Of a stretch of 64,000 nucleotides of DNA, positions 1 through 64,000 are shown piece after piece. The notes below the pieces were generated by a model. The model was not told the DNA's origin. It saw only the letters and a program-made list of their open reading frames with translations, and did no database searches. Numbering within the stretch: position 1 is the first letter of the stretch; each line of letters begins with the position of its first letter. The position numbers and the translations under genes are program-made. This stretch comes from an uncultured Chloroflexia bacterium (GTDB lineage Bacteria > Chloroflexota > Limnocylindria > Limnocylindrales > CSP1-4), in assembly GCA_963746075.1 (NCBI GenBank), contig CAVUZY010000001.1:26046-90045 (forward strand). Direction: 5' to 3'.

Positions 1-55
1 CCACGAGGTAGGTGTTCGAGAGGAAGTGCGGGTGGAGGGAGCGCTCGATGATCAC
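1..55 (-). CDS. MBL-fold metallo-hydrolase (glyoxalase II-like), N-terminus only; runs off window
   Basis: Manual translation from GTG at 55: VIIERSLHPHFLSNTYLV (NxYLV start typical of MBL hydrolases); TACGAT -10 box 8 nt upstream; divergent from glyoxalase I-like gene. Confidence 0.6.
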   Translation of the reverse strand, partial: MIIERSLHPHFLSNTYLV

Positions 56-84
56 GGGGCTCGATCGTATTAGGCTCCGGCTTC

Positions 85-468
85 ATGGAGCTCATCCACA
101 CCTGCTACCGCATCGGCGAGATCGACCGGTCCGTCGCCTTCTACGAGGCGCTCGGCTTCGAGGAGATCGGCCGGCTGCCGATCCGCGACGAGGCGATCAA
201 CGTCTTCATGGGCCTACCGGGGGATGGTGCACGCCTCGAGCTGACCTACAACCACGGCGTCGACTCCTACGAGCTCGGCACGGGCTACAACCACATCGCG
301 GTGACCGTCGAGGACATGGACGGCACGCTCACGCGGCTCGCCGAGAAGGGCATCGAGCCGGAGAAGCCGCCGTACAGCGTTCGCGACGGTGGCTCGCGCC
401 TGTGCTTCGTGCGCGACCCCGACGGCTACCGGATCGAGCTCATCGAGCGCGACCCGGCGAACGACTAA
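85..468 (+). CDS. VOC/glyoxalase I (lactoylglutathione lyase) family protein
   Basis: HTCYRI...LELTYNHG..YELGTGYNHIAV...FVRDPDGYRIELIE. Confidence 0.9.
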   Translation: MELIHTCYRIGEIDRSVAFYEALGFEEIGRLPIRDEAINVFMGLPGDGARLELTYNHGVDSYELGTGYNHIAVTVEDMDGTLTRLAEKGIEPEKPPYSVRDGGSRLCFVRDPDGYRIELIERDPAND

Positions 469-471
469 CGC

Positions 472-879
472 TCAGGCCGGCTTCGTCTCGGCGATCGCCG
501 CGAGAGCCTGCTCCTTGCTCGTATAGGAGTGGAGCTCCGCGCACTTGCCGTCGCGCACCGTGAAGACCTGGAAGAAGACCTGCTCCACCTCAATGCCGGT
601 CGAGGCAGCCGTCCCTTTGAATCTCGCGGTCGCGAGAACCCGTTCGTCACCGAGCGCCTCCACCTCGAGCACCTCAGCGCTGAAGTCGTCCAGAACTCCC
701 GGGATCTCGTCGAAGATCACATAGGCCACCTCGTCGGGCCCGCGATAGACCTCCTGCTTCAGGAGCGTGGCCAGTGCGGGATGCCATTCGATGTCGGGCG
801 TCGCATTCGCGTACAGCCACGCGCGATCCCTCCGCATGAACGCTTCGTAGCCGTCGCGGACGAGTTCGAGGTTGTCCAC
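472..879 (-). CDS. SnoaL/NTF2-like protein
   Basis: VDNLELVRDGYEAF...PDIEWH...YRGPDEV...VFTVRDGK...EQALAA; start set at GTG 879. Confidence 0.85.
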   Translation of the reverse strand: MDNLELVRDGYEAFMRRDRAWLYANATPDIEWHPALATLLKQEVYRGPDEVAYVIFDEIPGVLDDFSAEVLEVEALGDERVLATARFKGTAASTGIEVEQVFFQVFTVRDGKCAELHSYTSKEQALAAIAETKPA

Positions 880-881
880 GA

Positions 882-1193
882 CTAGGCGGTCGGCTCGTCC
901 TCGCGGGGCCCGATCGGCACGATCAGAGGCTGCTCCATCGGCCGGGACTCCACGACCTCCTGCTGGAGCTCGTCCTCGATCCCGAACGCCGACCCGTCGC
1001 AGTCGATGCGAAAGCGCCGCGGCGCGACGCGGTCGTCGGAGAGCACCGGCACGCCCCACAACTCGTCCCAGCCGAAGAGCTCGAAGTTGCCCGGGTTGAG
1101 CAGGATCGCCTTGGCCGGCATGGGGCAGGTGGCGTTGTGCTGGTCGAGCCCTGAGCGAATGGCTTCGAGCATCTGCGCTTCAAGCGAGGCCAC
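882..1193 (-). CDS. Small hypothetical protein
   Basis: C-terminal part of ORF 882..1493 with normal globular composition (VASLEAQMLEAIR...); stop abuts next SnoaL start. Confidence 0.7.
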   Translation of the reverse strand: MASLEAQMLEAIRSGLDQHNATCPMPAKAILLNPGNFELFGWDELWGVPVLSDDRVAPRRFRIDCDGSAFGIEDELQQEVVESRPMEQPLIVPIGPREDEPTA

Positions 1194-1238
1194 GCCAGGA
1201 AAGGTAGCCACTGCCCCATGCGCGGGATACTGCGGCTC

Positions 1239-1637
1239 ATGGACGAGCGCGACCTCAAGGTGCTGCGCGACGGAATCCGGATGTTCTCGGAAGGAGACAT
1301 CGCGGGCCTCGGGAGCATCTGGGCAGAGGACTCCCGCATCATCTCGCCCGAGGGATGGCCGGAGGCTGGCCCGCGCGAGGGGCGAGATGAGGTCATCGCC
1401 CAGTTCGCCCGCCTGCGGGAGGACTGGAGTCGCCACGAGATGACCATCGTCGGCGAGCGCGTCATCGGCGACTGGGCCGTCGTGGACCTGCACTGGCAGG
1501 CCGAGGGCGCAGCCAGCGGCGCTGCCTTCGATGTGATGGTGGTGGGCGCCTACAGGTTCAAGTCAGGTCAGATCGCGGAGGGACGCTTCTATTGGTCCCT
1601 CGACGAGGCGCTGGCCGACATCGGCTCCGACGGTTAG
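1239..1637 (+). CDS. SnoaL/NTF2-like protein
   Basis: PEGWPEAGPREGRDEV...GAASG...YRFKSGQI...DEALA; GATACT box 7 nt before ATG. Confidence 0.85.
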   Translation: MDERDLKVLRDGIRMFSEGDIAGLGSIWAEDSRIISPEGWPEAGPREGRDEVIAQFARLREDWSRHEMTIVGERVIGDWAVVDLHWQAEGAASGAAFDVMVVGAYRFKSGQIAEGRFYWSLDEALADIGSDG

Positions 1638-2539
1638 GCCGGCGGCGGGATCCCCGCCTCCGCCGCGACGATCGCCGCGAGAGCCGCGATCGTTGGGCAC
1701 TCGATCCCGTGGCAAGCGGCAGCACGCAGCACCGCCCCCGCGATTGCGTCGAGCTCGGGCTCGCGACCGGCCGCGACGTCCCGATGCATTGAACTGTCCA
1801 GCCCCGCATGGTCTTCGTCGAGCTTCGCGAGGCTCGCGGCCGGATCGATCTCGACGCCTTCCGCGCGGGCCACTGCGGCCGCCTCGCGCAGGGACGCCTC
1901 GAGGGCGGCGCGGTGCGCGGGGGTGCCACGAACGTCGCCAAGCGGCTCGTCGAACGCTGTCGTCGTCACCGCCAGCGAGCACAGCCTTACGAGCTTGCGC
2001 CACATCACGCGTGCCTCGGAGTCGAGCACCTCGGCCGCGATGCCGGCGGCGCGCAGCCGCTCGGCGAAGGCGTCCATGGCCCCGCGCGGCGCGGAATCCG
2101 CGCTCGCCATCGAGATCTCCGCCCCCCACGGACTCGCGTGGACGACGCGTCCCGGCGCGGGAGCGTGCGATTCCACGCGGATCGAGCCGGCCACGACGCT
2201 CGTGCCGTAGCGCTTGCGCAGCAGCGCAACGTGGTCGAGCCCGTTGAGGAGCGGGACGACGAGCGCCGGATCGCAGTCAATCCGCTCGAGCGCCTGCTCC
2301 AAGCCCGTGGCCTTGGTCGCTACGACGAGGACGTCCACGTCACGGTCCAGGTGCGTCTGGACACCGGGGCGCACGTGGAAGTCCCCGAGCACCACACTCC
2401 GCACGGTTAGCCCGTCGCGCTCGATCACCGCGGCCGTGGACTCCCGGGCGACGATCGTCACGTCTTCACCCGCGCGCGCGAGGGCGCCGGCCACCAGTCC
2501 GCCGACGCCGCCGGGGCCGAGAACGGCTATCGACGTCAC
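1634..2539 (-). CDS. panE: 2-dehydropantoate 2-reductase (ketopantoate reductase) family
   Basis: IAVLGPGGVGG Rossmann, VATKA, LLNGLDH, MWRKL, SSMHRDV..GREPELDAI. Confidence 0.85.
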   Translation of the reverse strand: MTSIAVLGPGGVGGLVAGALARAGEDVTIVARESTAAVIERDGLTVRSVVLGDFHVRPGVQTHLDRDVDVLVVATKATGLEQALERIDCDPALVVPLLNGLDHVALLRKRYGTSVVAGSIRVESHAPAPGRVVHASPWGAEISMASADSAPRGAMDAFAERLRAAGIAAEVLDSEARVMWRKLVRLCSLAVTTTAFDEPLGDVRGTPAHRAALEASLREAAAVARAEGVEIDPAASLAKLDEDHAGLDSSMHRDVAAGREPELDAIAGAVLRAAACHGIECPTIAALAAIVAAEAGIPPPA

Positions 2540-4128
2540 CGCAGCGGGTCGACCAGCACGCCAGGGTTCAGGATCCCGCTCGGGTCGACGGCGGCCTTCG
2601 CGCCGCGGAGCGCCGCCGCGAACGGCTCCGGGCGCTGGCGGTCGTACCAGGGCCGGTGGTCCCGGCCGACGGCGTGGTGGTGGGTGATGGTGCCGCCCGC
2701 GGCGATGACCGCATCGGATGCGGCGGCCTTGATCGCGCCCCACTGCTCCACCTCTTCCCCCCGGCGCGCGGGAGCGAGGACCGTGTAGTACGGCGCCGGC
2801 CCGTCGGGATAGACGTGGGTGAAGCGGCACGACACGCGACCCTCTGCGCCGCACGCGTCACGCACCGCCTCCTGCGCCGCGGCCTTGACCTGCTCGTGGA
2901 ACGCGGGGAAGCGCTCCCAGGTGATAGCCGTCTCGAACGTGTCGGAGAGGATCCCCATCGCGACGAACGCGTCGCGGAGATAGGGAGCGCGCAGGAACGC
3001 GGTGCGCCAGGAGCCGACCGAGCCGCCGTCCTTCTCCGCCCGCTCCTCCCACGACCCGCCGTGCTCCCGGCAGATGTCCAGCGCACGCTCCATGCCTGCG
3101 TCCACCGGATGGTCCGGGGACTCGAAGCCCAGCACCAGGAGGTCGGCGGTGCCGTCGCCGGCGGCCGTCGTCCGCGCCTCGAGCGCGTCGATGAGCCGGC
3201 AGTTGGCGGGGTGCAGGTCAGCCTGCGAGAGCGCGCGCACGCACTCGGCCGCGGCCGTGAAGTCGGGGAAGCTCACTCCCGCCGACCGGCGGTGCGCCGG
3301 GCGGGGCTGCACACGGACCCACGCCTCGGTGATGACGCCGAGCGTGCCCTCCGAACCGATCAGCATCCGGTCGGGGCTGACGCCGGCGCCCGACCCCGGG
3401 AGTCGCCGTGACTCCCATGCGCCGGCCGGGGTGATCGCACGCACGGACTCGACCATGTCGTCGATGTGCGTCTTCAGCGTGGCGAAGTGGCCGCCCGCGC
3501 GCGTCGCGATCCATCCGCCGAGCGTCGACAGCTCGAAGGACTGGGGGTAGTGGCGCAGGGTGAAGCCCTCCGCCCCGAGCTGCTCTTCGAGGCCGGGGCC
3601 GGTCGCGCCGGCGGCGATCCGCGCGGAGCGCGAGACGTCGTCCACCTCGAGAACGCGGTCCAGCGCGCGCAGGTCCAGAGAGATCGTGCCGGCGTAGCCG
3701 TCGCCCACCGCTGGCTCTACGCCACCGACCACGCTCGTGCCACCGCCGTACGGGATGACCGCGGCGTTCTCCGCCGCAGCCCACTCCAGCACCCGCTCGA
3801 CCCCGGCCTCGTCGCGCGGCCGCGCGACTACGTCGGGCGGGTGGTCGAACCGGCCGCGGAACGCGCGAACGACGTCCGAGTAGGACTTTCCCCACGCGTG
3901 GCTCGCGCGCGCGTGCGCGTCCGTCGCGCAGATGTCCTCCAGGTCGGCCGGCGGCGCGACGCGGGACTCCCGAAGCTCGACCTCCTCGAGCGGGACGAAC
4001 GCCTCGACGTCGGTCGAGCCGAAGCCCAGGTGCTGGACGATGCCTGGCGCCATCGCGGCGAGCCCGTCGTGCGAGGGCTGCTCGTCCTCGAAACCCCACC
4101 CCCAGTGCTTGCGCCGCCGCTCGCCCAC
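2536..4128 (-). CDS. FAD-binding oxidoreductase, alkyl-DHAP synthase-like
   Basis: IPYGGGTSVVGG, STLGGWIATRAGG, GSEGTLGVIT, ITHHHAVG, DPSGILNPG. Confidence 0.9.
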   Translation of the reverse strand: MGERRRKHWGWGFEDEQPSHDGLAAMAPGIVQHLGFGSTDVEAFVPLEEVELRESRVAPPADLEDICATDAHARASHAWGKSYSDVVRAFRGRFDHPPDVVARPRDEAGVERVLEWAAAENAAVIPYGGGTSVVGGVEPAVGDGYAGTISLDLRALDRVLEVDDVSRSARIAAGATGPGLEEQLGAEGFTLRHYPQSFELSTLGGWIATRAGGHFATLKTHIDDMVESVRAITPAGAWESRRLPGSGAGVSPDRMLIGSEGTLGVITEAWVRVQPRPAHRRSAGVSFPDFTAAAECVRALSQADLHPANCRLIDALEARTTAAGDGTADLLVLGFESPDHPVDAGMERALDICREHGGSWEERAEKDGGSVGSWRTAFLRAPYLRDAFVAMGILSDTFETAITWERFPAFHEQVKAAAQEAVRDACGAEGRVSCRFTHVYPDGPAPYYTVLAPARRGEEVEQWGAIKAAASDAVIAAGGTITHHHAVGRDHRPWYDRQRPEPFAAALRGAKAAVDPSGILNPGVLVDPLR

Positions 4129-4173
4129 AACCGCGAGTCTATGCGCGAGGTGGCGGACTAGCCTTCAGCCGGG

Positions 4174-4833
4174 ATGAGCTTCGAACCGGAGATCCTCGCG
4201 CGCGGGCCGTGGCAGGCCGGCGACGTCGAGGCGCGCTGGAGCGAGGAGCACTTCGACCCGCCAAACGATGCGGTCGCCGCAGCGGACGAGGCGATCGCGG
4301 CGCTGCGCGACCGCGGGTCTCCCAGCCACGATGGGGTGAGCGCGCGACTCACAAACGTGCACGCCACCGAGGACCGGCTCCTCGTCGAGCTGCAGCCCAC
4401 CCGCTGGGCGCTGCGGCTCATCCCCGGCGACGCACAGGACAGCGTTGCCGCGATCTGCGTAACGCGCGCAGCGGACGGTCGCTGGCTGGCAGGCCGGCGG
4501 GCGGCTTGGCTATCGACTCTGCCCGGCAGCTGGACGCTCGGCGCCGGCGGGGCGGTCGATATGGGCGAGAACCCTGCCGACACGCTCGGCCGCGAGCTGG
4601 TGGAGGAGTGGTCGGTGGAAGCCGAGACATTGACGGTCGAGGCGATCACCCGCCTGCCGCACAAGCTGATCCTCTTCTTCGGCATGGCCTGGCTCCCCGA
4701 CGGCGCCGAGGTCGTCCCGGACGACGAGCACGACGCGCACGCGTGGTGGCCGGCCGACGTCGAGAAGTGGCCGGCCGAGGCGTCGGAGCCGCTGCGTCGC
4801 GTGGGGCGCCTGCTCGGGAGTGGGTCGGCGTAG
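4174..4833 (+). CDS. NUDIX hydrolase
   Basis: Nudix-like box GGAVDMGENPADTLGRELVEEW. Confidence 0.8.
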   Translation: MSFEPEILARGPWQAGDVEARWSEEHFDPPNDAVAAADEAIAALRDRGSPSHDGVSARLTNVHATEDRLLVELQPTRWALRLIPGDAQDSVAAICVTRAADGRWLAGRRAAWLSTLPGSWTLGAGGAVDMGENPADTLGRELVEEWSVEAETLTVEAITRLPHKLILFFGMAWLPDGAEVVPDDEHDAHAWWPADVEKWPAEASEPLRRVGRLLGSGSA

Positions 4834-4838
4834 GACGC

Positions 4839-5126
4839 CTGCTGACGTTCGAGCGCCTCAAGCGCGCGTCGTTCCTGCACTCGGCCGTCTATCTCGGACT
4901 TCTCGTGGTGTGGCTGGTCCCCGGTTTGGAGACGGCGACCACGGTGTTCGGATTCGCGCACGGCATCGGCTGGATCGTCATGTCCCTGGTGGCGATCGTC
5001 GCGGTGCGGCTGCGGGTGATCTCGCTGCGCCTGGGTGTGGCGATCGCCGTCATCGGCGGGATCGGCCCGTTCGTCGGCAGCTACGAGTTCGTGCGCGAGG
5101 AGCGGCGGCGAGCCGCCCAGCGCTAG
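4839..5126 (+). CDS. Small integral membrane protein (start uncertain)
   Basis: Three hydrophobic segments, GFAHGIGW and GPFVGSYEF motifs. Confidence 0.7.
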   Translation: MLTFERLKRASFLHSAVYLGLLVVWLVPGLETATTVFGFAHGIGWIVMSLVAIVAVRLRVISLRLGVAIAVIGGIGPFVGSYEFVREERRRAAQR

Positions 5127-7087
5127 GAACCGACGAAGACCGGCTTGCCGACCGACGGCACCAGCCCGCCCGAGCCCTGCTTGTTCACGAACACGGTGTA
5201 CGGGCCGGGCGGCGCGACGTTGCCGTTCGGTGGCGCCTTCACGAACGCGGTGTTCCCGTTCGTCGACACGACCGGAAGCTCGACCGAGCGCTGATTGGCG
5301 TCGACGAGGTGCGTGGTGGACGCGTTGTGCATCAGGACGACCGACTTGATGTCGCTCGCCGGGATGTCGGTGGCGATCGCGATCGTGTCGCCGTAGTCCC
5401 ACGTCGACGCCACGGACTCGATAACCGGGCGCGGCCCGCGGAAGAGATAGGGCGGGCTGAAGATCTCGAACGACGGGTCGCGCTTGTTCGGTGCGAACGG
5501 CCCGGGCAGGTCGACATGCCTCGTGTACAGGAACGGGATCGGCGCGTGGCCACCGATGAGGACGCGACCGTCCGGAAGCAGCGCGGCGGTGTTGTGGTAG
5601 GTCCGCGGCTGGTGGGCGGCCGCGAGGGGGCGCCAGGTCTCCGTCTGGGGGTTGAAGAGCTCGGCCTGACGCTCCGGGATCTCCAGGCCGGGTGAGACGA
5701 CCTCATCCCGGTCGGCACCCGAGAAGGCGACGATTTCGCCCGTCGGCAGGAGCACGCCAGAGGAATACCAACGGCTTCGCCCGAGAGGGCCCGTCTTGCG
5801 GGTGGTGACCTTCTCGGCGCCTCCGGTCGTGTCGACGGTGTTGATGTTCGACGCGCGTGTGGCGAAGTAGCTGCCGGGAGTGGGCATGAGGACGCCGCCC
5901 GCGCTGAGGAAGGAGGCCTTGGTGTAGCGCCCGAGCGGATCCGGCTCGAGCGGCAGCATGATCGAGAAGGTGGAACCGCGGAAGCCGGGGGCGCCGGTCC
6001 CGATGCCGGGGATCCCGAGCTGCTTCCACGCCTTCGTCGCCGGGTTGTAGCTGGCCGCGTAGTTCCAGGTGGCCTCGTCGTACGAGTATCCGAATGGGCT
6101 GAAGACCTGGCCGCCGGGGTTGTAGAAGACGTTGCCGTTGGGCAGCAGGTGCAGCCGCGGGAACAGGGGAAGCGAGCGCCGCGCGGAGCGCCCGTTGTCC
6201 GTCCAGCGGCCGGTTGCCGGGTCGAACGTCTCGGTCTGGCGCACGTTGCTGCCCGATTCGGTGGGCGGTCGGTCGGGGTAGATCGGCTTCGCAAGCTTGC
6301 GCACCCCGCTGGCGACCATGACCTTGCCGTCGCCCAGCTGGACCAGCGTCGGATACCAGCGGCCCGTGTGCATGTCGCCGACCTGACTCCAGTTATCCGT
6401 GGCCGGGTTGAAGATGCGCGTGTTGGCGAGACCCTCGAACTCGACGATCCCGTAGTCGAAGCCGTCCAGCCCCGGGTCGTTGTAGTAGCCGCTGCCGCCG
6501 CTGGTCAGGATCCTCCCGTCCGCCAGGAACAGCTGGCCCGAGCAGAAGAGCGCGCCGTCGTTGTAGGTCTCATGCGTGGAGAGCGCGTCGATCAGAGGGT
6601 GGGTGTCCATCCCGTTCGGGTTTGCGCCCCCGTCCTCCGGATTGGGCGTCGCCCACTGCGGACCGTTGGGCGTCAACGTGAGAAGGCGGCTCTGGTCGTT
6701 TGCCGACACGACGCCGTACTCGGTGACGATGGAGAACTTGACGCTGTCCGTGCCCTCGAGGTTGTTCCAGTAGAGGATCCGGCCGGAAGGAAGGACGTTC
6801 ACTGCGCTGCCGGCCGGCTTGCAGTGCTTGCGTCCGTCCGAGCCGGTGATGCAGACGGCGGACGTCGTGTGGCCGTCGATCTGCGGCTCGGTGAAGGGGT
6901 TGGAGAACAGGCCGCTCACCGCCGGGTTCCCCGACACCGGGACGGGATCGCGCATGAGAAATGCGGACGAGAGGTTGGCCGCCTCGGAACCGGATATGGC
7001 GGGCCCGTGCGAGAGCGCCGGTGCCGGCATGGCGGCCAACACCGTGAGAAGCGCCCCGACCCCGATGGCCCGGCGTCCCCCTGACAT
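5123..7087 (-). CDS. Secreted copper-radical oxidase, galactose oxidase/GlxA-like (Kelch propeller + C-terminal Ig-like domain)
   Basis: Signal peptide; LFCSG, RWYPT, RTYHNTA, STTHLVD motifs; APPGPY C-terminus. Confidence 0.9.
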   Translation of the reverse strand: MSGGRRAIGVGALLTVLAAMPAPALSHGPAISGSEAANLSSAFLMRDPVPVSGNPAVSGLFSNPFTEPQIDGHTTSAVCITGSDGRKHCKPAGSAVNVLPSGRILYWNNLEGTDSVKFSIVTEYGVVSANDQSRLLTLTPNGPQWATPNPEDGGANPNGMDTHPLIDALSTHETYNDGALFCSGQLFLADGRILTSGGSGYYNDPGLDGFDYGIVEFEGLANTRIFNPATDNWSQVGDMHTGRWYPTLVQLGDGKVMVASGVRKLAKPIYPDRPPTESGSNVRQTETFDPATGRWTDNGRSARRSLPLFPRLHLLPNGNVFYNPGGQVFSPFGYSYDEATWNYAASYNPATKAWKQLGIPGIGTGAPGFRGSTFSIMLPLEPDPLGRYTKASFLSAGGVLMPTPGSYFATRASNINTVDTTGGAEKVTTRKTGPLGRSRWYSSGVLLPTGEIVAFSGADRDEVVSPGLEIPERQAELFNPQTETWRPLAAAHQPRTYHNTAALLPDGRVLIGGHAPIPFLYTRHVDLPGPFAPNKRDPSFEIFSPPYLFRGPRPVIESVASTWDYGDTIAIATDIPASDIKSVVLMHNASTTHLVDANQRSVELPVVSTNGNTAFVKAPPNGNVAPPGPYTVFVNKQGSGGLVPSVGKPVFVGS

Positions 7088-7199
7088 GGCCGCCAGGGTA
7101 CTCCTCGGCGAGCGGCGACGCGACTGCCCGGGACCCCACGCCGCGACACCCGTTGCAGCCTCATCCGCGCGCAAATGCGCACGGTAGAGTGACTTCTCC

Positions 7200-10100
7200 A
7201 TGGCAGTGAGGACCACCATTCGGGTCGAGTTGCCCCAGATGGGCGAATCGGTGACCGAGGGGACCGTCCTCGAGTGGCATAAGCAGGAGGGCGACGCGGT
7301 CGTCGCCGACGAGACTCTCGTCGAGGTCTCGACCGACAAGGTCGACGCCGAGGTCCCCTCCCCAGCCAGCGGGACCCTGGTCTAAGATCCATCGTCGCCG
7401 AAGGCGACACGGTCGCCGTCGGGCGGACTGCTCGCCGAGATCGCCCCGGACGGCGGCGGTCCCGCCGGCAACGGCGCCGCTGAGGCGCCCGCGCACCGGC
7501 ACCGGCACCGGCAGCCGGGGAGCCCGCCGCCGAGCTCGACGAGCCGGCGTCGGACGAGGCCAAGGAGCCTGCGGCAACGACCGCCGCACCCGAGCCCGCG
7601 ATGGGCGCAGAGATCGAGATCGTGATGCCCGCGATGGGCGAGTCGGTCACCGAGGGCACGATCCTCGAGTGGCACAAGCAGCCCGGGGACACCGTCGAGG
7701 GTGACGAGGTCATCGTCGAAATCTCGACCGACAAGGTGGACATCGAGGTCCCCGCGCCCGCGTCGGGCACCATTACCGAGCTCCTCGTCGACGTCGGCGA
7801 CACGGTCGCGGTCGGCCAGCCGCTCGCGCGCATGCTCGCCGGCGAAAGCGCCGCGCCGCGCCCGGACGCGCCCCCGTCGGACGGCGGCACCGCACAGGCG
7901 AAGCCGGCGCCCGCGCCGCCCGCCGGCGACGGCAACGGCGCGGCCGGCCGCGCCTCTCCGGTCGCGCGTCGCGCCGCTGACATCCACGGCGTCGACCTCG
8001 AGCAGGTCGTCGGCTCCGGCCCCGCGGGGCGCGTGACGAAGTCGGACGTCCTGGCGGCCGCGGGCAACGGCGACGCCGCGGCAAGGCGCCGCCCGCCCAG
8101 AAGGCACCCGCCGCCCAGGAAGCACCGGCAGGCGCCCAGCTGATGAAGGGCAGCGCAGCGGTCCTCGCCCGCTACATGGACGAGAGCCGCTCGATCCCGA
8201 CCGCCACCAGCTTCAGAACACTCCCGTCACGACGCTCGACGCCCGCCGGCGCGAGCTCAAGGCGGCGGGCAGGCGCGTCTCCTTCACCCACCTGATCGCG
8301 CTACGCAATCGCCCGCGCGGCGACCGACAGATGCCCGTGATGGGCCACCACTTCGCCGAGATCGACGGGCAAGCCGCACCGCGTCGACGACGGGGCGGTG
8401 AACCTCGGCCTGGCCGTGGACGTCGAGCGCAAGGACGGCGGGCGGACGCTGATGGTCCCGGTCATCAGGGACGCCGGACGCCTGTCTTTCGACGCGTTCC
8501 TGGCCGCGTACGACGCCCTGGTCGAGAAGGCGCGCACGAACAGCCTCACCGCTGACGACCTGACCGGCGGCAACATCACCCTCACCAATCCGGGCGGCAT
8601 CGGCACCGTCGCATCGGTGCCGCGGCTGATGACCGGGCAGGGGACGATCGTCGCGACCGGCGCGATCGGCTACCCGCCGGGCCTCGGACGCGCGGGTGCC
8701 GCGATCGGCGCCGAGAAGGTCATGACCATGACCTCGACGTACGACCACCGGATCATCCAGGGCGCGGAGTCGGGTCGCTTCCTCGCGCGCGATCGAGGAG
8801 CTCCTGCAGGGCGAGGACGGCTTCTACGAGCGACGTCTTCCGCGACCTCGACGTGCCGATCGCCGACGCTGCCCGCAGCCGCCGGAGCCCGCCGCGGCCC
8901 GCGCCGCCGCGCCCGCGCCGGACGCCGCGCCGGGCCAAGCCCGACGAGGAGCTGCTCCAGGCCGTCCAGGCGGCGACCTCGCTGCTGCAAGGCGCACCGG
9001 ACCCACGGCCACCTCGCCGCGCGGCTCGACCCGCTGGGCCGCGAGCCGGAGGGCGATCCGGCGCTGGACCCCGTGCCGCTCGGGCTCACGCCGGAGCTGA
9101 TGGCGCGGATCCCGGCCAAGATCCTGCGCGTGTACGTGCCCGGCGCGACGCTCGCCGAGGCGCTCCCGCACCTGCGCGAGACCTACTGCGGCACGATCGC
9201 CTACGAGATCGAGCACATCGCCATCCACCGCCAGCGGCTCTGGCTGCGCGAGGCGATCGAGTCGGGCGCGTTCCGCGAGCCGCTGACCAACGACGAGCGC
9301 AAGGCGCTGCTCCGGCGCCTGATCGAGGTCGACGCGTTCGAGCGCTTCCTGCACAAGGCGTACCTCGGCCAGAAGCAGTTCTCGATCGAGGGCCTGGACA
9401 TGACCGTGCCGATGCATCGACGAGCTGATCCAGCTGTCGGCCGACGCACGGCGCGCGCGAGGTCGTGATCGGCATGGCCCACCGCGGCCGGCTGAACGTG
9501 CTCGCGCACAACCTGGGCCGCCGCGTACGAGTCGATCTTCGCCGAGTTCGAGGGAGCCTCCGACGCTCGAGGCGATCACGACGATGCCCGCAGGGCGGCA
9601 CCGGCGACGTCAAGTACCACCACGGCGCCGAGGGCACCTACCAGCTCGCCGACAGGCGAGTCGGTCCTCGTCAACCTGGAGTCCAACCCGAGCCACCTCG
9701 AGTACGTCGCTCCCGGTCGTCGGCGGCGCCACCCGCGCGGCGCAGACGACGCGCCAGGGCCCGCATGCCCACCAGGACACGAACGCCGCGATCCCGATCA
9801 TCATCCACGGCGACGCCGCCTTCCCGGGCCAGGGCGTCGTCGCCGAGACGCTCAACCTGCAGGCGCTCGACGGCTACACGGTCGGCGGCACGCGTCCACA
9901 TGATCACGAACAACCAGGTCGGCTTCACCACCGACCCCGACGATGCGCCGCTCGACGCGGTGGGCTCGGACCTGGCCAAGGGCTTCGACGTCCCGATCAT
10001 CCACGTCAACGCCGACGACGTCGGCGGCCTGCATCAGCGCCGTCCGGCTGGCGTTCGCCTTCCGCCAGGAGTTCGGCCACGACGTGCTGATCGACCTGAT

Positions 10101-11627
10101 CGGCTACCGCCGCTTCGGCCACAACGAGGCCGACGAGCCGGCCTACACGCAGCCCGAGATGTACCCGCGCGATCAAGCACAAGCACGCGTCGGTGCGCGA
10201 GCTGTTGCGCCGAGCAGCTCGTCGAGGAGGGCGTGATCGCCACCGAGGACGAGTCGACCGAGATGACCGACGGAGGTCTGGGACGAGCTGCACGACGCGC
10301 CACGACGCGCTGAAGGCGCAGATCGCCGAGGCCGCCGAGTCGAGCGACGGCGAGCACGCGACCGGCGAGTACCAGCTCGACCGCACGCCGTCGCCCGGAG
10401 GTCAAGACCGCGGTCTCCGCCGATCGCCTGCAGGTCCTCAACGAGGAGCTGCTGCGCGTGCCCGAGGGCTTCACCGATCCACCCCAAGCTGTCAAGCAGC
10501 TCGAGCGGCGGCGCGAGGCGGTCGACGCCGCGGACGGCGGGATCGATCTGGGCCCATGCGCGAGGCGCTCGCGTTCGCCTCGCTGCTGACCGAGGGGATC
10601 CCGATCCGGCTCACCGGCCAGGACACCGAGCGCGGCACGTTCAGCCAGCGCCACATGGTGCTGCACGATCCGAAGACCGGCCAGGCGCGTTCGCGCCGAT
10701 CCAGCACCTGCCGGGCGCGCTGGCGCCGATCGAGCTGCACAACAGCCCGCTGTCGGAGATCGGCTGCCTCGGCTTCGAGTACGGCTACTCGCACGGAGGC
10801 GCCCGAGACGCTCGTGCTGTGGGAGGCGCAGTTCGGCGACTTCGTCAACGGCGCCCAGGTGATCATCGACCAGTTCATCGTCTCCGGGCCTGGCCAAGTG
10901 GGGCCAGACCGTCGCGGCTCACGCTGCTGCTGCCGCACGGCTACGAGGGCTCGGGCCCCGAGCACTCCTCGGCCCGGCTCGAGCGCTTCCTGCAGCTTGC
11001 GGCCGAGGGCAACATCCGCGTCGCCAACCCGACGACGCCGGCGCAGTACTTCCACCTGCTGCGCCGCCAGGCGCGCGATCGCCAAGCAGCGCCCGCTCGT
11101 CGTGATGACGCCGAAGAGCCTGCTGCGGCTGCCGCAGGCCGCCAGCCGGCCTCGAGGAGCTGGCCGAGGGCCGCTTCCACCCGGTGCTCGGCGACCCGAC
11201 CGCCGACGCGCCGAGCAGGTCACCGGCTCGTCGCTGTGCACGCGGCAAGATCTACTACGACCTGTCGGCACCGCCGAACGCGCGGGCAACGACCGGACGT
11301 CGCGATCGGCCGGGTCGAGCTGCTCTATCCGTTCCCGCAGGCGCGAGCTCCTCGAGCTGATCGAGGCGCTACCCGAATCTCGAGGAGGTCGTGTGGGTCC
11401 AGGAGGAGCCGCGCAACATGGGCGCCCGCGCCCACATGTCGCCGCGGCTGATGCAGATCCTGCCCGAGCACCTGCAGTTCGGCTACATCGGCCGCCCCGA
11501 GCGCGCCGCCTCCGGCGAGGGCTACCCGATCGCCCACGTCGCCGAGCAGGACCGCGTCGTCAAGACGGCGCTGAACGTGGACCAGCCGATCTCGCAGTTC
11601 CCCCGGAAAACGCCGGGCGAGCGGTAA
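7200..11627 (+). CDS. kgd: Multifunctional 2-oxoglutarate dehydrogenase (2 lipoyl domains + E3-binding + E2 catalytic + E1); many indels
   Basis: Fragments across frames: STDKVD x2, [95 protein letters not shown]. Confidence 0.9.
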
Positions 11628-11671
11628 CTCCCCTCCGTGGGCGCGGCGCAGACGCCTTGCTCGCTGAGCCG

Positions 11672-11731
11672 CTAGGTCAGGATGATGATGAGGATGATGA
11701 TGAGGATCAGCGTCCCGATACCGATGTACAT
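11672..11731 (-). CDS. 19-aa hydrophobic microprotein MYIGIGTLILIIILIIILT
   Basis: Manual translation; SD AAGGAG 5 nt before ATG; GC3-type codons (ATC/CTC/CTG); fills an otherwise empty gap. Confidence 0.75.
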   Translation of the reverse strand: MYIGIGTLILIIILIIILT

Positions 11732-11765
11732 GCGGTCTCCTTTCCTTCAGGGGGCAGGCGACAGA

Positions 11766-11791
11766 TTTCCCCGATTGCGGCGATCCGAAGC
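11766..11791 (-). promoter_or_regulatory. Candidate SigB/SigF-type promoter for the microprotein
   Basis: GCTT-N16-GGGAAA on minus strand, resembling GTTT-N14-17-GGGWAW. Confidence 0.4.
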
Positions 11792-11805
11792 GCGAGTAGA
11801 CGGAA

Positions 11806-12702
11806 CTACGAGCCCAGCCGCTTCCGCAGCTCGCCCACACCCGGGGCGATCTCCTCGCTGAGGCGAGGCATCAGCTGAGCCCAGCCGGGGTTGGCGGCCA
11901 TCGCTCGACGGACCCGTTCGATGGCCTGGTCGCTCGCCCCGCCGTGGATCGCCGCGACGCCGGCGAAGAACAGGAGCTCGTCGTTGTCGGGAGCCAGCTC
12001 GAGCGCGGCCGCGTAGCGCTCGGCGGCCTCCTCGTGACGGCCCTCGCCGACGAGCTCGTCCCCCTCTGACGCCAGCTCGTACGCGCGGGCGACACCGAGC
12101 ACGCGCCGCAGCTCGGCGAGCGGGTCGGGGTGATCCTCGACCCGGAGGTCGAAGCGCTTGCGCCACGGCTCTCCCTCCGCACCGACCACCACCAAGGCGG
12201 CCGACTGGCGACCGCGCACGTCCCCGCCCTCCGCCTCGGCCGCATCGAGCGCCGCGGCCATGCGCTCCGCAAGGTCGCCGCTCGCGGCGCGGAACGCGGC
12301 GGCCATCGCCGGCCACACGGTCTCCGACGCCATCATGTTCGCCTGGCACGAGAACTCCTCGCCCACCTCGTGGCCGGCGAAGGGGATGCACCCGGCACCC
12401 GTGCGCACCGCGACCTCGCCCTTACCGTCCACGACGGCCACCTGGCGGAACCTCGCTTGCTCGTCCGCGGCCAGGAGCTCGGTGAGTGCCGCTTCGGCGC
12501 CCTGCCCTGCCGACAGGCGCTCGAGGGCCCGCGGACCGTGGGCAATCTCCGCAATGGACTGGGTGGCGACGGCCCCGACACCGGGCTGGGCCCACGAGAC
12601 GACCGAGCCGACGGAGAACCAATGTGATTGGACAGCCACGCCGAGCTCGCCCGTCTCCGGGTCGCGAGCAACGATCGAGTAGGTGCCCTGCCGCACGCCC
12701 AT
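11806..12702 (-). CDS. DUF1028 (Ntn-hydrolase-like) protein with C-terminal TPR
   Basis: TYSIVARDPETGELGVAVQS, GVGAVATQS, GGDVRGRQSAAL, DLRVEDHPDP. Confidence 0.9.
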   Translation of the reverse strand: MGVRQGTYSIVARDPETGELGVAVQSHWFSVGSVVSWAQPGVGAVATQSIAEIAHGPRALERLSAGQGAEAALTELLAADEQARFRQVAVVDGKGEVAVRTGAGCIPFAGHEVGEEFSCQANMMASETVWPAMAAAFRAASGDLAERMAAALDAAEAEGGDVRGRQSAALVVVGAEGEPWRKRFDLRVEDHPDPLAELRRVLGVARAYELASEGDELVGEGRHEEAAERYAAALELAPDNDELLFFAGVAAIHGGASDQAIERVRRAMAANPGWAQLMPRLSEEIAPGVGELRKRLGS

Positions 12703-12721
12703 CGGCTTATTCTCGCGCGCT

Positions 12722-12997
12722 ATGCGAATCGACGGCGCGGGGGCGGAGCGGGTGCTGGCGCGCGTGCGTGAGATCCCCGAGGGCTTCGTCCGCACGTACG
12801 GCGACCTCGCGCCCGGCGCGCCGCGCTTCGCCGGGGCGGTCCTGTTCGCCTCGGGCGCCGACGTGCCGTGGCACCGCGTCGTTCGCGCCGACGGGTCGCT
12901 GGCGAAGGGCGACCGCCAGCGCGCGCTGCTCGAGGCCGAGGGTGTCCCCTTCCGGGGCCGGCGCGTGGACGTCGCCCGCGCGAGGATGCCCGTCTGA
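12722..12997 (+). CDS. Alkyltransferase-like (ATL/MGMT-family) DNA-binding protein
   Basis: IPEGFVRTYGDLA, VPWHRVV (Trp instead of catalytic Cys), QRALLEAEGV. Confidence 0.85.
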   Translation: MRIDGAGAERVLARVREIPEGFVRTYGDLAPGAPRFAGAVLFASGADVPWHRVVRADGSLAKGDRQRALLEAEGVPFRGRRVDVARARMPV

Positions 12998-12998
12998 C

Positions 12999-13421
12999 AT
13001 GTGGGTCCAGCGCGAGATACGCCTGCCGCCGGTGCCGCGCGGCTTCCATCTCGTCCACCGCGAGATCGTCGGCGCGTTGCCGGAGATCGGCGACGTCGGC
13101 GTGGGTCTCCTCCACCTGCTGATCCGCCACACGTCCGCGTCGCTCGCGCTACAGGAGAACGCCGACCCGAGCGTGCGGCGAGACTTCGAGTCGTGGTTCA
13201 ACCAGGCGGTGCCCGAGGACGCGCCCTACTGGACGCACACGCTGGAGGGCTCCGACGACATGCCGGCGCACATCAAGGCGTCGCTGCTCGGGCCGACGCT
13301 GACGCTGCCGATCTCCTCGGGGCGACTGGCCCTCGGAACGTGGCAGGGCATCTACCTGTGCGAGCACCGCGACGCAGGCGGCTCGCGGTCGCTGGTCGCC
13401 ACGTTGTGGGGCGAGACATGA
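12999..13421 (+). CDS. yjbQ: YjbQ family (UPF0047) protein
   Basis: HTSASL..ENADP.V, EGSDDMPAHIKASLLG, LGTWQGIYLCEHR. Confidence 0.9.
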   Translation: MWVQREIRLPPVPRGFHLVHREIVGALPEIGDVGVGLLHLLIRHTSASLALQENADPSVRRDFESWFNQAVPEDAPYWTHTLEGSDDMPAHIKASLLGPTLTLPISSGRLALGTWQGIYLCEHRDAGGSRSLVATLWGET

Positions 13422-13434
13422 GAGCGTTGGCGTC

Positions 13435-14217
13435 GTGATCCGCGTCCACGCGCTCGACACCGGACGCGTCAAGCTCCACCCACGCCAGACCCATCCGCCG
13501 TCGCGCGACTCTCTCCGCCTCGTCGCGACTCTGCTCGACCGCCGGTGGACCGACTGGCTGGCGATCTGGACCTTTGCGATCGAGCACCCCGAGGGCACGG
13601 TGGTTGTGGACGCGGGACAGGACCCCGACTACCGAACACCGGCCTGGGACCTCTACGGCAGGACGGCTGTCGAGTTCGAGGTCGGCGAGGCGGACCGCCT
13701 GGAAACCCGGCTGCGCGAGGTGGGCGTCGACCCGACATCGGTGCGCAACCACGTCTTCACCCACCTGCACGTCGACCACGTGGGCGCGGGGTGTCTGCCC
13801 GGAGCGACGGCCGTCGTCCACGAGGAGGAGTGGCGCGCCGCATCTCGGCCCGGCGCACGCCTGCGCGGCTACATCCGCGCCGGCATCGACGACCCTCAGA
13901 CCGTCTCGGGCGACCATGACCTCTATGGCGACGGCACCATCCGCCTGCTCGCAACGCCGGGGCACACGGCCGGCCACCAGTCGGTCCTGGTCACCCCGAC
14001 GGAGGGCCCACCAATTCTCGTGACGGGCGACGCCGTCTACAGCGAGGCCGCGCTGCTGGAGCGTCGCAACGACGGCGTGGGCGTGAACCCGAAGCAGGCG
14101 CGCGCCAGCATCGACCGCCTGCGGGATCTCTGCCGCGAGACTCCCATGGTCGCTGCCCCCACGCACGACGTGGGCACGCCCGCCCGCATCGCGGGCGGGC
14201 AGACGACAGCCGTCTAG
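13435..14217 (+). CDS. N-acyl homoserine lactonase-family MBL hydrolase
   Basis: THLHVDHVG, DLYGDG, TPGHTAGHQSV, TGDA, PTHD. Confidence 0.8.
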   Translation: MIRVHALDTGRVKLHPRQTHPPSRDSLRLVATLLDRRWTDWLAIWTFAIEHPEGTVVVDAGQDPDYRTPAWDLYGRTAVEFEVGEADRLETRLREVGVDPTSVRNHVFTHLHVDHVGAGCLPGATAVVHEEEWRAASRPGARLRGYIRAGIDDPQTVSGDHDLYGDGTIRLLATPGHTAGHQSVLVTPTEGPPILVTGDAVYSEAALLERRNDGVGVNPKQARASIDRLRDLCRETPMVAAPTHDVGTPARIAGGQTTAV

Positions 14218-14624
14218 GTCGTCGCGGGCAGGCCGGCGGCCTCGAGGGCCTGCTCGCGCGTCGCGTATTCGCGCCCGCTCAGGATCAGCCCGTCGCGAAC
14301 GGTGTAGACCACGCCGAACACCAGCTCGGTCGGCACTCCACTCCCCCTCGCGACTCCGCTCGCCCGCTGTACCGCGATCACCGTCTCATCGCCGGCGTCC
14401 ATCACGTCGAGCGACTCGACGCGGAGATCGTCGAACGTCTCGTCCCAGTCCGCGACATAGGCGCGCACGGCATCGCGGCCCTCCATGACGCCCACGTCGT
14501 CCGGCGCACCCTCGATCGCACGCCACGTGATTTCCGGGTGCCAGTGACGTGACAGTGCATCCATCCCGGCGTGGTTCCACCCCTCCCACGAGGCGCGCAC
14601 GACCTCGACGTTCTCGGCGCTCAC
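14214..14624 (-). CDS. SnoaL/NTF2-like protein
   Basis: MSAENVEVVR...GRDAVR...GSGVP...YTVRDG...EQALEAAGL. Confidence 0.9.
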   Translation of the reverse strand: MSAENVEVVRASWEGWNHAGMDALSRHWHPEITWRAIEGAPDDVGVMEGRDAVRAYVADWDETFDDLRVESLDVMDAGDETVIAVQRASGVARGSGVPTELVFGVVYTVRDGLILSGREYATREQALEAAGLPATT

Positions 14625-15391
14625 TTCCCCTTCCAGACGGGCGGCCGCTTCTCAGCGAAGGCGATCGCGCCCTCGCGCGCGTCCTCGGACATCATCACCG
14701 GACCGGCGATCTCGCCCTGGCGGGTCCAGAACTCCTGCTCGGACCAGTCGGAGACCTCGCGCAGGATCCGCTTCGACGCTCGCACCGCGAGCGGCCCGTT
14801 GGCTGCGATCGTCGCACCAAGCTCGAGCGCGGCGTCCAGCGCGCCGCCCGGGTCGGTGACGCGGTTGACGACCCCCAGTTCCGCAAGGCGCTCGGCGCTC
14901 ACGGGCTCACCGGTGAGCGCCAGCTCCATGGCGAGGTTGAAAGGCATGACGCGAGGCAGCCGCATCAGCGCCCCGCCCGCTGCGACGAGGCTGCGCTTCA
15001 CCTCGGGGATGCCGAGCTTTGCGTCGCGCGACGCGACGATCAGGTCGCAGGCCAGCGCGACCTCGAACCCGCCGGCGACGGCGAAGCCCTCTACGGCCGC
15101 GATGATGGGCTTCTCGGGCGGGCGCTGGACGATCCCAGCGAAGCCGCGATCCTCGAAGTAGGGCCGCTCGCCGGCGATGAACGCCTTGAGGTCCATGCCG
15201 GAGCTGAACCCCTTGCCCGCGCCGGTGAGGATCGCGATCTGCAGGTCGTCGCTCGAGTCAAGCTCGTCGAGGGCATGCCCGACCCCCTCCGCGACGGCAC
15301 CGTTGATCGCGTTGCGCGCGTCGGGGCGGTTCAGCGTGATGAGGAGAACGCCGTCGCGGCGCTCGGTGAGAACTGCGGATTTGTCAGACAT
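14621..15391 (-). CDS. Crotonase/enoyl-CoA hydratase family
   Basis: LNRPDARNA, SGMDLK, AVEGFAVAGGFE, PEVKR, AFAEKRPP.W. Confidence 0.92.
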   Translation of the reverse strand: MSDKSAVLTERRDGVLLITLNRPDARNAINGAVAEGVGHALDELDSSDDLQIAILTGAGKGFSSGMDLKAFIAGERPYFEDRGFAGIVQRPPEKPIIAAVEGFAVAGGFEVALACDLIVASRDAKLGIPEVKRSLVAAGGALMRLPRVMPFNLAMELALTGEPVSAERLAELGVVNRVTDPGGALDAALELGATIAANGPLAVRASKRILREVSDWSEQEFWTRQGEIAGPVMMSEDAREGAIAFAEKRPPVWKGK

Positions 15392-15434
15392 GGCCGGAGC
15401 CTATGCGGTGCGGAGTGAAATCGGCCCGTGGCGC

Positions 15435-15578
15435 GGAGTTGTTGCGTTGGGCACAACTCGCGACGAGGTCGCGGATCGCATTCAGGAAGCGGTAAGCGCC
15501 TACGTCGAGGAGATGGCAGCGATCGGCGAGCGCCTCCCCGCGCCTGGATCGTCGACCGGCACTGTCCAAGCCGCCTGA
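15435..15578 (+). pseudogene. 5'-truncated HicB-like antitoxin remnant
   Basis: GVVALGTTRDEVADRIQEAVSAYVEEMAAIGERLPAP matches HicB N-domain second half; no hicA nearby. Confidence 0.6.
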
Positions 15579-15587
15579 GCGGCGGCT

Positions 15588-16256
15588 TCAAGCAGCGAAT
15601 AGCGTCAGATCGGGTTCGCGGTCACCGCGCAGGACGCCAAGGTCCACCGTAACGCACTCGATGCCGCGCGACTGTGCGAGCGCCCTCGCCTGCGGCTTGA
15701 TTGCCTGGGCCGCCAAGACCCCGCGGCATTCCGCCATCGCCGGGTCTTCACGGACGCGCTCGAGGTAGCGCGTCAGCTGCTCGACCGCCTCGATCCCGGC
15801 GATCCTCTTGATCTCGACGGCGACCCAGCCGTCGTCCTCGTCGCGGCACATAAGGTCGACGGGCCCGATGTCGGTCGGCCATTCGCGGCGGGCAAGCCGA
15901 AGCCCCTCCCCGCACCACTCGGGTGCCTCGGCGAGGAGCTCCTGGAGATGCCTTTCCACGCCGTCCTTCTCCAGCGCGGCCGCCTCGCCCATGTCGTGCA
16001 GGGTGTCGGAGACGACCTCGGCGATGGTGATCTCCAGCTGGTCCTCGCCGCCCCGCTTGCGCACGACGATGCGCCCAGGCTGCTCCTCGATGACGGTGGG
16101 GGGCGTCATCCAGTTCTGCGGTTTGTAGCCGCCGGTGTCGGCGTGGACCATGAACGACCCGTCGTCCTTGACCATCAGCAACCGCAGCGCCTCGGGGAGG
16201 CGGGCGGTCAGGCGACCGGAGTAGAGGACCTCGCAGCGGGCGACGATGAGGCGCAC
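15588..16256 (-). CDS. nucS: Mismatch-specific endonuclease NucS/EndoMS
   Basis: MRLIVARCEV.Y.GRL.A.LP, KDGVE.HLQELLA, RREWPT.IGPVDL, EIKR, VEQLTRY. Confidence 0.95.
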   Translation of the reverse strand: MRLIVARCEVLYSGRLTARLPEALRLLMVKDDGSFMVHADTGGYKPQNWMTPPTVIEEQPGRIVVRKRGGEDQLEITIAEVVSDTLHDMGEAAALEKDGVERHLQELLAEAPEWCGEGLRLARREWPTDIGPVDLMCRDEDDGWVAVEIKRIAGIEAVEQLTRYLERVREDPAMAECRGVLAAQAIKPQARALAQSRGIECVTVDLGVLRGDREPDLTLFAA

Positions 16257-16302
16257 GGAGGCGAGCCTACGACGACGACACGACGGCTAGATAATCCCCG
16301 TC

Positions 16303-16917
16303 GTGGAGCAAGTCGTTGTCACACGCGTGGAGTCGGTTGGGCCCCTGCGAAGATCGCGCGACCTCCAGGAGCGGCTCATGGTGCGCTTCCCGGCCGTATT
16401 CCGACGCCTGGCCGCGCTCATGTTCCGGCTCAGTCCTGACTCGCGACTGAGGCGGGCTCTCCTGCGCCGGGCTTTTCTCTCCGGTTGGGCCTCCTTCGAC
16501 CGCCAGGATTTCGAGGTCAACGTTCTCTATTTTTCAGCCGACGCCGAGTTCGAGTTCCCCTCCGGCATGCAGACCCTTGGCCTGGGCGACTCGTACCGCG
16601 GCCACGAGGGCAGGATCGAGGCACTCAACAAGATCTTCGAGGTCTTTGGGTCGGAGCTCGAGCCTGCCTACATGCTCGACCTCGGTGACCGCGTCCTTAC
16701 GCTTGGGTTCCTGCATGCCGACGCTCGCGCAAGCGGAGTAAGGCTCGACCAGGAGCTCGGGCAGTTGGCGACCGTGCGGAACGGGCTCGTGGCGCGCGAC
16801 CAGACCTTCTTTTCATGGGACGAAGGACTGCGCGCCGCCGGACTCGACCCGGCCGCCATCGCCCTGCACCGGCACGCAGCGCCACGTCAGACAGTCACAC
16901 GAGAACCCGGCCGCTAG
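16303..16917 (+). CDS. SnoaL/NTF2-like protein with N-terminal extension
   Basis: YRGHEG, DLGDRVL, ASGV, VRNGLV, WDEGLRAAGL. Confidence 0.8.
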   Translation: MEQVVVTRVESVGPLRRSRDLQERLMVRFPAVFRRLAALMFRLSPDSRLRRALLRRAFLSGWASFDRQDFEVNVLYFSADAEFEFPSGMQTLGLGDSYRGHEGRIEALNKIFEVFGSELEPAYMLDLGDRVLTLGFLHADARASGVRLDQELGQLATVRNGLVARDQTFFSWDEGLRAAGLDPAAIALHRHAAPRQTVTREPGR

Positions 16918-17324
16918 GCCGACAGGCCGATCGACGTGAGTGCCTCTTCGCGCGTCTCGAACCAGGCGACGCGAACCACCTTGCCCTCGCGGATCGTCCA
17001 GACACCCGAGTTGTCGAAGGTGACCTCGAGTCCACTCTGCCGGCCACGTGCGCGATTCTTCACCACGGAGATCACGTACTCGCCCGCATCGATCAGCTCC
17101 AGCACCTCGTCCTCGAGGTCGTCCCACGCGGTGTACCACTCCCGAAACCAGGCTCGCAGCTCGTCGTGCCCACGGTAGATGCCCCCGCCATAAAGGCGGG
17201 CGGGCGCGGTGCCGGAGTCGTCCCACTCGATGTCGTCGGCGTAGAGTTCGAGAACCCCCTCGGTGTCGCGCCGAGCCACGGCTTCGTAGACGCGGCGAAC
17301 CACGTCCATGCTCTCCTCAGACAT
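16914..17324 (-). CDS. SnoaL/NTF2-like protein
   Basis: MSEESMDVVRR, DIEWD, YRGHD, RGRQSG, WTIREGKV, REEAL. Confidence 0.9.
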   Translation of the reverse strand: MSEESMDVVRRVYEAVARRDTEGVLELYADDIEWDDSGTAPARLYGGGIYRGHDELRAWFREWYTAWDDLEDEVLELIDAGEYVISVVKNRARGRQSGLEVTFDNSGVWTIREGKVVRVAWFETREEALTSIGLSA

Positions 17325-17368
17325 GGCCCGCCGAGTATCCCGCAGCGCCACCCGCCCGCGTGACCCAC

Positions 17369-18205
17369 CTAGAGCGTGTCGAGCGGGACGCCGACGATCT
17401 TCAGCCGCCGCGTCAGGCCGTTCAGCGCGAACGAGCGGATCTCGTCGCCCGACGCACCCAGCGCCTCCCAGTCCGTCCCGTCGCGGTCGGGCGGGGCCAG
17501 CGCGCTCGCCACCGCCGGCAACAGCTCGCGCAGCTTCTCGCGCACACGGTCACCCATCGCCGCGTCACGCGCGACCGACTCGCGCAGGAACCACACGCCC
17601 CACCCGATGTGACGCTGCTCGTCGTGGTGGATGTGCGTGTAGCCCTCGACGAAGCCCGGCAGGACGCCGTTGTTAGTCATGTAGCGGGTGATGAACTCGA
17701 AGGCGGTCAGGCCGAGCGTGCTCTCGATGATCAGGTGGTACGTCGTCACGAAGTCGACCTTCGCGCCGGCGTCACGCGGGTTCGCCGCCAGCCGGTCGTG
17801 CGCCGTCACGAGCGCCTCGTCGAAGATCACGCGGAACGAGTCACCCAGCTCCTTGCGGGAGCGAGCCACGTGGTCCGCGATGACGGCGGGCTCGGCGATC
17901 ACGTCGTCCTGCACGCGCGCGTAGAACTGCATGTGCCGTGCCTCATCCACCTGCTGCGTGGCGAGGAAGCTCGCCTCCTCCTCGCTGTCGGCCGCCATCA
18001 CGAGCGCCGCGAACTTCGTCGTGATTCGCTCCTCACCGACCATGAGCGACGCGAGCGCCCAATAGACGAGGCCCTTGTCCTCCGCCGAGAGCCCGTTGCC
18101 CCACTGCGCCTTGTCCTGCTCGAGGTCGATCGACCACGGGTTCCACTGCTCGTGCTCCCAGTGGCGGTATAGCGTCTCGGGGTCGTTGAGGTGGATCTCG
18201 GCCAT
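17369..18205 (-). CDS. Ferritin-like di-metal protein, RNR R2-like (R2lox-type)
   Basis: W.P..ID...D, GEERIT, DEARH, YHLIIE, DEQRH; no R1 subunit nearby. Confidence 0.8.
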   Translation of the reverse strand: MAEIHLNDPETLYRHWEHEQWNPWSIDLEQDKAQWGNGLSAEDKGLVYWALASLMVGEERITTKFAALVMAADSEEEASFLATQQVDEARHMQFYARVQDDVIAEPAVIADHVARSRKELGDSFRVIFDEALVTAHDRLAANPRDAGAKVDFVTTYHLIIESTLGLTAFEFITRYMTNNGVLPGFVEGYTHIHHDEQRHIGWGVWFLRESVARDAAMGDRVREKLRELLPAVASALAPPDRDGTDWEALGASGDEIRSFALNGLTRRLKIVGVPLDTL

Positions 18206-18213
18206 CGCGGACG

Positions 18214-18987
18214 CTAGAGCGGCTTGCGTGCGCGGATGATCGCCGACCCGGCGTGCTCGTGCACGCGGTGCGTGTGGCGGATCTCGACGTCCTCGAAGCC
18301 GGCGGCCTCGAGCGCACCGCGGAACTCGGTTTCGGTGAGCGCGCCGGCGATGCACCCGGTCCACGCGGCCATGTCGGCCTTGGTCGCCTCGTCCATCTCG
18401 TCGTCGGCGAGGACGTCGGAGACGGCGAACCGGCCGCCCGGGCGCAGGACGCGCGCCGCCTCGCCGATCACCTTGGCCTTGTCGGCGGCGAGGTTGATCA
18501 CGCAGTTGGAGATGACGACGTCGACGGTGGCGTCCGGCAGCGGCATGTCCTCGATGTAGCCCTTGACGAAGTCCGCGTTCTCGACGCCCGCCTCCGCGGC
18601 GTTCGCGCGGGCGAGCTCGAGCATCTCGTCGGTCATGTCGAGGCCGATGGCCTTGCCGGACGGGCCGACGCGACGCGCGGAGATGAGCACGTCGGCGCCC
18701 GCGCCCGACCCGAGGTCGAGGACGGTCTCGCCCTCGTGCAGGTCGGCGACGGCGGTGGGGACGCCGCAGCCGAGCGAGGCGTCGACGGCTGCTGTCGGCA
18801 CCTCCTCACGGCTGGCCTCGTCGTACAGCGACGCGCCGAAGACGCCGGTCTCGTCGGCCGGGCTGCACGAGACGCCGGAGCCGCCGCAGCAGCCATCGGC
18901 CTGGTTGTCCGCAACGGCGCGCGCGGCCGCGGCGTAGCGCTCGCGAACGGTCTCTCGGATGTCTGTGTCGGTGATCAGCTCAGCCAT
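18214..18987 (-). CDS. arsM: Arsenite S-adenosylmethionine methyltransferase
   Basis: [41 protein letters not shown]. Confidence 0.92.
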
Positions 18988-19328
18988 GTGGACAGCTCCT
19001 TCAGGGCGTCGGGGAGTACGTAGTAATAGGCCCACAGCCCGCGCCGCTCGGAGTCGACGATGCCCGCCTCGCGCAGCACCTTCAGGTGGTGCGAGACGGT
19101 GGGCTGGGACAGGTCGAACAGCGGCACGAGCTCGCAGACGCACACCTTGCCGGCGTGCTTGCGCAGTACGTCGACGAGCTGGAGGCGGATCGGATCGGAC
19201 AACGCCTTGGCGATGACGGAAATCCGCTCGGCCTGAACGCGCTCGACTTCGGGATAGACGACGGGCTCGCAACAGACCTCACCGGCGGGGCGCTTCTGCT
19301 TGGGAGCGAGCTCCAGATCGACCGGCAT
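18975..19328 (-). CDS. arsR: ArsR/SmtB family arsenic-responsive repressor
   Basis: KALSDPIRL, VCVCEL, SQPTVSHHLKVLREAG, ERRG.W.YY. Confidence 0.9.
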   Translation of the reverse strand: MPVDLELAPKQKRPAGEVCCEPVVYPEVERVQAERISVIAKALSDPIRLQLVDVLRKHAGKVCVCELVPLFDLSQPTVSHHLKVLREAGIVDSERRGLWAYYYVLPDALKELSTWLS

Positions 19329-19331
19329 CTA

Positions 19332-19365
19332 TCTATTCATATCGATTGAATAGACATCTGTCAAT
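19332..19365. promoter_or_regulatory. Probable ArsR operator / divergent promoters
   Basis: AT-rich gap with TCTATTCA-N7-TGAATAGA and overlapping ATTGA-N11-TCAAT inverted repeats. Confidence 0.65.
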
Positions 19366-19381
19366 CTTTTATGCTGGCCCT

Positions 19382-19774
19382 GTGGCGCACGTGCTTTTCG
19401 TCTGCCTCCACAACGCCGGGCGCTCGCAGATGAGCCAGGCGCTGTTCGAGCGCGCAGCCGGCGACCGCCACGAGGCGGCCTCGGCGGGAACGACGCCGGC
19501 CGAGCGCGTCCACCCCGAGGTGGCCGAGGTGATGCGCGAGCTGGACATCGACCTGGCCAACCGCCGGCCTCGCCTACTCAGTCAGGACCTCGCGGAATGG
19601 GCGGACGTGGTGGTGACGATGGGCTGCGGCGACGCCTGTCCTGTCGTCCCCGGCACCCGGTATATCGACTGGGACCTCGAGGACCCGAAGGGCCGGCCGG
19701 TCGACGAGGTGCGCGCGACTCGCGACGAGATCGAGCGGCGCGTCCGCCACCTCGTGGCTGAACTCGACGCCTAG
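19382..19774 (+). CDS. arsC: Arsenate reductase ArsC (LMW-PTP fold)
   Basis: VLFVCLHNAGRSQM, TMGCGDACP, DW.LEDP. Confidence 0.9.
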   Translation: MAHVLFVCLHNAGRSQMSQALFERAAGDRHEAASAGTTPAERVHPEVAEVMRELDIDLANRRPRLLSQDLAEWADVVVTMGCGDACPVVPGTRYIDWDLEDPKGRPVDEVRATRDEIERRVRHLVAELDA

Positions 19775-19859
19775 GAGGCCGGCGGCGCGGCCAGATTGGG
19801 TCGGCCCGATAACAGCCCCCGGTCCTCACCTGGGGCGAGTGGTTTCGCTCAAGCCCGCG

Positions 19860-21005
19860 CTACTCCGGCGCGACCGCGCGCGGGCCGCCGTCGCCCGCGG
19901 TCCGAAGCGCCCGGTCCGGTGCACGCCGTCCCAGTGCGAGGCGTGGATCCGGCTCCTCTGTCCCGTTCAGCCAACTCTCGACGTGCTCCGCGAGCGCGGG
20001 GCCGTGCTTGAAGCCGTGGCCGGAGCCGCCGCCCAGCAGCCAGACGCGGCCGTCGTGCTCGGGGTGGGGCGCGACGATGAAGTGCGTGTCGGGCGTCAGC
20101 TCGTACTGGCACGTCCAGTGACGAATCAGCGGCGCGTCGGCGAGCGCGGGGAAGCGACGGGCGAGATAACCGCGTGCCGTGTCCAGATGCTCGGGCAGCA
20201 GCACCCGCTCGTCGCGGTCGGGGTCGAACGGCGGGCCCTCGCGGTCGGGGGCGGCCTTGAAGCCGTGCCCGTCGAGGTTTCCGTGGCCGTAGGCCGCGCC
20301 GTCGTAGTCCACCCATCCCGGGACGTGCGGCGCCGACCAGCCGTCCGGCGTCTCGAAGTAGAGGACGTCCTGCTGCGTCACCCGTAGCGAGACGACGTCC
20401 GGGAAGAGCTTGCCCAGCCACGCGCCGCACGCCCACACGACACGGTCGCCCTCCAGCCGCTCGCCGTTGTCGAGCACCACGGCCGCGCCTTCCGGTCGAG
20501 CGCGCGCTCGCACGAGGTCGGCGCCGTTGCCGCGGGCGCGTCGCGCGAGCGCCTCGGTCGCCTGCCGCGCACGCAGGACACCAGCCTCCGGCTCGAACAG
20601 CACCCACTTCAGGTCGTCCCCGGCAAGGCTCGGATAGAGGCCGGCGGCATCCTCGACGCTGAGGCGGAGCGCCGGTATGTCCTGCGCGAGCATCGTCGCC
20701 TCGCTGTCCGCCTCCCACCCCGCGTCCGCATGTGCGAACCACGCGACGCCGGACTCCACGAACACCTCCACGCCCAGCTCCGCCTCGAGCTCGCGCCACA
20801 GCTCCCGGGCTCTCCGCGCCGAGCGCGTGTACCAGTGGTCGTTGCCGTGGGAGTAGCGCAGCAGCCGCGACTCGTCCCCGGACGAGGAGCGCTCGTGGCC
20901 CGGCACGTCCATGTCCACGAGGACGACCTCCCACCCGGATTGCGCGAGGCGATCCGTGACGGACGACCCGAACACCCCGGCTCCGACGACGATGGCCCGT
21001 GGCAT
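19860..21005 (-). CDS. FAD-dependent oxidoreductase, monomeric sarcosine oxidase-like
   Basis: VVGAGVFG, SSGDESR, CQYELTPD, GSGHGFKHGP. Confidence 0.85.
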   Translation of the reverse strand: MPRAIVVGAGVFGSSVTDRLAQSGWEVVLVDMDVPGHERSSSGDESRLLRYSHGNDHWYTRSARRARELWRELEAELGVEVFVESGVAWFAHADAGWEADSEATMLAQDIPALRLSVEDAAGLYPSLAGDDLKWVLFEPEAGVLRARQATEALARRARGNGADLVRARARPEGAAVVLDNGERLEGDRVVWACGAWLGKLFPDVVSLRVTQQDVLYFETPDGWSAPHVPGWVDYDGAAYGHGNLDGHGFKAAPDREGPPFDPDRDERVLLPEHLDTARGYLARRFPALADAPLIRHWTCQYELTPDTHFIVAPHPEHDGRVWLLGGGSGHGFKHGPALAEHVESWLNGTEEPDPRLALGRRAPDRALRTAGDGGPRAVAPE

Positions 21006-21032
21006 CAGCGCCTCTGACTCTACGATGGGGCC

Positions 21033-22604
21033 ATGAGCACAGCCACCGCCACCCGCACCGTCTCCTCGATCATCGCCGGCCGTCCCGCCACGGACGCGCC
21101 GGGCGGCGAGCTCCAGTCCACCAACCCCGCGCAGCTCTCGGACGTCGTCGCGACGGTCAAGCTCGGGAACGCCGACACCGTGGTGGACGCCGCGCGCGCC
21201 GCCCGCGCCGCGCAGGAGGGATGGGCCACCACGCCCGCACCCATCCGCGGGCGCGCGATCCAGCAGATCGGCCGGCTCGTCGAGGAGAACAAGGAGTCGC
21301 TGGCACGGCTCGTCACGCGCGAGATCGGCAAGCCCTACCCCGAGTCGCTGGGCGAGGTCCAGGAGATCGTGGACACGTGCAACTTCTTCCTGGGCGAGGG
21401 CCGTCGCCTGTACGGCCAGACGGTGCCGAGCGAGATGCCGTCGAAGCAGCTCTTCACGTTCCGCCAGCCGGTGGGCGTGGCGACGATCATCACGGCGGGG
21501 AACTTCCCGGTGGCCGTCCCCGCCTGGTACCTGGTCCCGGCGCTGTTGTGCGGCAACACGGTCGTGTGGAAGCCCGCCGAGTACGCACCCGCGCTCGGCG
21601 ATGCGCTGACCCAGCTGTTCCTGCACGGCGGCCTGCCGGAGGGCGTGCTCAACCTCGTCCTCGCCGAGGGCGCGCCCACGTTCGAGGGCCTCGACCGCGC
21701 GCTCGCCGAGGGGCTCGTCGACAAGGTGGGCTTCACCGGGTCTTCGGACGTCGGCCGGCGGATCGGCGAGCTATGCGGCCGCCACCTGCAGTCGCCGTGC
21801 CTCGAGCTCGGCGGCAAGAACCCGATGGTCGTCATGGACGACGCGGACATCGACCTCGCCGTCGAGGGCGCGCTCTTCGGCGGCTTCGGAACGGCGGGCC
21901 AGCGCTGCACGTCGCTGGGGACGCTGATCGTCCACGAGTCGGTCCACGACGAGCTCCTCGCACGACTGGTGTCCGCCGTCGAGGGGGCGCCCATCGGCGA
22001 CCCGATGCAGGACGTCCTCTACGGCCCGATGATCCACGAGCGCTTCCTCGAGCGATTCGAGGGATGGCTGGGCCTCATCGAGGGCCACCACTCCGTCCAT
22101 GGGTCGACCGGCACGGGGCGCATCACCGCCGAGAACCCGCGCGAGGGCTTCGTCGGCGACCCCGACGCGGGCCTCTTCTGCCACCCGACGATGGTGAGCG
22201 GCGTGCGCATCGACGACGACCTGGCCAACACCGAGACGTTCGGGCCGCTGATCGGGGTCGCGAAGTTTTCCGATTTCTCGGAAGCCATGGCGCTCGCCAA
22301 CGCCCACGGCTACGGATTGTCCTCGGCGATCTACACCTCTAACGCGACGAACGCCTTCCGCTTCCGCGAGCGGATCAGCGCCGGGATGGTGAGCGTCAAC
22401 AACTCGACGTCCGGCGCGGAGGCGCATCTCCCATTCGGCGGCAACGGCCGCTCGGGCAACGGCGCGCGGCAGTCGGGCATCTGGGTGCTGGACCAGTTCA
22501 CGCGCTGGCAGTCGATGAACTGGGACTACGCGGGCAAGCTCCAGAAGGCGCAGATGGAGACGGCCGACGTAGAGGCCGACCTGTCTTTCCGCCTGCCCGA
22601 CTGA
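21033..22604 (+). CDS. Aldehyde dehydrogenase
   Basis: WKPAE, FTGS, LELGGKN, AGQRCTS, ETFGP, PFGG. Confidence 0.95.
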   Translation: MSTATATRTVSSIIAGRPATDAPGGELQSTNPAQLSDVVATVKLGNADTVVDAARAARAAQEGWATTPAPIRGRAIQQIGRLVEENKESLARLVTREIGKPYPESLGEVQEIVDTCNFFLGEGRRLYGQTVPSEMPSKQLFTFRQPVGVATIITAGNFPVAVPAWYLVPALLCGNTVVWKPAEYAPALGDALTQLFLHGGLPEGVLNLVLAEGAPTFEGLDRALAEGLVDKVGFTGSSDVGRRIGELCGRHLQSPCLELGGKNPMVVMDDADIDLAVEGALFGGFGTAGQRCTSLGTLIVHESVHDELLARLVSAVEGAPIGDPMQDVLYGPMIHERFLERFEGWLGLIEGHHSVHGSTGTGRITAENPREGFVGDPDAGLFCHPTMVSGVRIDDDLANTETFGPLIGVAKFSDFSEAMALANAHGYGLSSAIYTSNATNAFRFRERISAGMVSVNNSTSGAEAHLPFGGNGRSGNGARQSGIWVLDQFTRWQSMNWDYAGKLQKAQMETADVEADLSFRLPD

Positions 22605-22650
22605 CGGCTCTCGTTTGCTTTCGCAACCATCGCGCGGCGATGATCGCGTC

Positions 22651-23532
22651 ATGACAACTCGTTCACTGGCCGTTATCACCTGCCTTGCGGCGCTCGTCTG
22701 CGCAGCGCCCGCAGCCGCCAAGCCGTTCGTCACGGCCCACCGCGGCGGCCCGTTCGTCAACGGCGCTCCGCTATACGCCGAGAACACGCTGCCGGCATTT
22801 GCCGCCTCGGCCGCGCAGGGCTTCGTGCTCGAGTTCGACATCAAGCTGACCAAGGACGACGTGCCGGTCGTGATCCACGACGACACGCTCGACCGCACCA
22901 CCACCTGCAGCGGCTTCGTGAAGAACCTGACCGCCGCGCAGATCGCGGCGTCCTGCCGCGTCGACTGGCTGGGCCGCCCGGGTGAGGGCCCGTCGGCGTT
23001 CATCGCCAACCCGGCCAACCGGCCGATCGTGCCGACGCTCGCGCAGGTCATGGCACTCGCCAAGTCGGCGGGCGCGACGGTCAGCCCGGAGATCAAGAAC
23101 ATCCCGCCGACGTCAGCGGGCGGCGTCCAGTCGAACGACTTCGACCCGACCTGGCACTACGCGCGCGTTGCCGCGCTCGGCCTCGCTCGATCGGGCTTCC
23201 CGCAGTCGCGGATGATCATCCAGAGCTTCTGGCCGCTCAACTTCGGGATCGTCCGTCAGATCCTCCCGGGTGCTGCACTCTCGCTGCTGACGCAGGCAAA
23301 CCTCAACCCGGGCGCGACGGCCTACGCGCTCGCCTTCCGCTACCAGTGGGTGTCGCCGGAGTTCGGCACCGGCCTCCCGCCGGGGTTCGCGACAGTCGCG
23401 CACACGCTTGGAAAGAAGGTCGTCCCATGGACGATCAACACGCCGGCCCTGATCCAGAAGGCCGCCGCGCAGGGCGCCGACGCGGTCATCACGGACGACC
23501 CGTACATGGCGCGCACCGCGCTGGGCGGCTAG
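22651..23532 (+). CDS. Secreted glycerophosphodiester phosphodiesterase family
   Basis: Signal peptide; AHRGG, ENTL, EFDI.LTKD..PV..HD, EIK, IQSF, WTIN, ITDDP. Confidence 0.88.
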   Translation: MTTRSLAVITCLAALVCAAPAAAKPFVTAHRGGPFVNGAPLYAENTLPAFAASAAQGFVLEFDIKLTKDDVPVVIHDDTLDRTTTCSGFVKNLTAAQIAASCRVDWLGRPGEGPSAFIANPANRPIVPTLAQVMALAKSAGATVSPEIKNIPPTSAGGVQSNDFDPTWHYARVAALGLARSGFPQSRMIIQSFWPLNFGIVRQILPGAALSLLTQANLNPGATAYALAFRYQWVSPEFGTGLPPGFATVAHTLGKKVVPWTINTPALIQKAAAQGADAVITDDPYMARTALGG

Positions 23533-23547
23533 CGCGTAGCCCGGTAG

Positions 23548-25174
23548 TCACCCCCGGCGATACCAGCGCGGCGAGGTCGTCGGAGGGGGCTCGAGCGCCG
23601 CACGAGCGACCAGCACGCTGGGCTCGTCCGAGGCGACGTGGTCCGCCAGGGCCGCCGAGAAGTCGCCGGTCAGGCCGTCGACAGCCTGCGCCCGGATGCC
23701 GAACGACTGCGCAAGCGCGACGTAGTCGGGCGTGAGCAGGTCGACGCCATACGTCTCGTGCCCCGCGAGCTGCTGGTCGAAGCGCAGCATCCCGTAGCCG
23801 CCGTCGTCGACGATCACCGCGGTCATCGCCAGCTTCTCCTGGGCGACGGTGGCGAGCTCGCCGCACGCGAACAGGAACCCGCCATCGCCGGAGACGGAGA
23901 CGACCGGTCCCGCGCCGGCGAGCGCGGCCCCGAGGAGGCGGGGAAGCCGAACCCGAGCGTGCCCCAGCCCATCGGATAGGCGAGCCTGCGCGGCGCAGGC
24001 ACAAGATGGAACCCCGCGAGCCAGTAGCCCGGGATGCACATGTCCGCGAAGACGACGGCGTCGTCGGGCACTGCCGACCCGAACGCCTCGAGGAAGGCCG
24101 ATTTCGTCGGGATGCTCGGCGGAGAGCCGCGCGCGGACGTCCTGGCGAAGCGAGGCCAAGCGGGGCGCGAGATCCTTCTGGCCACCGATCGCCGGTAACG
24201 ACTCGACCAGCGCGTGGCGACCTCGCGTGCGTCGCCGACGAGCGAACACATCCGGCTCGTAGTTCTTCGCCGCGTCGACCGGATCGATGTTGATCGCGAC
24301 GAGCGCGGGCGGCTTGGGCAACGCCCAGTTCTGGGTCATCATCCCGTCGAGGTCCGAGCCGATGGCGACGACGACGTCGGCGTCATCCCACAGCGCACCG
24401 ACCTCGGCACGTGCGGCGGGAGCCCGCACCGCGCACGGATGGTCGCCCATCAGCCCGCGAGCTGAGTACGTCGTGATGACGGGCGCACCGATTCGCGACG
24501 CAAGCTCGCCGACAGCAGAACCGGCGCCGGCCTGAGCGCGCCCCGCCGCCGACCCAGACGAGCGGGACACTTCGCGATCACCGAGGAGTTCCCCGATCTG
24601 GGTGAGGTCGACTTCGTCCGCCTCCGCGGTCCAGCCGAAGCCCTCTGCGGGGCTCGTGCTCCTCGGTGAGGAAGATCCGTTGGTATCTCGACGTAGACGG
24701 GACGTCGGGGTGCGCCCATCGCAACCGCAATGGCGCCGTGAATCGTTTGCTCGGATGCCGTCGGCAACCCGACTCGCAACGCTCCTTCATGACCGGCGCA
24801 AACATCGCAGCCTGATCGGCACATTCGTGCAGGCTCGCGCGGACCACACCGGAACGACGAAGCCGCGTCGGCACATCCGTCGCGATCACCAGCACCGGCG
24901 AGCGCGAAGCCCACGCCTCCCCGCACGCCCCCAAGGTGTTCGCCGCGCCGGGCCCGGTCGTGACAAGGGCAACCCCGACTCGCCCCGACGCCCGCGCGTA
25001 CCCGTCCGCCGCGTACACCGCCGTCTGCTCGTGGCGCACGCCCACGAGCCTGATCGACGACGAGCGCAGCGCCTCCCACGCCGGCAGGTTGTGCACGCCG
25101 GGCAGGCCGAAGACGACCTCCACGCCGGACTGCTCGAGACCGCGGACCAGCAGGTCCGCGCCGGTCGCGCTCAC
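23548..25174 (-). CDS. ThDP-binding enzyme (acetolactate synthase-like); frameshifted
   Basis: FGLPGVHN, RHEQ.A.YAADGYAR, TTGPG; C-terminal GDGGF..DDGGYG ThDP motif in another frame. Confidence 0.85.
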
Positions 25175-26428
25175 GCCGCCGGCAGGTACCGCTTCTGGAT
25201 GCCGCTCGCCCGCTCGAGCAGCTCCGAGATCTCGGGATCGTCGCCGAGCGCCAAGGCGCGGCGGCACGCCGCGATGCAGTCCGAGATGCGGTCGGAGCGC
25301 GCCAGCGCGTGGGCGTACCGCGACCACGCCTCTGCCGACTCGGGGTCGAGGTTGGTCGCTTCTTCGCACGCGGAGACCTCGCCGCCGAAGTCGCCCGCGA
25401 GGTGCCGCGCCAGTGCAAGGTCGAGCAGGCCCTCGACGCTGGGCTTCAGCCGGCGCGCCGCCTCCAAGGCGGCGCGCGCGGCGACGCCGTCCATCATGCG
25501 CAGCCGGAGCCGGCCGACGCGTTCCCACGCCTCCGCGTCCTGCGGACCGCGGGCGGCGGCGCGCTCGGCGGCCTCCGCTGCGAGCTCGACCGCTCCCATG
25601 TCCTCGTAGATCCGGGAGGCGAACCGGTGCGGCGCCGGGCGGTCGCCCTCGACGCGCGCCCAGTCGCGGACGGAGCGCCCCGCGGCGGGCAGGTTGCCGG
25701 CCTGCCAGAAGGCGAGCGTCATCAGCCGCAGGACGGCCGGGTTGCGCGGCTCGGCGTCGCGCGCGTAGACCAGGCGCTGCGCCGGCAAGAGCGTAGTTGC
25801 CCTCCGCCATCGCGTGCTGCCGCGGCGGTCATGTAGCGCTGGACGCGGTCGGCCGCAGGCGTCCGGCTTCGAGAAGTCGACGAACTGGAGCGTGCCGGCC
25901 GGGATCGGTCCGCACCCCGACCGGAGAAGCTGACACGCGCGCCCATTGCTGGACGTCGTCGCCGCTCGCCCGTGAAGTAGATCCCGGTGACGTTGCCGAC
26001 GCCCCACTCGGGATAGGCAGGCAGCGCGCGTAGCGGTGGACGACGGAGTGGTCGGGGACGCGCGGCTGCCGAACGGGTCGTTGCACGGCGCGGTGCCGTC
26101 TCGGCGGCACGCTGCGCGCTGCTCCGCCTCGTAGGCCCGGCGCCCGGCCTCGGCGCGCGCGGCGCGGGCGGCGGCGGCGCTGACCTTGACCGCGTTGCGC
26201 GAGACGCGGCCGCCGCGGGAGCCCTCGGCCAGGACTCGAGCTGGTCGGCGGCCTCGTTGATCGCCTTGAGGTGGCGCTCGTGCTCGAACTGCTTGCCCGG
26301 GCGGGGCGATGTCCGGGTGCCAACTCTTGGCCATGCCGGCGGCGCGCGAGCTGGACCTCGCGCTTGTCGAACGGCGGCTCGAGCTCGAGGAGCATCACCG
26401 CCTGTTCGATGTCGAGGATTGTAGGCAT
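25171..26428 (-). CDS. J-domain + SH3/Tudor-like + TPR protein; frameshifted
   Basis: WHPD J-domain motif with AINEA; YPEWGVG segment; Ala-rich TPR helices; pieced from three frames. Confidence 0.75.
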
Positions 26429-27195
26429 GACTGGTGAGCGTAGCGCGCGTGACGGCTCTGCTTCTAGGTGCGGCCGGAGAACGTCTCACTGCTGCGCAAT
26501 GTAGCCGAATGGCGACCGGACACCTCGAGACGCGAGCTCGGCACAACGCCGCCGCGGTACACGTGCGGCGGAATGCCGGCCAGACATTCACGGCGCCTGC
26601 GGGGCCGCCGCGGGCCCGATATCGCCGGAGAGTTGGGTAAGCCGCTGAACCGACGCTGGCGGTGCTCGCCGACCATGTTCGCCGTGCCCGGCGCCGATGA
26701 CACTTCGGCAACGAGACTCGACGTGAAGGCCGAAGCTCCGGCGGGCCGTCCGTGGCCGGGCGCGCACTGCGAAGCGCAAGCGGCTCCAGCGAGCGTCACT
26801 GATCGCAGCCACGAGGAGCCCGGGGCTGGATCTGCGCCGGAGACCGGCGGCATTTCGCGCACGCTGGAGCGAGCTCTCGGGCCGGACTACTCCATGGCGC
26901 GACGAGACTGCAGCCGGGCCGCGCACACCGACTCGGCCGGACGCGACGTTCTCGTCCTGCGAGCGAGGACGCCGCTACCTGGGCGCTACAAGATCCGTTC
27001 GGCCGGGGCGCGCGCCCGGATCCGCGCGCCGAGAACGGCGACAGACCGCCTGATATCGCCTGGACCGCGGCAGCGCGGCCGCTGCACGCCGAGACGCGAG
27101 AACTTCGTGTCGGTCCCGGTCGCGGAGGTCGCCGGAGGGGCCGCCGGCCTCGGGCTGAGCCGGCCCAGCCGCTTCCCTATCCTCCGTCGCCGCCC

Positions 27196-28876
<1,681 letters not shown>

Positions 28877-28928
28877 GGCGAGCGCTCCGCCCGGGAAGCG
28901 CCACCCAGTTCGCCGTTACGCTAGGCGC

Positions 28929-30467
28929 GTGCGAACCCGCTTGGCCGCGATCGCGACCGCCACCGTGGCGTTCGCCGCGCTGCCTGCACCCGCCGGGGCG
29001 GCGACTCCCGCGAGCGGTGTGCTGTCGGACCCCGCGGCCCAGGTGACCTGGCAGGGTGCCCCGTTCGCAAACGTCGTGACGCCGCTGCCCGCCGCCTGCG
29101 GGCTGTCTGCCTGTGACGAGTTCTCGTTGAAGATCGCCTTGCCGGCGGGCACCTGGGATCAGCCCGGGGGCGTTCAGATCGGCGTCCGGTGGCTCGACAT
29201 CGAGGAGGGTCAGGACATTGACCTCTATGTCTACGACGAGAGTGGCGCCGAGGCCGCGCACTCCAACGGGGTCTTCGCCTCGAACGGTGAGTCGGTCCTG
29301 CTGACCAAGCCGGCGAACGGGACGTACCGGGTACTCGCCGTCCCCCGCTACACGACGGCGCAGGGACTCCAGTACGAGGGCCTCGCAGAGGTCGAGCGGC
29401 CCGCCGCGAGTACGCCTGTCAGGCAGATGCTGCCCAACCTCTCCGCGCTCCCCCCGCACAACTTCCGCTTCGCCATCGGCGCGTACCTGACCAACCCGGA
29501 GCTGCCCACCAACGAGCTGTCGAGCTGCTACCCGGAGGAGATGCTCCAGCAGGACGCGCGGCGGTGCATGCGCTTCGACCAAGGCGTGTCCAACCTCGGC
29601 GACGGGCCCTTTGAGCTGCGCTTTCGCATGGAGGGGATCGCGACCGACCGCGAGTTGCGCCAGCGCATCTTCCGTAGCGACGCCTCGTTCGCGGACCGCA
29701 AGGCGGACAGGTACGAGTTCCACGCGGCGCACGGCCACTTCCACTACCGCAACTTCGCGCAGTCGCGCCTCTGGGCGTCGAACGCGGCAGGCGAGCGGCT
29801 CGGCGACAAGCCGGTTCGTGTCTCGCGCAAGAACGGCTTCTGCATGATCGACGTGATCCCTATCTGGTGGGGGCTCAAGGGCGACGCAGCGAGGACGTAC
29901 TACTTCCCCCGCTGCAACGCGCCGACCGAGAACGAGGCGAGCGGGACGTACATGACCAACGGCATCTCGGTCGGGTGGGCCGACATCTACAACTGGTATC
30001 TCGCTGACCAGTTCATAGAGGTGACCGGTGTCGCGGACGGTTACTACATTGTCGAGACCGAGGCGGATGCGGCCAACACCATCGTCGAGACCGACGACCG
30101 GGACAACATCGGCCTGTCGCTGATCAAGCTCACGGGGGACAAGGTGGAGCTCATCCACCCCGTTACGCGCGAGGAGGCCGGCGTGCCGGCGCCCGCGGGG
30201 GCGCGAATGCGCGTGTCTGTCCGCCCGGCCAGGGTGCGCGCGGGCCACAGGGTGCGGTTCCGGTTCACTGCTCGGGTCGGCCTGAAGGGCAAGGGACGCC
30301 CGGTCTCCGGTGCCGCGATCCGGTTCGCCGGCAAGCGCGTGCGCACCGACGCCAACGGCCAGACAGCGCTGACGAAGACATTCCGGCGGCCAGGCATCTA
30401 CCGCATTCGCGCGACGAAGCGGGGGCTGGTCTCCGCGAGCGCGCGCGTGCGGGTCGTCCGCGGCTAG
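28929..30467 (+). CDS. Secreted lysyl oxidase-like protein (PPC-like N-domain, LOX domain, basic C-terminal beta domain)
   Basis: Signal peptide; FHAAHGHFHY copper motif, KNGFCMID, GISVGWADIY, ETDDRDN. Confidence 0.88.
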   Translation: MRTRLAAIATATVAFAALPAPAGAATPASGVLSDPAAQVTWQGAPFANVVTPLPAACGLSACDEFSLKIALPAGTWDQPGGVQIGVRWLDIEEGQDIDLYVYDESGAEAAHSNGVFASNGESVLLTKPANGTYRVLAVPRYTTAQGLQYEGLAEVERPAASTPVRQMLPNLSALPPHNFRFAIGAYLTNPELPTNELSSCYPEEMLQQDARRCMRFDQGVSNLGDGPFELRFRMEGIATDRELRQRIFRSDASFADRKADRYEFHAAHGHFHYRNFAQSRLWASNAAGERLGDKPVRVSRKNGFCMIDVIPIWWGLKGDAARTYYFPRCNAPTENEASGTYMTNGISVGWADIYNWYLADQFIEVTGVADGYYIVETEADAANTIVETDDRDNIGLSLIKLTGDKVELIHPVTREEAGVPAPAGARMRVSVRPARVRAGHRVRFRFTARVGLKGKGRPVSGAAIRFAGKRVRTDANGQTALTKTFRRPGIYRIRATKRGLVSASARVRVVRG

Positions 30468-30530
30468 CGGTTCGTCTCAGATCCATCGGCTCCGGGCGGG
30501 CCACTGGCGACGGAGTAGGCTCGGCGTGCG

Positions 30531-30947
30531 ATGTCCGCCGAGAACGTCGCGGTCGTCCGCGAGAACATCGAAGCCGTCAGCGCATCCGGGTTCGACCCCG
30601 AGATCGCCGAGCTGCGCCTTCACCCGGACCTGCGCATCCATTCGCCCGATCAGTGGCTCGGCTCGGAGACCTACGAAGGCGGGGCGGGCCTCGGAGCGGT
30701 GCTCGCGGAGTGGCGAGCCAACTTCGACGACCTGCACATCGACCTCGGACACCTGATCGACGACGACGACCGCGTGATCGCGCTGTTCGAGGTGCACGGG
30801 ACCAGCAAGTCGAGCGCCGTGGACGTGGAATGGCGCCTCGGCTACATCGCGAACCACTTCGACGGCGGTCTGCCGCGCGACCTCACATGGTTCATGAGTT
30901 GGGAAACGGCGCTGGCGGCAGCGGGGCTCGACCCGCCCGCGGCGTAG
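30531..30947 (+). CDS. SnoaL/NTF2-like protein
   Basis: MSAENVAVVR, TYEG, DRVIA, GKSS-like TSKSS, ALAAAGL. Confidence 0.85.
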   Translation: MSAENVAVVRENIEAVSASGFDPEIAELRLHPDLRIHSPDQWLGSETYEGGAGLGAVLAEWRANFDDLHIDLGHLIDDDDRVIALFEVHGTSKSSAVDVEWRLGYIANHFDGGLPRDLTWFMSWETALAAAGLDPPAA

Positions 30948-31640
30948 CTAGGCGAGCTCGACCTCGAGCAGGTCGCCCAGCTCGCGGGCGTCGCCGGCAA
31001 CCGAGTCGGCGTCCGTCAGCTCCTCGACCGAGAACGGGCCCGTCGCCACGGCGATGCACCGCACATCGTCTGCGTGCGCGCACGCGATGTCGCGCGGCGT
31101 GTCGCCGATGACCAGCGTCCGATCACGCGGGTAGGGCGTGCCGTTCTTTCCGGCGCGTCTCCGAGCGATCGCCGGCAGCGCCGCGCGATCCTCATCGTCC
31201 GACCCGAAGCCGCCCTGCCCCGCCGGGAAGTAACGCCCGATCCCCGCGCGCGCCAAACTTCCAGCCGCGCGATCGGCTCGAGGTTGCCGGTGACCAGCGA
31301 GAGCAGGACGTCGTCGCGGGGCCGCCAGCGACTCGACGAGCGCCGCGATGCCCGGCGCCCACCCGGCGCGGACAGGTCGGGCTCGCAGAGCCGGGCGTAC
31401 TCGTCCGCCGCAGCGTCGCGGAAGTCGTTAAGGCGGTCGTCGATGCGATCCGCGGACACGTCGTTCGTCAGCAGGATCGCGCGCGCGATCTCCAGGTCCG
31501 TGCGGCCTGCCGCGGAGATCTGCGCCGACCGCAGCGGCGTCAGTCCGTACACCGACGACAGGGCCGCATCTCAGCGCCTTGCGATGCGCGTCGAACGCCC
31601 GCAGCAGGAGCGTGCCGTCGATGTCGAACAGGAGGAGCAC
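30948..31640 (-). CDS. HAD-family hydrolase; frameshifted
   Basis: LLFDIDGTL, GRTD, VTGN, VIGDTPRDI, VATG. Confidence 0.85.
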
Positions 31641-31645
31641 CGGCG

Positions 31646-32704
31646 TCAGCGCTCGAAGGACATGCCGGGCTTCAGGCGTTGCGCGAAGGCGGCGACGAGG
31701 CGAGCGACCGCCTCCACGTCGTCGAGCTGCACGGTCTCGACGGGCGAGTGCATGTAGCGCAGCGGCACCTCGATCAGCGCGGTCGGCACGCCGGCGCGGC
31801 TCAGGGCGACGGCGTCCGCATCGGTGCCGCTGCGCCGGCCGATCGCGCGCACCGTGCACGGGATGTCCTCGGCCGCGGCGGCATCGCGCAACAGCTCGAA
31901 CAGCCGCGGGTGGAGCATCGACCCGCGCTGGAGAACCGGCCCCGAGCCGAGCGGGTGCGTGCCGGTCTCCTTCTCCTCGGCGCCCGGTACGTCGGACGCG
32001 TGGGTCACGTCGATGACGATCGCGAGGTCCGGCCGCAGGCCGTGTGTCGATGTCAGCGACCCCGCGAACGTCGTCTCCTCCTGTGCGGCGGCAACGGCGA
32101 CGACGTCTCCCGGCGCGCCGCCCGCCTCGGCCGCGAGCCGCGCCGCCTCGAGCGCGACGTACGCGCCAACGCGGTTGTCGAGGGCGCGCGACACGACTCG
32201 GCGGTGAGGCAGCTCGACCGGCTCGGCGGCGACCACCGCGACGTCTCCGATGGAGACGAGCCCGCGTGCCTCGTCGCCGTCCGCGGCGCCGATGTCGATG
32301 TGCAGGTCGCGCAGCTCGGGCACCTTCTCGCGCTCCTCCTTGCGCAGCAGGTGGATCGCCTTGCGCCCGATGACGCCGGGCACCCGGCCGCCTGCCGTCA
32401 GGATCTCGACGCGCTGGCCGACGAGGATGAGCGGCTCCCAGCCGCCGACCTCGGTGAACCACAGGTACCCCTGGTCGTCGATGTAGCGGACGATCAGACC
32501 GATCTCGTCGATATGGCCGACGACCGCGAGCGTCGGCCCGCCGCCGGTCCCGGCGACCCGCGCGGTGCAGGTGCCGACGGTGTCGACGCTCACGTCCGGC
32601 GTGAACGACAGCGCCGCCTCGCGCCACGCCGCCACCGCCTCGGTCTCGTACCCGGACGGACCGGGAGCGGTCAGCAGGCTTCGAAACACGTCCGGGATCG
32701 ACAT
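31646..32704 (-). CDS. M42 family metallo-aminopeptidase
   Basis: GPSGYE, GHIDEIG, ALDNRVG, QEE, GTDA, RYMHSPVE. Confidence 0.92.
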   Translation of the reverse strand: MSIPDVFRSLLTAPGPSGYETEAVAAWREAALSFTPDVSVDTVGTCTARVAGTGGGPTLAVVGHIDEIGLIVRYIDDQGYLWFTEVGGWEPLILVGQRVEILTAGGRVPGVIGRKAIHLLRKEEREKVPELRDLHIDIGAADGDEARGLVSIGDVAVVAAEPVELPHRRVVSRALDNRVGAYVALEAARLAAEAGGAPGDVVAVAAAQEETTFAGSLTSTHGLRPDLAIVIDVTHASDVPGAEEKETGTHPLGSGPVLQRGSMLHPRLFELLRDAAAAEDIPCTVRAIGRRSGTDADAVALSRAGVPTALIEVPLRYMHSPVETVQLDDVEAVARLVAAFAQRLKPGMSFER

Positions 32705-32754
32705 CGGTCGCAGGCTACCCGGCCCGCGTCCGAGCCCGCGCTACGGTTGAGGCG

Positions 32755-33648
32755 GTGACGCCTCACGCCCATTCGCACCACGTCGAGGCCGACGAAGATG
32801 CCCGGCGCTTGTCGATCGCCCTGGCGATCATCGTCGGCTTCATGGCCGCCGAAGTGGTGGCCGGCCTCCTCGCCTCCTCGCTCGCGCTGCTCTCCGACGC
32901 GGCGCACATGCTCGGAGACGCGATCGCGCTGGCACTCGCGCTGGTCGCGCTCCGACTGGCGGCCCGGCCGCCGAGCGGCGCGATGACGTTCGGGCTCAAG
33001 CGGGTCGAGCCGCTCAGCGCCCTGATCAACGGCGTCACGCTCGGCGTCCTCGGCGTCGTCTTCGCGATCGGCGGGGTCATGCGGCTCGTCTCACCGTCGG
33101 ATGTCGACGGCGCCGTCGTGCTCGTCACCGCGTGCGTCGGCATCCCCGTGAACCTCGTCGCCGCGCGGGTCCTGGCGAGCGCAAGCCGGCGCAGCGTCAA
33201 CGTCGAGGGAGCGTTCGCCCACGTCGTCACCGACCTCTACGCCTTCGCCCTCACCGCCATCGCGGGCGCGGTCGTGCTGATCACGGGATTCGACCGGGCG
33301 GATGCGCTGGCCGCGCTGGCCATCGCCGCGCTGATGCTGTGGGCGGCGGCCGGCCTGCTGCGCTCGTCGGGGCGCATCTTCATGGAGGCTGCGCCGCGTG
33401 GGGTCAACCCGGCTGAGGTGGGGCGGGCACTGGCCGCCGAGCCCGGAGTCGCCGAGGTGCACGACCTGCACGTGTGGGAGCTGACGTCGGGCTTCCCGTC
33501 GCTGTCGGCACACGTCGTCGTCGCGACCGACGCGGACTGCCATGCCGTGCGTTTGCGGCTCGAGGAGGAGCTGGTGCGCCGATTCGCCATCAGCCACTCC
33601 ACCCTGCAGGTCGAGCACGAGCCACGACGGCTGCTGTCGATCGAGTAG
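32755..33648 (+). CDS. Cation diffusion facilitator (CzcD-like)
   Basis: LLSDAAHML.D, TFG..R.E, N..GA..HV..D, HDLHVW, HSTLQVE. Confidence 0.92.
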   Translation: MTPHAHSHHVEADEDARRLSIALAIIVGFMAAEVVAGLLASSLALLSDAAHMLGDAIALALALVALRLAARPPSGAMTFGLKRVEPLSALINGVTLGVLGVVFAIGGVMRLVSPSDVDGAVVLVTACVGIPVNLVAARVLASASRRSVNVEGAFAHVVTDLYAFALTAIAGAVVLITGFDRADALAALAIAALMLWAAAGLLRSSGRIFMEAAPRGVNPAEVGRALAAEPGVAEVHDLHVWELTSGFPSLSAHVVVATDADCHAVRLRLEEELVRRFAISHSTLQVEHEPRRLLSIE

Positions 33649-33650
33649 GG

Positions 33651-34070
33651 CTATTTGCTCGAGGATTCGATGAGCGCCAGGAAGTCGGCGGGCGAGTGGA
33701 TCGGCGAACTCTCCGCGCGGAGCGAGAGGAGATGCTGGTCGCCCGATACGAGCGGCGCCCGCTGGGCCGCGGCCAGGCCGAGCAGGTAGTCGTCCCCCGG
33801 GTCAGGCGAGCGGATGGGCGGCTCGTGGGAGGGATCGTCAACGACCATTGCGGATCGCCGGAGCCAGTCGAGCAGCTCCTGGGCCTCGGCCCCCGCGATT
33901 CGCTTGCGCAGCTTCGGATAGCTCAACGCCCGCTCGAGCTCGGCCAGGAGCATGGGCGAGACGACGAGATCGAATGCGCCGTCGATCCAGCCCTGGAGAA
34001 CTCGGGCCGGCGCGCCGCGAGGAGACAGCACCGCAGAGATCAGAACATTCGGATCGAGGACCGCACGCAC
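33651..34070 (-). CDS. PIN-domain toxin
   Basis: VLDPNVLISA, EL, DPGDDY, LVSGDQHLL. Confidence 0.88.
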   Translation of the reverse strand: MRAVLDPNVLISAVLSPRGAPARVLQGWIDGAFDLVVSPMLLAELERALSYPKLRKRIAGAEAQELLDWLRRSAMVVDDPSHEPPIRSPDPGDDYLLGLAAAQRAPLVSGDQHLLSLRAESSPIHSPADFLALIESSSK

Positions 34071-34074
34071 CGCC

Positions 34075-34302
34075 TCAGGCGCGAGCACGAGTGCGGTGCT
34101 GTGCCTCGACAGCCAAAGCGGTGGCCTCGTCCTCTGACAGCTCGTTGCGCGACCACACGCCCTCGAGGAGGTCGAGCCCCAGCTCGCGGCGCACTGCAGC
34201 CTCGATCACGGCGCTGTCGCCTTGGCCCGTGCGGGCCGCACGGATCTTGACGAGGCGCAGGACATCCCCGTCGATCGTCAAGGTCGTACGCACCTTTGCC
34301 AC
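34075..34302 (-). CDS. Ribbon-helix-helix antitoxin
   Basis: RTTLTID N-terminal ribbon; directly upstream of PIN gene. Confidence 0.85.
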   Translation of the reverse strand: MAKVRTTLTIDGDVLRLVKIRAARTGQGDSAVIEAAVRRELGLDLLEGVWSRNELSEDEATALAVEAQHRTRARA

Positions 34303-34306
34303 AAAC

Positions 34307-34326
34307 GCATCATAGCATCATGATGC
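34307..34326. promoter_or_regulatory. Probable TA autorepression operator
   Basis: GCATCATAGCATCATGATGC: perfect palindrome GCATCATGATGC plus extra GCATCAT half-site overlapping TATGAT -10 box. Confidence 0.65.
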
Positions 34327-34692
34327 GGGCCTTTCGACTTGCCCTCCGGTCACCCGGAGGGACATAGCGGGGGCCCGCTTCGTCTCTCGCGGTGACGCAC
34401 GGATCCGGACTCGAATCACGGTCTAAGCGCACCAAGCGGCCGCGCAAAAGTCGAGCGCGCGGAAGCCATCCATTTCGCAATGGGCTTTTTGGTCCGCGGG
34501 CGGAGCCAGATCGACCATCAGGCTGCGTGAGGCGCGGGTGGTGACCTCGGTCTGGCCGTCTCCGTCGCCAACGACTTCCTTCATGCCGGGTTCCAGTGGC
34601 TGTGCAAGTGCACAGCAACGCAGCACGACCGCAGGCGAGCCCCAACGTGCCAGACCGTCGCGCGAGTTGTGCTTACCGACTAGGCTCGTGCG

Positions 34693-35100
34693 ATGCGCAA
34701 GGGGCGGCGCTCACTATTGCTGTGCCTGGTTGCCGCGCTTGTCGCTGTGGCCTTCGCGACGGCGCCGGGGTTGACGCATGCGGCGACGGTCACGTCGACG
34801 TTCGACGCGAGCGCTGAGGGTTGGTCGGTTTCGGGGGATAGGCGCACGCAGACGCACGTCGCCACCGGCGGCAACCCCGGCGGGTTCGTCCGGGCCGTCT
34901 GACGCCGGGCGACAGCCTCAGGCGGCGACCAGATCTCGATGTGGTGGGAAGCCCCCGCGAGGTTCGAGAACCTGAAGGGTCTCTACGGCGGCGAGCTTCA
35001 GTTCGACTTGCGTCAGTCGTCGGTCTCCGGCCAGTACGACGAGCCGCTCGGCGATGTGCTGATCGTCGGCGGCCCGGGGGTCAACCACATTCAGGTCTGG
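34693..35100 (+). pseudogene. Secreted laminin-IV(B)-like protein, N-terminal part only
   Basis: Signal peptide; STFD...EGW, GGNPGG, WWEAP..F, YGGELQFDL; in-frame TGA at 34900 and truncation at junction. Confidence 0.65.
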
Positions 35101-36678
35101 ACGCGGCCGCCGCCGATCCCCGCCGACCTCATGCGGCGCGTGTTCGCCGACTACGAGCGAGCCAAGACGCGGGCGGGTCGGATCGACTTCGACGACCTGC
35201 TGGCCGAGACGATCGCCCTCCTCGAGACCGACGAGGAGGCAGCTGACATCGTCCGCTCGCGCAAGCGGTGGTTCAGCGTCGACGAGTACCAGGACACCAA
35301 CCCCCACCAGGAGCGGCTGCTCGAGCTGTGGGCCGGCCCAAGTCGCGACATCTGCGTCGTCGGCGACGAGGACCAGACGATCTACACGTTCACCGGCGCC
35401 ACGTCGTCGTATCTCACGGGCTTCGCCACGCGTCACGCCGGGGCCCGGGTCATCGCCCTGACCGAGAACTACCGCTCGACGCCCCAGATCCTCGGCTTTG
35501 CGAACCGGCTCCTGGCCGCCGACGGGCGCTCGAAGGCGCTGACGGCGACCCGTCCCGAGGGCCCGCAGCCGATCGTCCAGGGCTACTCCGACGGCGGGGC
35601 CGAGCTGGCGGCCCTCGCCCGGACGATCCGCGGCCTGCTGGCCGACGGGGGCGAGGAGCGGATCGACCCCGCCGAGGTCGCGATCCTGGTCCGGATGAAC
35701 GCCCAGCTGGCCCCGATCGAGGAGGCGCTGACGCGAGCAGGCATCGCGTACCAGGTCCGCGGGGTGCGGTTCTACGACCGGCCCGAGATCAAGGCCGCGA
35801 TCGCGCTGATCCGGGATCTCGAGACCGACTCCGCCGGCCGGGCGCTGGCGACCGCGATCCGAGCGGCGTTCCGGACCGAGCTCGGCCACGAGCCCGCGGA
35901 GCCCGCGGCGGCGACGGCCGATGGCCCACGCGGCGACGAAGCTCGCGAGCGAGCGGCCGCGCTCGAGACCATCCTGGCGATCGTCGACGAGGTGATCCGG
36001 GCCGACCCGGCCACCGATCGGGCGCAGGTCCGGGCGGAGCTGGAGCGGCGCGCCGCCCACGAGCGCGACGGAGCGGCCGACGGCGTGAACCTCCTCACGT
36101 ATCACCGGGCAAAGGGCCTCGAGTGGGACGCCGTCTTCCTGCCGATGCTCGAGGACGGGACACTGCCGATCCGTCAGGCATTCGACGACGAGGCGGCGAT
36201 CGCCGAGGAGCGGCGGCTGCTGTATGTCGGGATCACCCGGGCCCGCCGCCGGCTCCACCTGTCGTGGGCCGATCGACGGGAGACCCGCGGTCGCGAGGCG
36301 AGCCGGAAGCGGAGTCGATTCCTCGCCGGGCTGGCGCCGAGCGCGCCACGGTCCGCGGCGGGCGGTCGCGGCCTGCTTCCGGGACCCACCACGGTCCGAC
36401 GGCGACCGACGTCCGGTGAGGACCCGCTGTTCGATGCCCTCCGTGCCTGGCGGACGGACCGTGCCCGGGAGGAGCAGATGCCGGCCTACGTCGTGGCGTC
36501 CGACGAGACCCTCGCCTCGATCGCGGCCGCCCGACCGTCGAGCCTGACCGCCCTCGAGCGGGTGAAGGGGATCGGGCCGTCCAAGCTCGACCGATACGGC
36601 GCCGACCTCCTCGCGATCATCGCCGCGGCCGCCCCCGCCGTCGAGCCACCCGCGGAGGATGCCGCAGAGCCTGGCTGA
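35101..36678 (+). CDS. UvrD2-like SF1 helicase with HRDC domain, N-terminus (Walker A) missing
   Basis: IDFDDLL, VDEYQD, VVGDEDQTIY, NYRST, TYHRAKGLEW, EERRLLYVGITRA, HRDC (LRAWR...PAYVV..D.TL). Confidence 0.88.
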   Translation, partial: TRPPPIPADLMRRVFADYERAKTRAGRIDFDDLLAETIALLETDEEAADIVRSRKRWFSVDEYQDTNPHQERLLELWAGPSRDICVVGDEDQTIYTFTGATSSYLTGFATRHAGARVIALTENYRSTPQILGFANRLLAADGRSKALTATRPEGPQPIVQGYSDGGAELAALARTIRGLLADGGEERIDPAEVAILVRMNAQLAPIEEALTRAGIAYQVRGVRFYDRPEIKAAIALIRDLETDSAGRALATAIRAAFRTELGHEPAEPAAATADGPRGDEARERAAALETILAIVDEVIRADPATDRAQVRAELERRAAHERDGAADGVNLLTYHRAKGLEWDAVFLPMLEDGTLPIRQAFDDEAAIAEERRLLYVGITRARRRLHLSWADRRETRGREASRKRSRFLAGLAPSAPRSAAGGRGLLPGPTTVRRRPTSGEDPLFDALRAWRTDRAREEQMPAYVVASDETLASIAAARPSSLTALERVKGIGPSKLDRYGADLLAIIAAAAPAVEPPAEDAAEPG

Positions 36679-36706
36679 CGCCGGAGACGCGGTCCGGACA
36701 CGAAGA

Positions 36707-36734
36707 CGCCGGCGCCGCTTTCGCGACGCCGGCG
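36707..36734. terminator. GC-rich hairpin between convergent genes
   Basis: CGCCGGCG-CCGC-TTTC-GCGA-CGCCGGCG. Confidence 0.5.
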
Positions 36735-36750
36735 CACGATCCCGGACCGA

Positions 36751-37377
36751 TCAGCCGGGGGTGTCCTGACCCTCCTGGATGATCCCCACGACGCTCGAAG
36801 CGTCGACGTCGTGGTCGAAGGTGAGGATCAGCTGGCGATCCATGCCGACCGCGTCGGTGACGCCGGTCGGGGGCGGCTGGATGAGCAGGAGCTGAAGGTT
36901 GCCGTCGGTCTCGTCGACGAAGAGCGTCAGCTCGTTGTCGATCGGGAAGTCGACCCATGTCAGCTCGAGCGTCCGGCCGTCCAGGTTCCGGATGGCGAGT
37001 CCGTCGGCCGACGGGTTGTCGCCGGGCTTGCCGCTGATGGCCTTGACGATCGAGCCGGTCCGATCCTTGATCTCGACCGTCACGATGGATCGGTCGAAGG
37101 TATCGAGGACGACCGTGGTCGGCTTGGCACCGGGGACCTCCGTCGGATCGACGACGGGCGGCTTCGCGCTGACGACGGGCGTCGGAACGGGCGTCGGATC
37201 CTGAGCGGCGGGCGGGGCCGCGCTCGAGATCGGGGCCGGCGGGATCGAAGCGGGCGCGTCCGCGGCCCGGCCCGGACCGGCTGCGAAAGCGACTACGGCG
37301 ACCGCCGCGATGGCGACACCGGCAAGAGACAGGGTGGCGGGGCGGAGGGCCCCTGCGGGATCGTGGAAGCGGGACAT
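36751..37377 (-). CDS. Hypothetical exported protein with Pro-rich linker
   Basis: N-terminal hydrophobic segment, PAP/PTP linker, beta-rich C-domain. Confidence 0.75.
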   Translation of the reverse strand: MSRFHDPAGALRPATLSLAGVAIAAVAVVAFAAGPGRAADAPASIPPAPISSAAPPAAQDPTPVPTPVVSAKPPVVDPTEVPGAKPTTVVLDTFDRSIVTVEIKDRTGSIVKAISGKPGDNPSADGLAIRNLDGRTLELTWVDFPIDNELTLFVDETDGNLQLLLIQPPPTGVTDAVGMDRQLILTFDHDVDASSVVGIIQEGQDTPG

Positions 37378-37743
37378 GAGAACGTCCGTGACCTTTCGTT
37401 GGATGACGGTTGGGCTGGCGAGGGCCGGCATCTGCCGGACTCACCACGTACGAGGCGTCGGACGCGCGACTTCTTCATCGATTCCGGGCCGGTCGGGCGG
37501 GTTGTGTACGTTCGTCCATCCCGGCTAGGTCATTCGTCGCGCCAATTCGGCGTTCGCTGCAATACCGTTGCGCTGCCTGCGTCGGGCATCGCATCCGTCT
37601 CTCAAGGTCCGCAGACGGCGTCGCAAGCGAACCGCTGGCGGCGATCCGGGCGTACGGTGGAGGGGACCCCCATGACCCGGCGGCGCCCTCGTCCCGAGCT
37701 CGCTCCGCGTCCCCATGCGCGCCGCCCGCAGAGGAGGATCAAC

Positions 37744-38697
37744 ATGCCTCGCACCCCCTGGCCCGCGGCTCGCCGCGCGGCCGCCTCGCTCGTCGGACTC
37801 GGGCTCGCCCTGGTCGTCGCGACGAGCGCCCTGGCCGCCGCTCCGTTCCCGCGCCGCATCGACCTGCCGACCGGCTGGCAGCCCGAGGGCATCACGAGCC
37901 ACGGGACGACCGCCTGGACCGGGTCGCTCGCCACTGGCGCGATCCGCGAGACCAACCTGCGCACCGGCCGGAGCCACACGCTCGTCGCCGGCGTCGCCGG
38001 TCACGTCGCGGTCGGCATCGACTACGAGCGGGCCCACGATCGACTGTGGGTGGCCGGCGGCCCGACCGGATTCGTCCGCGTCTACGACGCCGGTGACGGC
38101 GCGCTGCTCGGCGAATGGCACGTCAGCGCGGGCTTCCTCAACGACGTGATCGTCACGAAGGACGCCGCCTACGTCACCGATTCGGGGATGGCCCAGCTGA
38201 TCGTGATCCCGCTCGGCCGGCGCGGGTCGCTGCCAGGCCCGACCGGCGCCTTCTCGCTTCCCCTGAGCGGTGACATCGTCGTCGACCCCGCCGCCCTCAA
38301 CGCGAACGGCATCGCCGCCGCTCGCGGCTGGCTCCTGATCGTCCAGTCGAACACGGGCCTTCTCTTCCGGGTGAACCCGGCGACGGGCGTGACTCGCGTC
38401 CTCACCGGCGACTACGACGCCACGATGGGCGACGGGCTCGAGGTTCGCGGGTCGACCGCATGGGTCATCCGGAACCGGATCGAGACGATTGCCGTGCTCC
38501 GCCTGAACAGCCGCCTGACGCGGGCGAACGAGGTCGGCACGATCACGATGCCCGATCCGCCGGATGCGCTCGAGGTCCCGACGACGGCGACGATCGCCGC
38601 CGGGTCCCTGTGGGCGGTCAATGCCCGGTTCGGGATCGCGAATCCCGCCACGCAGAGCTACTGGATCACGCGGCTGCCCCTCAAGCCGAACGCCTGA
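37744..38697 (+). CDS. Secreted beta-propeller (SMP-30/gluconolactonase-like)
   Basis: Signal peptide; LP.GWQPEGI, LWVAGG.TG, FLNDV, YVTDS, NANGI, GDGL, PTT. Confidence 0.8.
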   Translation: MPRTPWPAARRAAASLVGLGLALVVATSALAAAPFPRRIDLPTGWQPEGITSHGTTAWTGSLATGAIRETNLRTGRSHTLVAGVAGHVAVGIDYERAHDRLWVAGGPTGFVRVYDAGDGALLGEWHVSAGFLNDVIVTKDAAYVTDSGMAQLIVIPLGRRGSLPGPTGAFSLPLSGDIVVDPAALNANGIAAARGWLLIVQSNTGLLFRVNPATGVTRVLTGDYDATMGDGLEVRGSTAWVIRNRIETIAVLRLNSRLTRANEVGTITMPDPPDALEVPTTATIAAGSLWAVNARFGIANPATQSYWITRLPLKPNA

Positions 38698-38723
38698 CGG
38701 TCGGTCAGCCCCGCGATCCGGAG

Positions 38724-38759
38724 GGCCACGACGGCGAGCAACGCTCGGCCGTCGTGGCC
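38724..38759 (+). terminator. Intrinsic terminator-like hairpin
   Basis: GGCCACGACGGC-GAGC-AAC-GCTC-G-GCCGTCGTGGCC followed by TCTTCCTT. Confidence 0.6.
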
Positions 38760-38917
38760 TCTTCCTTGCCTGTTTGCCGTGGCGCGACGGAGCGGTGTTC
38801 GGGTGCACCGCCGTTCGTCGGCGCGCCGCCGGCGACGAGTCACGGAAACTTGACCCGGGTGCTCCGACTGCGGTTTGCTAGCGGCCAACCCCAGGTCGCA
38901 ACGCAACGGGAGTGGAG

Positions 38918-39946
38918 ATGCGGATCCAGCGTTCAGCCGCGGTCGCGGCAACCCTCGTTCTCGCCGCCCTGCCCATCCTCGCCAGTGGCGTCGCTGCCGC
39001 CGGCGGCAACGCGATGGCGGCCCGCGATCGCGCCGAGCACACCCGGATCGTGAATTTCTGGACGCCGGCCCGTGTTCGGGCGGCGATCCCGCGCGACTTG
39101 GCCTTCGATCCCGTGCGTGGCAGCGACGTCGCCCCGAAGGCCAAGCCCACGAAGCCGCCCGGCGGCGGTGGCGGCGGCAACACGACCGGCGCGTCGTGGC
39201 CGAACGGGACCGGCAAGGTCTACAAGGCAACCGGCAAGGTGCTGTTCACGATGGGCGGCTCCCAGTACGTCTGCAGCGGCACCGCCCTCAGCAACAGCCG
39301 CGGCGGCACCGACGGCGTGGTGATCACGGCCGGCCACTGCGCCTACGACGAGACCGCCCGCGCCTTCGCCACCAACTGGCTCTTCGTCCCGCAGTTCGAC
39401 AGCAACCCGACGTTCACCTGTGCCAGCACCGCGTTCGGCTGCTGGACCGCCAAGGCGCTCGTCGTTCACAACGGCTACGCCTCGGCCGGCGGCTTCAACA
39501 ACCAGGCGGTCCGCTACGACTGGGCGCTGGCGGTCGTCGGCGGCGGTGGCAAGACGAGCGGGGCGAACGTCGACCTCGACACGGCCGTCGGCAACTTCGG
39601 CTACCAGGCCAGCGAGATGAGCCTGAACACGGTTGCGTCGGCCTTCGGCTACCCGGCCGCCGGCAAGTACAGGGGCAACGATCTGACGTACTGCCAGGGC
39701 CCGACCACCCGCGACACCAACCCCGGTACGAACAACTACAAGCTGGCCTGCGCCATGACCGGCGGCTCGTCGGGCGGCCCCTGGTTCAGCGGGTTCGACG
39801 CGTCCGGCAACGCCGGCACGATCCGCTCGCTCAACTCGTACGGCTACGGGAACCAGGCGTTCATGTACGGACCGATCTTCAACACCACCACCACGTCCAC
39901 GGTCAACGCGGCCAACAGCGCGAACTCGAACACCATCGTCAACTGA
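38918..39946 (+). CDS. Secreted trypsin-like serine protease
   Basis: Signal/propeptide; CSG, TAGHC, YDWA, MTGGSSGGPW. Confidence 0.9.
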   Translation: MRIQRSAAVAATLVLAALPILASGVAAAGGNAMAARDRAEHTRIVNFWTPARVRAAIPRDLAFDPVRGSDVAPKAKPTKPPGGGGGGNTTGASWPNGTGKVYKATGKVLFTMGGSQYVCSGTALSNSRGGTDGVVITAGHCAYDETARAFATNWLFVPQFDSNPTFTCASTAFGCWTAKALVVHNGYASAGGFNNQAVRYDWALAVVGGGGKTSGANVDLDTAVGNFGYQASEMSLNTVASAFGYPAAGKYRGNDLTYCQGPTTRDTNPGTNNYKLACAMTGGSSGGPWFSGFDASGNAGTIRSLNSYGYGNQAFMYGPIFNTTTTSTVNAANSANSNTIVN

Positions 39947-39980
39947 GCGCCGCCGGCCGACGCCGGCGACCGATCGACCC

Positions 39981-40009
39981 ACGGGCGGACCGTCAGACGG
40001 TCCGCCCGT
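39981..40009 (+). terminator. Perfect 13-bp hairpin downstream of protease
   Basis: ACGGGCGGACCGT-CAG-ACGGTCCGCCCGT. Confidence 0.65.
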
Positions 40010-40055
40010 CGTCGTTCCGTGACGAAGTCGCCTCGGATCGGGCAGGCTGGTCCCC

Positions 40056-41306
40056 GTGATACGCGAGCCCGGTCCGTCGGCATCGCCAGCACCGGGCGCG
40101 ATCCTTCGCCCGGCGATCGTCTACGCGATCCTGTTCGGCGCCCAGGGCGCGTACCTGCCGTACATCGCGGTGTACCTGGCATCGACCAGGCTCGACCTCG
40201 GGACGGTCGGCGCCCTGATCGCCCTGTTCGCGGCCGTCAGCCTGGTGGCGGCCCCTGCCTGGGGCGCGCTCGCCGATTCGCTCGGGGACATCCGCGGTCC
40301 GACGCTCGTGGCCGGGATCCTGTCGGGTGCCGCGGTCGTCCTGTTGGCCGTGTCGGTCGGGCCGCTCGCCCTGGCCATCGGGATCGCCCTGCTCGCGGCG
40401 GCGTGGGCGGGCGTCATCCCGATGATCGACAGCCGGGCGGTAAGGATGGTCGGCCACCGCGACCGCTTCGGCCAGGCGCGCGCGCCGGGCTCCGGAGCGT
40501 TCGTCGTCGCGGCGTTCGCGACCGGGGCGGTGATCGCCAGCCAGGGGCCCGGCGGCATGTTCGCCGTGTATGGGCCGCTCGTGGTCCTGACCGGGATCAG
40601 CGCGTGGGCCCTCCTCCGGGTCCCCGCGCCGGCCTCGACGCCGGAGACGAGTCAGGCACCACGACCCCGATCGCTGGCGTCGGGGGTCGCCCAGCGTGCC
40701 GCGGGGGCGCTCTCGCCCGGAACGATCCTCGGGGTGCTTCGAACGCCGCGGCTCGGACTGTTCTTCCTGGCGTCGGTTGTCGTCTGGACGTCCACGGCCG
40801 CGCTGCTCGGCTTCATCTCGCTGCGCGTGCTGGAGCTCGGCGGCGATGGGGCAGCCGTGGCGGCGACGTGGTCGCTCGGGGCGGTGATCGAGGTCCCGCT
40901 GATGTACGCCTTCCCGGCCCTCGCCCGTCGTTTCGGCGCCGAGCGGCTGATCGTGCTCGGCGCGTTCTCGTTCGCCATCCGGGCGTCGATCAGCGCGATC
41001 GTCGACGTTCCGGCGGCGATCGTCCTCGCCTCGCTGTTCGGCGGGATCGGCTTCTCGTTCTTCTACGTCGGGACCGTGACGTGGGTGGCCGGCAGCGTCG
41101 GCCGCCGGGTCCAGGCGACCGCCCAGGGCATCTTCAGCGGCACGGCCCAGGCGATGGGCGCGATCGGTGGCTCGATCATCGGCGGGGCGATCGGGGCCGC
41201 CTACGGGCTGCCGGTGCTCTTCGGCGTGGCCGCGGCGGGGTTCGTGGCCGGCGGGCTGCTGTCGTGGCTGGCGATCGGCCGCGGGCCGGGCGTCGGTTCG
41301 GACTGA
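40056..41306 (+). CDS. MFS transporter
   Basis: ~12 hydrophobic segments; PAWGALAD, FGQARA.GS, EVPLM, ATAQG. Confidence 0.88.
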   Translation: MIREPGPSASPAPGAILRPAIVYAILFGAQGAYLPYIAVYLASTRLDLGTVGALIALFAAVSLVAAPAWGALADSLGDIRGPTLVAGILSGAAVVLLAVSVGPLALAIGIALLAAAWAGVIPMIDSRAVRMVGHRDRFGQARAPGSGAFVVAAFATGAVIASQGPGGMFAVYGPLVVLTGISAWALLRVPAPASTPETSQAPRPRSLASGVAQRAAGALSPGTILGVLRTPRLGLFFLASVVVWTSTAALLGFISLRVLELGGDGAAVAATWSLGAVIEVPLMYAFPALARRFGAERLIVLGAFSFAIRASISAIVDVPAAIVLASLFGGIGFSFFYVGTVTWVAGSVGRRVQATAQGIFSGTAQAMGAIGGSIIGGAIGAAYGLPVLFGVAAAGFVAGGLLSWLAIGRGPGVGSD

Positions 41307-42115
41307 CGCGCAGCCGCGACCCGGGTCGTCTGGCCCGGCTGGAGCAGGCGGACGTCGAGCTCCGGCGCCAGACGGGCCGACCATTCGGCGAACCGGCTCG
41401 CGGGCTGGGTCAGGCGATCGCCGAAGAAGCGCTCGAGGCCCGGCGGGTAGAGCGTCCCCCAGTGGATCGGGACGGCGACGCGGGCACCGAGATCGCGGGC
41501 CACCGCGGCCGCCGCCTTCGGCGTCAGGTGGCCGGGGCCGACATGCGGCCCCCAGCTGCCGACCGGCAGCAGGGCGATGTCGACCCGAGCCGCGAACGTG
41601 CGCATCGCGCGGTACGGGGCCGTGTCGCCGGCGAAGTAGATCCCGGCGCCGTCCGGGCCCTCGATCAGGTAGCCGACCGTCGCGGCGCGCGATTCGAACG
41701 GCCAGCGCCAGTGACGGGCCGGGACCGCGGTGATCGTCCAGCCCGGGGCGGTCGCGATCGGCTCGCCGACCCCGACCTCGTGCGCCTCCAGCCCGAGCCG
41801 GCGGACCGCCCGGCCCATGCCGCGCGGGACGACGATCAGCGGCTTCCCGGCGAGGGCCCGGAGCGAGCGCCGGTCGAAGTGGTCGGGATGGGCGTGCGAG
41901 ACGAGGACCACGTCGATCGACCCGAGCATGCCGGCATCGGGGGACGGTCCATGGCGGCGGAGCGGACCGAGCCGGTCGCGCAGGAACGGGTCGGTCAGGA
42001 TCCGGAGACCGGGCAGCTCGAGCAGGACCGTGGCGTGGCCGAGGTAGCCGATGCCGATCGAGCCCGTGGCGGGGTCGTCTCCCTGCGCCGGCGACTCCCC
42101 CCTGGTGCCGTTCAC
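41201..42115 (-). CDS. MBL-fold metallo-hydrolase
   Basis: LGHATV, LTDP, SHAHPDHFD, PARH, YFAGDT, PIHWGT; 3' end overlaps MFS gene. Confidence 0.85.
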   Translation of the reverse strand: MNGTRGESPAQGDDPATGSIGIGYLGHATVLLELPGLRILTDPFLRDRLGPLRRHGPSPDAGMLGSIDVVLVSHAHPDHFDRRSLRALAGKPLIVVPRGMGRAVRRLGLEAHEVGVGEPIATAPGWTITAVPARHWRWPFESRAATVGYLIEGPDGAGIYFAGDTAPYRAMRTFAARVDIALLPVGSWGPHVGPGHLTPKAAAAVARDLGARVAVPIHWGTLYPPGLERFFGDRLTQPASRFAEWSARLAPELDVRLLQPGQTTRVAAARQSEPTPGPRPIASHDSSPPATNPAAATPKSTGSP

Positions 42116-42909
42116 CGCGCTGCGGCGACGGCCCGTTCGGCCAGCGAGCCGTGGCCGCCCACGATCGCGATCGGCTCGCCCGCGGAGCGCCAGCCGGCGA
42201 CGGCATGGCGCCAGCCGCGCCGCCGCTCCTCCTTGGCACGCGGCATCCGGAGCCAGGTCACGAGCCCGCCGACGATCGCTCCGAGCATCGACTCCGCCAG
42301 GTCTGCCATCGTGTCCTCGTACGTCAGGTTCATGCCGTCGGCCCCGGCCTTCTCCGCCAGCCACTCGGCCACCTCCCAGGCCGTCTCGCCGGCGATCGCC
42401 GCGCCGGTCCCGGCCATCGCCGCCTGCCACGGCTCGTCGGTCTGCGTCGCGAACAGCGAGCCGGCGACACCGCTGACGATCGCCGCGTTCAGGAAGTGGA
42501 CGACGTCGTCGAGGTGCGCCTCCTCGTACAGCCCGAGGGCGTTGCCGCCGGCATCGATCAGGAGCGGCACGCTGACGGCGAGGTCCAGCCCGCGCGGATA
42601 GCGGCCGCGGTCCGGCAGGAGGCGCCAGATGACGGGCACGATGAAGAGACCGGCGGTGTAGCCGATCGCCCGCGTCCGGATCGCCTTGCCGCGCAGTCGC
42701 GGCGAATCGGCGTTGAGGAAGCCGTCGATCGCGCAGGCGATCGTCGCCACCTTGGTCGCGACGATGGCGACCTCGAGCCCGCGGTCGAACCACGATGGCG
42801 GGCGGAACGCGAGACGCGCACCCGGCGCGTCGGGCCCATCCGGCGGAGGCGGCTCCACGGATGGGGTGGCGCTCGGGTCGCGCTCGGCGCTGGGGGTCTC
42901 GGTGGTCAC
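42112..42909 (-). CDS. Membrane protein, YjdF/DUF2238-like
   Basis: TM segments with D..VH, WE..E, DT..DL pattern. Confidence 0.65.
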   Translation of the reverse strand: MTTETPSAERDPSATPSVEPPPPDGPDAPGARLAFRPPSWFDRGLEVAIVATKVATIACAIDGFLNADSPRLRGKAIRTRAIGYTAGLFIVPVIWRLLPDRGRYPRGLDLAVSVPLLIDAGGNALGLYEEAHLDDVVHFLNAAIVSGVAGSLFATQTDEPWQAAMAGTGAAIAGETAWEVAEWLAEKAGADGMNLTYEDTMADLAESMLGAIVGGLVTWLRMPRAKEERRRGWRHAVAGWRSAGEPIAIVGGHGSLAERAVAAAR

Positions 42910-43075
42910 GAGCGAGGTTGTACCCGATCGAACGTCAGCGCGATGGCAGCGCCGGGCCATTCGGCATTGCAAACGAACGCCCAGCCCCGAATGGCGGCAC
43001 GAGCCGCGGCCCGGGAGATTGCATGTACCTGACAATCCACAGGCACGGTGGACAACTCCGCTCGGCTGGTTGGGC

Positions 43076-43930
43076 TCACCCGAACAGGTCGAACTCGCGG
43101 GGCATGATCGCGTCGCCGATCGAGCCTTCGCCGAGGAGCGGTCGAGCCCCGCGAACGACCGCGACCGGCCGCCCGGCGGACTTGCCCAGGGCCAGCTCGG
43201 CGGCCGACGCGATCTCGTCGGCCGAGGCGCGGATCGTCGACTTCATCACCCGGCCATCGGCATCGGGCGTGCCGCGGAGGTCCTCGATCGGGAGGAGCCC
43301 GGAGACGCCGATCGCGACGTCGGTGATGCCCCAGCGCCACGGTCGTCCGAACGAGTCCGAGACGATCACCGGGACATCGACGCCGAACCGTGCCCGGACC
43401 GCGGTCCGGATGGCGTCCGCCGACGCGTCCGGGTCGTGGGGGAGGAGCGTCACGATGTGGCCACTGGCGGGCCCGACGTTCGAGGCGTCGACGCCGCCAT
43501 TGGCGCAGATGAAGCCGTGCTCGGTCTCGGTGATGATCACGCCGCGCTCCATCCGCACGACCCGCGTTGCCTCGCGAAGCACGACCTCGACCTGGCGCGG
43601 ATCGCGATCCCAGCGCTCGGCGAAGGCGACCGCCTCCGGGCGCGGCTCGATCGCCTCGAGATCCACGACCGCGCCCTCGGCCTTCGAGACGACCTTCTGG
43701 GTGACGACGAGGACGTCGTCCGAGCGCAGCGGCAGGACCCCGGCCGTCGCCTCGATCGCGTCGCCGATCAGTCCCGCGAGATCGTCACCAGCCGCGACCT
43801 CGGGGATTCCCACGAGAGCGATCGCCTCGACCCGGCCGTCGTCAGCCGAGGGACCATCGGCAGCTTCTGGCTGCGATGCCTCCGCGCCGGGTGGGCGGGC
43901 CGGCGCTCCGGCGGGGATGTCAGCCGACAT
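43076..43930 (-). CDS. cofE: Coenzyme F420-0:L-glutamate ligase
   Basis: QKVVSKAEG, CANGGVDASN, DPDASA, DSFGRPWR.G, ADEIASAAEL..GK. Confidence 0.93.
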   Translation of the reverse strand: MSADIPAGAPARPPGAEASQPEAADGPSADDGRVEAIALVGIPEVAAGDDLAGLIGDAIEATAGVLPLRSDDVLVVTQKVVSKAEGAVVDLEAIEPRPEAVAFAERWDRDPRQVEVVLREATRVVRMERGVIITETEHGFICANGGVDASNVGPASGHIVTLLPHDPDASADAIRTAVRARFGVDVPVIVSDSFGRPWRWGITDVAIGVSGLLPIEDLRGTPDADGRVMKSTIRASADEIASAAELALGKSAGRPVAVVRGARPLLGEGSIGDAIMPREFDLFG

Positions 43931-44600
43931 CCACCGGCTCCGCCGGCGCGCTGGAGCGCAGGCTCGCATCGGCCAGGAGCAGGTCGTCGGGCGTGTCGAG
44001 ATCGAGCGACAGCGGTCCGCTGAGCTCCACCAGGTGGGCGTCGACGGCGGCTGCCGCGGCGCGGTGGGCGAAGGCGCTGTCGCCGCCGAAGCACAGGTCG
44101 ATCGCATCGGGCGGTGCGATCAGGAGGGCGTTCGTGCCCCGGCCGTGGCGGTCCGGCACCAGGGCGACCATCGGTCGGTCGGCCGCCCGGAGCGTCGCCG
44201 CGACGGCATCGATCGCGGCGGCCGTCACCTCCGGCAGGTCGATCGGCAGGATCAGGATCGCGTCGGCGCCGGCGGCCAGCGCCTCCCCCCGCGCGGCGGT
44301 CAGCCCGTGGTTGAGGCCGCGGTCGCGCTGCAGGATCGGGCGCGCGCCGAGCTCGGCCGCCATCGCGCGGATCGTGTCGTCGGGCGTGATGACGAAGACG
44401 TCATCGACGAGATCCGCCGCGACGGCAGCCGCGATCGTCGTCCGTGCCAGGCGCAGCGTGAGGTCGAGCCGCTCCTCGGCGTCGAGGACCGCGCCGAGAC
44501 GCGACTTCGCGCCATCGAGCGAGCCGACGGGAATGATCGCGATGAGTCGCGGCCGTTCGGCTCGGTCGCCGGCCTTCTGGTCGGGGGCGACGCTGGGCAT
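43920..44600 (-). CDS. cofC: 2-phospho-L-lactate/PEP guanylyltransferase
   Basis: AKSRL, GLN, DLP, PDR.G.GTNAL, FG..S...H, DLDTPDDL. Confidence 0.92.
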   Translation of the reverse strand: MPSVAPDQKAGDRAERPRLIAIIPVGSLDGAKSRLGAVLDAEERLDLTLRLARTTIAAAVAADLVDDVFVITPDDTIRAMAAELGARPILQRDRGLNHGLTAARGEALAAGADAILILPIDLPEVTAAAIDAVAATLRAADRPMVALVPDRHGRGTNALLIAPPDAIDLCFGGDSAFAHRAAAAAVDAHLVELSGPLSLDLDTPDDLLLADASLRSSAPAEPVDVG

Positions 44601-44620
44601 GGGCGAGATCGTAGGCGAGA

Positions 44621-45241
44621 TCAGGCGAACCCGAGAGCGGCCAGGATCGCGACGCTGCCGAACACGAGCAGCACCGCGCCGGAGATCCTGTTGATCCACA
44701 CGAGCACGCCGGCCGTGATCCGCTCGCGCAGCAGGCCGACGACCGCGGTCAGGACGACCCACCACAGGCTCGAGCCCAGGAACACGCCGAGCGTCAGCAC
44801 CGCGGCGTCGAGCCCGCCACCGCCGGCCAGCCCGAGCCCGGCGAAGATCCCGCCGAACGACAGGATCGTCATCGGGTTGGTCATCGTCAGGCCGTAGATC
44901 GACAGGAAGGCCGCCGTCAGGCCGGGCCGGTCGTCCGGGTCGGCCGCGATCGTGGCGGGTCGCGCCCGGATCGTCCGGATCGCGAGCCAGATCAGGAACG
45001 CCCCGCCGACGAGGGCGAGCGCCGTCCGGGCGCCGACGAGGATCGCCGTGATGGCCGTCAGGCCGAAGGCCGCGATCGCACCGTACGAGGCGTCGGCCGC
45101 GGCCACGCCGAGACCGGACACGAGCCCGTACACCCGGCCGTGGGCGAGCGTCCGGCGCATCGTGAGGAGGCTGATCGGGCCGACCGCCGCCGCGACGGTG
45201 AACCCGACGACGAGACCGCGGGCAAGGAATGTGGGATCCAT
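44621..45241 (-). CDS. LysE family translocator
   Basis: AAAVGPI, G..SGLG.A.AD, LT..NPMTI, GS.LWW, INRISG. Confidence 0.92.
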   Translation of the reverse strand: MDPTFLARGLVVGFTVAAAVGPISLLTMRRTLAHGRVYGLVSGLGVAAADASYGAIAAFGLTAITAILVGARTALALVGGAFLIWLAIRTIRARPATIAADPDDRPGLTAAFLSIYGLTMTNPMTILSFGGIFAGLGLAGGGGLDAAVLTLGVFLGSSLWWVVLTAVVGLLRERITAGVLVWINRISGAVLLVFGSVAILAALGFA

Positions 45242-45292
45242 GGTGCTGCTCCGTGGCTGGTGCCAACGGCCGGCATGGGGCTCCGTGACAGC

Positions 45293-45320
45293 GAAACGCC
45301 CCCGGCACGGCCGAGGGCGG
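45293..45320 (-). terminator. Attenuator terminator hairpin in lysE leader
   Basis: Minus strand CGCCCTCGGC-CGT-GCCGGGGGCG-TTTC (10-bp stem, one G-U). Confidence 0.7.
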
Positions 45321-45352
45321 TGGTGATCGATGGCACCCGATCGGGCGCGTCG

Positions 45353-45427
45353 TCAGGCCAGGCCGACCCTCGTCGAGGGCTGCTGCTGGCTCCGGGCGGC
45401 GCGGACGGCGATGACGGGACGATGCAT
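45353..45427 (-). CDS. Putative leaderless leader peptide MHRPVIAVRAARSQQQPSTRVGLA
   Basis: ATG 7 nt after -10 box; CAG-CAG-CAG immediately before a hairpin; stop 33 nt before terminator. Confidence 0.65.
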   Translation of the reverse strand: MHRPVIAVRAARSQQQPSTRVGLA

Positions 45428-45434
45428 CGCGCGC

Positions 45435-45463
45435 ATCGTGCGCGACGGGCGATACGCTGTCAA
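45435..45463 (-). promoter_or_regulatory. Sigma70-type promoter of lysE leader
   Basis: TTGACA-N17-CACGAT on minus strand. Confidence 0.75.
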
Positions 45464-45485
45464 CGCACGCTTCAGGAGCCAGCCG

Positions 45486-46232
45486 ATGCACGAGCCATCC
45501 AGCATCCCGGCGGAGCACGCCGCCGCGCGAGCGCCCCAGGCCCCACCGCCCGCGCACGGCGGGACGGGTCTCGACGATCCGCGCGCGCTGCAGATCCTCT
45601 CGACCGAGCACTGGAGCCTGCTTGCGACCCGGTCCCTGAGCTGGGGCGAGTCGTTCAGTCGGGCCGGGCTCTTCCTGTCCGTGGTGTCGGCCACGGCCGT
45701 CGCCCTGGCGCTCGTCGGGCAGGCCACCGACTTCGGGGATCGATTCGTCGCGTTCGCATTGGTGATGCTGCCGATCGACCTGTTCGTCGGCCTGGCGACG
45801 TTCACCAGGCTCGACGAGGTGAACGCGGAGGACACGGTGTGGGTGAACGGGATGAACCGGATCCGGCACGCGTACCTCGAGATCAACCCGAGCCTCGCCC
45901 CGTACTTCATCACCGGCTCGACCGATGATGTCGCCGGCCTCCAGCGCACGATCGGCATGCATCGACCCGGGAGCCCGGTGGCGCATTGGATCGTGACGAT
46001 GCCCGGGATGATCGCGGTGATCAACGGCGTGCTTGCGGGGCTGATCGTCGGCCTGGCGATCAACACGGTCGTCCGGATGGCGATGGAGGGGGCGATCGTC
46101 GCCGGGGTCGTCGCCGGGGTCGCGGTCTCGGTGATCCTCGCGGTTCGCTCGCGCAGCTCCTATGCCTGGCTCCTCGGCGCGCAGCGGCCGAACTTCCCGT
46201 CCGACCCGGAGGCGCCCGGCCAGGCGCGCTAG
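45486..46232 (+). CDS. Hypothetical 4-TM membrane protein
   Basis: AGGAG SD; ILSTEHWSLLATRS...R..LFL, two TM hairpins, MNRIRHAY. Confidence 0.8.
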   Translation: MHEPSSIPAEHAAARAPQAPPPAHGGTGLDDPRALQILSTEHWSLLATRSLSWGESFSRAGLFLSVVSATAVALALVGQATDFGDRFVAFALVMLPIDLFVGLATFTRLDEVNAEDTVWVNGMNRIRHAYLEINPSLAPYFITGSTDDVAGLQRTIGMHRPGSPVAHWIVTMPGMIAVINGVLAGLIVGLAINTVVRMAMEGAIVAGVVAGVAVSVILAVRSRSSYAWLLGAQRPNFPSDPEAPGQAR

Positions 46233-47233
46233 TCGACGGCCGCCAGGACCTCGCGGGCGAGCCGGGCGCGTGAGGCGTCGCCGGTCATGATCGTGTCGGT
46301 CACGATCGGGCGGATGCCGAGGGCCTCGACCGCGGCCGCGTGGGCCGCGTCGACGGTGTCCAGAACGAACGTGTCGATGAGCCCGGCGTAGCCGCGCACC
46401 ACGCCGAGCGCGCTCGACTCGTGGCCGAGTGAGGCGAGCATCCGGTCGGCCGGTCCTTTCAGTGCCTTGCCGCCGATGATCCCGCTGACCCCGACGATCC
46501 GCGCCCCGCGTGCCCGGGCGGCCGCGAGGAGGTCGCGCATGCCGGGCAGCGCGAGGATCGGCCCGACCGACACGATCGGGTTCGAGGGGGCGATGACGAC
46601 GACCTCGGCGGCCTCGACCGCGGCGATCACCTCCGGGGTTGGACGGGCAGCGTCGATGCCGGCGAAGCGGACCTCGCGGACCTCGGGCGCCTGGCGGAGC
46701 CGGACGAAGTAGTCCTGGAAGTCGAGCCAGCCGTCGTCGGTCCGGACCTGGGTCCGGACGGGCTCGTCGGACATGGGCAGGATCGTGGCCGCGAGCTCGA
46801 GCGATCGCTGGAGGCCGGCCAGCACATCGGTCAGGCGCTCGCCGCGACGAAGGCGGTCGGTTCGGACGATATGGGTGGCGAGGTCCAGGTCGCCGAGGCG
46901 GAACCAGCTCTCCTCGCCATACCGCTCCAGCGCGCCCATCGTCGTCCAGCTGTCGCCGGCCAGCCCCCAGCCGAGCTCCGGGTTCTCGATGCCGGCCAGG
47001 GTGTACAGGACGGTGTCGTGATCCGGGCAGACGAGCAGGCCGTGCCGCTCGGTGTCGTCGGCGGTGTTGACGACGACCGTCAGGCGGTCGCCGACGACGG
47101 CCTGGAGCCCCTCGGCGAGCTTCGCCCCACCGACGCCGCCGGCGAGCTCGACGACACGCGGCCGACCGGCGCCGGAGCCGTCCGCGGCCGAGCCGTCCGC
47201 GGCCGAGCCGTCAGCGGCCGAGCCGTCAGCCAC
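46229..47233 (-). CDS. cofD: 2-phospho-L-lactate transferase
   Basis: LAGGVGGAKL, VNTADD, CPD.DT..YTLAG, WFRLGD.DLATH, PSNP.VS, KGPA. Confidence 0.95.
   Translation of the reverse strand: MADGSAADGSAADGSAADGSGAGRPRVVELAGGVGGAKLAEGLQAVVGDRLTVVVNTADDTERHGLLVCPDHDTVLYTLAGIENPELGWGLAGDSWTTMGALERYGEESWFRLGDLDLATHIVRTDRLRRGERLTDVLAGLQRSLELAATILPMSDEPVRTQVRTDDGWLDFQDYFVRLRQAPEVREVRFAGIDAARPTPEVIAAVEAAEVVVIAPSNPIVSVGPILALPGMRDLLAAARARGARIVGVSGIIGGKALKGPADRMLASLGHESSALGVVRGYAGLIDTFVLDTVDAAHAAAVEALGIRPIVTDTIMTGDASRARLAREVLAAVD
47175..47230. repeat. 15-bp tandem repeat (~3.7 copies) encoding ADGSA at CofD N-terminus
   Basis: GAGCCGTC(C/A)GCGGCC units. Confidence 0.9.
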
Positions 47234-48155
47234 CGAGGAGAGCCTGGACCTCGGACATCCGATCGATCGTCTCGCGGTCGTACGGCGCCGGCAGGCGGAC
47301 GATCACGGTCGAGAAGCCGAGATCTCGGTACGGGGCGAGGGCCGCGGCGACGTCGTCCGGCGGGCCGGCCAGGTGCGGCTCCGGGCCCATGTTCGCGATG
47401 CCGTTCACGGCGAACCGCTCGTCGGCGGCGGCCCGGGCGGCTTCGACGGTGTCGCGCAGGACGATCGGGAAGCTGATCGTCAGCTCGATGTCGGAGCGGT
47501 CGCGCCCCACGGCGGCGCAATGCTCGTCGAGCGTCGCGAGCTTCGCTGCGACCTCGTCGAGCTCCCCCAAGGTGTTCCAGGCATCGGCCCGCTCAGCCAC
47601 GGTCCGGAGCGTCTTCTTCGGGCCGGAGCCACCGATGAGGATCGGCAGATGGGCCTGGACGGGACGGGGCTCGCACAGGGCGTCACGGAACGTGTAGAAG
47701 CGGCCGTCGTGCGAGAACCGCTCGCCGTCGAGGAGCCGGCGGAGGAGCATGACCAATTCGTCGAGCCGGTCGAGCCGCTCGCCGAATCCGCTGCCCCAGG
47801 TGTCGTCGAAGCCGAATGCGTCGTGCTCCCGCTCGAACCACGCCCCGCCGATGCCGAGGACGGCCCGGCCGCCGCTGACGTGGTCGAGCGTCGTCGCCAG
47901 CTTGGCGGTCAGGCCCGGGTTGCGGAACGTGTTGGCGCCGACCATCAGCCCGAGGCGGACCTTCGTCGTGATCGGACCGAGCGCCGCCAGCGTCGTCCAG
48001 CCCTCGAGGATCGGCTGCTCCCACGGTCCGAAGATCGCAAGCAGGTGATCCCACGTCCACACGGAATCCCAGCCCGCTTGCTCGGCGGCGATGGCGGCGT
48101 CGCGGAAGTCGGGCCACGAGGTGTGCTGAGACCAGAGCTGGGCCCCGAACCGCAT
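47226..48155 (-). CDS. LLM-class (probably F420-dependent) oxidoreductase
   Basis: WTWDH, EGWTTLAAL, FRNPGL.AK...TLDH.SGGR..LGIG..W, ILIGGSG. Confidence 0.9.
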   Translation of the reverse strand: MRFGAQLWSQHTSWPDFRDAAIAAEQAGWDSVWTWDHLLAIFGPWEQPILEGWTTLAALGPITTKVRLGLMVGANTFRNPGLTAKLATTLDHVSGGRAVLGIGGAWFEREHDAFGFDDTWGSGFGERLDRLDELVMLLRRLLDGERFSHDGRFYTFRDALCEPRPVQAHLPILIGGSGPKKTLRTVAERADAWNTLGELDEVAAKLATLDEHCAAVGRDRSDIELTISFPIVLRDTVEAARAAADERFAVNGIANMGPEPHLAGPPDDVAAALAPYRDLGFSTVIVRLPAPYDRETIDRMSEVQALLGG

Positions 48156-48168
48156 CGTCATGCACCCA

Positions 48169-49095
48169 TCATCCGGCATCGCGTCCCGTTGAACCGGAAC
48201 CTCCGGACGCGTGACGCGGCTGCCACTCGTGGAGGCGATACGTCCGCAGGGTCCGGAAGCCGATCCGCTCGTAGACGCCGCGCCCGATCGCCGACGCCTG
48301 GAGGGTCGCGATCCGGAATCCGTGATCGCGAGCGACGTGGAGCACGTGCCGGGTGATCGCGTCGCCGTAGCCTCGACGGCGGGCGTCCTCGGCCGTGATG
48401 ACCGTGTAGATGCCGGCCACGCCCGCCGCGGCATGGAGCCGGGTCGTCGTCACCGGGCGACCATCGACCGTTCCGAGCCAGCGCGTCGGCAGCCCGATCG
48501 GCTCCAGGAAGCCGGTTTCGACCGCGGTTCGCGTCGTGGCTGCGGCAACGGCCGCGCTGATCGCGCCGCCCGCGCCGTCGTCGGGCAGGCCCTGGACGAG
48601 GACGGCGTGAAACGAATCCAGCGCGGCCACGTCGAGGACGGGCACCACGGTGAGCTCCGGCGGGGGCGGAGCATCGGCCGGGGCGGCGAGGTCGGCGAGG
48701 TCCATGGCCATGCCCGGCAAATCGGTCAGAAAGCCCACGCCGCGGCGGTTGAGCCGGTCGCTCAGGTCCGGGGGCTGGTCGTCCTCACCGACCCACCACA
48801 GGAACGGCCGCCCCTCGTAGAACGCGATCGTGTCGTCGATCCGCCGATCCGCCGCCGCGCCCGGCCCGAATCGCGTCTCGATCACCGCATTCACGTCCGC
48901 CGCCGGGATGTCGCAGCGGACCGCGGTGATGTCTGTGCGCAGGACGCGCTCGCCGGCGATCGTCCGGCGGCGGGTCGCCGAGCGGACGAGGTCGTCGTGG
49001 ATCGCCGCCCGGAGGCCCTCGAGCGAGGTGTCGGTGCGCGGTTGCGCGGCGACGGCCGGCTCGATCCCGGACGCGAGGTTCGGATCGGCGGCCAC
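48169..49095 (-). CDS. GNAT family N-acetyltransferase
   Basis: AGIY.V.T...ARRRGYG, LQAS..G..VYERIGF. Confidence 0.85.
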   Translation of the reverse strand: MAADPNLASGIEPAVAAQPRTDTSLEGLRAAIHDDLVRSATRRRTIAGERVLRTDITAVRCDIPAADVNAVIETRFGPGAAADRRIDDTIAFYEGRPFLWWVGEDDQPPDLSDRLNRRGVGFLTDLPGMAMDLADLAAPADAPPPPELTVVPVLDVAALDSFHAVLVQGLPDDGAGGAISAAVAAATTRTAVETGFLEPIGLPTRWLGTVDGRPVTTTRLHAAAGVAGIYTVITAEDARRRGYGDAITRHVLHVARDHGFRIATLQASAIGRGVYERIGFRTLRTYRLHEWQPRHASGGSGSTGRDAG

Positions 49096-49107
49096 CCTGT
49101 CGCCGGC

Positions 49108-50103
49108 TCAGGCGGTGAGCTTCGGCAGGACCTCGCGACCGAAGGTCTCGATCCACTCGGTCTGGTTGCGTCCGACGTTGTGGAGGTAGATCTGGTCGAA
49201 GCCGAGGTCGAGGAATCGCTGGATCTGGGCGCGGTGCTGGTCGGGATCCGAGGAGATGAGCATCCGGCCCTCGAAGTCCTCGGGCCGGACGAGCTTGGCC
49301 ATCTGCTCGAAGTCGAGCGGGCTCCGGATGTCCTGCTTGGGGAACTTCATCCCGCCGTTCGGCCATTCGAGGATCGCGTTGGCCATCGCCTCCTCGTCGG
49401 TCGGTGCCCACGACAGGTGGAGCTGGAGGATGTAGCGGAAGTCGTCGGGGTCCTTGCCCGCGTCGCGGCAGCCCTCTTCGCACTTCGCTCGGATCATCTC
49501 GAGCTTCGACTCGGGCGCCCCGACCGTGATCAGCCCATCGGCGTACTGGCCGGTCTTCTTGGCCGTGACCGGTCCGGCGGTCGCGATATAGATCGGCGGC
49601 GCGACCTCCGGCATCGTCCAGAGCCGGGTCGACTCGAGCTTGAAGAATTTGCCCTCGTGCTTGACGTCCTTGTCGGGACTGCCGAAGAGCTTCTTGATGA
49701 TCTCGATCGCCTCGAACATCCGGGCGATCCGCTCGGGTGTCTCGGGCCAATAGCCAGCGACGATGTGCTCGTTCAGCGCCTCGCCGCTGCCCAGGCCAAG
49801 CCAGTGCCGGCCCGGATACATCGCGGCCAGCGTGGCCGACGCCTGGGCGATGATCGCCGGGTGCATCCGGAACGACGGACACGCGACGCCGGGCCCGACG
49901 TCACCGGTCGTGCGCTCGCCGATCGCGGTCATGACGTTCCAGACGAACGCGGCCTCGCCCTGCTGGGGCACCCACGGCTGGAAGTGGTCCGCGGCCATGA
50001 CGCCGGTGAAGCCGTGCTGCTCGGCGTCGGCGGAGTAGCCGACGACCTCCTGCGGCCCGAACTGCTCGAGCATGGCCGCGTAGCCGATCTTGGGGGTCGC
50101 CAT
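49108..50103 (-). CDS. F420-dependent LLM oxidoreductase, G6PDH(Fgd)-like subfamily
   Basis: EQF.P, DHFQPW, HPAIIAQA.ATL, LGLGSGEALNEH. Confidence 0.9.
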   Translation of the reverse strand: MATPKIGYAAMLEQFGPQEVVGYSADAEQHGFTGVMAADHFQPWVPQQGEAAFVWNVMTAIGERTTGDVGPGVACPSFRMHPAIIAQASATLAAMYPGRHWLGLGSGEALNEHIVAGYWPETPERIARMFEAIEIIKKLFGSPDKDVKHEGKFFKLESTRLWTMPEVAPPIYIATAGPVTAKKTGQYADGLITVGAPESKLEMIRAKCEEGCRDAGKDPDDFRYILQLHLSWAPTDEEAMANAILEWPNGGMKFPKQDIRSPLDFEQMAKLVRPEDFEGRMLISSDPDQHRAQIQRFLDLGFDQIYLHNVGRNQTEWIETFGREVLPKLTA

Positions 50104-50110
50104 GGGTCGG

Positions 50111-50569
50111 TCAGTCCTCCAGGTGGTCGTAGATGCCATCGACGGCGATCCGGAACGTGATCCGCGGTTGACTCCGAAATGCGGCGACGCTGCTCGCCGT
50201 CGGCTCCGCGCGATAGCGGTGGGCAAGGGCGACGATGTCGTCGCGGGCGCGCTCGAGGTCGTCGTCGATCTCGTCGACCCGGCCGGTCAGACCGAGCCAG
50301 CGCTCCCCTTCGTCGGTGTCCGTGATCGCCAGGGACGCCCGGCCGTCGCGCCGGAGATTGGCCGGCCAGCGCCGGCCAGCGCGGCTGTTCACGAGGATCC
50401 GGCCGTCCGGTTCCAGGCGGTACCAGATCACGGCCTGGCGTGGGGACCCGTCCGGGTCGATGGTCGCGAGCGCAGCGAACAGGGGTCGCTCGAGGTAGGC
50501 GCGCTGGCGGTCGTCGAGCGTGGCGGCGGGACGCGCCGCGATGGTGGGGGAGGGGTGGGCAGGCTCCAT
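50111..50569 (-). CDS. PPOX-class F420-dependent oxidoreductase
   Basis: LATIDPDGSP...W, NLRRDGRASL, L..RY. Confidence 0.85.
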   Translation of the reverse strand: MEPAHPSPTIAARPAATLDDRQRAYLERPLFAALATIDPDGSPRQAVIWYRLEPDGRILVNSRAGRRWPANLRRDGRASLAITDTDEGERWLGLTGRVDEIDDDLERARDDIVALAHRYRAEPTASSVAAFRSQPRITFRIAVDGIYDHLED

Positions 50570-50626
50570 CGCTCGATGGTACGCGAGGCGACGGAAGGCA
50601 GCCGGATGCTGCCCCAGCGAGCCGCG

Positions 50627-51919
50627 TCAGCCCCGCACCTGGCCCGCCACGCGGGCCGGTCGAAGCGCGACGAGCGCGAGCACCCCGCAGGTGATGTACA
50701 GGAGGGCCTGGACGTCGAGGATCGCGACCACCCCGAAGCGGTCGGCGAGGGCGCCGGCGGCGAGCACGCCGACCGCGGCAAGGGCGCCCGCCGCGGTCTC
50801 GAACGCCGCGAACACCCGCCCGAGGTGGGTCGGCGGCGCCAGGGACTGGACGCTCGTCATCAGCCCGGTCGACGTCGCCACGCCGGGGATTCCGGCAGCG
50901 ACGAAGAGGACGAGATAGAACCCGATCGCCGTCGTCAGAGCCGGCAGGTTCCAGGTCGTCAAGGCGAGCAGCCCGAAGGCGACGAACCCCCAGCCGATCA
51001 GGCCGCGGGCGGTGGTCCGGCGAGCGATTGCGCCGACGAGGATGCCGCCCGCGATGCCGCCGATCGCCTGGACGCCGCGGATCAGGCCGACGTCGCCTGG
51101 CGTGCCGTGCAGGCGATCCAGGACGAACACGACGAACAGGACGACGAAGATGCCCTGCGACAGCTGGCTGAGGGCCCCGATGAACAGAACGGCGCGGAGG
51201 CGGTGATCGCGACGGATCGTGCGCAGCCCGTCGAGCCACGCGGACCAGGCGCGACGGGTTGCGCCGGGTGGGGGAGCTAGGGCCGCTTCAGGGTCGCTCG
51301 TCGGAGCCGGAGAGCCGCCGGGCTCGGGCTGCGAACTGGTCGGCGGCTTGATGCCGGCGATCAACACCGACGACGCGACGTACGTGATCGCGTCGAGGAT
51401 GACGACGCCGGGCAGCCCGACGACCTGGAGGGCGAGCCCGCCGAGCGGCGACCCGACGAGGCGGGCGATGTTGTCGGCGACCGCGCTCAGGGAGTTGGCC
51501 GCCGGGAGCTCGTCGCGCTCGACGAGGGATGGCACGAGCGCCGACTTGGCCGGCGAGCACAGGCGAACGAAGCACGACTGGACGGCGGCGACGAGATACA
51601 CGATCCAGAGCCGGTCCTCGGTCACCGCGAGCAGCGGCAACAGGCACGCAGCCTGGGCAAACCCGCTGACGATCAGGATCCGGCGGCGGTCGAGGCGATC
51701 GACGACGACCCCGGCCAGCTGGCCCGCGATCAGGCCCGGAACGAGTTCGACGACGAACACGGTCGAGGTGATCAGGGCCGACCCGGTCAGCTGGAACACG
51801 AAGACCGGCAGCGCGATCAGCAGGGTCCAGTCGCCGAAGTCGTTGACCAGGCCGCCGGCCCAGAGCAACGCGAAGTTGCGCCGGCGGAGCGGGGTGCGGC
51901 CCGGCGTCGCGGCAGTCAT
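50627..51919 (-). CDS. MFS transporter (DHA3-like)
   Basis: RNFALLW.G, AGVVVDRLDRRR, PA..ALVP.LV. Confidence 0.9.
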   Translation of the reverse strand: MTAATPGRTPLRRRNFALLWAGGLVNDFGDWTLLIALPVFVFQLTGSALITSTVFVVELVPGLIAGQLAGVVVDRLDRRRILIVSGFAQAACLLPLLAVTEDRLWIVYLVAAVQSCFVRLCSPAKSALVPSLVERDELPAANSLSAVADNIARLVGSPLGGLALQVVGLPGVVILDAITYVASSVLIAGIKPPTSSQPEPGGSPAPTSDPEAALAPPPGATRRAWSAWLDGLRTIRRDHRLRAVLFIGALSQLSQGIFVVLFVVFVLDRLHGTPGDVGLIRGVQAIGGIAGGILVGAIARRTTARGLIGWGFVAFGLLALTTWNLPALTTAIGFYLVLFVAAGIPGVATSTGLMTSVQSLAPPTHLGRVFAAFETAAGALAAVGVLAAGALADRFGVVAILDVQALLYITCGVLALVALRPARVAGQVRG

Positions 51920-52539
51920 CCGCTCGTCTCGGGATCGGGGGCCGCCGGCGCCCCGCGCACGCCCGGCCGCACGAACGCCTGGAGCAGGAGATGGACTGGT
52001 CGAGCGCCGGCGGGAACGAAGCTGCGGGTCAACCCGATCCACGGCCGAACGATGGCGTCGATGGCGTCGGTGATCGTGGCCAGCTCCGACGCGGTGACGA
52101 GGAGGCCGTAGGTCGACATCGTCTCGGCGGCGCGCCACTCGGCGGGCTGGCCGTCGTGGGCGTCGGTCGCTCCGTGGGCGAGCTCGGCATTGTGCTCGAT
52201 GCCGGCATGGAGGAGCTGGCGGCTCAAGGCGGCCTCGACCGGCGTCGCCGCCTCGTCGTCGGATCGCCCGTAGCGCAACCCCGTCGCGGACGGCTGCCAG
52301 GGTCGATCCCGGCCGTCGGCGCCCGCGACCGCCGGCGATCGCTCGACGAGGCCGAACCGGGCGAGCTCGCGGAGGTGATAGCTGCAGTTCGACGGGCTCG
52401 CTCCGACCGCCTCGGCGCACTCGCTCGCGGTCTGTGCGCCCAGCGCCATCAGGTGGCCGAGCAGCCGGTAGCGGATCGGGTTGGCGAGGGCCCGCAGGGC
52501 GCGAACGTCCGTGACCTGTCGCCGGATCTCACTCGCCAT
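51916..52539 (-). CDS. ArsR-like winged-helix regulator
   Basis: LRALANP.R, TASECA, SYHLRELAR.GLVE, DGRDRPW. Confidence 0.88.
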   Translation of the reverse strand: MASEIRRQVTDVRALRALANPIRYRLLGHLMALGAQTASECAEAVGASPSNCSYHLRELARFGLVERSPAVAGADGRDRPWQPSATGLRYGRSDDEAATPVEAALSRQLLHAGIEHNAELAHGATDAHDGQPAEWRAAETMSTYGLLVTASELATITDAIDAIVRPWIGLTRSFVPAGARPVHLLLQAFVRPGVRGAPAAPDPETSG

Positions 52540-52567
52540 CGTTGGTCTCCTGGCGCGTTGGCCCATC

Positions 52568-52599
52568 CCCAATCATGAAGGATTTCCTTCATGATTGGG
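52568..52599. promoter_or_regulatory. Perfect 15-bp inverted repeat; probable operator
   Basis: CCCAATCATGAAGGA-TT-TCCTTCATGATTGGG; TTGACA at 52614-52619 (minus) places -10 inside it. Confidence 0.75.
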
Positions 52600-52695
52600 C
52601 AACCGACGCGACCTGTCAAACCGTCCGCGGAGAGGGGGCGCGTTCGCAGGCGCCGTCCGATGCTTGCGCGGCGGAGCCGGAACGGAGATCCCGGG

Positions 52696-53901
52696 TCAGG
52701 CGGGCCGGTTCGCCCCGCTGGCCCGGGCCCGCGGGCGCACCTCGCGGACGCGCCGGCCGATGGCCTCGCGAGCGGCGTCGAGGCGCAGCGTCTCCATCGC
52801 CCGCGGCAGGGTCGGGACGGCGGCCGGCTTGCCGATCAGATAGCCCTGCCCGAGATCGACGCCGAGCGCCGTCAGCATCGCGAGGTCCGCTCGTCGCTCG
52901 ATCCCCTCGGCGAGGAGCCGGGCGCCGATCCGGGCGCCGAACGAGACGAATGCCTCCACCAGGGCCTGCTTCGCATCGTCGCGGGCGATCCCGTAGGCGA
53001 TCTCGCGGTCGATCTTGATGACCGACGGGCGAAGCGCCGCGATCAGGCTGAAGCTGGCGTATCCGGCACCGGCGTCGTCGACCGCGAACCCGAAGCCGAG
53101 CTTCCGCAACGCCTTGACCTGCTTCACGAGCAGGACGACATCGGACACCGCCTGCTGCTCCGTGCACTCCAGGGTGATCTGACGCGGGTCCAGGCCGGCC
53201 TCCCGCACCATCCACGCAAAGTCCCCGGCCTCGAACTGACCGTCGAGCAGGCTGGCCGGCGTGAGGTTGATCGCGAGGTGGATCGTCGGCAGATCCGTCG
53301 CCTGGCGGGCCACGTGGAGCCGGGCGACCTTGTCGAGGATGGCCCGGACGATGAAGCCGTCGAGCTCGATCGTCCGGCCCGTGTCGACCGCCGCCTGGAC
53401 GACCGTCCCGATCGACGTCTGGAGGCCCGGCATCTGGGGGCGGAACAGGCACTCGTACTCGACGAGGCGGCCCGTGGCCAGCTCCACGATCGGCTGGTAG
53501 GCGAGGCCGTGGACGTTCTTGAGGGTGAAGAAGTAGTCGAGCATCTTCGACTGCATCATCTGGCCCGACTGGGCCATCCCGATCCGCTCGGCCAGCCCGG
53601 ACTGCTGGACGGCGGCCGACAGGGCCATGAGGTGGCGCTCGCCCTCGGGCAGCCCGCGGTCGAGTGTGACGAGGCCGTAGGCAGGGGCGTGGACCGCGGA
53701 CGCGATCTCGGCCGCTCGCGTGTCGGTCAGCTGATCAGCCGGTCCGATGACCACGATCCCAGCATCGAGCTCGTACGAGCGACAGTCGGGCACGTATGCG
53801 AATACTCGATGGGCGAAGCGGATGTCGCGCGACCAAAGCAGCCGCTCGTCACCAACGTCCTCGCGCTTCGTGAGGTTGAGAAATCGCACCGCGAACCCCA
53901 T
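52696..53901 (-). CDS. EAL-domain protein (c-di-GMP phosphodiesterase-like)
   Basis: YQPIV, ECLFR, INL, LECTE, DDAGAGYAS, IKIDR, AEGIE, QGY. Confidence 0.9.
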   Translation of the reverse strand: MGFAVRFLNLTKREDVGDERLLWSRDIRFAHRVFAYVPDCRSYELDAGIVVIGPADQLTDTRAAEIASAVHAPAYGLVTLDRGLPEGERHLMALSAAVQQSGLAERIGMAQSGQMMQSKMLDYFFTLKNVHGLAYQPIVELATGRLVEYECLFRPQMPGLQTSIGTVVQAAVDTGRTIELDGFIVRAILDKVARLHVARQATDLPTIHLAINLTPASLLDGQFEAGDFAWMVREAGLDPRQITLECTEQQAVSDVVLLVKQVKALRKLGFGFAVDDAGAGYASFSLIAALRPSVIKIDREIAYGIARDDAKQALVEAFVSFGARIGARLLAEGIERRADLAMLTALGVDLGQGYLIGKPAAVPTLPRAMETLRLDAAREAIGRRVREVRPRARASGANRPA

Positions 53902-54095
53902 GCGTCCGTGCTGGGCGCGCCGTCCATCGCCCGTCCAGTGCCCGCATCGTACGCGTGCGCGCACCGCTTTCGGTCCCGCTGACAGTCCGGGTGGTTGACG
54001 GGACGGAAGTACCGGTGCTCCGCGTCCGGGGCTCCCCGACAGCGGCCGGTGGGCGGCCCGAGGCCCGCCGTTGCGGGTGGTCGCGGCCGGCGCGG

Positions 54096-54806
54096 TCAGG
54101 CGAGACGCTCGCCGGCCCGGATGGGAACGTCCAGGCGGTTCGACGGCGGAGCGAGCGGGCAGGCCCACTTGGCGTCGAAGGCGCACGATGGCTGGAACGC
54201 GAAGTTGAAGTCGAAGGTCAGGGTGCCGGCGTCGCGGTCGCCGCCGAGATCGGCGCTCTTCGCCGCGTCGAGGAGGTAGCGCCCGGCGCCGTACGTCTCG
54301 GATCCATTGGTCGCGTCGCGGAACGGGAGGAACAGGCCGCCGGCGTAGCCCTCCATCCAGTAGATCTCGAGGCGGCGTGGCCCGCCGGCCAGCGGGATCG
54401 TGACGGCTCCGAACCGGCGGAACGCCATCGCCCCGCCGGCGCTGACGGGGAGATCGATCGCCAGGCTCGTCGCCCCCGATCCGAAGTCGATGGCGGTCCG
54501 GCCCAGCGAGGGCGTGCTCGCCGCGACCGACTCGGCCGACTCGACCGGCTCGACTGCCAGCTCGAACCGCAGCGATGGGTCATGGTCGAAGTGCCGGGCG
54601 CGGAAGTCCGTCCGGCGCTCGACCGGCACGGGCGACTGCGGATGCTCGCGGAAGAGGGTCTCGCGGACCGACCGCCAGTGGTCGAGGGCCGCCACGGGAT
54701 CGCTCGCGGCCATGTTCCGGACCTCGGCGTAGAGCGTCCCGATCCGCCGCCGCCAATCGGCGAGGCTCAGCGTCGCCGCGAGGTGATCGGGGGCGTCGTC
54801 GGTCAT
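54096..54806 (-). CDS. DUF1684 family protein
   Basis: HPQSP, LFLPFRDATNG.ETYGAGRYL, DFNFAFQPSCA...WACPLAP..N. Confidence 0.9.
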   Translation of the reverse strand: MTDDAPDHLAATLSLADWRRRIGTLYAEVRNMAASDPVAALDHWRSVRETLFREHPQSPVPVERRTDFRARHFDHDPSLRFELAVEPVESAESVAASTPSLGRTAIDFGSGATSLAIDLPVSAGGAMAFRRFGAVTIPLAGGPRRLEIYWMEGYAGGLFLPFRDATNGSETYGAGRYLLDAAKSADLGGDRDAGTLTFDFNFAFQPSCAFDAKWACPLAPPSNRLDVPIRAGERLA

Positions 54807-54840
54807 CGCGCGTGCGGCGATCGACTCGTCAACGCCGGCG

Positions 54841-55293
54841 TCACGCCTTGCGCTGGAACGAGCGAACCAGGATCAGCCCGCCGATCACGATCAGGATGAC
54901 CGGCCACACGCTGCTCCACTGGATCCGGGGCAGGTCAACGCCCAGCGTCCGATCGAGGAAGAACCACACCCCGAGCCCGATCAGGGCGAGTCCCGCGACC
55001 ACCGCCGCCAGGCTCGGACGACGATCACGATCGCGGTCGCGCGGTGGCATCCAGGCAGGCTCTCGCCAGCCGCTGTCGGCCGGGCGGTTGGGGTCGGCGC
55101 TGAGCGGCGGGTCGGCGCTGAGCGGCGGGTCGGCGCTGAGCGGCCGACTCGCCGCGGGAGGCAGACCCGCCGCGGTTCGGGCGACCGGAGGCACCTGGCC
55201 GGCGCCACCGGAGGCCGGGGCGGCGGCCGGCCGCGGCGGCGAGGTAGGGTCGGCGATGGGGTGCAGATCGGTGTCGTCGTTCGGGTCGGACAT
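54841..55293 (-). CDS. Small membrane protein, LiaF/DUF5668-like
   Basis: GL.LI.LG..F, WP.ILI..G. Confidence 0.75.
   Translation of the reverse strand: MSDPNDDTDLHPIADPTSPPRPAAAPASGGAGQVPPVARTAAGLPPAASRPLSADPPLSADPPLSADPNRPADSGWREPAWMPPRDRDRDRRPSLAAVVAGLALIGLGVWFFLDRTLGVDLPRIQWSSVWPVILIVIGGLILVRSFQRKA
55091..55144. repeat. 18-bp tandem repeat x3 (PLSADP)
   Basis: GGGTCGGCGCTGAGCGGC x3, perfect. Confidence 0.9.
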
Positions 55294-55491
55294 CGGAAGG
55301 GGTCCTCTGGCGGCCGGCCCATCGTAGCGGGGCCGGATCGCACTCGTGCCCGGCCGGCGGCTCCGCGCCGATCAGGCGTGCGACAATCCGGAACGCCGAA
55401 CGCGCGCTCACCGCCGCTCGGCCACACCCCGCCCGCCCGCGCTGATCGGCGCGCCCGGACGGCCAGCCCGGGACGAGGAGGCGAGACCACG

Positions 55492-56343
55492 GTGGTTGCG
55501 GACACGGCGGAGATCGGCGTCTTCGGGGGCTCGGGCTTCTACTCCCTGCTGGACGACGTCCGTGAGATCAAGGTCGATACGCCGTATGGCCCGCCGTCCG
55601 ATTCGTTCTTCCTGGCTACCGTCGGCGGCCGCAAGGTCGCGTTCCTGCCGCGCCACGGCCGACGCCACACGATCCCGCCGCACCGGATCAATTACCGGGC
55701 CAACGTCTGGGCGATGCGCTCGCTCGGCGTCAAGGCGGTCATCTCGCCATGCGCGGCGGGCTCGCTCCAGCATCACGTCAAGCCCGGCGACTTCGTCCTG
55801 TGCGACCAGTTCGTCGACCGGACGTCCGGCCGCGAGTGCACCTTCTTCGACGGCCCGATCGTGACCCATTTCAGCTCCGCCGACATCTACGACCCGGTCC
55901 TCCGCCAGATCGCCGCCGACGTGATCCGCGAGCACGACATCTCGTTCCACGAGCGGGGCACGATCGTGATCATCAACGGCCCGCGGTTCTCGACGAAGTC
56001 TGAATCGAAATGGTTCAGCGACGCCGGCTGGGAGGTGATCTCGATGACCCAATACCCGGAGGCGTATCTCTGCCGCGAGCTCGGGATGGCCGTCGTCAAC
56101 ATCGCCCTGATCACCGACTACGACGCTGGTGTCCTGGAGGGAACGGAGGCCGTCGACGCCCGATCGGTGCTCGAGGTCTTCTCGCAGAACGCCGAGCGGA
56201 TCCAGCAGGTCGTCCTCGACATGATCGGGCGGTTCCCGGCCGACCTCGAGGCGCTCGGGGCCCGGGCCGCCCTGGAGCACACGCGTGGCGACGGCCACGC
56301 GACCTCGCCCGAGGACATCCGCCTGTTCGAGACCGGGCTCTAG
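55492..56343 (+). CDS. mtnP: S-methyl-5'-thioadenosine phosphorylase
   Basis: GGSG, TPYG.PS, PRHG..H..PPH.INYRAN, DQFVDRT, GPRFST..ES, TDYD. Confidence 0.9.
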   Translation: MVADTAEIGVFGGSGFYSLLDDVREIKVDTPYGPPSDSFFLATVGGRKVAFLPRHGRRHTIPPHRINYRANVWAMRSLGVKAVISPCAAGSLQHHVKPGDFVLCDQFVDRTSGRECTFFDGPIVTHFSSADIYDPVLRQIAADVIREHDISFHERGTIVIINGPRFSTKSESKWFSDAGWEVISMTQYPEAYLCRELGMAVVNIALITDYDAGVLEGTEAVDARSVLEVFSQNAERIQQVVLDMIGRFPADLEALGARAALEHTRGDGHATSPEDIRLFETGL

Positions 56344-57183
56344 GTGGCCGAGCGACTCCCGATCGGGGTCACGCTCCGTTCGATCCGGGCCGAGCCCGTC
56401 TGGTGGCTCGAGAGCGCGCGCCGTCTCGACGAGGCCGGCTACGCGGGCGTCTGGTCATGGGACCACTTCATGGGCCGCGGCGACGTCACCGTTCCGGTGG
56501 TCGAGGGCTGGACGATCCTGGCCATGGCCGCTGCGGCGACCCGCCAGGTGACCGTCGGGACGTTCGTCGCCAACGTGATGAACCGCCATCCCGCGGTGCT
56601 TGCCCGGATGGCGTCGACCCTCCAGATCGCGAGCGCCGGCCGGCTCATCCTCGGCATCGGGATCGGCGGCCATCCGAAGGAGCACGCGGCGTACGGGATC
56701 GAGTTTCCCGAGGCGAAGGAGCGCGTCGCGCGGCTCGAGGAGGCGATCGCCGTGCTCCGCGCCCTGTGGACCGGCGGTCCCGTGACGCGTCCCTCGCCGT
56801 ACTACCCGCTCGAGAACGCCGTCGCGTTCCCGATCCCGACGCCGCCTCCGCCGATCATCATCGGCGGCGAGACCGCGGCCGGGGCTCGACTGGCCGGCCG
56901 GATCGGCGACGGCTGGTCGGCGTTCGACGACAACTTCGAGCAGAACCTGCCCCTCTACCTCGAGGCGCTCGACGGGAGCGGCCGGCAGCGCGCCGATCAG
57001 CGGGTCCTGGTCGGCTTCCAGGGCGACTGGCTGGGGGATGCGGATCTCGCCGAATCGGAGTGGGTCCGCGAGCCGCGCGCCGCGTGGGAGCGCTGGCAGG
57101 CGGCCGGCGCCGATGGCGCGATCGTCCTCGCCCGCACGACCGCCGACGTGGATGCCCTCGTGGACGCCATCGACCGCTGGTAG
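56344..57183 (+). CDS. LLM-class oxidoreductase
   Basis: WSWDHF, EGWT, RHPAVLARM..TL, LILGIG.G, IIIGG. Confidence 0.88.
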   Translation: MAERLPIGVTLRSIRAEPVWWLESARRLDEAGYAGVWSWDHFMGRGDVTVPVVEGWTILAMAAAATRQVTVGTFVANVMNRHPAVLARMASTLQIASAGRLILGIGIGGHPKEHAAYGIEFPEAKERVARLEEAIAVLRALWTGGPVTRPSPYYPLENAVAFPIPTPPPPIIIGGETAAGARLAGRIGDGWSAFDDNFEQNLPLYLEALDGSGRQRADQRVLVGFQGDWLGDADLAESEWVREPRAAWERWQAAGADGAIVLARTTADVDALVDAIDRW

Positions 57184-57239
57184 CGCCGAGCGACTGCCCC
57201 CGACCGCCGCCGGGCTCGATCCGTGGCACCATCGAACCG

Positions 57240-57719
57240 ATGACCGCTCCCGCGACCACGCCCGCCAGCCCCGTTCAGACCCATCCCTGCGCCCGCTGCG
57301 GTGAGCCCGTCGGCCTCGACGCCGGACTGTGCGAGCGCTGCAACCCGCTCGGCCTGAAGGACAGCGCGAGCTCGCAGGTCCATGGCACCGTGTTCCTCGG
57401 GGTCGGTCTGGCGATCGTGGGTCTGGCCATCGTCGCCCATCTCGCGGTTGCGGGGATCGGGCCGTTCAACGCCCAGGTCACCGCCATGCGTCCCGGATCG
57501 ACGGCCGGCTCGCTCATCGCCACGATCGAGCTCCGCAACGACGGCCAGACCACCGGCAGCGCGACCTGCCGGCTGACCGACCCGGCCGACCCCGGCCTGA
57601 TCCGCTCGACGGTCGTCTACAGCCCGCGCGTCGCCGGCGGAGGGACGGTCACGTTCGAACAGGAGGTCGACTACGGCAGCGTCGACCGGCCGCTCAACGT
57701 CAGCTGCTCCGGACCGTGA
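57240..57719 (+). CDS. Hypothetical Zn-ribbon + single TM + Ig-like protein
   Basis: CARC...CERC, TM, LRNDG..GSATC. Confidence 0.75.
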   Translation: MTAPATTPASPVQTHPCARCGEPVGLDAGLCERCNPLGLKDSASSQVHGTVFLGVGLAIVGLAIVAHLAVAGIGPFNAQVTAMRPGSTAGSLIATIELRNDGQTTGSATCRLTDPADPGLIRSTVVYSPRVAGGGTVTFEQEVDYGSVDRPLNVSCSGP

Positions 57720-58558
57720 CGTCCGCCTCGACGCCCGTGACGGCACCGACCTCGCCGCCGGCGTCGGTCTGGGCTGCCGAGCTGGCATTCGCGGTCAAGA
57801 CCGCCGCGGCGGCCGGCGCGGTCCTCATGGACCGCTACGAGCGCCTCGAGCAGATCGACTACAAGAGCGCCCGCGATGTCGTGACCGAGGCGGACCACCA
57901 GTCCGAGGCGCTGGTGATCGATGCGATCCGGGCGCGCTTCCCGGACGATGCGATCCTCGCCGAGGAATCGGGCGCTCACGCGGCTCGGGAGGCGCGGCCC
58001 GCGAACGGCCGGATCTGGGTGATCGATCCGCTCGACGGCACCGTGAACTACGCCAACGGCCTGCCGGTGTTCTGCGTCTCGATCGGGCTCGTCGCCGACG
58101 GCCGGCCGGTCGCCGGGGCCGTCCTCGATCCCACCCGGGGCGAGACGTTCGCCGCGGTGGCGGACGGTCCCGCGACGCTGAACGGCCGGCCGATCCACGT
58201 CTCGACCAAGGAGAAGCTGTCGGACGCCGTTCTGTCGCTGTCCCTGTCCGGGCGGTCCGTTTCGAGCCGTGCCCGGGCGATCCGGCGCGAGGTTCGGGTG
58301 ACGCGCTCGATGGGCTCGGCGGCGCTTGCCCTCGGCTACGTGGCCAACGGCCGGTTCGATGCGTTCCTCCAGGAGACGAGCCTGTCGCTCTGGGACATCG
58401 CCGCCGCGGGGCTGATCGCCGAGCGGGCGGGGGCGACGGTCACGGCGTTCGGTGGCGGCGCCTGGTACGACCCGTCGAAGGCGTCGCGCGTGATCGGCCT
58501 GATCGCGGGCCCGCCGCCGTTCCACGCCCGCCTCATGAGCCTCGCCAACCAGCGCTGA
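57716..58558 (+). CDS. Inositol monophosphatase family
   Basis: VTEAD, AEES, WVIDPLDGTVNY, GSAAL, WDIAA. Confidence 0.92.
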   Translation: MTSASTPVTAPTSPPASVWAAELAFAVKTAAAAGAVLMDRYERLEQIDYKSARDVVTEADHQSEALVIDAIRARFPDDAILAEESGAHAAREARPANGRIWVIDPLDGTVNYANGLPVFCVSIGLVADGRPVAGAVLDPTRGETFAAVADGPATLNGRPIHVSTKEKLSDAVLSLSLSGRSVSSRARAIRREVRVTRSMGSAALALGYVANGRFDAFLQETSLSLWDIAAAGLIAERAGATVTAFGGGAWYDPSKASRVIGLIAGPPPFHARLMSLANQR

Positions 58559-58603
58559 CCGGCGCGGCGACACGCGTCGTCGGCCGCGTCTCGCGGGAGC
58601 CCG

Positions 58604-59491
58604 CTAGCCTTCGAGCCAGCGATGTGGCCGCGATCGGAGCCGGTCCAGGCCCCACCGATCGCAGAACGCCTCCCAGACGGCGCGCGGCGTCCCCCGCCAC
58701 TCAAGCTCGGCCGCGGTCCGCTGGGGCAGGGGAGCGTCGAGCCGGAGCCGGGCCAGCGTCCGGTAGAGCATCGCGTCGTCATGCTGCTCGACCAGGACCG
58801 CGGCGAGCCGGACGGCCCCGCTGACCCCCTTGACGTCCCACTCGCTAGCCCTCGCCGGGACGGCGTCGATCGAGCCGTACCGGCGCAGGACGGCGGCTGC
58901 GGACTTCGCGCCCCAGCCGGGCAGGCCGGGGAAGCCGTCCGATGTGTCGCCGACGAGGGCCAGCCAATCCGGGATCGAGGCCGGCTCGACGCCCCACTTC
59001 TCGAGCACGCCGGCACGGTCGTAGGTGATCCCGCGCCGACGGTCGCGCAGGACGATCCGGTCGTCGACGACCAGCTGGGCCATGTCCTTGTCAGGGGTGC
59101 AGATGAGGATCCGCTCGACGGCCGGGTCGGCCCCGAACCGGACGGCGGCGGCCCCGATCGCATCGTCCGCCTCGAACTCGACCATCGGCCAGCTCACGAT
59201 CCCGAGCGCCTCGATCGCGGCCTCGGCGATCGGGAACTGGTTCAGGAGCACGGGATCCATCCCGGCCGACGACTTGTAGCCCGGGAACAGGTCGTTGCGG
59301 AACGACTCGATCACCCGGTCGGTCGCCGCGCCGACGTGGGTGGCGCGTTCCTCGCGGAGCAGGTACAGCAGCTGGTCGCACAGGCCGGACACGCCGGACA
59401 GGATGACCCCGTTCGTCCCGCGGACATCCGGCCGCGGCGCGTAGTGCGCGCGGAACAGCTCGTAGGTCGCGTCGACGAGGTGGATCTGCAC
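58604..59491 (-). CDS. 5'-3' exonuclease / flap endonuclease
   Basis: LVD.TYELFR, FRN..F.GYK, EADD, DKD, LVGD.SDG.PG.PG.G.KSA. Confidence 0.92.
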   Translation of the reverse strand: MQIHLVDATYELFRAHYAPRPDVRGTNGVILSGVSGLCDQLLYLLREERATHVGAATDRVIESFRNDLFPGYKSSAGMDPVLLNQFPIAEAAIEALGIVSWPMVEFEADDAIGAAAVRFGADPAVERILICTPDKDMAQLVVDDRIVLRDRRRGITYDRAGVLEKWGVEPASIPDWLALVGDTSDGFPGLPGWGAKSAAAVLRRYGSIDAVPARASEWDVKGVSGAVRLAAVLVEQHDDAMLYRTLARLRLDAPLPQRTAAELEWRGTPRAVWEAFCDRWGLDRLRSRPHRWLEG

Positions 59492-59507
59492 GTTGTCGCC
59501 GGCCGGC

Positions 59508-60119
59508 TCAGCGCATCCGGGTCGACCAGGAGTGAACGCCCGCCGCGCTCATCTCCGCGATCGCCTGTTGCTCGTCGCCGGGGTTCAGCTCGACCGGTCG
59601 CATCGCGTCGAGCAGGACGGCCGTCTCGAACCCGAGCCGGACGGCGTCCAGCGCGGTTGCTTTGACGCAGTAGTCGGTGGCGAGGCCGCAGGCGACGACG
59701 CGCTCGATCGCCGCGTCGCGGAGCAAGCCCTCGAGCACGGTCGGCGTCGTCTCGCCAGTCGTCGGGTTGCGCATCGTGAAGCCCGAATAGCCGTCCTCGC
59801 CGTTGGCGCCCTTGCGGACCCGCGGCGCCGCGGCGGCCGCCTCGGGGTCGACGTCAGGATGGAGCTCCGCGCCCCACGTGTCGGCGACGCAGTGGACCGG
59901 CCACGTGCCGCCATCCTTCGCGAAGTGCGGGGTCGACTCGGGATGCCAGTCCTGGGTGAAGACGATCGTCGCCTCGGCCGACCGGGCCATCGCGATCTCG
60001 GCGTTGATGATCGGGACGAGGTTGGCGCCGCCGTGGACCGCCAGGCCACCCAGCGGGTCGGCGAAGTCGTTCTGGAGGTCGACGATCAGGAGCGCGGTCC
60101 GGGCGTCGTAGCGCTGCAT
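59508..60119 (-). CDS. pncA: Nicotinamidase/pyrazinamidase
   Basis: VDLQNDF, TQDWH, WPVHCV, KG...YSGF, GLATDYCV. Confidence 0.9.
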   Translation of the reverse strand: MQRYDARTALLIVDLQNDFADPLGGLAVHGGANLVPIINAEIAMARSAEATIVFTQDWHPESTPHFAKDGGTWPVHCVADTWGAELHPDVDPEAAAAAPRVRKGANGEDGYSGFTMRNPTTGETTPTVLEGLLRDAAIERVVACGLATDYCVKATALDAVRLGFETAVLLDAMRPVELNPGDEQQAIAEMSAAGVHSWSTRMR

Positions 60120-60276
60120 GCTCCTACGCTAGCAAAGACCGCCGTTCGCCCGACCGCCGCCGCGACCGCTCGCCTGGCGGACGACCCGACGACGGCGCCC
60201 GGGCGGGCGCCGTCGTCAGAGGAGGAGCAGCGGGTCCCAGGTCGCCGGGCGGACCCCGACGACCCGGTTCGATCGG

Positions 60277-60687
60277 TCAGACGCGCGAGGGCTCGCGTCG
60301 GAAGACGCCGACCGCGGCGAGGATCAGGGCCTCGAGCACGGTCCAGCCGACGAGGGCGAGAACCGCGGCGAGGTCGAGGACCGACCCGCCGGACTTGAGG
60401 TTGTCGACGTTCAGCATGCCGTTGAACGGAGCGACGAAGACCTGGCTCGTGTTGAGGATGAACGAGACGAGGTCGTTGCCTTCCCGGGCGTCGAGCAGGA
60501 GCAGGACGATCCGGACGATGATGAAGACCTGGACGATCCCGAACAGCAGGATCACGATCCGGCTGATCGTCTCCCCACCGCTGGGCGTCCGGGTCACCTT
60601 GCGCTCGACGACGGACGATCCGCCGGTGGTCGCTGGGCTGACGACCGCGGGGTCGTCCTCGCGCACGACGCGCTCTTCGTAAGTCAT
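60277..60687 (-). CDS. YggT-like membrane protein
   Basis: R..L.LL.A...N..V.FI...S..FVAPF, DL. Confidence 0.75.
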   Translation of the reverse strand: MTYEERVVREDDPAVVSPATTGGSSVVERKVTRTPSGGETISRIVILLFGIVQVFIIVRIVLLLLDAREGNDLVSFILNTSQVFVAPFNGMLNVDNLKSGGSVLDLAAVLALVGWTVLEALILAAVGVFRREPSRV

Positions 60688-60900
60688 GGCAATGGTCCCT
60701 TCCATCCGATGCCGCCGAAGCGGCGGGAGTCGAGGGTCGTCCAGGGGCCTTTGCGCCTCGACCGGCGCACCCTGCAACGACGTTGCAACGAGGTGACGGT
60801 TGTTCGGCGGCGCGGCCTCGCGCCGGCACGCAGAACGGCGCCCGTCTCGCGACGGACGCCGTTGGATCGGGTGGTGCGGCCGTCGGGCCGCGAGCGTCGA

Positions 60901-61689
60901 TCAGCCGACTGGCGCGATCTCCTTGTCGTTGCTCTCGACCGCGTCGTCGCCGAGCTCGGCCGCCTCGTCGGGGGCGTCCTCGGGGCCGCCGCCGGCCGTT
61001 CCTTCGACGTCGAGCAGGTAGCCGATGCCCTGGAACGTCCGGATCCTGCCCGGCTCGCCCGGCTTCGCGCCGAGCTTGCGACGGACGCGACTGATCCAGA
61101 CCCGCAGATACTGAAGGTCGTCGCGGTATTCCGGACCCCAGACCTTGGTCAGCAGCTCGGTGTGGAGGACGACCTTGCCGGGATGGGTGGCCAGGTGCTG
61201 GAGCAGGAGCCACTCGGTCCGCGACAGCTGGACGAGCTCGCCGCTGCGGCGAACCATGCGCCGCTCCAGGTCGATCTCGACGTCGTCGAAGGCGACGACG
61301 CCGGCGCCCGGCTCGACGCCGGTCGATCGCCGGATGACGGCCCGGACGCGGGCCGCCAGCTCGTCCGGGTGGAACGGTTTCGCGATGTAGTCGTCGGCGC
61401 CGAGATCGAGGCCCTTGGCCTTGTCGGCCGTGGCGCCCTTCGCGGTCAGCAGGATGACCGGGACCGGTCGCTGCTCGCGGAGCTGGCGCATGACCTCGAT
61501 GCCGTCGAGGTCGGGCATGACGATGTCGAGGAGCACGATGTCGGGGCGGATCTCCTCCGCCTTGGCGAGGGCGTCCTCGCCGCCGGTCGCGGTCACGACC
61601 CGGAAGCCTTCCTCGCTCAGGGCGATCGAGACGAGCTTGGTGATCCTGGGCTCGTCATCGGCGACGAGGACGAGCGGTTGGGTTCCCAC
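60901..61689 (-). CDS. OmpR-family (KdpE-like) response regulator, no adjacent kinase
   Basis: VADDE, LLDIVMP, GADDY..KPF, LS.TE, VWGPEY, YLRVW..R.R.KL, G.GY. Confidence 0.92.
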   Translation of the reverse strand: MGTQPLVLVADDEPRITKLVSIALSEEGFRVVTATGGEDALAKAEEIRPDIVLLDIVMPDLDGIEVMRQLREQRPVPVILLTAKGATADKAKGLDLGADDYIAKPFHPDELAARVRAVIRRSTGVEPGAGVVAFDDVEIDLERRMVRRSGELVQLSRTEWLLLQHLATHPGKVVLHTELLTKVWGPEYRDDLQYLRVWISRVRRKLGAKPGEPGRIRTFQGIGYLLDVEGTAGGGPEDAPDEAAELGDDAVESNDKEIAPVG

Positions 61690-61903
61690 GCAACACCTCT
61701 CTTGGCGATGATGGCCTGATGGTGACGGTTCGAAGAACGCCACGACAGGCGGTCGAGTCGTAGGGGGACTGTGCGGTCGGCGCCGTACCGCCGGGTCGCG
61801 TTCGACATTGCAGAAGCGTTGCACGGACATATCAACTGGGGCCGCTCTGCGCACGGCGGCGGCGGGTCGCACCCTCGCCGGAGTTCGATCGGCTACGCTG
61901 GCG

Positions 61904-62269
61904 ATGATGAGCTTTGCCACGCAGGACCTCGAGCGGCTCGCCGCCGCGAAGGAGGTCGACATCGAGACCCAGGCCCAGGGCGGGCCGATCCACCGGGCAA
62001 CGGTCTGGGTCGTCGTCGACAGCAACGAGGTGTTCGTCCGAACCTACCCCGGGCCGACCGCCCGGTGGTACCAGGAGGCCGTCGCGAACCCGGCCGTGGC
62101 GCTCCACGTCGACGGCCGCCGGCTGACCGCGACGGCGATCCCCGCCACCGATCCGGACTCGATCGAGCGGGTGTCGGCCGGCTTCCGCGCCAAGTACAAG
62201 GCCAGCCAGTCCACGACCGCCATGGCCACCCAGTACCTCGACACGACCCTCCGTCTCGAGCCCACGTGA
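61904..62269 (+). CDS. DUF2255 family protein
   Basis: VWVV, VFVR, WY, ..F.AKY, TLRLEP. Confidence 0.75.
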   Translation: MMSFATQDLERLAAAKEVDIETQAQGGPIHRATVWVVVDSNEVFVRTYPGPTARWYQEAVANPAVALHVDGRRLTATAIPATDPDSIERVSAGFRAKYKASQSTTAMATQYLDTTLRLEPT

Positions 62270-62326
62270 GCTCCGGTCCCACGTGAGCCCGGAGCGGGCC
62301 GCACGCACCCACCCCGCGAGGCAGCG

Positions 62327-64000
62327 ATGACCTTCGACGAGTTCAAGCACCAGCTTCCCGACATCGACGAGGCCGAGACCCAGGAATGGCTCGACTCGTT
62401 CGACCAGCTCGTGGCCCAGGAAGGGGAGAGCCGCGCCCGGTTCCTGGTCTACAAGCTGCTCAAGCGGGCCCGCCAGCTGCATGTCGGCCTGCCGCCGCTG
62501 ACCCAGACCCGCTACATCAACACGATCAGCCCCGAGCAGGAGCCGTTCTTCCCGGGTGACGAGCAGATCGAGCACCGGATCCGCCGGATCGTGCGCTGGA
62601 ACGCCGTTGCGATGGTCCTCCGGGCCAACACGAACTTCAACGGGATCGGTGGCCACCTCGCGACCTACGCCTCGGCCGCCAGCCTGTACGAGGTCGGCTT
62701 CAACCACTTCTTCAAGGGCAAGGACGGCGACGCCGCCGGGGACCAGATCTTCTACCAGGGCCATGCCGCGCCCGGGATGTACGCCCGGGCCTTCCTCGAG
62801 GGCCGCCTGACCGAGGACCAGCTCGACCACTTCCGGCGCGAGACCGTGCCGGGCCAGGGCCTGTCGTCCTATCCGCACCCGCGCCTGATGCCCGACTTCT
62901 GGGAGTTCCCGACGGTCTCGATGGGGCTCGGGCCGATCAGCGCCATCTACCAGGCCCGCTACAACCGCTATCTCCAGAACCGGGGCCTGCTCGACACGAG
63001 CGGGTCGCGCGTCTGGGCGTTCATCGGCGACGGCGAAACCGACGAGCCGGAGTCGCTCGGGGCGCTTCACGTCGCTGCCCGCGAAGGCCTCGATAATTTG
63101 ACGTTCGTCGTCAACTGCAACCTCCAGCGCCTCGACGGCCCGGTCCGCGGCAATGGCAAGATCATCCAGGAGCTCGAGGCCGTCTTCCGCGGCTCGGGCT
63201 GGAACGTGATCAAGGTCATCTGGGCCCGCGAATGGGACGACCTCCTGGCGCGCGACGTCGACGGCGTCCTCGTCGAGAAGATGAACAACACCGTCGACGG
63301 CGAGTTCCAGAAGTTCTCGGTGGCCGGCGGGGCGTACATCCGGGAGCACTTCTTCGGGCCGGATCCGCGGCTGCGCAAGCTCGTCGAGCACCTGTCCGAC
63401 GACGATCTGGCGAAGCTCCGCCGGGGCGGCCACGATTACCGCAAGGTCTTCGCCGCCTACAAGGCGGCGACCGAATCGACCGGCGCGCCGACGGTGATCC
63501 TCGCCCACACGGTCAAAGGCTGGACGCTTGGCGCGAGCGTCGAGGCTCGCAACATCACCCACCAGGCGAAGAAGCTGTCCGAGGCCGAGCTTCGCGATGT
63601 TCCGCGATCGCCTCGAGCTGCCGATCCCCGACACCAAGCTCAAGGAAGCGCCGTACTACCACCCCGGGCCCGATTCCGAGGAGGTCCAGTACCTCCGCGA
63701 GCGACGCAAGGCCCTCGGCGGGGCGCTCCCGAAGCGCGTCGTCCGGTCGCAGCCGCTGCCGAAGCCCGCGGCCGCGATCGACGCCGAGTTCGCGAATGGC
63801 TCGGACACCGCGGTCTCGACCACGATGGTCTTCACCCGGCTGCTCCGGAACCTGATCCGCGACAAGGAGCTCGGTGCGCGGATCGTGCCGATCATCCCGG
63901 ACGAGGCGCGGACGTTCGGCATGGACCCGCTCTTCAAGGAGGTCGGGATCTACGCCCAGCTGGGCCAGCGCTACTCGCCGGTCGACTCGGACCTGGTCCT
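62327..64000 (+). CDS. aceE: Pyruvate dehydrogenase E1, homodimeric; runs off window; one indel near 63597
   Basis: Manual translation: [67 protein letters not shown]. Confidence 0.95.

What the first reader, a model, noticed from the sequence alone, without database searches (positions are those of the whole stretch)
45241..45463. Leaderless Gln-Gln-Gln leader-peptide attenuator controlling a LysE exporter
Seen on the minus strand, in order: TTGACA-N17-CACGAT promoter; ATG 7 nt later (leaderless start); 24-aa ORF MHRPVIAVRAARSQQQPSTRVGLA with CAG-CAG-CAG; right after the Gln codons segment 1 GCCCTC pairs with segment 2 GAGGGT (45366-45380); segment 2 CGAGGG(T)CGG can instead pair with segment 3 CCGCCCTCG; segment 3 pairs with segment 4 to give a 10-bp terminator + TTTC (45293-45320); then GGAG and the lysE start. 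This is the mutually exclusive 1:2/2:3/3:4 geometry established for trp/his attenuators, and leaderless sORF attenuators are established for cysteine in mycobacteria. Inference: a ribosome stalled at QQQ (low Gln-tRNA, a Gln analogue, or a QQQP arrest) masks segment 1 and turns lysE on. I know of no described glutamine-codon attenuator on a LysE gene.
Basis: partly seen in the sequence, partly recalled or inferred. Interest (0 to 1): 0.8.

Follow-up and report, generated by a model that had tools for sequence, protein, structure and literature searches.

The report
Glutamine-codon leader attenuator before LysE exporter
A tiny conserved upstream mini-gene with a run of glutamine codons, followed by switchable RNA hairpins, most likely turns a LysE-type amino-acid exporter on when ribosomes stall: a textbook kind of switch, here with a new signal, a new target and a new host, uncultured soil Chloroflexota.

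Summary
The window alone is weak evidence: fold z-score -0.46, and the consensus scans found 0 promoters and 0 terminators.

Comparison settles it. I collected 86 distinct copies with a readable sORF, plus 7 diverged ones from other genera. All come from uncultured Chloroflexota whose records are titled Limnocylindria or Limnocylindrales, and every copy checked sits upstream of a LysE-family gene.

- **sORF:** a start codon lies 5-8 nt after a TTGACA-type promoter and is in frame with a conserved TGA in 79 of 81 blind calls. Lengths are 20-26 codons, always differing by multiples of three. There are no in-frame stops in 973 codons.
- **Peptide:** it is otherwise unconserved, except the three codons next to hairpin 1. 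These are QQQ in 51 of 86 and hold at least two Gln/Asn in 81 of 86.
- **Folding:** 80 of 87 fold as 1:2 plus terminator. With segment 1 masked, 87 of 87 form 2:3.
- **tRNA charging:** these genomes show GatB but no GlnRS or AsnRS above cut-off.

Still inferred: the start site, termination itself (the T-run is weak or absent in 27 of 87), the glutamine trigger and the exporter's substrate. This is a new variant of ribosome-mediated attenuation.

The parts
45458..45463 (-). -35 hexamer TTGACA
   Evidence: TTGAC is kept in 77 of the 81 promoter calls (the other four read TGGACT, TTGCCA, TTGCGA and one miscall).
45435..45440 (-). -10-like hexamer CACGAT (NANNNT type), 17 nt after the -35
   Evidence: A at position 2 and T at position 6 were required by my regular expression. 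The tool's own scanner does not call this site.
45353..45427 (-). Leaderless-type sORF of 24 codons plus the TGA stop (45353-45355)
   Evidence: In frame with the conserved TGA in 79 of 81 blind calls. 0 stops in 973 in-frame codons, against 18 and 4 in 887 codons of each other frame.
45380..45388 (-). Three Gln codons CAG CAG CAG, the presumed control codons, abutting segment 1
   Evidence: the triplet is QQQ in 51 of 86, has two Q in 25, one Q in 8 and none in 2. Q makes up 10 of 1681 residues elsewhere in the peptides.
45375..45390 (-). Segment 1: 5' strand of the outer helix (GCCAG, 45390-45386) and of hairpin 1 (GCCCTC, 45380-45375)
45357..45372 (-). Segment 2: CGAGGGTCGG (45372-45363) pairs with segment 1 or with segment 3. 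CTGGC (45361-45357) closes the outer helix.
   Evidence: 1:2 in 82 of 87 free folds; 2:3 in 87 of 87 masked, truncated folds..
45333..45348 (-). Hairpin 2 (GCGCCC GATC GGGTGC) just after the stop codon. It is enclosed by 2:3 in the ON fold.
   Evidence: 4 of its 6 pairs show changes on both sides in the model-fitted alignment.
45311..45320 (-). Segment 3, CCGCCCTCGG: 5' arm of the terminator and partner of segment 2
45293..45305 (-). Segment 4, CCGGGGGCG (45305-45297), plus the short T-tract TTTC (45296-45293)
   Evidence: 60 of 87 copies have a T-run of at least 3 within 9 nt of the stem. The window has only TTT.
45249..45252 (-). Shine-Dalgarno GGAG of lysE
   Evidence: Conserved as GGAG or GGAGA in the alignment.
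44621..45241 (-). lysE: LysE/RhtB-type translocator, 206 aa
   Evidence: PF01810, E 8.1e-24. Best NCBIfam match is TIGR00949, 60.8 bits against a cut-off of 183.95. No solved relative by sequence.
43920..44600 (-). cofC/fbiD-like gene starting 18 nt after the lysE stop. Probably co-transcribed, in this genus only.
   Evidence: found downstream of lysE in 27 of 30 loci. The family name is my reading of the sequence and of its neighbours CofD and CofE; the gene itself was not scanned.
43076..44107 (-). cofE (F420-0:gamma-glutamyl ligase), next gene on the same strand
   Evidence: PF01996, E 1.5e-69.

Best explanation
This is a ribosome-mediated transcription attenuator whose leader peptide is translated from a leaderless mRNA. 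Its control codons are glutamine codons, with asparagine codons as occasional substitutes.

**Proposed mechanism (inferred steps)**
- Transcription starts at or within 1-2 nt of the sORF start codon, and a ribosome translates the sORF.
- OFF: if the ribosome reaches the TGA it covers segment 2. If no ribosome is present, segment 1 holds segment 2. In both cases segment 3 is free to pair with segment 4, and the GC-rich hairpin plus short U-run ends the transcript before lysE.
- ON: if the ribosome stalls on the Gln codons, which lie directly 5' of segment 1, it masks segment 1. Segment 2 then pairs with segment 3 as soon as segment 3 is made, with hairpin 2 sitting in the loop. The terminator cannot form, and lysE is transcribed. 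In this genus cofC and cofE follow on the same transcript.
- Signal: these organisms appear to make Gln-tRNA and Asn-tRNA by GatCAB transamidation. The stall would therefore report shortage of amide nitrogen (glutamine).

**Shown here:** the sequence anatomy, its conservation, the reading frame and the folding energetics.

**Inferred:** the start site, the termination, the stall and its trigger, and what the exporter carries.
For: 1. **The sORF is conserved as an ORF, not as a peptide.** A promoter plus ATG/GTG was chosen without regard to frame. It is in frame with the conserved TGA in 79 of 81 copies. One of the two misses (L169) was a wrong promoter pick. All 7 diverged copies from other genera are also in frame. 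The distance from start codon to TGA is 60, 63, 66, 69, 72, 75 or 78 nt, so all indels are multiples of three. There are 0 stops in 973 in-frame codons, against 18 and 4 in 887 codons of each other frame.
2. **Only the control triplet is conserved at the amino-acid level.** It is QQQ in 51 of 86 and holds at least two Q or N in 81 of 86. Q makes up 10 of 1681 residues elsewhere. The run persists where LysE identity falls to 47-58%: QQP, QQW, QQQ, QQQ, NQQR, QQQ. One copy before a LysE paralogue only 26% identical has an N/Q-rich stretch, NRSNRNPQ. CAG-to-CAA synonymous changes occur (L006, L084).
3. **Geometry.** The Gln run always abuts the 5' arm of hairpin 1. AGG of segment 2 is always followed by 4 codons and then TGA.
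4. **Folding of 87 copies.** The free full leader forms 1:2 plus 3:4 in 80. RNA ending at segment 3 with the 5' part masked forms 2:3 in 87; unmasked, it forms 1:2 in 65. Mean duplex energies are -12.1 (1:2), -15.5 (2:3) and -17.1 (3:4) kcal/mol.
5. **Pairing.** In the MAFFT alignment 84.1% of cells pair, against 36-56% for slid controls. In the model-fitted alignment 87.5% pair, and 13 pairs show changes on both sides against 7.3 +/- 1.4 in shuffles (0 of 500).
6. **The element goes with lysE.** All 12 true covariance-model hits in 151 family genomes precede LysE-family genes. In genera g5, g8 and g24 no cofC, cofD or cofE lies within about 2.5-3 kb.
7. **Leaderless mRNAs are plausible in this genome.** It has 23 sites of TTGACN-N17-18-NANNNT-N6-7-RTG. 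Of 10 long ORFs tested, 8 have a Pfam domain above cut-off that starts at profile position 1-2 within residues 3-14.
8. **tRNA charging.** GatB is over its cut-off in 19 of 21 genomes, including this one. GlnRS and AsnRS are over cut-off in 0 of 21.
Against: - There is no RNA evidence at all: no RNA run holds the stretch.
- On its own the window's leader is not more structured than shuffles (z -0.46). The scanner calls neither a promoter nor a terminator.
- The window's T-tract is only TTT. 27 of 87 copies have a T-run shorter than 3, among them a whole clade of 20 with a conserved GTCGTGATTC tail instead.
- On the unbiased MAFFT alignment, covariation is no better than shuffles (score 0.120 against 0.119; 160 of 500 shuffles reach it). 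The positive result comes from an alignment fitted to the structure.
- The 2:3 helix has no pair with changes on both sides. For 87 of the 94 sequences its core was fixed by my search pattern.
- With the complete leader, the terminator remains the minimum-energy fold in 68 of 87 copies even when segment 1 is masked. The switch must therefore be kinetic.
- In the truncated unmasked fold, 22 of 87 copies, including the window's, prefer 2:3 over 1:2.
- The Gln run is not invariant: 10 of 86 copies have one Q or none. Part of its conservation may be structural, because the first CAG pairs with CTG and covaries to CGG/CCG, and G19-C40 and C20-G39 also pair.
- L045 is out of frame by one base.
- Inducing an exporter when an amino acid is scarce is the reverse of the usual logic for exporters.
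Confidence: 0.55

Rival explanations
1. The leader-peptide attenuator is the same, but the stall is not caused by glutamine shortage. The ribosome would pause at or near the Gln run because of a translation inhibitor or another metabolite. Antibiotic-sensing leader peptides that induce efflux pumps work this way. LysE would then be a drug or antimetabolite exporter.
For: - All the evidence for the sORF and the alternative hairpins fits this reading equally well.
- The regulated gene is an exporter, the usual target of drug-sensing leaders. Abstracts on bmrCD (PMC4191407) and mef/mel (PMC4335068) appeared in the listings.
- Scarcity-induced export is physiologically odd.
Against: - Drug- or metabolite-dependent arrest normally needs a conserved nascent peptide. 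Here the 9-14 residues before the Gln run are unconserved, and the residues after it change non-conservatively (V/D, L/S/P, G/S/C).
- What is conserved is the identity of the codons. Asn replaces Gln in several copies (NQN, NPN, the N-rich L222), which fits sensing of tRNA charging by a GatCAB-dependent cell.
Confidence: 0.2
2. The sORF and hairpins act after transcription rather than by termination. The 3:4 hairpin would stabilise or process the RNA, or influence lysE translation at a distance, as in the translational attenuation by mycobacterial polycysteine sORFs.
For: - The T-tract is weak or absent in 27 of 87 copies, and clade B has a conserved non-T tail.
- The only leaderless sORF attenuators I found in print act on ribosome-binding-site access (abstract of bioRxiv 10.1101/834739).
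Against: - The lysE Shine-Dalgarno lies 10-60 nt beyond the 3:4 hairpin and is not part of it.
- 60 of 87 copies have a T-run of at least 3 right after a 9-11 bp GC stem.
- The weak covariance-model hits at the ends of other genes show that hairpins of this family look the same: a GC stem plus TTTTC or TTCTTC.
Confidence: 0.1
3. The element is a riboswitch or a protein-binding leader RNA. The conserved block from the CAG run to hairpin 2 would be an aptamer or a binding site, and the ORF would be incidental.
For: - Strong nucleotide conservation of the unpaired CAGCAG and of the CTGACG linker within the genus.
- An expression platform with an alternative hairpin is also what a riboswitch has.
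Against: - A start codon sits at the predicted transcript 5' end. The frame is kept through 3n indels in 79 of 81 copies plus 7 of 7, and there are no in-frame stops.
- Across genera, only TGA is kept in the linker (TGACG, TGATG, TGAGC, TGACC).
- No Rfam family matches.
- There is no multi-helix junction with conserved unpaired bases beyond the codons.
Confidence: 0.07
4. A chance arrangement of GC-rich hairpins with no function.
For: Single-sequence statistics are unremarkable.
Against: The architecture is conserved in 89 distinct copies plus 7 diverged ones, across at least six genera, always before LysE-family genes.
Confidence: 0.01

Closest known systems
Classical ribosome-mediated transcription attenuators of amino-acid biosynthetic operons (trp, his, leu, thr, pheA, ilv leaders of Proteobacteria). 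The details are recalled; the principle is as in the abstract of PMC1183508 listed.
   Same: - A short leader ORF with a run of control codons at the edge of segment 1.
- A stop codon placed so that a terminating ribosome covers segment 2.
- Mutually exclusive 1:2, 2:3 and 3:4 pairings.
- A GC hairpin plus U-run ahead of the regulated gene.
   Different: - The control codons are Gln (with Asn); I found no described case.
- The regulated gene is an exporter, not the biosynthetic pathway of the sensed amino acid.
- The leader ORF appears leaderless, with no Shine-Dalgarno.
- An extra hairpin sits between segments 2 and 3.
- The host is Chloroflexota.
- The window matches no Rfam family, and so none of Rfam's leader families (a recalled category), up to E 10.
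Polycysteine leaderless sORF attenuators of mycobacteria (Canestrari et al., bioRxiv 10.1101/834739; outline and abstract read)
   Same: A leaderless sORF as the first cistron. A run of codons for one amino acid acts as the sensor. A stalled ribosome remodels downstream RNA structure.
   Different: [quoted passage not shown]
- Here the downstream structure looks like a terminator, the codons are Gln/Asn, and the target is a LysE exporter.
Antibiotic-sensing leader-peptide attenuators that induce efflux genes (bmrCD of Bacillus subtilis, PMC4191407; mef/mel, PMC4335068; abstracts seen in the listings)
   Same: Ribosome-mediated transcription attenuation controlling an export system.
   Different: Those leaders sense a drug-bound ribosome. 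Here no peptide is conserved apart from the Gln run, and the codon identity (Q, sometimes N) is what is kept.
Metabolite-sensing arrest peptides such as TnaC (abstract of PMC8429421 seen; SpeFL recalled)
   Same: A leader peptide that couples a small-molecule signal to expression of downstream genes through a stalled ribosome.
   Different: Those depend on a conserved nascent-chain sequence and stall at or near the stop codon. Here the peptide around the stall site is unconserved, and a ribosome held at the stop codon would favour termination.
Protein-regulated LysE-family exporters (LysG-LysE of Corynebacterium, ArgP-ArgO of E. coli; recalled, no call)
   Same: The regulated gene belongs to the same transporter superfamily (PF01810).
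   Different: Those are induced by a LysR-type activator that senses excess substrate. No such regulator gene is adjacent here: the divergent gene is a membrane protein with no Pfam or NCBIfam match. Control appears to be by the leader.

Membership tests
Leader-peptide (ribosome-mediated) transcription attenuator | A short translated ORF in the 5' leader of the regulated gene | tested here: met
   By comparison only. In frame in 79 of 81 blind calls plus 7 of 7 diverged copies. Lengths of 20-26 codons that differ by 3n. 0 stops in 973 in-frame codons against 22 in 1774 codons of the other frames. Translation itself has not been observed.
Leader-peptide (ribosome-mediated) transcription attenuator | A cluster of control codons for one amino acid at the 5' edge of segment 1 | tested here: met
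   QQQ in 51 of 86, two Q in 25, one Q in 8, none in 2. Q is 10 of 1681 residues elsewhere. The run always abuts hairpin 1. It is kept in five further genera.
Leader-peptide (ribosome-mediated) transcription attenuator | Mutually exclusive 1:2, 2:3 and 3:4 pairings | tested here: met
   80 of 87 free folds give 1:2 plus 3:4; 87 of 87 masked, truncated folds give 2:3. Complementarity holds in 84-91% of cells, against 36-56% for slid controls. Covariation is present for 1:2, hairpin 2 and 3:4 only in the model-fitted alignment, and absent for 2:3.
Leader-peptide (ribosome-mediated) transcription attenuator | An intrinsic terminator (GC stem plus U-tract) between the leader ORF and the gene | tested here: inconclusive
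   The 9-11 bp GC stem is always present. The T-run is at least 3 in 60 of 87 copies. The window has TTT only. 20 clade-B copies have no T-run. The tool's scanner finds none in the window.
Leader-peptide (ribosome-mediated) transcription attenuator | The sensed amino acid is the product of the regulated operon | tested here: not met
   The regulated gene is a LysE-type translocator. In this genus F420 genes follow it. No glutamine biosynthesis gene is present.
Leader-peptide (ribosome-mediated) transcription attenuator | Read-through rises when the cognate aminoacyl-tRNA is limiting | not testable with these tools
   This needs reporter or in vitro assays. No RNA run holds the locus.
Leaderless polycysteine sORF attenuators (mycobacteria) | The sORF starts at the transcript 5' end | tested here: inconclusive
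   The start codon lies 5-8 nt after a -10-like hexamer (9 nt in L192) in all copies with a promoter call. Leaderless genes are plausible in this genome. No start site has been mapped.
Leaderless polycysteine sORF attenuators (mycobacteria) | A polycysteine tract and sequestration of the downstream ribosome-binding site | tested here: not met
   There is no Cys run. The lysE Shine-Dalgarno lies outside the 3:4 hairpin.
Riboswitch | A ligand-binding aptamer with conserved junction bases and covarying helices, independent of translation | tested here: not met
   No Rfam match. The conserved unpaired bases are codons of a frame-conserved ORF, and only the stop codon is kept in the linker across genera.
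Nascent-peptide arrest sensors (TnaC/ErmCL type) | A conserved peptide sequence in the exit tunnel at the stall site | tested here: not met
   The residues before the Gln run are unconserved, and those after it vary non-conservatively.

The most novel reading that the evidence does not exclude
The leader may be an amide-nitrogen alarm. These Chloroflexota appear to make both Gln-tRNA and Asn-tRNA by GatCAB. A run of Gln/Asn codons would therefore read the cell's glutamine pool directly through tRNA transamidation. When glutamine synthesis is choked, a LysE-type exporter would be switched on to expel the offending compound. The block could come from a glutamine-synthetase inhibitor made by soil competitors, or from an overload of amino acids that feedback-inhibit the enzyme. 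That would be a first case of an export or resistance gene induced by the metabolic consequence of an antimetabolite, sensed by codon-specific ribosome stalling. It would also be a first leader-peptide attenuator outside biosynthetic operons keyed to Gln/Asn.
Probability: 0.25. Interest if true: 0.8.

Novelty: new variant of a known kind. Interest (0 to 1): 0.66.

Why it matters
- **New signal and target.** Ribosome-mediated attenuation is textbook for Trp, His, Leu, Thr, Phe and Ile/Val operons, and more recently for Cys. Five literature searches found no glutamine- or asparagine-codon leader and no leader peptide on a LysE-family exporter. Rfam has no model for it.
- **A sensor of nitrogen status.** If the reading holds, it adds a sensor for the central nitrogen metabolite that works through tRNA transamidation rather than through PII, GlnR or NtcA-type proteins or the glutamine riboswitch (these comparators are recalled).
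- **Wider reach of leaderless sORFs.** It would show leaderless regulatory sORFs at work in Chloroflexota, an abundant but uncultured soil lineage.
- **A handle on function.** It gives a testable lead on an uncharacterised LysE subfamily.
- **Built-in natural controls.** Relatives keep the same promoter fused directly to lysE without the leader (L017 and genus g15).

Tried and rejected
- **Rfam.** The scan of 44900-45800 at E up to 10 gave only 5 chance matches (E 1.8-7.5), all far below gathering scores. A scan of five related loci gave only a tRNA.
- **Consensus promoter/terminator scan.** 0 and 0.
- **RNAalifold on the first MAFFT alignment (A1).** It recovered only parts of hairpin 1 and the terminator, with a covariation term of -0.44. 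I replaced it with hand-specified structures.
- **Equilibrium folding of the complete leader with segment 1 masked.** The terminator still wins in 68 of 87. I therefore modelled the state before segment 4 is made.
- **Hairpin 2's 3' arm as an alternative antiterminator.** This would fit a stall at the stop codon. I rejected it by eye because only 4-5 bp are possible and they are not kept in copies with GGGTG or GGCG arms.
- **F420 link.** I first thought the leader might belong to the cofC-cofE genes. I rejected this because in genera g5, g8 and g24 the leader and lysE stand without any cof gene nearby.
- **Neighbours of lysE in g5.** A homocysteine S-methyltransferase and a glyoxalase-family gene. 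They gave no hint of the substrate.
- **Other Gln-run sORFs in the genome.** The scan used a stop-to-stop filter that even missed the known leader, so it is uninformative.
- **Other leaderless sORF attenuators in the genome.** A strict promoter scan found only two other short ORFs, neither with an amino-acid run.
- **Sequencing runs.** No RNA holder is listed.
- **Solved structures.** No sequence relative of the LysE protein.
- **Weak covariance-model hits.** 6 places (E 3e-4 to 8e-4) have no promoter or sORF, and no LysE match in the locus. I counted them as chance.
- **Pattern hits outside the group.** About half of the genome-contig hits, and the Microbacteriaceae hits with an 80-nt span, lie inside long ORFs of other phyla and lack the terminator arm. 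I dropped them.
- **Rows dropped before counts.** L025 (contig ends inside lysE). L114 and L132 (too little upstream sequence on the contig: one search skipped them, and their rows are mis-anchored). L045 has no in-frame start and is counted as a miss.
- **Paper supplements.** They were closed and not consulted. They could hold sORF lists bearing on the claim that no such leader is in print.
Full report
**1. What is in the window**

Read on the minus strand, the 241-nt gap between lysE (44621-45241; PF01810, E 8.1e-24) and a divergent gene for a membrane protein (start 45486) holds, in order:
- TTGACA (45463-45458), 17 nt, then CACGAT (45440-45435).
- 7 nt, then ATG (45427).
- A 24-codon ORF ending in ...RSQQQPSTRVGLA, with TGA at 45355-45353.
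- A hairpin, GCCCTC/GAGGGT, enclosed by an outer helix GCCAG/CTGGC.
- A second hairpin at 45348-45333.
- A 9-10 bp GC hairpin (45320-45297) followed by TTTC.
- GGAG and the lysE start.

Taken alone, the sequence proves nothing. The leader folds no better than dinucleotide shuffles (z -0.46; 60 of 200 shuffles fold at least as well). The consensus scanner calls no promoter and no terminator. Rfam has no match near any gathering score.

**2. Whose genome, and what context**

The LysE protein has orthologues (62-91% identity) in 32 of 36 sampled genomes of the same genus and in none of 24 genomes of a sister family. Public records with identical or near-identical leaders are titled Candidatus Limnocylindrales or Limnocylindria, Chloroflexota, or uncultured Chloroflexia MAGs. 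The host is therefore an uncultured soil Chloroflexota, not an actinobacterium.

In the window, lysE is followed after 18 nt by a cofC/fbiD-like gene and then cofE. cofD lies upstream. cofC lies downstream of lysE in 27 of 30 loci from this genus.

NCBIfam places the protein only loosely in the RhtB/LysE group: TIGR00949 scores 60.8 bits against a cut-off of 183.95. Its substrate is unknown.

**3. The leader is conserved**

Of 29 orthologous loci with 400 nt of upstream sequence, 25 carry the same architecture. The four without it are L017, L019, L027 and L028.

I scanned with a pattern built only from segment 2, the stop-codon region and segment 3. It deliberately left out the Gln codons, the promoter and the start codon.
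- It found 67 stretches in one-genome-per-species contigs and 82 in metagenome contigs.
- Together with the earlier loci these gave 174 pattern hits. 118 also carry the terminator's 3' arm, and they collapse to 89 distinct sequences.
- The remainder are matches inside long ORFs of unrelated phyla.

**4. The sORF is real as an ORF**

I located a promoter (at least 4 of 6 matches to TTGACA, 16-19 nt, NANNNT) followed within 5-8 nt by ATG or GTG, without using the frame.
- This start is in frame with the conserved TGA in 79 of 81 sequences.
- The two misses are L045, which has one extra base, and L169, where my rule picked a wrong promoter and the obvious ATG is in frame.
- Eight more sequences had no promoter call under this rule.
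- The start-to-stop distance is 63, 66, 69, 72, 75 or 78 nt. A further genus has 60 nt. Every length change has been a multiple of three.
- In the variable N-terminal part there are 0 stops in 973 in-frame codons, against 18 and 4 in 887 codons of each other frame.

The peptide itself is not conserved apart from what follows in section 5. That is the usual state of a leader peptide.

A leaderless start is plausible in this organism. Its genome has 23 sites where such a promoter abuts ATG or GTG. Of 10 long ORFs tested, 8 are Pfam-domain proteins whose domain begins at profile position 1-2 within residues 3-14. They include ArsR-type regulators, CrcB, Phd/YefM, Fur and KDPG aldolase.

**5. The glutamine codons**

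The three codons directly 5' of hairpin 1 were tallied in 86 distinct sORFs:

| Control triplet | Copies (of 86) |
|---|---|
| QQQ | 51 |
| Two Q (RQQ, QRQ, GQQ, QQR, LQQ and others) | 25 |
| One Q | 8 |
| No Q (NPN, NPR) | 2 |

- 81 of 86 have at least two Gln or Asn in the triplet.
- Gln is 10 of 1681 residues in the rest of the peptides.
- Part of this conservation is structural. The first CAG pairs with CTG of the outer helix and covaries to CGG/CCG: pair 15-42 reads AU 24, GC 10, GU 5.
- The second and third codons are only partly paired, and synonymous CAA occurs in L006 and L084.

The strongest point is depth of conservation. I fetched the upstream regions of more distant orthologues and ran a covariance model over 151 family genomes. 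This found diverged leaders in five more genera. There the peptide after the run is quite different (PARARST, PLRGPRR, SLERARSA, PSRRAGSS), but the run is kept: QQP, QQW, QQQ, QQQ, NQQR, QQQ.

One further copy precedes a LysE-family gene only 26% identical to the window's (PF01810, E 6.6e-17). Its control region is Asn-rich: NRSNRNPQ.

GlnRS and AsnRS models are over their cut-offs in 0 of 21 related genomes. GatB is over its cut-off in 19 of 21, including this one. Gln-tRNA and Asn-tRNA are therefore probably both made by transamidation with glutamine as the amide donor. That would explain why N can stand in for Q.

**6. The RNA switch**

The geometry is constant:
- The Gln run abuts the 5' arm of hairpin 1.
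- The AGG inside segment 2 is always followed by four codons and then TGA.
- By the usual ribosome footprint (recalled), a ribosome with a Gln codon in its A site would cover segment 1 but leave most of segment 2 free. A ribosome at the stop codon would cover segment 2.

Folding of 87 copies gave:

| Condition | Result |
|---|---|
| Free complete leader | 1:2 plus 3:4 in 80 |
| RNA ending at segment 3, 5' part masked | 2:3 in 87 |
| RNA ending at segment 3, unmasked | 1:2 in 65; 2:3 in 22 (the window's among them) |
| Complete leader, segment 1 masked | terminator still the minimum in 68 |

The last row means the decision must be kinetic, as in the classical systems. Mean duplex energies are -12.1 (1:2), -15.5 (2:3) and -17.1 (3:4) kcal/mol.

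Pair counts:
- On the MAFFT alignment, 84.1% of cells pair (OFF structure) and 88.5% (ON structure), against 36-56% for slid controls. Covariation is no better than shuffles for OFF (160 of 500) and marginal for ON (36 of 500).
- On the model-fitted alignment of 94 sequences, 13 pairs change on both sides against 7.3 +/- 1.4 in shuffles (0 of 500). These lie in the outer helix, hairpin 1, hairpin 2 and the terminator. That alignment leans towards the structure.
- The 2:3 helix has no compensatory change at all. Its core was fixed by my search pattern in 87 of the 94 rows.

The terminator's T-run is at least 3 in 60 of 87 copies. The window has TTT. A clade of 20 has a conserved GTCGTGATTC tail instead. 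Termination is therefore likely but not secure, least of all in that clade.

**7. What it controls**

- All 12 convincing covariance-model hits in 151 family genomes lie upstream of LysE-family genes.
- The 6 weak hits have no sORF and no LysE gene in the locus. By eye most are gene-end hairpins with a T-run, and one lies inside coding sequence.
- In genera g5, g8 and g24 the leader and lysE stand without any cof gene within about 2.5-3 kb. The F420 context is thus peculiar to the window's genus, where cofC and cofE probably ride on the same transcript.
- Natural leader-less variants exist. In L017 the same promoter abuts the lysE ATG directly. In genus g15 it is followed by a short Shine-Dalgarno leader. 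In L027 lysE follows cofD directly.
- The leader is patchy. An exact-pattern scan of 401 genomes of the class hit 7, in two genera. Of the 18 non-g1 orthologue upstream regions fetched, 5 carry it.

**8. Comparison with what is known**

- It works like the trp/his/leu class of attenuators and meets their structural criteria.
- It departs from them in four ways: the codons, the target, the apparently leaderless ORF, and the extra hairpin between segments 2 and 3.
- It shares the leaderless sORF principle with the mycobacterial polycysteine sORFs, whose abstract describes control of ribosome-binding-site access rather than termination.
- It does not look like a nascent-peptide arrest sensor, because no peptide is conserved. 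It does not look like a riboswitch, because the ORF is frame-conserved and only the stop codon is kept in the linker.
- Five full-text searches found no glutamine-codon leader and no leader peptide on a LysE-type exporter. I saw only listings and abstracts, plus passages of PMC3160421. That paper reports leaderless genes in 4 of 12 Chloroflexi genomes, at about 4.7% of genes.

**9. Verdict**

- The attenuator reading is well supported by comparison, at about 0.8 for a leader-peptide attenuator of some kind.
- The glutamine or amide trigger is the best reading of the conserved codons, but it is untested. The full statement rates about 0.55.
- The physiological logic is open: why induce an exporter when amide nitrogen is scarce? 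It is the most interesting part. One possibility is export of whatever is blocking glutamine synthesis.
- No transcript data exist for this uncultured lineage.

Noticed in passing
window 43076-47233: F420 biosynthesis genes surround the finding: cofD (46229-47233, minus strand), then a divergent unknown gene, then lysE, a cofC-like gene and cofE on the minus strand. A LysE-type transporter embedded in an F420 cluster is conserved in this genus (27 of 30 loci) but not in genera g5, g8 or g24.
   Followed up: partly
window 45486-46232 (+): The divergent 248-aa predicted membrane protein has no Pfam or NCBIfam match. It is conserved next to the leader in 18 of 30 loci. Its start lies only 23 nt from the leader's -35 hexamer.
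   Followed up: partly
L019 (directly upstream of lysE); L022, L024, L026 (upstream of the leader promoter): A perfect inverted repeat of 17-20 bp (GATGCCGTTGGTTGCAT ... ATGCAACCAACGGCATC) flanks a variable insert of 18-95 nt. Predicted folds are -54 to -78 kcal/mol, and there is no Rfam match. In L019 it takes the place of the Gln leader. It could be a long terminator of cofD, a palindromic mobile element or another RNA.
   Followed up: partly
L017, L027, L028; L181, L187, L188 (genus g15): Natural variants lack the leader. In L017 the TTGACA-N17-CACATT promoter sits 8 nt from the lysE ATG, so lysE itself is leaderless. In L027 lysE follows cofD after 9 nt. In genus g15 the same promoter type is present without the sORF. 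These are ready-made comparison cases.
   Followed up: partly
L045: This copy has one extra base between the start codon and the Gln run, which puts the start out of frame. An internal in-frame ATG four codons before the Gln run remains. It could be a sequencing error or a real variant.
   Followed up: no
L020, L023, L073, L100, L143 (and TTG in L022, L024, L026): In one clade an in-frame ATG (or TTG) lies four codons before the Gln run. In the same clade, codons 4-6 (CCGAGCC-like) are complementary to the GGCTCGG just before the stop, which would give a longer-range 5' partner for segment 2's flank.
   Followed up: no
G000 contigs C2, C4, C6, C7 (loci L202-L211): Several ArsR-type regulators, CrcB, a Phd/YefM antitoxin, Fur and KDPG aldolase start 6-7 nt after a consensus -35/-10 pair. 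This suggests routine use of leaderless mRNAs in this Chloroflexota genome.
   Followed up: partly
L032, L035, L041, L075, L082, L089: The search pattern also hits a conserved coding stretch with an 80-nt span in Microbacteriaceae (Cryobacterium, Agromyces, Frigoribacterium and others). The hit lies inside a long ORF and is unrelated to the leader.
   Followed up: no
window 45274-45284 (-): A GGAG followed by ATG lies between the terminator and lysE, in another frame. It is not conserved in the closest relative (L002), so it is probably noise.
   Followed up: partly
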